In this document: one piece after another, positions 1 to 25,533 of the stretch | Position numbering within the stretch: position 1 is the first letter of the stretch | Layout of the letters: every line of letters begins with the position of its first letter | DNA from: a bacterium | GTDB taxonomy: Bacteria > Hinthialibacterota > Hinthialibacteria > Hinthialibacterales > Hinthialibacteraceae | Reading direction: 5' to 3' | DNA length: 25,533 nt | Assembly (NCBI GenBank): GCA_041946805.1 | Contig: JBHGBC010000085.1 | Location: 1 to 25,533, forward strand | Position numbers and translations under genes: made by a program | Notes under the pieces: generated by a model | The model's database searches: none | What the model saw: only the letters and a program-made list of their open reading frames with translations | What the model was told of the DNA's origin: nothing

Positions 1-120
1 TATTATTTCGACCGGCCCGAAGTGGTGGCCGATTTCGATCAGGATGGCATCTCCGATCTTATCCTGGTGGCCTTACCCGCTCAACTGGATCCAAATATCA
101 TCAGATTAGCCCAGGGTTAA
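1..120 (+). CDS. 3' end of FG-GAP/VCBS-repeat protein (partial, runs off window start)
   Basis: Frame 1 is open from base 1: YYFDRPEVVADFDQDGISDLILVALPAQLDPNIIRLAQG*. DFDQDGISDLI matches the FG-GAP D-x-D-x-D-G-x-x-D-L motif. Stop TAA at 118-120. Confidence 0.65.
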   Translation, partial: YYFDRPEVVADFDQDGISDLILVALPAQLDPNIIRLAQG

Positions 121-160
121 AACCCTGGGCTGCTGTAAAGCCGTCCCCTGAAGCGGACTC
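108..160. repeat. REP-like palindrome, CCCAGGG-type
   Basis: AGCCCAGGGTT-AA-AACCCTGGGCT hairpin (108-131) followed by an AAAGCCGTCCC tail. Related hairpins at 9294-9340, 15308-15330 and 23890-23912. Confidence 0.7.
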
Positions 161-170
161 TGATCATGTT

Positions 171-203
171 GGTGGGCTACGCTGCGCTTTGAGACCACCC
201 TAC
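171..203. repeat. GTAG/CTAC-type REP-like hairpin
   Basis: GGTGGGCTACGCTGCGCTTTGAGACCACCCTAC, an imperfect palindrome ending in CTAC. Confidence 0.55.
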
Positions 204-217
204 AGGGGTCGCTTTTT

Positions 218-245
218 CTGGATCCCCGCTTTCGCGGGGATGACA
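218..245. repeat. dRS3/RPE-like palindrome
   Basis: CTGGATCCCCGCTTTCGCGGGGATGACA with an ATCCCCGC/GCGGGGAT stem. Second copy at 11441-11464 matches 21/24 nt. Confidence 0.7.
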
Positions 246-356
246 TCCTGATCTTAACGGGATGACACCCTTTTGTTGACTCCATGATGGGTATGACAAC
301 CTTTTTCTTGACATAATAGTCTCCTTTTCTTGACGTAATGACCCCCCTCCCCTTCT
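237..356. repeat. degenerate ~22-bp tandem repeat (4-5 units)
   Basis: Units: GGGATGACATCCTGATCTTAAC (237-258), GGGATGACACCCTTTTGTTGAC (259-280), GTATGACAACCTTTTTCTTGAC (291-312), ATAATAGTCTCCTTTTCTTGAC (313-334), GTAATGACCCCC... (335-). Confidence 0.6.
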
Positions 357-358
357 GA

Positions 359-388
359 TAGACAACTCCCCGTTCTTCTTGCTACACT
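359..388 (+). promoter_or_regulatory. putative sigma70 promoter for DUF58-vWA operon
   Basis: TAGACA (359-364), 18-nt spacer, TACACT (383-388) preceded by TG (extended -10). AGGAG RBS at 422-426. Confidence 0.35.
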
Positions 389-435
389 TTTAGAACAATC
401 GCATTGATGAACTCGAAGCATAGGAGCCTGGCGCA

Positions 436-1401
436 ATGGCGGAACCGAACGGCGCGGCGGTGGAGCAAACCACCCTTGAGCAAACCACCCTTGAGCAAAC
501 CACCCTTGAGCAAACCACCCGGGAGCAGCCCCTGCTGGACGCCTCCTTTCTCCGGCGCCTCGAGCAGCTGCAGCTGTTGTCGAAGAAGATCTTCCTGGGG
601 CGGCTGAAGGGCGAGCGGCGTTCGAAAAAACGGGGGATTTCGATCGAGTTCGCCGATTACCGCGACTACGCCAAGGGCGACGACCTGCGCTTTCTGGACT
701 GGAACATCTACGGGCGGCTGGACCGGCTGTTCACCAAGTTGTTCCACGAGGAAGAAGACCTGTATCTGTACATCCTCATCGACACCAGCGCCTCGATGAA
801 CACCGGCGAGCCCAACAAATCGTGGTACGCCAAGCGGACGGCGGCCGCCCTGGCCTACATCGCCCTGGCGGGCCTGGACCGGGTGTGCCTCGTGGGCTTC
901 AACGCCGGGCGCTACCGGTGGCTGCAACCGGCGCGGGGCAAGGCGCGGATCTGGAGCATCATCGATTTTCTAGAGAACCTGCCGGTGGAGAACGAAACCC
1001 GCCTGGCGGAGAATTGCCGGCGGTTCGCGTTGCAGCAGTCGCGCGGGGGCGTGGTGGCGCTGCTCTCGGATTTGTTCGATCCCGCCGGGTATGAGGACGC
1101 CCTCAAGCACCTGTTGCAGCATCACAACGATCTCTACGTGGTGCAGATCCTGTCCCCGCAAGAAACGCGCCCGGACCTCTACGGCGCGCTGCGGCTGATC
1201 GACGTGGAGACCCGCGAGCCAGTGGAAATCTCAGTGACGGAGGAACTGCTGAACGTGTACGAGCGCCGCCTGCGGGCCTACCAGGCGGAAATCAAACAAG
1301 CGAGCAACCGGTACGGATTCCATTACCTGCCGGTGTCCACGGGCGAGCCGGTCGAGCGGCTGTTGACCCGCGCGTTCCGGCGCATGGGCTTGGTCGAGTG
1401 A
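436..1401 (+). CDS. DUF58 domain protein (MoxR-associated, vWA-like)
   Basis: GERRSKKRGISIEFADYRDYAKGDDLRFLDWN and ILIDTSASM are classic DUF58 motifs. AGGAG RBS upstream; stop overlaps the next start (GTGA). Confidence 0.92.
   Translation: MAEPNGAAVEQTTLEQTTLEQTTLEQTTREQPLLDASFLRRLEQLQLLSKKIFLGRLKGERRSKKRGISIEFADYRDYAKGDDLRFLDWNIYGRLDRLFTKLFHEEEDLYLYILIDTSASMNTGEPNKSWYAKRTAAALAYIALAGLDRVCLVGFNAGRYRWLQPARGKARIWSIIDFLENLPVENETRLAENCRRFALQQSRGGVVALLSDLFDPAGYEDALKHLLQHHNDLYVVQILSPQETRPDLYGALRLIDVETREPVEISVTEELLNVYERRLRAYQAEIKQASNRYGFHYLPVSTGEPVERLLTRAFRRMGLVE
463..519 (+). repeat. in-frame 15-bp tandem repeat encoding (EQTTL)n
   Basis: GAGCAAACCACCCTT x3 perfect plus a 12-bp partial fourth copy. 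Confidence 0.95.
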
Positions 1402-3323
1402 CGGTCATGAATTTACTAGCCCCCCTGGGATTGCTCTTCGCCTTGTTCATCCCCGCGGTGATCCTGCTCTACCTGCTCAAACTGAAGCGGATCGACACGC
1501 CCATCTCCAGCACGCTGCTCTGGCGGCGCAGCCTGGAGGACCTCAAGGCCAACACCCCGTTTCAGAAGCTGCGGCGCAACCTGCTGCTCTTTTTGCAGCT
1601 GGCGGTCATTTCGCTCCTGACCCTGGCGCTGGCCCGGCCGGTGCTCAACCTGGGCGGGCTGCGGGGGCAGAGTTTCATCGTGCTGATCGACAACTCGGCC
1701 AGCATGTCGTCCACGGACGTGAAGCCCAACCGGCTGGAGGCGGCCAAGCGCCAGGCCATCGAACTGGTGAACGACATGAGCCTGGGCGACCGCATGATGG
1801 TGGTGAGTTTCTCCAAGGGCGCGCGGGTGCTGACGCCGTTTGACCAGGACAAGGCATCCCTGCGCCGGGTGATCCAAAGCATCGCTCCCACCGACACGCC
1901 GACCGAAGTGGAGGAAGCCTTCCGGGTCGCCGCCTCGGCCGCGGAGGTGGCGGCCAATCCGGAAGTCTTCGTCTTTTCGGACGGTCAGTTCACCATCCCG
2001 CCCGACGCCCTGCCCGGCCGGATCAATCCCCGCTACCTGCCCGTGGGCGAATCGGGGGAGAACATCGGCATCGTGGACCTGGTGGTGCGCAAGGATTTCA
2101 CCCTGGAAGGGCGGTACGAGATCCTGGCGGGCATCCAGAACTTCGGTCAACAGGAACACGAAATCTACCTGGACCTGTGGGGCGAGGGCGAAGCGGCGGG
2201 GGAAATCGCCTCCCCCACGGCGGCGGAACCGGCGGAGCCGCGCACCGAACGGAAACTGATGGACTCGCGCAAATTCACCCTGGGGCCGGGCGCGGTGAAC
2301 ACGATCATCTTCAAGGACCCGGGCACGTTCCCTAGAAAAATCGAATTGCTCCTGGACAGTCCAGACGCGCTCACGGCCGACAACCAGGCCTGGGCGCTGA
2401 TCCCGCGGGAAAAAGAGATCCAGATCCTGCTGGTCACCAAGGGCAATTATTATTTGCAGCGCGTCTTGAACCTGAATTCCCAGGCGCGGTTGTTCGTGAC
2501 CACGCCGGAGGCTTTCTCGCGGCCCGAGACCTACGATCTCATCGTGTTCGATTCGTTTTCCCCGCCGGCCCTGATCGCGGGGAACTACGTCTTTATCAAC
2601 CAAATCCCGCCGTTGCCGGAGTGGTCGATCGGCGAGGAGATCCAACTGCCCGCCCTGGTGGATTGGAACCGCACCCACCCCCTGACCCGCTACTTGAACC
2701 TGGACAACCTGGTGATCAACCAATGCCGGAACATCGGTATCCCCGCGTGGGCGGAGGTGATCGCCGAGAGCCGCGAAACCCCGCTGATCGCGGCGTTCCA
2801 AGACCAGGAGATCCAGGGCGTGGTCATCGCCTTCGATATTTATGATTCCGACTGGCCGTTGCGGGTCTCCTATCCGATCTTTTTCTCCAACCTGGTCAAC
2901 TGGTTCCACGCGGAGGCGGGCATGAGCAACGGGATGAAGAAAACCGGCGAGATCCTGGTTCTGGATCCCCCCGAAGACCTGACCCGCCCGGCCACCTTGA
3001 CGCCGCCTCCGCCGCTATCGGAACAGACCTTCACCTTCACGGACGCGAATCCCCTGTACTTCGACAAAACCACCGCGCGGGGGATCTATGAATACCGGAC
3101 GGGCGCGGGGATCCGGAAACAATACGCCGTGAACCTGCTGTCACCGCAGGAATCCCAAATCGCCCCCCAGCCCAGCCTGAATCTTCAAGGGACCGAAGTG
3201 GAGGGAGAAACCGCGGCGGTGGCCACCAACCGGGAAATCTGGCGCAACCTGGCCCTCGCGGCGCTGCTGGTGCTGGTGATCGAATGGTTCGTGTACGTCA
3301 AGCGGGCGAAGTACGCGTATTGA
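1398..3323 (+). CDS. BatA N-terminal + von Willebrand factor A domain membrane protein
   Basis: N-terminal BatA-type double TM (LLYLLK...SSTLLW...LLLFLQLAVISLLTLALARP), MIDAS DNSASM ... FSDG, C-terminal TM ending LLVLVIEWF. Start GTG 1398 (coupled) or ATG 1407. Confidence 0.88.
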   Translation: MTVMNLLAPLGLLFALFIPAVILLYLLKLKRIDTPISSTLLWRRSLEDLKANTPFQKLRRNLLLFLQLAVISLLTLALARPVLNLGGLRGQSFIVLIDNSASMSSTDVKPNRLEAAKRQAIELVNDMSLGDRMMVVSFSKGARVLTPFDQDKASLRRVIQSIAPTDTPTEVEEAFRVAASAAEVAANPEVFVFSDGQFTIPPDALPGRINPRYLPVGESGENIGIVDLVVRKDFTLEGRYEILAGIQNFGQQEHEIYLDLWGEGEAAGEIASPTAAEPAEPRTERKLMDSRKFTLGPGAVNTIIFKDPGTFPRKIELLLDSPDALTADNQAWALIPREKEIQILLVTKGNYYLQRVLNLNSQARLFVTTPEAFSRPETYDLIVFDSFSPPALIAGNYVFINQIPPLPEWSIGEEIQLPALVDWNRTHPLTRYLNLDNLVINQCRNIGIPAWAEVIAESRETPLIAAFQDQEIQGVVIAFDIYDSDWPLRVSYPIFFSNLVNWFHAEAGMSNGMKKTGEILVLDPPEDLTRPATLTPPPPLSEQTFTFTDANPLYFDKTTARGIYEYRTGAGIRKQYAVNLLSPQESQIAPQPSLNLQGTEVEGETAAVATNREIWRNLALAALLVLVIEWFVYVKRAKYAY

Positions 3324-3444
3324 AGCACGGGGGGAATGTGGGTACCGTTTTTTGAAATGTGATAGAATACTCCCATGGGAAAGCACGGATATTTTCCGGA
3401 AGGGCCTTTTTTTCCAAGCCACGGGAAGAATGGGAGTGTCTGAC

Positions 3445-4083
3445 ATGACCGATAGAGGGATGAATAGCAGCCCTAAGTCCCGGGAATATTCCGGACGGGC
3501 GTTCACGTTGATCGAGCTGTTGATCGTCGTTGCCATAATCGGTGTCCTGGCGGCCATCGCCGTTCCCAATTTTCTCAACGCCCAGATCCGGGCCAAGGTG
3601 GCCCGCTGCCATTCCGACATGCAGTCGCTGAGCACGGGCTTCGAGATGTATAACCTGGACCGGGGCAGTTTTCCATATTTCGGCGACATCAATTGGTATT
3701 CCATTTTCATCTATCCCGCCATCACCACGCCCATCGCGTATATTACGTCCGTGCCCAAGGATGGATTCACCCTGAACGATTTCAAGGAGAATATTCACCG
3801 CTATGACGGCGGCCACCTGGATTGGTATCCGGGCTGGAACATCAAGGCCATGCGCGACTTCGGCTGGACCTGGGGCGGCGACCCGGTGGGCAACGCCGTC
3901 AAGGCCGGTTGCCGCATGTTGACCGTCAGCCGGGGGCCGGACAAGAAGGAGGACATCGGAGGCAGCCCGCCCACCGGGGTCATGGTTTACGATGCCTCCA
4001 ACGGCGTGAACTCCACGGGTGACATTTACCGGCTCACCCCGGGGGGCATACTCGAATCACCCCGCCGGTATGGCGGAATGTAG
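3445..4083 (+). CDS. prepilin-type N-terminal cleavage/methylation domain protein (type IV pilin/pseudopilin-like)
   Basis: GRA^FTLIELLIVVAIIGVLAAIAVPNF class III signal with Glu+5. Start most likely ATG 3445 (GGGAG upstream) or 3460, not the TTG at 3352 in the ORF track. Confidence 0.88.
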   Translation: MTDRGMNSSPKSREYSGRAFTLIELLIVVAIIGVLAAIAVPNFLNAQIRAKVARCHSDMQSLSTGFEMYNLDRGSFPYFGDINWYSIFIYPAITTPIAYITSVPKDGFTLNDFKENIHRYDGGHLDWYPGWNIKAMRDFGWTWGGDPVGNAVKAGCRMLTVSRGPDKKEDIGGSPPTGVMVYDASNGVNSTGDIYRLTPGGILESPRRYGGM

Positions 4084-4101
4084 GGATCTTTCAAGAAATA
4101 A

Positions 4102-4312
4102 GGTTCATCCGGCAAGCGCGTGCCTGCCGGGGAAGAAGGCATTCCATCCCTGCGATGATACGGGCGGACACCCTGGTCCGCCCCGGCAAAAATTCCCTCA
4201 CCCTGGCCCTCTCCCAGAGGGAGAGGGGATGAGGGGATTGATCTCCCCGGCCAGACCGGTTGAAAAGCGGCCGGCCATACTGGATAAAAAGGACGCACAT
4301 ACCGGATGAACC
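4102..4312 (+). mobile_element. 211-bp MITE-like element, copy A (complete)
   Basis: Left end GGTTCATCCGGCAAGCGCGTGCCT; reverse complement of right end GGTTCATCCGGTATGTGCGTCCT. Flanks AGAAATAA (4094-4101) and AGAAAAAA (4313-4320). No credible gene inside; homologous copies elsewhere in the window. Confidence 0.75.
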
Positions 4313-4350
4313 AGAAAAAAAGACTTCACCTTCCGGTGAAGTCCTTTTTC
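4313..4350. terminator. bidirectional rho-independent terminator
   Basis: Stem GACTTCACC (4322-4330) / GGTGAAGTC (4335-4343), loop TTCC, A-run before and T-run after, between convergent genes. Confidence 0.8.
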
Positions 4351-4379
4351 ATGCTTATGATTCCCGCGGTAGCGGGAGG

Positions 4380-5369
4380 TCACACGTAGCTGTTCAACAC
4401 CTTCATGTAGTTGGCGCGCTCGAAGGCGGCTGGTTCGGGACAGGATTTCTGGCTCAGGCTGCCCTGCATGATGTGGACGGAATCGTATTCGTTTTCCTCC
4501 ATCCAGGAACGCAGGCCGGTGAGCACCTCGGTGATTCGTCCCACCCCGTGCCGCAGCAGCGCCGAGCACATCATGGTGACGTTCGCGCCGGCCATCAGCA
4601 TCTTGGCGACATCCTCGGCCGAGTAGATGCCGGTGGTGGCCGCCAGATCGAGCGGCAGCCGCCCGTAGAGAATGGCGATCCAGCGCAGCGGCAGGCGCAT
4701 TTCCTGCGGGGTGCTGAGCAGCAGGTTGGGGACCACTTCCAGCTTCTCGATGTCGAGATCCGGCTGGTAGAAGCGGTTGAAGAGCACCAGGCCGTCCGCG
4801 CCCGCCTCCTGCAGGCGCCGCGCCATGTTGGGCAGGGACGTGAAATACGGCCCGAGTTTCACCGAGACGGGAATGCTCACGGCTTTCTTGACCGCGGACA
4901 GCACGTCCACGTAGATCCCTTCCACGTCCTGTGCGGTGAGATTGGAATCCGTGGGGATGTAGTACACGTTCAATTCGAGGGCGTCGGCGCCCGCCTGCTG
5001 CATTTTCCGGGCGATGTCGATCCATCCGCCGGTGGAGACGCCGTTCAGGCTGCCGATCACCGGAATGTCCACCGCCTCCTTGGCTTTGCGGATATGCTCG
5101 AGGTACGCGTCCGGCCCCAGGTTGAATTCATTCGGTTCGGGGAAATACGAAACCGCCTCGGCGTAGCTTTCGGTCCCCTGGATCAGGAAATGATGCATTT
5201 CCTTCTGCTCGAAAACCAGTTGTTCCTCGAAAAGCGAATACATGACCACCGCCGCCGCGCCCGCGTCTTCGAGTTTCTTGATGGTATCGATTTCACGTGA
5301 CAGGGGAGACGCCGACGGCACGATCGGGTTTTTCAAGGAAAGTCCGAGATATTGAGTCTTCAAGTCCAT
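4380..5369 (-). CDS. dihydroorotate dehydrogenase-like FMN protein (PFOR-linked DHOD-like subfamily)
   Basis: [57 protein letters not shown] and [10 protein letters not shown] are typical of the subfamily. GAGGAAAGGA RBS; directly downstream of nifJ. Confidence 0.9.
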
Positions 5370-5442
5370 GGTTGATATTCCTTTCCTCGCGTTCGCGGCA
5401 TGAATGCATCTGGCCTTTTCCTCAACATCGAAAGCCCGGCCG

Positions 5443-8400
5443 TCAGTCCGCCGGTCCGTAGGTCATGGCTTCCAACTGGCGGTAGAGATGCCACCGGCTG
5501 GTGATCTCCTTCTGCCCCAACTCGATCAGCCGCTTGGACTCTTCCGGATTGCTCTTGGTCAGCATTTTGAAGCGCGTCTGCTGGTAAGCGAAATCCTGGT
5601 ACGAAATCTTGGGATCCTTGGAATCCAGCTGCAGCGGATTCTGCCCCTGCTTGGCCAGGTCGGGATTGTAACGGAAGAGGGGCCAATGCCCACTCTCGAC
5701 CGCCGCTTTCTGGGTGTCCATGCCGGTGCGCATGTTGATCCCGTGGGCGATGCAGTGGGAGTAGGCCAGAATCAGCGAAGGCCCGTTGTACGCTTCCGCC
5801 TCCAGAAACGCCTTCACGCATTGCAGATCGTTGGCTCCCATGGCCACCTTGGCCACGAAGATGCTGCCGTAGGACATGGCGATCATGCCCAGATCCTTCT
5901 TGGCGACGGGCTTGCCGCCGGCCGCGAATTTCGCCACCGCGCCGAGGGGCGTGGCCTTCGACATCTGGCCGCCGGTGTTGGAATACACTTCCGTGTCCAG
6001 CACGAGTACGTTCACGTTCCGGCCCGACGCCAGCACGTGGTCGAGGCCGCCGTAGCCGATGTCGTAGGCCCAGCCGTCGCCGCCCACGATCCACACGCTC
6101 TTGTGCACCAGGTAATCGGCGACGCTCAGCAGGTTCTTCACATCGCTGGAGCCGTTCAGGGATCCCAGTTTGGCCTTCAGGGCGGCCACCCGGTTCCGTT
6201 GCTCCTGAAGGCCGGCTTCCGTCGATTGGCCGGCGGTGAGCAAGCCCGTGACCAGTTCGTCCCCGATCTGCGGCGCAAGCTTTTTCAGCAGCATCCGCGC
6301 GTAATCGTTCAACTTGTCCAGGGTGAGCCGGAATCCGAAGCCGAACTCGGCGTTGTCCTCGAAGAGCGAGTTGGACCACGCCGGGCCCCGCCCCTCGCGG
6401 TTCACCGTCCAGGGCGTGGTGGGCAGGTTGCCGCCGTAGATGGACGAACAGCCCGTGGCGTTGGCGATGATGGCCCGCTCGCCGAAGAGCTGGCTCAGCA
6501 GCAGCACGTACGGCGTTTCGCCGCACCCCGCGCACGCGCCGGAGAATTCGAAGAGCGGAGTGAGCAACTGCGAGCCCTTGATGGTGTTGATCTTCACCTG
6601 GCTCCGGTCCATGTCCGGAATCTCGAGGAAGAACTCGAAGTTTTCCCGCTCCTGCACCCGCAGCGGCTCCTGCGGCTTCATGTTGATGGCCTTGAGTTTG
6701 GGTTCCTGCTTGTTCTTGGCCGGGCAAATGTGAACACACGCGCCGCAGCCGGTGCAATCCTCCGGGGCCACCTGCAGGGTGAACTTCATCCCTTCGAACT
6801 CGCGTCCCCGGGCGTCCACCACCTTGAACGTGGCGGGCGCGTTCGCCGCGTACTGGGGATCGTAGATCTTGATGCGGATGGAGGCGTGCGGGCACACCAT
6901 GGCGCACTTGGCGCACTGGATGCACACGGTTTCATCCCACACGGGAATTTCCAGGGCGATGTTCCGCTTCTCCCAGCGGCTGGTGCCGGTCATGAACGTG
7001 CCGTCCACCGGGAATTTGCTGACCGGGATCTCGTCGCCCTTGCCGGCGATGATCTGGGCGGTCACTTCCTGCACGAATTGGGGAGCCTTGGGCGAAACCG
7101 TGGGGGGAATCTCGATGGTGCTGGTGGCCTGCGCGGGCACCTTCACTTCGAACAAGCCGGCCAGCGATTTATCGACGGCGTTATAATTTTGTTGGACGAT
7201 CTCATCGCCCTTGGCGCCGTAGGTCTTCTTGATCGTGTTCTTGATGGCGGCAATGGCTTCGTCCTTGGGCAGCACGCCGGAAATGGCGAAGAAGCAGGTC
7301 TGCATGATCGTGTTGATGCGCACGCCCATGCCGGTCTCCCGCGCCACCTTGTACGCGTCGATCACGTAGAACTTGATATGCTTCTGGAGGATCTGTTCCT
7401 GCACCCGGCGGGGGATTTTGTCCCACACGTCGTCCGGCCCGTAGGGGCTGTTGAGCAGGAACACCGCGCCGTCCACCGCCTTCTCGAGCATGTCGTACTT
7501 TTCCAGGAAGACGAACTGGTGGCAGCCGATGAAGTTGGCGGAGGTCAGGAGATAGGTGGAGCGGATCGGCCGCGGCCCGAACCGCAGGTGGGAGACGGTG
7601 ACCGATCCCGCCTTCTTGGAGTCGTACACAAAATACCCTTGGGCGTAGTTGGGCGTGTCCTCGCCGATAATCTTGATCGAGTTCTTGTTGGCCCCGACGG
7701 TCCCGTCCGATCCCAGGCCGAAGAACATCCCGCGCACCACGTCGTCGCCCTCGGTGCTGAAGTTCGGATCGTATTCCAGGCTGCTATGGGTCACGTCTTC
7801 CACGATGCCCACGGTGAAATGATTCTTCGGACGCTCCAGCGCGAGATTGTCGAACACGCCCTTGATCATCGCCGGCGTGAATTCCTTGGAAGACAATCCG
7901 TACCGCCCGCCCACGATGCGGGGGGCGGACGGGAAGGGCGCGTAGCCTTCCGCCAGCGCCTCGTTCACGGCGGAAATCACGTCGAGGTACAAGGGCTCGC
8001 CGGGAGCGCCCGGTTCCTTGGTGCGGTCCAGCACGCCGATCTTCTTCACGGACGGGGGCAGTTGCTGAATGAAGTGCTTCACCGAGAACGGCCGGTACAA
8101 CCGCACCTTCACCACGCCGACTTTCTCGCCCCGCGCCTGCAGGTATTCCACCGTTTCGTGCGCCGCTTCCGCGCCGGAGCCCATCAGGACGATGACCCGC
8201 TCCGCGTCGGGCGCGCCCACGTAATCGAACAAGTTATAGGAACGGCCGGTGAGCCGGGCGAATTGGTCCATCGTCTCCTGGACGATGCCCGGGCAGGCGA
8301 GGTAGTAGGGATTGACCGTCTCCCGCGCCTGGAAGAACACATCCGGATTCTGCGCCGTGCCGCGGATCACCGGATGGTCCGGCGACAAGGCCCGCGCGCG

Positions 8401-9009
8401 GTGGGCGCGCACCAGGTCGTCGTCGATCATGGCCCGCATGTCGTCTTCCGTCAGCTCTTCCACTTTTTGCACTTCATGCGACGAACGGAAGCCGTCGAAG
8501 AAATGGACGAAGGGAATCCGCGCCTTGAGGGTGGCCGCGTGCGCGATCAGGGCGATGTCCATCACTTCCTGCACGCTGGCCGACGTGATCAGACCGTAGC
8601 CGGTCGACCGGCAGCACATGACATCGCTATGATCGCCGAAGATGGACAAGGCATGCGCGGCCACGGTTCTCGCCGAAACATGGAACACCGCCGGGGTGAG
8701 TTCGCCGGCGATCTTGAACATGTTGGGGATCATGAGCAACAGGCCTTGCGACGCCGTGAACGTCGTGGTCAAGGCGCCGGTTTGCAACGCCCCGTGGACC
8801 GCGCCCGACGCGCCGCCCTCGCTCTGCATTTCCACCACTTGCGGCACGACGCCCCAGATGTTGGTGACTCCCTCGGATGACCATTGATCCGCCCACTCTC
8901 CCATGTTCGAGGATGGGGTGATGGGATAAATCGCGCAAACCTCGCTAACCTTGTGAGCGACATAGGCCGCCGCCTGGTTCCCATCGAGTGTAACCATTCT
9001 GCGTGACAT
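5443..9009 (-). CDS. nifJ: pyruvate:ferredoxin (flavodoxin) oxidoreductase, single-chain
   Basis: [26 protein letters not shown], two CxxCxxCxxxCP motifs ([24 protein letters not shown]), [11 protein letters not shown] motif [10 protein letters not shown]; 1188 aa; GGGAGG RBS. Confidence 0.97.
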
Positions 9010-9179
9010 TTATAAAACCTCCCAGGGTTGTCTCTCCGTTCGCTGTGGGGCCATAATGGGAGAGCATGATTCGTGTAGGTGTATTCCCACAAGAGATTAC
9101 TTATACAATTTCTTTTACTCAAGTGCGGTACAGTTGGGGGGATGCGTTTCCCGCATTCGTCCCCACGGGAAAACACATA

Positions 9180-9209
9180 AAGATATATATAATTTATCAA
9201 CATAGTCAA
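9180..9209 (-). promoter_or_regulatory. putative sigma70 promoter for nifJ
   Basis: Minus strand TTGACT (9209-9204), 18-nt spacer, TATCTT, within an AT-rich patch upstream of nifJ. Confidence 0.3.
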
Positions 9210-9254
9210 CTAAGTAAATTTTGGATCATCCGGGGAGCGAATACTGGAGACATT

Positions 9255-9340
9255 GGCCCGGAGTATAGGCCCGGAGTATAGACCCGGACTATTGGCAAGG
9301 AGTAAACTCCTGGGCTATTTGAAAGCCGTCCCCGATGAGA
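9255..9340. repeat. 13-bp tandem array merging into a REP-like hairpin
   Basis: GGCCCGGAGTATA x2, GACCCGGACTATT, GGCAAGGAGTAAA, then CTCCTGGGCTA...AAAGCCGTCCCC (same tail as the repeat at 108-160). Confidence 0.75.
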
Positions 9341-9462
9341 CACCTGCGCGAACCAATCCACTCACGCCCGGCCGTCCGCGGTGTTACAATACCGCCAATC
9401 CGTTAAAAGCATCCCTGAATCTTTCACCCGCGGCGCACACTGAAGAAAAGGCCGGCCGCCTG

Positions 9463-9978
9463 ATGCTGAGCAGCTTCTATTGGATCATCGAAAGCGAAAT
9501 CGCGGGCATGGCCATGCCCACCGCGTCCATGGCCTATCTTTATCTGGAAGACGCCGACAGCGCCGCGGCCGAGGAAATGCGCCGGGAAATCAAAGAACTC
9601 CAGGAGCATGGCATCGGGGCCGTGGTGACCCTGACTGAAAATTCCTTGTATTGGGAAGCGTTCAAAAACGCGGATATGAACTACCTTCACATCCCCGTGC
9701 CGGATATGACCGCGCCCACTCCCACGCAAATCCGGACATTCATCCAGTTCGCCCAGGAGAACATCGCCCAGGGCCGGCCGGTAGTGGTGCACTGCCTGGG
9801 GGGCATGGGCCGCACGGGCACCATGCTGGCCTGCTACCTGGTGACCAAGGGCATCCCGCCCCGGGCGGCCATCCGGCGCGTCCGCCAGCAAAAACCCGGC
9901 GCGATCGAGAACCACTGGCAGGAAGAGGCGATCTTCGAATACGCCGCCGCGTTGTCCGAATCCCACCACGATGAATAG
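9463..9978 (+). CDS. dual-specificity / tyrosine protein phosphatase family protein
   Basis: CX5R active site VHCLGGMGRTG; general-acid loop IPVPDMTAP; PGAIE...Q C-terminal motif. ATG 9463 preferred because the longer ORF start runs through repeats. TG-n-TACAAT at 9382-9390 is a possible extended -10. Confidence 0.9.
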   Translation: MLSSFYWIIESEIAGMAMPTASMAYLYLEDADSAAAEEMRREIKELQEHGIGAVVTLTENSLYWEAFKNADMNYLHIPVPDMTAPTPTQIRTFIQFAQENIAQGRPVVVHCLGGMGRTGTMLACYLVTKGIPPRAAIRRVRQQKPGAIENHWQEEAIFEYAAALSESHHDE

Positions 9979-10153
9979 ATGGCCTCGGAATGCCATGTAT
10001 CCCCGTACCTCTATCCCCCCAACGTCAGGGGGAGGGTAGGAGGGGGTTGTACTGGGTGGGAGCGGTTCGCTGAAAGGCGGGTTCAAAGCGTAGCGTTGCC
10101 CACCGCCACGCGGACTATCAACTGTTTAATCTCCGGCGGGGATCCATTTGAAT

Positions 10154-10189
10154 AGCCGTAGGTTTTAGCCGCAGGTTTTAACCTATGGC
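10154..10189. repeat. REP-like hairpin with duplicated 13-bp left arm
   Basis: AGCCGTAGGTTTT AGCCGCAGGTTTT AACCTATGGC. Confidence 0.6.
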
Positions 10190-10223
10190 CGTGGTCATTC
10201 AACCTGCATTCTCGCGTCCGCCG

Positions 10224-10265
10224 CTATCCTGGTCCTTTTGTCCATCCTGACTATCCTGATTCAGA
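10224..10265 (-). repeat. CAGGAT 9-bp-period dispersed repeat
   Basis: Reverse complement TGAATCAGGATAGTCAGGATGGACAAAAGGACCAGGATAG aligns with 18086-18125 on the plus strand. Confidence 0.7.
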
Positions 10266-10276
10266 TTCGGCATACT

Positions 10277-10307
10277 CCTCTCCCTCTGGGAGACAGCCAG
10301 GGGGAGG
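10277..10307 (-). repeat. boxC-like CCCTCTCCC/GGGAGAGGG repeat (degenerate)
   Basis: CCTCTCCCTCTGGGAGACAGCCAGGGGGAGG. Confidence 0.55.
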
Positions 10308-10419
10308 AAAGGATCTCCCTCCCGCCTCCTCCATATCCAACCCAGGTTTGCATTCTCCCGCGAAACATGATAAAAACGAATCCTTCAATCATTCCAGAGA
10401 TCAATTTGGGGAAAAATCC

Positions 10420-11349
10420 ATGCGCACCAAGATCATATATCGCACCTTTCTTCCATGTCTTGCCCTCCTGATTATGCCATTCTCCGGCCTGGGATCCGCG
10501 GGCGGACCCGAACCCGTGCCGGTGCGCGCCGAAGTCAAGCAGGACCGCGTATCCATCTGGGTGAGCGACGCCTTATTCACGGAATATAAGTTCGCGGCGG
10601 ACTTGAAATACCCCTACTTTTTCCCGGTCAACGGCCCGCGTTCCGGAGCGAGCGTCACCACGGAATCCTCGGAGCCGTATCCGCATCATCATTCGCTTTT
10701 TTTCGGCTGCGACCGGGTGAACGGCGGCAACTACTGGCAGGAAGCCAACGACCGCGGTCAGATCGTATCCCAGGATATCCAACTGCTCGACGCGGGTCCC
10801 GTACGCGCGCGGTTGCAAAACGTCTGCGTCTGGCAACGGCCCGGCGCGCCCAGCCCGTTCCGGGATGAGCGGATCATCACGATCACCGCGCCGTCTCCCG
10901 AACTCCGCTTCATCGATTTCGAGATCACCCTCACCGCCTTGATCGACGTGCAGATCGAAAAAAACAATCATTCCCTCTTCGCCGCCCGCCTGGTTCCCGA
11001 ACTGTGCGTTCTCCAAGGGGGAATCCTGCGGAACGCGGAAGGCCGGACCGGAGAAAAGGAAACCTTCGGCGTCCCCTCCGCCTGGTGCGATTATTGGGGA
11101 AAGCGGGACGGGCAAGCCGAAGGCCTGGCGATTTTTCCCCATCCCGGCAATCCCTGGTATCCGCCACGGTGGTTTACCCGCGATTACGGATTCTTTTCTC
11201 CCACGCCCATGTACTGGCTGGAAAATGATTTGTTCCAGATAAAAAAAGACGACACCCTGCGGCTGCGCTACCGGGTTGTGGTCCATGCCGGAGACACCGA
11301 GGCCGCCGGCATCGCGGGATTGTACGATTTTTGGATCCAGCGGCCGTGA
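10420..11349 (+). CDS. secreted DUF6807/PmoA-family protein (not a true methane monooxygenase subunit)
   Basis: Signal peptide MRTKIIYRTFLPCLALLIMPFSG; KYPYFFPVNGP, YPHHHSLFFG, WCDYWG, HPGNPWYP..WFTRDYG and LRYRVVVHAG motifs. ATG 10420 after GGGGA. Confidence 0.8.
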   Translation: MRTKIIYRTFLPCLALLIMPFSGLGSAGGPEPVPVRAEVKQDRVSIWVSDALFTEYKFAADLKYPYFFPVNGPRSGASVTTESSEPYPHHHSLFFGCDRVNGGNYWQEANDRGQIVSQDIQLLDAGPVRARLQNVCVWQRPGAPSPFRDERIITITAPSPELRFIDFEITLTALIDVQIEKNNHSLFAARLVPELCVLQGGILRNAEGRTGEKETFGVPSAWCDYWGKRDGQAEGLAIFPHPGNPWYPPRWFTRDYGFFSPTPMYWLENDLFQIKKDDTLRLRYRVVVHAGDTEAAGIAGLYDFWIQRP

Positions 11350-11396
11350 GGAGATGAAATCCGGGAGAAGCCATGAAGATGATCAAAGGAATGATT

Positions 11397-11521
11397 CCCT
11401 ATCCCTTTGGGAGAGGGCCAGGGTGAGGGAAAGTAAAGAAATCCCTGCTTGCGCGGCGATGACAGCCGTGTAAAAAAATCAAAACAATAGGGCGGATTTC
11501 GCCACGCTCAATCCGCCTTAC
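11397..11521. repeat. cluster of three REP-like elements
   Basis: boxC-like (11397-11429, reverse orientation), dRS3-like ATCCCTGCTTGCGCGGCGATGACA (11441-11464), and TAGGGCGGATT...AATCCGCCTTAC hairpin (11488-11521). Confidence 0.7.
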
Positions 11522-11533
11522 CATTCGAATGGG

Positions 11534-13105
11534 ATGGGAACTCTGGGCATGCTGGCCAAACTGTTTCGGATCAAATCGGTCGACCGGATTCTCTCGGATT
11601 CCGCCCGCACGGAGGGCCAACTCAAACGGGCGCTGACCTGGGTGGATCTGGTCCTTTTCGGGATCGGCGCGATCATCGGCGCGGGCATCTTCGCCACCAT
11701 CGGGACCGCGGTCGCGGGTGACGGTTACCGCCCCGGCGCGGGTCCGGCGTTGATTCTCTCCTTCGGCCTCACCGCCATCGCCTGCGGATTTTCGGCCTTG
11801 TGTTACGCGGAGTTCGCCGCGTTAGTGCCCATCTCCGGCAGCGCCTACACCTATTCGTACGCCACCCTGGGCGAATGGATCGCGTGGATCATCGGCTGGG
11901 ACCTGATCATCGAATACGCGATCGGCAACGTGGCCGTGGCGATCAGTTGGAGCGGCTATTTCTGTGATCTTTTGGCGGGCTTCGGCATTCACTTTCCCCT
12001 CTGGATGGTCACCGACTACCGCACCGCGCTGCATCGCGGGGATGTCCTGCCGAACGCGCCGCATCTGTTAGGGGTGCCGATCGTCTTCAATCTTCCGGCG
12101 GTGGCGATCGTCGTGCTGTTGACCCTCCTGATCGTCATCGGCGTCAAGGAAAGTTCGCGCTTCAACGGCCTGATGGTCGCCTTGAAGCTGGCGGTGTTGT
12201 TTTTTTTCTGTTGCGTCGGATTCTTCTACATCCGGCCGGAGAATTACGTTCCCTTCGCACCCAATGGCTGGGCGGGGATCCAATCCGGCGCGGCGATCGT
12301 CTTCTTCGCCTTCATCGGTTTCGACGCCGTCTCGACGCTGGCGGAGGAAACCCGCACGCCGTCTTACGATCTACCCATGGGCATCATCGGCTCGCTGGTG
12401 ATCTGTTCGGTCATCTACATCTTGGTCTGCGCGGTCTTTTCCGGCATTGTGCCTTACGAAACCTTGAAATCCATGCTGGCGTCCGAAAAAGCCGAACCGC
12501 TGACCATGGCGTTCAAGTATGTTTCGGCCACGGATTCCGGAGGAAGGTTTTCGACAGGTTTTTTGAATATCGCCACGGCTGTCGTCGCGTTCGGCGCGGT
12601 GGTGGCCAACACGGCCGTGCTGCTGGTGTTTCAAGTCGGCCAGCCGCGGATCTTGTTTTCCATGTCCCGCGACGGCTTGTTGCCTCCCATCTTCATGTCG
12701 GTGCACAAACGCTTCCGGACGCCAGATTTCTCCATCATCGTCACCGGCGTCTTCGTGGCGTTTTTCGCCGCCTTCATGAGCATCGACGAGATGGTGGATT
12801 TGTGCAACATCGGCACCTTGTTCGCCTTCATCCTCGTCTGCGCCGGGGTGATGATCCTGCGGGTCCGCGAACCGGAGCGGAAACGGCCCTTCCGCGCGCC
12901 TTTCGGCTTTGTGGTGCCCATCCTCGGCATTCTATCCTGCATCACGTTAATGATGGGTCTGCCGTGGCTCACGTGGAAACGCTTCCTGATCTGGCTCGTC
13001 ACCGGGTTGTTTATTTATTTTCTTTATGGCATCCGCCACAGCCGGCTGGAGACCGAGGAGAATGAATCGTTCACGGCCGTTCCCCCCGGGCCAGGCGGGC
13101 GTTGA
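11534..13105 (+). CDS. APC-family amino acid permease (cationic amino acid transporter-like)
   Basis: GIGAIIGAGIF, LCYAEFAALVPISGSAYTY, FFAFIGFDAVSTLAEE, MSRDGLLP, RPFRAP; many hydrophobic helices. Start 11534 or 11549. Confidence 0.93.
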   Translation: MGTLGMLAKLFRIKSVDRILSDSARTEGQLKRALTWVDLVLFGIGAIIGAGIFATIGTAVAGDGYRPGAGPALILSFGLTAIACGFSALCYAEFAALVPISGSAYTYSYATLGEWIAWIIGWDLIIEYAIGNVAVAISWSGYFCDLLAGFGIHFPLWMVTDYRTALHRGDVLPNAPHLLGVPIVFNLPAVAIVVLLTLLIVIGVKESSRFNGLMVALKLAVLFFFCCVGFFYIRPENYVPFAPNGWAGIQSGAAIVFFAFIGFDAVSTLAEETRTPSYDLPMGIIGSLVICSVIYILVCAVFSGIVPYETLKSMLASEKAEPLTMAFKYVSATDSGGRFSTGFLNIATAVVAFGAVVANTAVLLVFQVGQPRILFSMSRDGLLPPIFMSVHKRFRTPDFSIIVTGVFVAFFAAFMSIDEMVDLCNIGTLFAFILVCAGVMILRVREPERKRPFRAPFGFVVPILGILSCITLMMGLPWLTWKRFLIWLVTGLFIYFLYGIRHSRLETEENESFTAVPPGPGGR

Positions 13106-13901
13106 TTTCATCCAGCAAAGGCGGGACATCCGCGATCCCATCCACGACATAGTGCGCCCCGGCTTGTAACATCCGCGTGTAGGCCTGTTGCCGTTTGCGC
13201 TCCCGGACGGCGGGATCCATCACGGCAATTTCCTGCTCCGTCATGCCGAATTCGTTGCCGGTCAGGGCCAGGCCCACGCTCCACATCCCCGCGTTCAGAC
13301 CTTCGGCGATATCGGGCAGCGTGTCGCCCACCTTGACGAAAGCCTCCATGGGATAGATCTGCAGGTTCATGGCGTTTTGCAGGCACATCCAGGGAGCGGG
13401 ACGCCCCGCGGGAACCTGCGTGGCGCAGACGGAGGAATCCGGCTCGTAACCCCGGTCCTTCGCTTCCTTATACAAAATGTCCATCATTTCGCTGGTATAG
13501 CCCGTGGTGGAGCCGATCTTGAGGCCGCGCCGCCGGAAATCGCGGATCGCCTCGAGAGTGCCGGGGATCAGGTCCGCGTAATCCTTGAGGCAGGCGAGCT
13601 GCAGCGGCACGAAATCCTGGAACATACGTTCCACGTCTTCTTCCGTGCACGGACGTTTATGCATTTCGCGCCAGGTTTGGGCCACTTCGTCGATTTGCGA
13701 GATTTCCCGGATGTGGACTTTTTTATGCGCGCCCATCGGCTTGCGGGCCTGTTCAATGGTGATGGGAACCTGCCGCCGTTTGTACACCTCGATGAACACC
13801 ACCGCCGGCGCGAAGCAGCCGTAGTCCATGGTGGTTCCGGCCCAATCCAGAATGACCGCCTTCAAAGGCCCGCGGTAGGTGCGCTGGAATACGAAATCCA
13901 T
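13071..13901 (-). CDS. phnX: phosphonoacetaldehyde hydrolase (phosphonatase)
   Basis: Motif I DWAGTTMDYGCFAP, cap-domain PMGAHK (Schiff-base Lys region), GRPAPWM, KVGDT...EGLNAGMW, GNE, AGAHYV. GGAGG RBS. Confidence 0.96.
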   Translation of the reverse strand: MDFVFQRTYRGPLKAVILDWAGTTMDYGCFAPAVVFIEVYKRRQVPITIEQARKPMGAHKKVHIREISQIDEVAQTWREMHKRPCTEEDVERMFQDFVPLQLACLKDYADLIPGTLEAIRDFRRRGLKIGSTTGYTSEMMDILYKEAKDRGYEPDSSVCATQVPAGRPAPWMCLQNAMNLQIYPMEAFVKVGDTLPDIAEGLNAGMWSVGLALTGNEFGMTEQEIAVMDPAVRERKRQQAYTRMLQAGAHYVVDGIADVPPLLDEINARLARGERP

Positions 13902-13976
13902 CGATTCTCCTCCTTCCTTGGGAGTGTTTATTTGCCAACGTCCTTGGTCGATTCTTGTGTTACTTTTTCTCCGGTA

Positions 13977-14003
13977 CCCGCAGGGAGAGGGCCGGGGTGA
14001 GGG
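13977..14003 (-). repeat. boxC-like repeat between phnW and phnX
   Basis: CCCGCAGGGAGAGGGCCGGGGTGAGGG on the plus strand. Confidence 0.7.
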
Positions 14004-14076
14004 AATGCCACAGGGGTGGATCTTTGAGTCCGCCTTGAGCTCTTGGCCTACCCACTTTCAATCCCCTTATCCCCGC

Positions 14077-15207
14077 TTACAGCACCACGCCCATTTCATC
14101 GATTACCACCCGGATGGCCGCCAGCAGGGTCCGGATGTCGGCCTCGAAAATCCGCCCGATGTTCCCGATCCGGAAACAATTCGCGTTGCTGACCTTGCCG
14201 GGATAGATCACCTGATCCCGCTGGTTCAGCCGGCGGTAGAACTCCTCGAACGAGAATTTAGGGTGCTCCGGATACAGGTACGAAGTGATGATGTATCCCT
14301 GCCGCTCGCGGGGCAGATATTCCTGGAAGCCCATTTCGCTCATCCCCGCGGTCAACGTTTGATAATTCTTCTGATACCGCGCCGCCCGGCCTTCCACGCC
14401 ACCCTCGGCCTCCAGCTCCAGCAACGCCTGTTGGAACGCGAGGATGGCGTGCGTGGGCGGGGTGAAGCGGAACTGCCCGTTGCTCTCCAGCCCCTTCCAT
14501 TGGCCGAACAGGTCCAGGCTCAGGCTGCGGGCGTACCCTTCGGTCTTCAAGAACGGCTCTTTCCGCGCGAGGATGAACGAAAAGCCCGGCACGCCTTCGA
14601 TGCACTTGTTGGCGGAAGAGACCAGGTAGTCGATATGGCAGCGGGCCAGGTGGATGGGCACCGCCCCGAAGCTGCTCATGGCGTCCACAAAAAAGACGCG
14701 GCCCGCGCGCTGGACGATCCCGCCGATCGCTTGGATGGGATTCATGATGCCCGTGGTGGTTTCGCAGTGCACCACGGCAACATGGGTGATGGCGGGATCG
14801 CGTTTCAATGTCTCCTCGATCTGCTCCAAATCGGGGCAGGAGTCTTCGGGGTATTCCAACTTCATCACGCCGATTTTCAAAATCGAGGCGATTTTCGCGA
14901 TCCGGTGGCCGTACGCGCCGTTGATGATCACCAGGAGTTTGCCGTCCGGCGGGACCGTGGACGAGACGACCGCCTCGATGCCGAACGTGCCGCTGCCCTG
15001 CATGAGCACCGCTTCGTACCCCGCGTCTCCCACATTACCCAGGATCAGCAATTTCTGGCGGATGAACCGCACGGTCTCGATGAACTCCGTGTCCCGCGAA
15101 CCCAGATCGCGCAACAGGGCTTGCTTGACGGTCCGGCTCGTGGTCAACGGGCCGGGAGTGAATAGAATTTTGTCTTTCCAACCGGGCCAAGCTTTGGGTG
15201 AATTCAT
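14077..15207 (-). CDS. phnW: 2-aminoethylphosphonate:pyruvate transaminase
   Basis: [39 protein letters not shown]-Lys motif [36 protein letters not shown] 15207 with GAGG upstream (the ORF track uses TTG 15228). Adjacent to phnX. Confidence 0.96.
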
Positions 15208-15340
15208 ACCAATGGCCTCGCTGTTCAAAATACAACCTGTTGAATCGCTGAATCATAATGACAAAAGATCCCGCGTGGTAGGATGAGGCGGCGCAATGAT
15301 CTGCCTTCCCAGGGCGAAAGCCTGGGGCTATTTTAAATGA

Positions 15341-15551
15341 AGTTCATCCGGTAAGTGCATACCTAACAAGATATAATCGATTCCATTTTCGCCGGGATGA
15401 TGGCTGACGCCAAGGTTTGCCCCTGCTAAAAAACCCTCACCCTAGCCCTCTCCCAGGGGGAGAGGGAATTATGAGGGGTGGTTTTCATCGATCATTTCGA
15501 AGAGATGCGAAACGGCGATCTGAAAAAAAGCGCGCACCGGCCATATGAACC
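15341..15551 (+). mobile_element. 211-bp MITE-like element, copy B (complete, decayed)
   Basis: Left end AGTTCATCCGGTAAGTGCATACCT, right end GCGCGCACCGGCCATATGAACC. Same length and internal order as copy A. Flanks TTAAATGA (15333-15340) and TTGAATGG (15552-15559). Confidence 0.7.
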
Positions 15552-15649
15552 TTGAATGGGCTGCCGGCGAGTAACAATCCGTCGTGCATGGTGGGCAAGC
15601 ATCCCGTTTTGAAAAAATCCAATCCGATCCTGGGTGTAAACACAAACAC

Positions 15650-17038
15650 ATGGATCCACATCAAAGAATTCCCGAAAAATCCAGTCAGGAAATCGTTCCG
15701 TCGGAAGGTGATGTCAACCATTCCCCGTTCCGCGAGGAATGGCTCCAGAATCATATCGGCGCGGAAACGCGGCATTGGCTCGAGGAAGACGCGAAATATT
15801 TTCTTCATCAATCCCTCTCCACGCCCTGTCTGAACGTCCTTCAACATTGCGAGGGAATTTACCTGGAAGACCTGGAGGGCCGCCGGTACATGGATTTCCA
15901 CGGCAACAATGTCCACCAGGCGGGTTTTGCCCATCCACGCGTAATCCAGGCCATCAAGGACCAGCTGGACGAGTTGACCTTCTGCACCCGCCGTTATACC
16001 AATATATCCGCCATTCAGCTGGCCAAGAAATTGACGGAACTCGCCCCGGGGGACCTCAACAAAGTCTTGTTCGCTCCCGGGGGGACCTCCGCGATCGGCA
16101 TGGCGTTGAAACTGGCGCGCGCCGCGACCGGCCGGTTTAAAACCATTTCAATGTGGGATTCGTTCCACGGCGCCTCCCTGGACGCCATCTCGATCGGCGG
16201 CGAGGCCTTGTTCCGCCAGGGCATCGGCCCCCTGCTGCCCGGAACCGAGCACGTGCCGCCTCCGGACCCGGCGCATTGCCCGTGGGGTTGCGCGGGAACC
16301 TGCAACCTGAAGTGCGCGGAATACATCGAGTATGTGCTCGAAAAAGAGGGCGATACCGCCGCCGTGATCGCCGAAACGGTGCGCAGCACGCCGTATATCC
16401 CCCCGCCGGACTATTGGCGCGTGGTCCGGGAGGCATGCGACCGCCACGGCGCGCTGCTCATTTTGGACGAGATACCCCATTGCCTCGGCCGCACGGGCAA
16501 AATGTTTACATTTGAACATTATGGCATCATCCCGGACATGGTGGTGATCGGCAAGGGACTGGGCGGGGCGGTGTTTCCCCTGGCGGCCTTGATCGCGCGC
16601 GAATCGTTGGATTGCGTCCCCGAGCGGGCGCTGGGGCATTACACGCATGAGAAGAATCCCGTGGCTTGCGCGGCCGCCCTGGCGTTGATCGAGGTGTTGG
16701 AGAGCGAAAATCTGTTGGAAAACGCCCAACGGATGGGAGATTACGCCCTGGAACGGATGCATGCCATGAAGGAACGGCATCCGCTCATCGGCGATGTCCG
16801 GGGTCTGGGCCTCTTGATGGGCATCGAACTGGTGAAGGACCGCACCACCCGGGAACGGGCCACCCAGGAGGCCGAGCAGGTGATGTACGCCGCCTTGGCC
16901 AAGGGACTCAGTTTCAAGGTGACCATGGGGAACATCCTCACCCTCACTCCGCCGCTGACCATCACCCGGCCGCAGTTGGATACGGCGTTCGATATTCTCG
17001 AGGATTGCCTTTCGGAAATCGAACCAAAAAGAAAGTGA
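15650..17038 (+). CDS. pbfA: (R)-1-hydroxy-2-aminoethylphosphonate ammonia-lyase (class III PLP fold)
   Basis: N-terminal SEGDVN...DAKYFLHQSLSTPCL, MDFHGNNVHQ, WDSFHGASLDAISIGGE, PLP-Lys GKGLGG, LGHYTHEKNP, GLSFKV; divergent from phnW-phnX. Start ATG 15650 or 15584. Confidence 0.85.
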   Translation: MDPHQRIPEKSSQEIVPSEGDVNHSPFREEWLQNHIGAETRHWLEEDAKYFLHQSLSTPCLNVLQHCEGIYLEDLEGRRYMDFHGNNVHQAGFAHPRVIQAIKDQLDELTFCTRRYTNISAIQLAKKLTELAPGDLNKVLFAPGGTSAIGMALKLARAATGRFKTISMWDSFHGASLDAISIGGEALFRQGIGPLLPGTEHVPPPDPAHCPWGCAGTCNLKCAEYIEYVLEKEGDTAAVIAETVRSTPYIPPPDYWRVVREACDRHGALLILDEIPHCLGRTGKMFTFEHYGIIPDMVVIGKGLGGAVFPLAALIARESLDCVPERALGHYTHEKNPVACAAALALIEVLESENLLENAQRMGDYALERMHAMKERHPLIGDVRGLGLLMGIELVKDRTTRERATQEAEQVMYAALAKGLSFKVTMGNILTLTPPLTITRPQLDTAFDILEDCLSEIEPKRK

Positions 17039-17046
17039 CAGTAAAC

Positions 17047-17171
17047 GTAGGAAACGCCGGATGGGGTAGCGCGGAGCGTGTACCCCATCCAAGCGTAACC
17101 CATCAAAACAGCCTCAATGACAAATCAAATGTCTCGGCAAGAAGCAGGGGCACGTTGCAACGTGCCCCTAC
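17047..17171. repeat. two GTAG/CTAC-type REP-like hairpins
   Basis: GGATGGGGTA...TACCCCATCC (17059-17090) and AGGGGCACGTTGCAACGTGCCCCTAC (17146-17171). Confidence 0.75.
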
Positions 17172-17295
17172 GAAAAACAACTGGCAGGGAATCAGGATCA
17201 TGACCCATGGAAGGATAATGTGTTTCTCTTGTTTGATAGACATTGATGTATAATCCCCCATTCATACCCAGACACTCCAACGAGGAGCACCGCGG

Positions 17296-18057
17296 ATGAC
17301 ATGTAAAATCAAGGCGATTACTTTCGACCTGTGGGACACGCTGTTCGCCGATGACACGGACGAGCCCAAGCGCCAACAAGCCGGGCTTCCCCCCAAACTG
17401 ATCGAACGGCGCGAGTTGGTCCATCAATACCTGCAACGCCACGCGCCCGTTGCCCGGGACTTGGTGGACGCCGCCTATAACGCCGCCGACGCCGCCTTCA
17501 ACAAGGTGTGGCACGAGCACTATGCCACCTGGACCGTGCGGGAGCGGCTCTCCATCGTGCTCAAGGCCTTGAAGCGCGAATTGCCGGACGAGGAATTCGC
17601 CGAGTTGATCCGCCTGCACGAAGAGATGGAACTGCGCTTCCGCCCGGATCCCGCCCCCGGCGCGGGCGAGGCTCTTCGGACCCTCAAGCAACGCTACAAG
17701 CTGGGAGTCATCTCGGACGCCATCTTCACGCCGGGCCGCGCCCTGCGGCAGTTGCTCGACGGGGAGGGATGGCTCGGGCTGTTCGACTCGCTGGTCTTTT
17801 CCGATGAAGTGGGATGCTCCAAGCCCCGGCCGCTGGTGTTCGAAACAGCCGCGGCGCAGCTGGGAGCCGAACTCAGCGAAATCGTCCACATCGGCGACCG
17901 GGAATCGAACGATGTGGACGGCCCCCACGCCGTTGGCGCGCGGGCGGTTCTCTTCACGGGCATCAAGGACCGCGGCAGCGCGAACAGCCGGGCGGACGCG
18001 GTGTGCGATGACTTTGCCCGGCTGTCCGCGGTTCTGGAGCGGATGGATCAATCGTGA
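17296..18057 (+). CDS. HAD-superfamily hydrolase (subfamily IA-like)
   Basis: Motif I FDLWDTL, motif II VISD, motif III SKP, motif IV HIGDRESND. GAGGAG RBS at 17282-17287; TATAAT at 17249-17254. Confidence 0.9.
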   Translation: MTCKIKAITFDLWDTLFADDTDEPKRQQAGLPPKLIERRELVHQYLQRHAPVARDLVDAAYNAADAAFNKVWHEHYATWTVRERLSIVLKALKRELPDEEFAELIRLHEEMELRFRPDPAPGAGEALRTLKQRYKLGVISDAIFTPGRALRQLLDGEGWLGLFDSLVFSDEVGCSKPRPLVFETAAAQLGAELSEIVHIGDRESNDVDGPHAVGARAVLFTGIKDRGSANSRADAVCDDFARLSAVLERMDQS

Positions 18058-18085
18058 GTGGGGAGGAAGCCGGGACTCATTTGTC

Positions 18086-18228
18086 AGAATCAGGATGGCC
18101 AGGATGAACAAGATGATCAGGATGGGACGAACTATGTTTCGCTGATCCATCCCGCGGAGGCTTTGGTACATCCGTTATGTACGTGTTATCCACTAGACGG
18201 CAGGGATGGATACGAAAGTCCGCCCCTA
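18086..18228. repeat. CAGGAT 9-bp-period repeat plus CTAC-ended REP-like hairpin
   Basis: AGAATCAGGATGGCCAGGATGAACAAGATGATCAGGATGG (18086-18125); AGGGATGGA...TCCGCCCCTAC (about 18202-18229). Confidence 0.65.
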
Positions 18229-18383
18229 CACAATTCCCTCATCCTGGCCTTTTACCAGAGGGAGATTGGAATGGTGGAAGTCTTTACCCTGTACGTTGGA
18301 TACCGATGATAACCACGGAATTTACCCATTGATTCAACGATTCAATCTTCCTGGATATTTCAAGATCACGGAGATAAAAAACC

Positions 18384-19244
18384 ATGTCTGATTACCACTT
18401 TTTGATCATCGACGGATATTCCAAAAAAAGCCGGGACGATTTGGAAACCGCCGGCATGTGCCTGGCCTGCACCCTGTACGTCAAGTTGCTGGAGCGCTAC
18501 TGCCCGGGGTGCGCCTACGACATCCTGCTGCCTACCGATCCGGGCGTGGAAATGCCCAAGCCGCCGGAGCTGGAAGCCTATAGCGGGATCATCTGGACCG
18601 GCTGCAACCTGACCATCTACGATCTCACCCACTCCAGCGTGGTGAAACAGATCCAGCTGGCCCAGGAGGCGTATGAAGTGGGCGTTCCCAGTTTCGGCAG
18701 CTGCTGGGGAATCCAGATGGCGGCCGCGGCGGCCGGGGGTGAAGTGCGGGCCAATCCCAAGGGGCGTGAAATGGGCATCGCCCGCAAGATCCGGTTGACT
18801 CCGGAAGGGCGCCAGCATCCCATGTACGAGGGCAAACCGCCGGTCTTCAATGGCTTCATCAGCCATGAGGATCACATCACCAAGCTCCCCCCCGGCGGCG
18901 TGCTGCTGGCCAGCAACGATTTCACGCACGTGCAGGCGATCTCCGTCACGCACAAAAAGGGGACCTTTTGGGGCGTGCAGTATCACCCCGAGTATGACCT
19001 GCACGAAATGGCGCGGCTGATCGTCGCCCGCGAAAGCAAATTGGTACCCGCCGGTTTCTTCACGGGCCACGACGACCTGGTCCAGTATGTCGACAAGCTG
19101 GAAATCCTCTTCGCGAATCCGGACCGCAAAGACTTGCGCTGGCAGCTGGACATCGACGACGACGTGCTGTCCGATGCCATCCGGCAATGCGAATTCGCCA
19201 ACTGGATCAAAAACCTGGTGGTTCCTTATGTGGAGAGTAAGTGA
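18384..19244 (+). CDS. stand-alone class I glutamine amidotransferase-like protein (putative amidohydrolase)
   Basis: Nucleophile elbow FGSCWGIQ and GVQYHPE supply the Cys-His-Glu triad; GREMGIARKI. GGAG RBS; no synthase partner nearby. Confidence 0.9.
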   Translation: MSDYHFLIIDGYSKKSRDDLETAGMCLACTLYVKLLERYCPGCAYDILLPTDPGVEMPKPPELEAYSGIIWTGCNLTIYDLTHSSVVKQIQLAQEAYEVGVPSFGSCWGIQMAAAAAGGEVRANPKGREMGIARKIRLTPEGRQHPMYEGKPPVFNGFISHEDHITKLPPGGVLLASNDFTHVQAISVTHKKGTFWGVQYHPEYDLHEMARLIVARESKLVPAGFFTGHDDLVQYVDKLEILFANPDRKDLRWQLDIDDDVLSDAIRQCEFANWIKNLVVPYVESK

Positions 19245-19316
19245 GATAAGCACCCAATTCACGGCAACTATTGACACGAATGCGGAGCAAGGATGCATGG
19301 CGCCCTTTCAGGGCGG

Positions 19317-19349
19317 CCCTCACCCTGCCCCTCTCCCGGAGGGAGAGGG
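19317..19349 (+). repeat. boxC-like repeat
   Basis: CCCTCACCCTGCCCCTCTCCCGGAGGGAGAGGG. Confidence 0.8.
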
Positions 19350-19472
19350 AATGAAGAAGGGTTCCTCCATGCGCCTTCCACGAAACAAGGCCGGAGAAAG
19401 TTCTGCGTTCGTTAAAGCAGTAACAATTTACAAAAGAATAAAAAACGGCGGGGGTGCGTTGCGGCATGCTCC

Positions 19473-20795
19473 TTATTCCCCCCTCCCCCCCTTTCCCACG
19501 GGAACATAATTCCACTTCACGGCCAGCAGCGCCCCGCTCAGGAACGCGCAGACCACCAGCAGATAAAACAGAGCGTCCCAGCCGTAGGCGTTTTTCACCG
19601 TGGCCACGATGTACCCGGACAGCATCTGGCCCATGGAGCCCACGCCGTTGATGATCCCCGCGGCCGTGGCCGCTCCCCGCTGCGAACCTTCATCCTGGGC
19701 GCCCGCGCCGGTCATCAGGGTGTCCGGGCCATAGGTCAGAAACCCGATGAGGCCGATGCCGATGGCGTTGGCCAGATGGCCCCAGCCCGCGATGGTGGGA
19801 TGAACCAAAAACGCCAAGCCCAATCCCCACAAAAACAAGGCCCCCACGGGGAAGCGGCGCGATTGAAACAACTTGTCCGACATATACCCGGCCGCGACCG
19901 CCCCCGTGAAACCCACCAGTTCGAAAACCGTGGACGTGTAACCCGCCTCTTCCCCGCTGTAGCCCAACCGCTCGGCCATGTACAAGGGCAGCCAGAACAG
20001 AAAGGCGTAGCGCGTCATTTTCAAAAAGAAATACATCAGTGAAATGATCCATACCGCCGGCTTGGAGACGATTTCACGCAGGATGGAGATCGATGTATGC
20101 GGCGCGGGGGGGGCCGCCGGTCCGGAATCCGGGGAACGGTTGCCCGACTCGTCCGCCTCGTCATCCTCGGGAAAATCAGGCAATCCGGCGTCGGATGGTT
20201 TGTTCCGGGTCACCAACAAATAACCGGCTGCGATCAGCAACAGCAGCAGGGCGGGCGCCCAAAATCCCCGCCGCCAGCCATACGCCGTGAAGAGGGGCAT
20301 GCGGTACACGCAATAGGTGGCCAGGGCCGTGGCGATGGCCCCCCCCAGCACGTAATTGGTCCCCCACCAGGCCATGACGATCCCCCGCTCTTTCCGGCGG
20401 AACCAGCAGGCCATGTTCTTCACGAGCCCCGACCAGCCCGTGGACTGCCCCGCGCCGTTCAGCCCGCACAGGAACATGACCAGTAAAAATTCCGTCCCCG
20501 TGAAACCCAGCAGGAGATTGGCCGCGGCCGACAGCGCCAAACCGGTCCCCACGATGATCCGCGGGCCGTACCGGTCGGACAGCACCCCGCTGATAAACTG
20601 TCCCACGCAGTACATGAGACTGTACACGAAGATATAATTGGCGTATTGCCAATCCGTCAGTCCCCATTCCTTCAATTCGGGGGCGATGACGCTCAGGTTT
20701 TTGCGGCAGAGATAAAACCCGGCGTAGCCCAGCCAGGTGATGATAAAAATCCGGTACCGCCAGATCACTTGCCGTGGGGTCAGTTCATCCGTCAT
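19473..20795 (-). CDS. MFS transporter, organophosphate:Pi antiporter (GlpT/UhpT/AepP-like) family
   Basis: TM1 GYAGFYLCRKN, GQFISGVLSDR, NGAGQSTGW, WFRRKERG, RYAFLFWLP, AAGIINGVG; two 6-TM halves joined by a hydrophilic linker. AAAGGAG RBS. Confidence 0.9.
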   Translation of the reverse strand: MTDELTPRQVIWRYRIFIITWLGYAGFYLCRKNLSVIAPELKEWGLTDWQYANYIFVYSLMYCVGQFISGVLSDRYGPRIIVGTGLALSAAANLLLGFTGTEFLLVMFLCGLNGAGQSTGWSGLVKNMACWFRRKERGIVMAWWGTNYVLGGAIATALATYCVYRMPLFTAYGWRRGFWAPALLLLLIAAGYLLVTRNKPSDAGLPDFPEDDEADESGNRSPDSGPAAPPAPHTSISILREIVSKPAVWIISLMYFFLKMTRYAFLFWLPLYMAERLGYSGEEAGYTSTVFELVGFTGAVAAGYMSDKLFQSRRFPVGALFLWGLGLAFLVHPTIAGWGHLANAIGIGLIGFLTYGPDTLMTGAGAQDEGSQRGAATAAGIINGVGSMGQMLSGYIVATVKNAYGWDALFYLLVVCAFLSGALLAVKWNYVPVGKGGRGE

Positions 20796-20933
20796 GGAAT
20801 TCTCCTTTCGGTTTCGTGCAAAATATCATGAGGGGAAGGGGTTATCCAGTATGGATGGGATAGTGGAATCCTGCCGGGGTTATTGATTCACCAGGATGTT
20901 AGCGGGTGATTACCATCCGTCCGGAACGTACGT

Positions 20934-21668
20934 ATGCCGATTTTAATCTGTGACGCCGTGGAGTGGGACGAGGCGCACCTTGCCCTCGATTACCCCAACG
21001 ATGTGGGGCAGTGGGTTATCGATGCCTTTGGCGGAGGATCCTCCCGCTTTATCAACTGGAAGGTCCAACGCGAATCCGCGCCCCCGCCGGGCCCGTTCGA
21101 TGGCGTGGTGGTCGGCGGATCGCCCGCCTCCGCCATTGATCCGGACGATTGGATCCGCCGGCTGGTGCAACTCATCCGCCAGTGGGCGGACGCGTGCGTG
21201 CCCTTGCTGGGCATTTGTTTCGGCCATCAGCTCATCGCTCACGCGTTGGGCGGCCGGGTGATCCGGAATCCCCGGGGATGGGAAGTGGCGAACAGCAGCG
21301 TCGATCTGACTCCCATGGGCCGCCGGGATCCCCTCTTCGACGGTCTGCCTTCTCCTCTCGAGGTCATGCAAACCCACCGGGATATCGTGGAAAGCCTGCC
21401 GCCGGGGGCGGAATGCCTGGCCACGAGTCCGCTGTGCCCGATTCAATCCTTCCGCCTCGGCCCATCCATCCGGACGGTGCAGTTCCATCCCGAGTACACG
21501 GTGGACCACATGCGCTTCGTGATGCTGCCCCGCCGGGACCGGCTCGAAGCCGCCGGCATCGACGTGGAGGCCAAACTGACCGTGCTCCGCCCGGCTCCCG
21601 GAAACCGGCAAGTGTTACGCAATTTTGAAGCGCACTTCGTTGCCCGCGGCGATGGACGAGATGGATGA
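20934..21668 (+). CDS. second stand-alone class I glutamine amidotransferase-like protein
   Basis: GGSP oxyanion strand, LGICFGHQ, GWE, VQFHPE; 244 aa with no ATP-pyrophosphatase domain. Confidence 0.9.
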   Translation: MPILICDAVEWDEAHLALDYPNDVGQWVIDAFGGGSSRFINWKVQRESAPPPGPFDGVVVGGSPASAIDPDDWIRRLVQLIRQWADACVPLLGICFGHQLIAHALGGRVIRNPRGWEVANSSVDLTPMGRRDPLFDGLPSPLEVMQTHRDIVESLPPGAECLATSPLCPIQSFRLGPSIRTVQFHPEYTVDHMRFVMLPRRDRLEAAGIDVEAKLTVLRPAPGNRQVLRNFEAHFVARGDGRDG

Positions 21669-21761
21669 CCGGCCGCTACTTTCTCCGTTCCCGCCCAGTT
21701 GAACTTCGCGAAGTCCCCTGATCCACATTGAAAACTTGTCTTCAAGGATGACAGGATAGTT

Positions 21762-21876
21762 GGTTCATCCGATAAGTGCGTACATTTTGCTGGGAGCGTG
21801 ACCGGACATCGATTAGACGGGTAGGAGAGAGCCACCTGAAATCCCCTCTCCCTCTGGGAGAGGGCCAGGGTAAGGG
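21762..21876 (-). mobile_element. MITE-like element, partial inverted copy E
   Basis: Begins GGTTCATCCGATAAGTGCGTAC. An inverted boxC-like repeat lies about 80 bp inside (21843-21876), matching the right-end spacing in copy A. Opposite IR not found. Confidence 0.6.
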
Positions 21877-21980
21877 AAAGCCTTTCCTCGGCGCCGATCC
21901 CTTCGGCGGGTTCCTATACGCCGGGCGGGCAGGCCAAGGAAAAGGGGTTGATCATTTGGGATTTGGGGATTGGAGGATTC

Positions 21981-22047
21981 AAAGAAAAAGGGCAAGACAC
22001 CCGGCCGGGCCGCGCGTCACGGAACGGTCCGGCGGGAGATTTGCCCT
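21981..22047 (-). terminator. probable rho-independent terminator of the CBM9-like gene
   Basis: Long imperfect hairpin AGGGCAA...CCGGGCCG / CGGTCCGG...TTGCCCT followed on the minus strand by TTTTCTTT. Confidence 0.55.
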
Positions 22048-22086
22048 ATAACGGATTGCCATTGTCTCTCAGTACAAATTTGACTC

Positions 22087-23601
22087 TCAGTACAAATTCC
22101 AGTCCGCCACATCCACCACGGCGGGGCCGAGCACCAGATCGCCATAGGATGCTTCGTCATGGGGTGCGCCGGTCCATTTCAGTTGGAATCCGGTGTCTTT
22201 CTCGGTGACGGGATCACTGTCATCCTCGTTGATCGCGATGTCGAAGCCGATCGTGGTGATATCGGCGGGCGTGAAGACCGAGGCTTTCTTGATCTTGAAT
22301 TCGGCGCTGTAGCCGTCATTGGTCGCCGAGGTCAGCGCGTACCAATCCATGTCCTCGCCGTAGAAGACCTCACCCGCGGTTGCCGCGTTGGCGTCCCGGT
22401 AGGAGTTGTTGGCGGTGATCACCAGCTGCCCGCCCAATCCGAATCCGGTGTTGTTGCCGACCGTGTGGCTGTGGTCGCCGTCGATGAACACTTCCACGGA
22501 ATCGTCATACCAGGTGTAGCCGTCTTCCACTCCCACCCGGCCGGGTTCCGTGTCGGCGATCACTTCGCTGTCGTTCACGTCCACGGCGACATACAGGTAT
22601 TGCGTGTCATGCAGCACATAGAGGTCGAAGGAGAGGTCGGCGTCATTTTGCGGCTTGGTGGAACCCTCGAATGGTCCCACCGCCACCCCGCCTTTCCCCT
22701 TGCCGCCCGTGGCCCAGGCCGGCTCGGTGATTTTGCCATCAACCGTGATGGCGGCGGTGATCAACGGCGCGGTGATGGACCGGCGGCCGAATTCCAGGTT
22801 GCCGTAGGTGTCTTCTTCATGGGCCTTGCCCGTCCAGCGGATTTGGAAATCGGCGGCCGTCGAGTTCGGATCGTCGGCGTCGTTCATTCCGACATTGAAA
22901 CCGATCACGCTGCCCGGCTTGGGATTGCCGATCTTGGACAACTTGATCCGGAACTCGTAGTTGGAGCCGGTGGCGGTGGCGTTATCCGAGACCGCCGCGA
23001 ACCAGTCCGCGTCCGCCGTGTCGCCGAACACCGGATTGCCCGCTTCCGCGTGCCGGATGGCTCCCATGGAAGTCATCACGAACTGGCCCCCGGTGGCGTA
23101 TTCTTCCGTGTGCGAGTTCACATTGCCCGTCACCCGGTTATGATTCCCGTCGATGAAGACTTCGACCGAATCCTCGTTCCAGGTTTCGCCATTGACATTT
23201 CCGGCGGCCAGATGGTTTACATACATATCGTCCTGCGTGGCCACCGCGATATAGAGATAATCATCATCGTAAACCGTCCAGACTTGAAAAGACGCATCGG
23301 GCTCATTGTCCGGCCGGTTGCCCGCATCGATCACTCCCGGCTGCACGGGACTGTCGATCGCGTAGTCGGGATGGATGCGCACACGCCAACTGCCGGTTCC
23401 GGTGGTCGCGCGTCCTTGCGTGGAGTAATCCCAGGCGGCATCGTCGATCACGCCATCGATGATGGGCGGCGCGATATCGGGAACATGCTTGAGATAGGCG
23501 GCGATTTCGGTCCGGTCCTGCGCCAACACCGGGCCGGGAGCGCCGAGCCATACCATACCAAATCCCAACATCAGGAACGCCAAAAACAGAAACCGTCTCA
23601 T
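22087..23601 (-). CDS. secreted protein with tandem CBM9-like (DOMON-type sugar-binding) domains
   Basis: Signal peptide ending VLA-Q. Two internally homologous domains, each with [I/V]DG...W, D..YLY[I/V]AV, W..DSVEVFIDG, GGQ, GF....ND.D-like and WTG..H.E..YG.L. GGGAGG RBS. Confidence 0.85.
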   Translation of the reverse strand: MRRFLFLAFLMLGFGMVWLGAPGPVLAQDRTEIAAYLKHVPDIAPPIIDGVIDDAAWDYSTQGRATTGTGSWRVRIHPDYAIDSPVQPGVIDAGNRPDNEPDASFQVWTVYDDDYLYIAVATQDDMYVNHLAAGNVNGETWNEDSVEVFIDGNHNRVTGNVNSHTEEYATGGQFVMTSMGAIRHAEAGNPVFGDTADADWFAAVSDNATATGSNYEFRIKLSKIGNPKPGSVIGFNVGMNDADDPNSTAADFQIRWTGKAHEEDTYGNLEFGRRSITAPLITAAITVDGKITEPAWATGGKGKGGVAVGPFEGSTKPQNDADLSFDLYVLHDTQYLYVAVDVNDSEVIADTEPGRVGVEDGYTWYDDSVEVFIDGDHSHTVGNNTGFGLGGQLVITANNSYRDANAATAGEVFYGEDMDWYALTSATNDGYSAEFKIKKASVFTPADITTIGFDIAINEDDSDPVTEKDTGFQLKWTGAPHDEASYGDLVLGPAVVDVADWNLY

Positions 23602-23679
23602 GTGCTGATCCTCCCTTTCTAAATAAAATTTTAAATCTTTGTGTTTCAGGGATAAAAAAACACTCTTTATCCTTTCCCC

Positions 23680-23708
23680 ACGATATGAAAACCCCCAAGG
23701 AAAGTCAA
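23680..23708 (-). promoter_or_regulatory. putative sigma70 promoter of the CBM9-like gene
   Basis: Minus strand TTGACT (23708-23703), 17-nt spacer, TATCGT (23685-23680), about 80 bp upstream of the ATG. Confidence 0.5.
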
Positions 23709-23751
23709 GCGAAAATCCGGTGATGCCGATAAATATTTTTTGCTTGCAGAA

Positions 23752-23866
23752 AATTGCGTACCGGATGGCAAAAAAGGCATTCCATCCACTCGATGATAGG
23801 GGCGGACACCTAGGTCCGCTCCTATAAAAATCCCCTCACCCCGGCCCTCTCCCCGAGGGAGAGGGA
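23752..23866 (+). mobile_element. MITE-like element, partial copy C
   Basis: TGCGTACC...AAGGCATTCCATCC...CGATGATAGGGGCGGACACCTAGGTCCGC...AAAAATCCCCTCACCCCGGCCCTCTCCC...GGGAGAGGG, colinear with copy A. Left IR eroded, right part missing. Confidence 0.65.
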
Positions 23867-23889
23867 ATAATTACTATTATCGTCATTTT

Positions 23890-23965
23890 CCCAGGGCTTA
23901 CGCCCTGGGCTATGCTCATGCCGCGCCGGGGGCGCTTGAATCACATGCCGCGCCGTTGGCGCTTG
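23890..23965. repeat. CCCAGGG-type REP hairpin with duplicated 27-bp tail
   Basis: CCCAGGGCTTACGCCCTGGG, then CATGCCGCGCCGGGGGCGCTTG (from 23917) and CATGCCGCGCCGTTGGCGCTTG (from 23944). Confidence 0.7.
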
Positions 23966-24056
23966 GAGAGAGAGAACGGCGGGCGGGTCTTCGCGCGGGG
24001 CGTCCCGCGGATACCATATACCCATTGTGTCCATCCCCATGCAAAAATGGATTGAT

Positions 24057-25337
24057 ATGACCCGCTTATTCCCTTGGCTTTGGTTGATGGTCCTGGTGGA
24101 AATGCCTGGGCAGGGCGCGCCAGCGGAACCGGTGTTTACGTCCACGTACCAGGTGTCGCCCGCGGGTACGGACCACTTTGACGCCGATGGCCAAAGCCGC
24201 CCGTGGCAAAGCTTGGGCTACGCGCTCTCCCGGATCCCGGATACGGGCGGCGTGGAAATTGTTGTCCAACCGGGGACCTATCCGGCGCTCAGTTCCACCC
24301 GCCGATTCGAGCGGAAAGTAACGATCCGGGCCGCCGTTCCCCGGGAATCCATCCTCCTGCCCGGCCCGGATCAAGGGCCGGTGCTGCTCACAGGAGCGCA
24401 CAACCTCCGGCTGGAAGGTTTTGTGATCGACAATCGCGCCAATCCCGCCGTTTCCAACGCGCTGCAAATCCTGGCCGGATCCTCGGCCATCGAGGTGGTG
24501 AATTGCCGCGTGACGCATGGCGGCCCGGGGCACGTAAGCGCCGACGCGGTGAAGATCCACCAGCAAGTCTCGCGGATTCGGCTGGAAGGCAACGAAATTT
24601 TCGATGCGAACGACGAGGAAGTGGAAATCGGCGATTGGGCCCACGACATCGTCCTGCGCCGCAATGTCATCTACCGCCGGCGTTCGTCCAGCCGGGAGGC
24701 CTTGGTGGCCATTCAGGAACGGGCCTGGCGGATCGTGCTGGACCGCAACGTGATCGTGAACATGAATCCGGAATCCGGATCGCCACTCCTCCGCCTGGGC
24801 AGTGGCTTGGAGAAGCAGGAGGAGACCAGCGAACTCCTCCTGCTGAACAATGCCTTCATCCACCGGGCCTCGGCGCCCGTGATCGCCCTGACCGGATGTG
24901 TACGGGCGATGTTCGCGGGCAACCTTTTCTTTACCCAGGCCGGGCATGATCCGGTACTCTGTCCCTGGATTCCCTATCCCGGGCTAAACCGGCCGCCCGA
25001 AATCGGCCAGGTCTTCCTTTGGGGCAACCGGATAAGCACATCCGCTTCGAACACGGAGGTCACCGGGGTGGCGCCCGCGTTGCTCGAAAACGGCTCAGTC
25101 ATCCGGCTGGATTCAGGGGGGAGCCAACTTCCCAGCCCTGTTTCCGGACCGGACCATGTCCCCGCGGGACTTGAAGAGGTGGAGAGGATACTTTTGGAAA
25201 ACCCGCCCATGGAGTGGTTGAATTTCCTCTTGCCCAATCCGGGAATTCAGGAGAGCGAGACTCCACCCTTTCGGGATCACCCCGGTTTACCCGAAACGCT
25301 GCGGACGTTCTGTGAAGAATACATAAGAAATGGGTAG
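24057..25337 (+). CDS. putative secreted right-handed parallel beta-helix (pectate lyase-like fold) protein
   Basis: N-terminal YQVSPAG...DG..RPWQSL..AL...PGTY cap typical of beta-helix proteins. Periodic Asn ladder: RLEGNEI, VLRRNVI, VLDRNVI, LLNNAF, FAGNLF. Start uncertain (24027, 24039 or 24057). Confidence 0.75.
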   Translation: MTRLFPWLWLMVLVEMPGQGAPAEPVFTSTYQVSPAGTDHFDADGQSRPWQSLGYALSRIPDTGGVEIVVQPGTYPALSSTRRFERKVTIRAAVPRESILLPGPDQGPVLLTGAHNLRLEGFVIDNRANPAVSNALQILAGSSAIEVVNCRVTHGGPGHVSADAVKIHQQVSRIRLEGNEIFDANDEEVEIGDWAHDIVLRRNVIYRRRSSSREALVAIQERAWRIVLDRNVIVNMNPESGSPLLRLGSGLEKQEETSELLLLNNAFIHRASAPVIALTGCVRAMFAGNLFFTQAGHDPVLCPWIPYPGLNRPPEIGQVFLWGNRISTSASNTEVTGVAPALLENGSVIRLDSGGSQLPSPVSGPDHVPAGLEEVERILLENPPMEWLNFLLPNPGIQESETPPFRDHPGLPETLRTFCEEYIRNG

Positions 25338-25420
25338 GATGGATTGGGTAACGGTGGTGAGCTGCACCGCACTTTGAACTCACCCTGCACTTGAGGGTTT
25401 CGCCGCGCTCAATCCCCCCT
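25334..25420. repeat. GTAG-type REP-like pair
   Basis: Starts GTAGGATGGATTG and ends TTTCGCCGCGCTCAATCCCCCCTA, similar to TTTCGCCACGCTCAATCCGCCTTA at about 11497-11520. Confidence 0.5.
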
Positions 25421-25456
25421 ATCTTCATAATCCTCTCATGAATAATTGACAAATAA

Positions 25457-25533
25457 GGGTCATCCGGGAAATGTGTACATAATGAGGTAAAATCGATTCC
25501 ATTCACGCCGGGATGAGGGCGGACACCAAGGTC
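25457..25533 (+). mobile_element. MITE-like element, copy D (cut by window end)
   Basis: GGGTCATCCGGGAAATGTGTAC...AATCGATTCCATTCACGCCGGGATGAGGGCGGACACCAAGGTC, closely matching the left half of copy B. Left flank ACAAATAA. Confidence 0.7.

Follow-up and report, generated by a model that had tools for sequence, protein, structure and literature searches.

What do a HAD-family hydrolase, two stand-alone GATase-type proteins and a putative antiporter do beside genes of aminophosphonate catabolism? The question is raised by a locus of the window, as the whole stretch of 25,533 nucleotides analysed is called here. Its seven genes, phnX, phnW, pbfA, HAD, GATase-1, OPA-family MFS and GATase-2, were found as described in an earlier sequence-only reading, separated by gaps of 175, 355, 257, 326, 228 and 138 nt, with no unrelated or other gene in between. 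On the minus strand, phnX (13071..13901; phosphonoacetaldehyde hydrolase) scores 339 bits on TIGR01422 against a cut-off of 220 and encodes a DWAGT motif at residue 19, and phnW (14077..15228; AEP:pyruvate transaminase), which probably starts at the ATG at 15207, scores 486 vs 401 on TIGR02326 and 491 vs 296 on NF010006. On the plus strand, pbfA (15584..17038; (R)-HAEP ammonia-lyase) scores 721 on NF049939 against a cut-off of 525, and its start is probably the ATG near 15650, as the HMM match begins at residue 40. Since these three clustered genes all exceed curated cut-offs, this half of the locus is already known; by sequence they are the catabolic genes of the PhnWX + PbfA cluster, from which use of AEP and HAEP is predicted.

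The other half comprises the gene of a HAD-IA hydrolase and predicted phosphoethanolamine phosphatase (17296..18057, plus strand, PF00702), GATase-1, a putative gamma-glutamyl hydrolase of class I GATase fold (18384..19244, plus strand, PF00117), the OPA-family MFS antiporter (19473..20795, minus strand; 235 bits on TIGR00881, under the cut-off of 408) and GATase-2, a predicted second gamma-glutamyl hydrolase (20934..21668, plus strand, PF00117). We consider it fairly probable that the locus combines the AEP/HAEP genes with four genes of a separate phosphoethanolamine route, which would include enzymes encoded on another contig of the same genome (C254) and have glycine as product. What carries this route is the identity of the genes, their catalytic motifs, and the way they co-occur and are ordered; the substrates are all deduced.

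The company kept by these genes elsewhere carries much of the argument. Within the fetched stretches of 86 GTDB loci carrying GATase-1, HAD was present in 76, Fe-ADH in 47, ALDH or AOR in 45 (AOR taking the place of ALDH in 10), the OPA MFS in 26, the ligase in 22 and any phn gene in 10; all six non-phn genes occur together in 12 loci, and none of Fe-ADH, ALDH, AOR and ligase in 36. A second, independent sample, 80 HAD loci from metagenomes, held GATase-1 in 72 cases, Fe-ADH in 40, ALDH in 27, the MFS in 25, phnX in seven, the ligase in six and any phn gene in nine. In many bacterial groups, the extra genes travel with ethanolamine-breakdown enzymes more than with phosphonate enzymes, and they do not behave as Pbf-type ancillary genes, which lie mainly in phnWX/phnWYA clusters. 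HAD, GATases and MFS do recur near phnW/phnX/pbfA, as was seen within their own phylum, among a clade of planctomycetes and in a single Arenicellales record; they are not chance neighbours, and the lack of enrichment near phn genes that the sequence-only reading had named as counting against it was not what was observed. The linkage is real, but it ties the extra genes to a different pathway: their main partners, the Fe-ADH, ALDH and GS-like ligase of C254, lie outside the stretch that was shown.

That the window genes are unrelated and came together by chance rearrangement at repeats was also weighed, as dispersed repeats occupy most intergenic gaps of the locus and the strands are mixed. A dispersed intergenic repeat with a GGGAGAGGG hairpin lies at 15335..15479 (no strand assigned; 667 genome matches on 208 contigs), with further copies at 13968-14007, 18236-18281, 19317-19362 and 21841-21880; for the hairpin at 19313-19356, matches of at least 25 nt number 636 in the genome, on 196 contigs. 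The same-genus genome has no GATase-2 and the modules are dispersed in most relatives, which also fits such an origin; on the other side, phnX occurs in 8 of the 86 GATase-1 loci vs approximately 0.10 expected under random placement, and genome G010 shares the divergent GATase-2/MFS geometry, beside phnW-phnX-pbfA. Chance rearrangement is already largely refuted by the neighbourhood counts and retains a very low probability. The order phnX to MFS was seen again in L023, a genome of the same genus, and in L249, a contig from a metagenome, and phn-linked copies occupy three separate positions in a FastTree phylogeny with an unresolved base. An error-free contig of 4713 nt from run X1 spans 17145-21857, that is, HAD through GATase-2; because X1 may be the source of the assembly, this contig does not support it independently. 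A promoter/terminator scan was uninformative, and the only RNA run matched 6% of words, its contigs deriving from a relative (~88-96% identity), so that it does not inform on transcription of the window genes.

According to the sequence-only reading, HAD and the GATases would act on esterified, N-acylated or gamma-glutamylated aminophosphonates, unmasking them for PhnW/PbfA/PhnX. Gamma-glutamyl chemistry was the right idea, and the recurrent phn linkage of HAD/GATase-1 loci, the presence of pbfA in 24 of 52 GATase-1 genomes and the co-orientation of pbfA, HAD and GATase-1 in the window are consistent with such a role, as is the planctomycete clade, in which HAD-GATase-1 are co-oriented in an operon with MFS-phnW-pbfA-phnX, the tightest phn linkage seen, and no ligase was found. 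Against this, 76 of the 86 GATase-1 loci have no phn gene in the part that was retrieved (for loci of at least 15 kb, 35 of 41), phnX has a match in 23 of 50 GATase-1 genomes and none in 27, and pbfA has no match in 28 of the 52. Complete six-gene operons exist without phnX: six of the nine such genomes searched (G077, G079, G083, G090, G092, G098) have neither a phnX nor a pbfA match. Moreover, pbfA is frequent in GATase-1-negative relatives too, and the surroundings of pbfA genes not linked to phnX, covered by 11 stretches, yielded no HAD, GATase or ligase match. Among 35 genomes of the phylum, the same 13 carry both HAD and GATase-1; all 13 have the GS-like ligase, neither gene is found in any of 18 ligase-negative genomes (these kin are not independent), and 13 of 25 phnX-positive genomes have no HAD/GATase-1 pair. 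An unmasking function thus appears improbable, and the phosphoethanolamine route that we favour likely does not feed PhnX.

The enzymes that would complete this route are clustered on C254 (35636-39784), with Fe-ADH and ALDH at 35636-38406 and a GS-like ligase of the ETAGA/GlnA4 subfamily at 38417-39784. The best PDB matches of the ligase are 11ZS (E 3e-136) and 5DM3 (3e-117), the latter of which we take to be Csal_0679, and other GS-family proteins in the PDB match at E 1e-53 or weaker. It has ~47-51% identity to the ligases of L243, L244 and L248; the GS of L243 (49-51%) belongs to a plasmid operon RpiR-FGase-TRAP-GS-Fe-ADH, the order of the ethanolamine operon in Fig. 5 of PMC10132767. Fe-ADH and ALDH have only 37-54% identity to those of the reference ethanolamine operons. 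Judged from these similarities the ligase falls within the subfamily represented in known operons for gamma-glutamylation of ethanolamine, and its clustering with alcohol and aldehyde dehydrogenases is the arrangement expected of that pathway, glutamylation and glycine release being predicted. Genes for Fe-ADH, ALDH and ligase adjoin the MFS in G001 and G014, and do so via GATase-2 in G010.

The HAD protein has the nucleophile Asp, motif II Ser/Thr, motif III Lys and motif IV Asp pair of HAD phosphatases, and D11, W13, D14, S140, K176, D201 and D206 are invariant in 35 of 35 aligned homologues. Its motif I reads FDLWD, with Trp where the acid/base Asp stands in most phosphatases: Trp13 fills this position (nucleophile +2) in 70 of 70 rows, the usual Asp was found in none of them, and the invariant Asp14 adjoins. 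This feature is a weak point of the phosphoethanolamine route, as are the missing ligase in some genomes, the modest identity of Fe-ADH and ALDH to their reference counterparts and the 36 GATase-1 loci with no Fe-ADH, ALDH, AOR or ligase in the fetched stretch. Fold matches are HAD-IA proteins with identity of at most 25%, and no close characterised relative was found. A natural HAD-GATase fusion was sought among five long matches with a negative outcome, in itself weak evidence; one looks like a frameshifted read-through and three are fusions to a YfbR-like domain.

GATase-1 is predicted to be a gamma-Glu-Gly hydrolase, possibly also a transferase. C107, H201, E203, Q111 and S160-H161-D163 are invariant in 42 of 42 homologues, and they presumably represent the Cys-His-Glu catalytic triad, the gamma-glutamyl-binding Gln and the SHxD-type motif of class I GATase gamma-glutamyl hydrolases. 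The best fold match is Arabidopsis gamma-glutamyl peptidase 1 (GGP1; TM 0.70/0.81), the homologues share a conserved C-terminal extension, and the family, counted at E 1e-20 or better, comprises 3780 sequence clusters, many annotated as 'GMP synthase'. FGase had no match in the 86 GATase-1 loci, and one unlinked PF05013 gene lies on C29; an FGase-type gamma-Glu-Gly amidohydrolase is thus not part of the operon, and the GATases occupy its slot. Complementarity with FGase across genomes could not be used, PF05013 (21 of 52) being too broad to decide. In four spirochaete genomes, GATase-1 lies beside Fe-ADH and/or ALDH/AOR and the ligase with no HAD match, and three of these HAD-less genomes gave no match to FGase or C26 peptidase, which leaves GATase-1 as the candidate hydrolase.

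GATase-2 has the motifs ICFG, THRD and QFHPE. It is found in none of the 86 loci and is absent in G001, and it was at first regarded as a chance insertion; this view was overturned by homologues (47-51%) that head GATase-2-Fe-ADH-(ALDH)-ligase operons in G010, G003 and G028, the G010 copy being divergent from the same MFS as in the window. We infer that GATase-2 kept its place next to the MFS when Fe-ADH-ALDH-ligase relocated to C254. Four more distant homologues (42-45%) sit behind a NagB/PIG-L fusion and stand apart from the window protein in a small tree (96/98). It also counts against the favoured route that some genomes have a second occupant of the hydrolase slot: GATase-2 in G000 and G010, a PuuD-like protein in three SAR324-like loci and an FGase in L165.

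The MFS is predicted to import phosphoethanolamine and/or AEP. All 13 members of its clade (99/99) adjoin HAD/GATase/Fe-ADH/ligase genes, and phn genes adjoin nine of them; the MFS proteins encoded next to phnX in Acidobacteria form a different clade. The AEP/HAEP and phosphoethanolamine modules are probably clustered because AEP and phosphoethanolamine, as look-alike lipid headgroups, may share the antiporter, rather than because the second module supplies PhnX. An extension of this idea, a joint salvage island for phospholipid and phosphonolipid headgroups whose antiporter also serves AEP/HAEP and in which HAD and GATase-1 form a widespread, ligase-free intracellular phosphoethanolamine module, with GATase-1 passing the gamma-glutamyl group of gamma-Glu-Gly or glutamine to the ethanolamine set free by HAD, is speculative and rather unlikely.

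Phosphoethanolamine itself is suggested by neighbours. Sphingosine-1-phosphate lyase yields phosphoethanolamine, and genes resembling that of this enzyme are found in 2 of the 80 metagenome loci, at a distance of two genes upstream of the HAD-GATase-1 pair; in four of four SAR324-like genomes with HAD-GATase-1, they directly precede the ligase. An ethanolamine permease (381 against a cut-off of 381.75) precedes the ligase in L163, and two HAD-less loci contain a glycerophosphodiesterase. Taken together, these nearby genes point to phosphoethanolamine. Neither an ethanolamine TRAP nor a permease was found in the operon, which has the OPA MFS instead; an APC protein of the window reaches 82 on TIGR00908, with a cut-off of 382. 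EutBC was discarded as ethanolamine sink, since EutB was found in 0 of 52 genomes with a positive E. coli control.

The same gamma-glutamylation logic could act on another amino-alcohol phosphate or hydroxy-aminophosphonate, such as aminopropanol phosphate, serinol phosphate or HAEP, given that the substrate is deduced from neighbours only. In L272/L292 the lyase-like gene has an FGGY sugar kinase as its partner, histidinol-phosphatase-family genes and threonine aldolase lie beside some copies, and the planctomycete operon frequently includes an MMSDH-like gene. Such a substrate is doubtful, as the ligase belongs to the subfamily of operons with published ethanolamine gene order and the permease, lyase-like and glycerophosphodiesterase neighbours all favour ethanolamine.

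The lineages devoid of ligase raise a different alternative, in which GATase-1 is a gamma-glutamyl transferase acting from Gln or gamma-Glu-Gly onto HAD-released ethanolamine, the ATP-dependent ligase being optional. At E 1e-70 the ligase is absent from 16 of 50 GATase-1 genomes, including eight of eight planctomycetes (G067-G074), and also from the planctomycete G225, in which PF00120 finds only GlnA/GSIII-type proteins. The ligase is missing in nine of nine planctomycetes and in eight other genomes of the 50 while the genes stay constrained: at five loci, planctomycete HAD, GATase-1 and Fe-ADH gave dN/dS values of 0.04-0.21, a sign of purifying selection. The identical distribution of HAD and GATase-1 in the phylum, even where they lie on separate contigs (G014), the second hydrolase often held by the ligase operon and the conserved C-terminal extension of GATase-1 also suit a transferase. 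Conversely, GATase-1 occurs in ligase operons without HAD and with no other hydrolase found, its closest structural relatives are named peptidases or hydrolases, and housekeeping GS could supply the activity in ligase-negative genomes, all four isoforms of M. tuberculosis GS being described as acting on monoamines (PMC13740247). We regard this transferase as unlikely. GATase-1 was found in only 2 of 121 genomes of the wider planctomycete order, so the carrier clade is narrow; a class III aminotransferase was dismissed as general ligase substitute, a close match existing in only one of nine planctomycete genomes.

Of the organic P/N compounds that membranes release, phosphoethanolamine is one of the commonest. 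In the preferred route, the OPA MFS would import it, HAD would free its phosphate, the C254 ligase would use ATP to convert ethanolamine to gamma-glutamyl-ethanolamide, the Fe-ADH and then the ALDH of C254 would oxidize this to gamma-glutamyl-glycine, and the GATases would hydrolyse the latter, giving phosphate, glycine and recycled glutamate. This six-gene import-and-dephosphorylate variant would extend over Acidobacteria, Myxococcota, Calditrichota, Planctomycetota, Verrucomicrobiota, spirochaetes, SAR324 and the phylum of the window, and it would give testable functions to the GATase family and its partner HAD. The lineages lacking the ligase raise a concrete question for enzymology, and caution is advised, as not every gene beside phnWX is a phosphonate enzyme.

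Among known systems, the phosphonate half corresponds to the PhnWX + PbfA pathway, with no difference in these genes from the published description (PMC8154272), where pbfA is reported in 13.49% of 1186 phnWX clusters; phnW-phnX are divergent from pbfA in the window and co-oriented in several relatives. For AEP import by an OPA-family MFS co-located with phnWX there is a precedent in AepP, the GlpT-like AEP permease of Pseudomonas putida BIRD-1 (PMC8316502); the window MFS is of the same family, compared by description and not by sequence, but its clade always accompanies glutamylation genes, and an AepP model was not among the NCBIfam matches of the window. GGP1 is likewise a stand-alone class I GATase fold acting on gamma-glutamyl amides, as proposed for the window GATases, with 16-18% identity, different substrates and a conserved C-terminal extension in GATase-1. 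The AtdA2/NpaA2 aniline systems also pair a GAT-like hydrolase with a GS-like ligase, for different substrates (PMC11335346).

Ethanolamine gamma-glutamylation has been described in Chromohalobacter, Agrobacterium and Phaeobacter, with ETAGA, GETADH, GAADDH, GGAH and the TRAP EtoVWX (PMC10132767). The GS-like ligase (49-51%), Fe-ADH (~41%), ALDH and predicted formation of glycine and glutamate are shared. In that account the marine phosphoethanolamine route uses an extracellular phosphatase, PhoX, ethanolamine uptake by TRAP and an FGase-type hydrolase, and another route independent of PhoX/PhoB is reported as well; here we find a HAD with no obvious signal peptide, an OPA antiporter and one or two class I GATases, with AOR for ALDH in part of the loci and the ligase missing in some lineages. 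The GlnA4 route of Streptomyces coelicolor (SCO1611-SCO1615), whose later steps are also predicted, follows the same logic of ligase, dehydrogenase, aldehyde dehydrogenase and gamma-Glu-Gly hydrolase (PMC6529630, PMC9397018), and the C254 ligase and ALDH have 47% identity to an actinobacterial operon of this layout (L248); that route uses an SDR where the present one has Fe-ADH, to which a phosphatase and a phosphate antiporter are added.

All seven genes described by the sequence-only reading were confirmed at the positions claimed, and the known aminophosphonate genes pass their NCBIfam cut-offs (phnX, 339 vs 220; phnW, 486 vs 401; pbfA, 721 vs 525). HAD, GATase-1 and GATase-2 lie on the plus strand and the OPA-type MFS on the minus strand, and most intergenic gaps carry repeats present hundreds of times genome-wide, in agreement with the caveat of that reading on mixed orientation and repeat-filled gaps. 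The stretch from HAD to GATase-2 is spanned by one error-free contig of sequencing run X1, which may itself be the source of the assembly. An APC amino-acid permease gene (window 11534-13105) on the strand opposite to phnX shares 35 nt with the 3' end of that gene, a placement kept only in the same genus (1/86 loci); its product resembles BcaP and not an ethanolamine permease. A 15-nt tandem repeat in four copies (window 463-537) gives the product of ORF 436-1401 an N-terminus with EQTTL repeats.

With 3780 clusters at an E-value of 1e-20 or below, the GATase-1 family is large; its neighbourhoods were analyzed in 86 loci, namely the best 80 of 289 GTDB loci plus 6 non-duplicate loci from relatives; many of these are short, and 41 are 15 kb or more. 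HAD was detected in 76/86, Fe-ADH in 47, ALDH in 35, AOR in 10 (one or the other in 45), the OPA MFS in 26 and a GS-like ligase in 22, with phnX in 8, any phn gene in 10 (6/41 among loci of 15 kb or more) and GATase-2 in none of the 86. Among the best 80 of 553 metagenome loci obtained with HAD as query, GATase-1 occurred in 72, Fe-ADH in 40, ALDH in 27, MFS in 25, pbfA in 8, phnX in 7, phnW in 6, an SPL-like gene in 2 and the ligase, at a 38% identity threshold, in 6. All six non-phn genes occur together in 12 of the 86 GTDB loci in variable order, for example MFS-HAD-GATase-Fe-ADH-ALDH with the ligase in Acidobacteria, AOR-ligase-Fe-ADH-HAD-GATase-MFS in Myxococcota and ligase-ALDH-Fe-ADH-HAD-GATase-MFS in Calditrichota. 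Genes of the histidinol-phosphatase family, of the HisJ PHP or the HisN IMPase type, are recurrent flanking neighbors of HAD-GATase-1 (loci L045/L049/L068/L080, L050-L055, L091, L101, L328), and an IMPase-family gene lies upstream of the ligase in an Arthrobacter plasmid locus (L248). Three alphaproteobacteria-like proteins (P0121-P0123) combine HAD with a YfbR-like HD domain in a single chain.

The Fe-ADH, ALDH and ligase genes of the window's own genome are located outside the window, on contig C254 (35636-39784), and show 85-87% DNA identity to same-genus copies sitting directly after the MFS. In genome G010 the order is ligase-ALDH-Fe-ADH-GATase-2 followed by divergent MFS-phnW-phnX-pbfA, while G014 has the MFS facing away from Fe-ADH-ALDH-ligase, with HAD located after phnX. 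On account of these arrangements, the HAD, the GATases and the MFS are parts of one supercluster that has been repeatedly reshuffled in this family. A second OPA MFS (45% to the acidobacterial type) is encoded at C287:4070-8895 of the same genome, with phosphodiesterase-like, DegT-like and oxidoreductase genes.

The association of the extra genes with phn genes is real: phnX was found in 8 of the 86 GATase-1 loci vs about 0.10 expected, and phn-linked copies occupy three separate places of the GATase-1 tree (the window's genus, a planctomycete clade and an Arenicellales record with phnW-phnY). The proposal that these genes feed PhnX fared less well, since the locus, metagenome and whole-genome counts indicate that the module is often present without it. 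Of 50 genomes of unstated completeness, picked from the 80 loci to span lineages, 23 gave a phnX match and 34 a ligase match; in 52 genomes (these plus G000 and G225, completeness likewise unstated), pbfA was found in 24, FGase in 21 and EutB in none. Both phnX and pbfA are missing from six of the nine searched genomes that carry all six genes at one locus, and 13/25 phnX-positive genomes of the window's phylum lack the HAD/GATase-1 pair. The window's MFS clade lies beside glutamylation genes in 13/13 cases and beside phn genes in 9/13, which would fit an importer shared by both modules; for OPA-family import of AEP, AepP is a precedent (PMC8316502).

Other genes recur around the phosphonate genes. 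In three phn operons of planctomycete-like type, the gene directly after pbfA or phnW encodes an MtmB-like methyltransferase (PF05369; L039:1913-4701, L251:377-3198, L225:705-2075), with corrinoid and trimethylamine methyltransferase genes also close by in L225; none of the three ORFs has an in-frame stop and they are therefore without pyrrolysine. They possibly serve anaerobic demethylation of N-methyl-AEP, as a counterpart to PbfB/C/D. An MMSDH-like CoA-acylating aldehyde dehydrogenase, which may convert PhnX-made acetaldehyde to acetyl-CoA, recurs beside phnX/phnW (L028, L031, L032, L035, L137, L138, L141, L214, L216, L218, L225) and is present in the window's genome (C135:32287-33759); all three proteins scored are above the TIGR01722 cut-off. 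In eight loci (L028-L036) a protein of about 260 aa with a prepilin-type N-methylation motif is encoded within the operon between phnX/MMSDH and HAD, and about 130 aa that match no Pfam family are inserted in their MFS. In three relatives (L141:12057-12866, L211, L212) phnW is preceded by a NagD-like HAD-IIA gene; two of these relatives have no HAD-GATase-1 pair. pbfA stands apart from phnX in L329-L331 and L333; in Verrucomicrobiota a second class III aminotransferase gene comes after such a phnX-distant pbfA, and two pbfA-like genes form a divergent pair in a SAR324-like genome that has no phnX.

Within the window's phylum (35 genomes, including kin that are not independent, for which reason Fisher values for these associations are overstated), the 13 genomes with HAD are also those with GATase-1 and are all ligase-positive, and the pair was found in 0/18 ligase-negative genomes; of the other four ligase-positive genomes, three have a GATase-2 homolog and one is only 68% complete. 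Among the 50 GATase-1 genomes sampled across lineages, the ligase was not found in 16. It was likewise not found in any of the nine planctomycete genomes examined, most of which hold HAD-GATase-1 inside the phn operon. The planctomycete GATase-1, HAD and Fe-ADH appear constrained (dN/dS 0.04-0.21 in five loci, with synonymous sites near saturation), and ligase operons often hold a second hydrolase while HAD-GATase-1 persists elsewhere. These observations would also be accommodated if GATase-1 acts as a transferase or if a moonlighting GS stands in for the ligase, either of which may be the case, or, less likely, if the module has a phosphonate-linked role in the planctomycete clade.

Regarding the glutamylation route, phosphoethanolamine is its likely substrate in the extended form, as suggested by enzyme motifs and models, gene neighbors, OPA-type transporters and HAD-less spirochaetes. 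GATase-1 retains the catalytic triad and glutamyl-binding residues, and its structure model (pLDDT 97) is closest in fold to a gamma-glutamyl peptidase; HAD retains the phosphatase motifs, with Trp at the acid/base position in 70/70 aligned rows, and fold comparison of its model (pLDDT 96.7) found no close solved relative. Four SAR324-like genomes have an SPL-like gene upstream of the ligase, and L272 and L292 have one upstream of HAD-GATase-1 (E 1.7e-193 to 3MAD; 5e-182 to 5K1R); in L163 an ethanolamine permease is upstream of the ligase. HAD was not found in four spirochaete genomes that retain GATase-1 and the oxidation genes, three of which also yielded no FGase or C26 peptidase; two such HAD-less GATase-1 loci encode a glycerophosphodiesterase, which would release ethanolamine directly. 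The L272 and L292 operons (L272:3-5700, L292:1-5601) comprise an SPL-like lyase, an FGGY kinase, HAD, GATase-1 and a conserved gene of no assigned family, and may generate phosphoethanolamine from an amino-polyol. Three spirochaete genomes (L164, L166, L168) have putative glycine cleavage-like genes, recognized from translations, within a few kb of the ligase, which agrees with glycine as product.

The phnX-phnW-pbfA half of the locus is already known. The word "amidotransferase" is absent from the main-text passages searched of PMC8154272, PMC12366243, PMC10590968 and PMC10574752, although gene-cluster tables in the supplements to the Pbf papers could affect novelty; in a search with most subscription journals outside its range, its only mention with phnW/phnX was an unrelated one in biosynthesis work. 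An OPA, HAD and GATase variant of the ethanolamine route was not found among the papers listed for that route or in passages of PMC9397018, PMC13740247 and PMC11335346. The best PDB matches of the C254 ligase are 11ZS and 5DM3, the latter presumably Csal_0679 of Chromohalobacter, far above other GS-family proteins. The ligase is also 49-51% identical to the GS of a plasmid operon (RpiR-FGase-TRAP-GS-Fe-ADH) with the same gene order as the phosphoethanolamine-induced ethanolamine operon of Phaeobacter (PMC10132767). In the route outlined in PMC6529630, gamma-glutamylation is followed by two oxidations and hydrolysis to glycine and glutamate. Compared with these systems, the module is best read as a new form of the ethanolamine gamma-glutamylation pathway that likely extends to phosphoethanolamine; it shares its locus with the known AEP/HAEP cluster.
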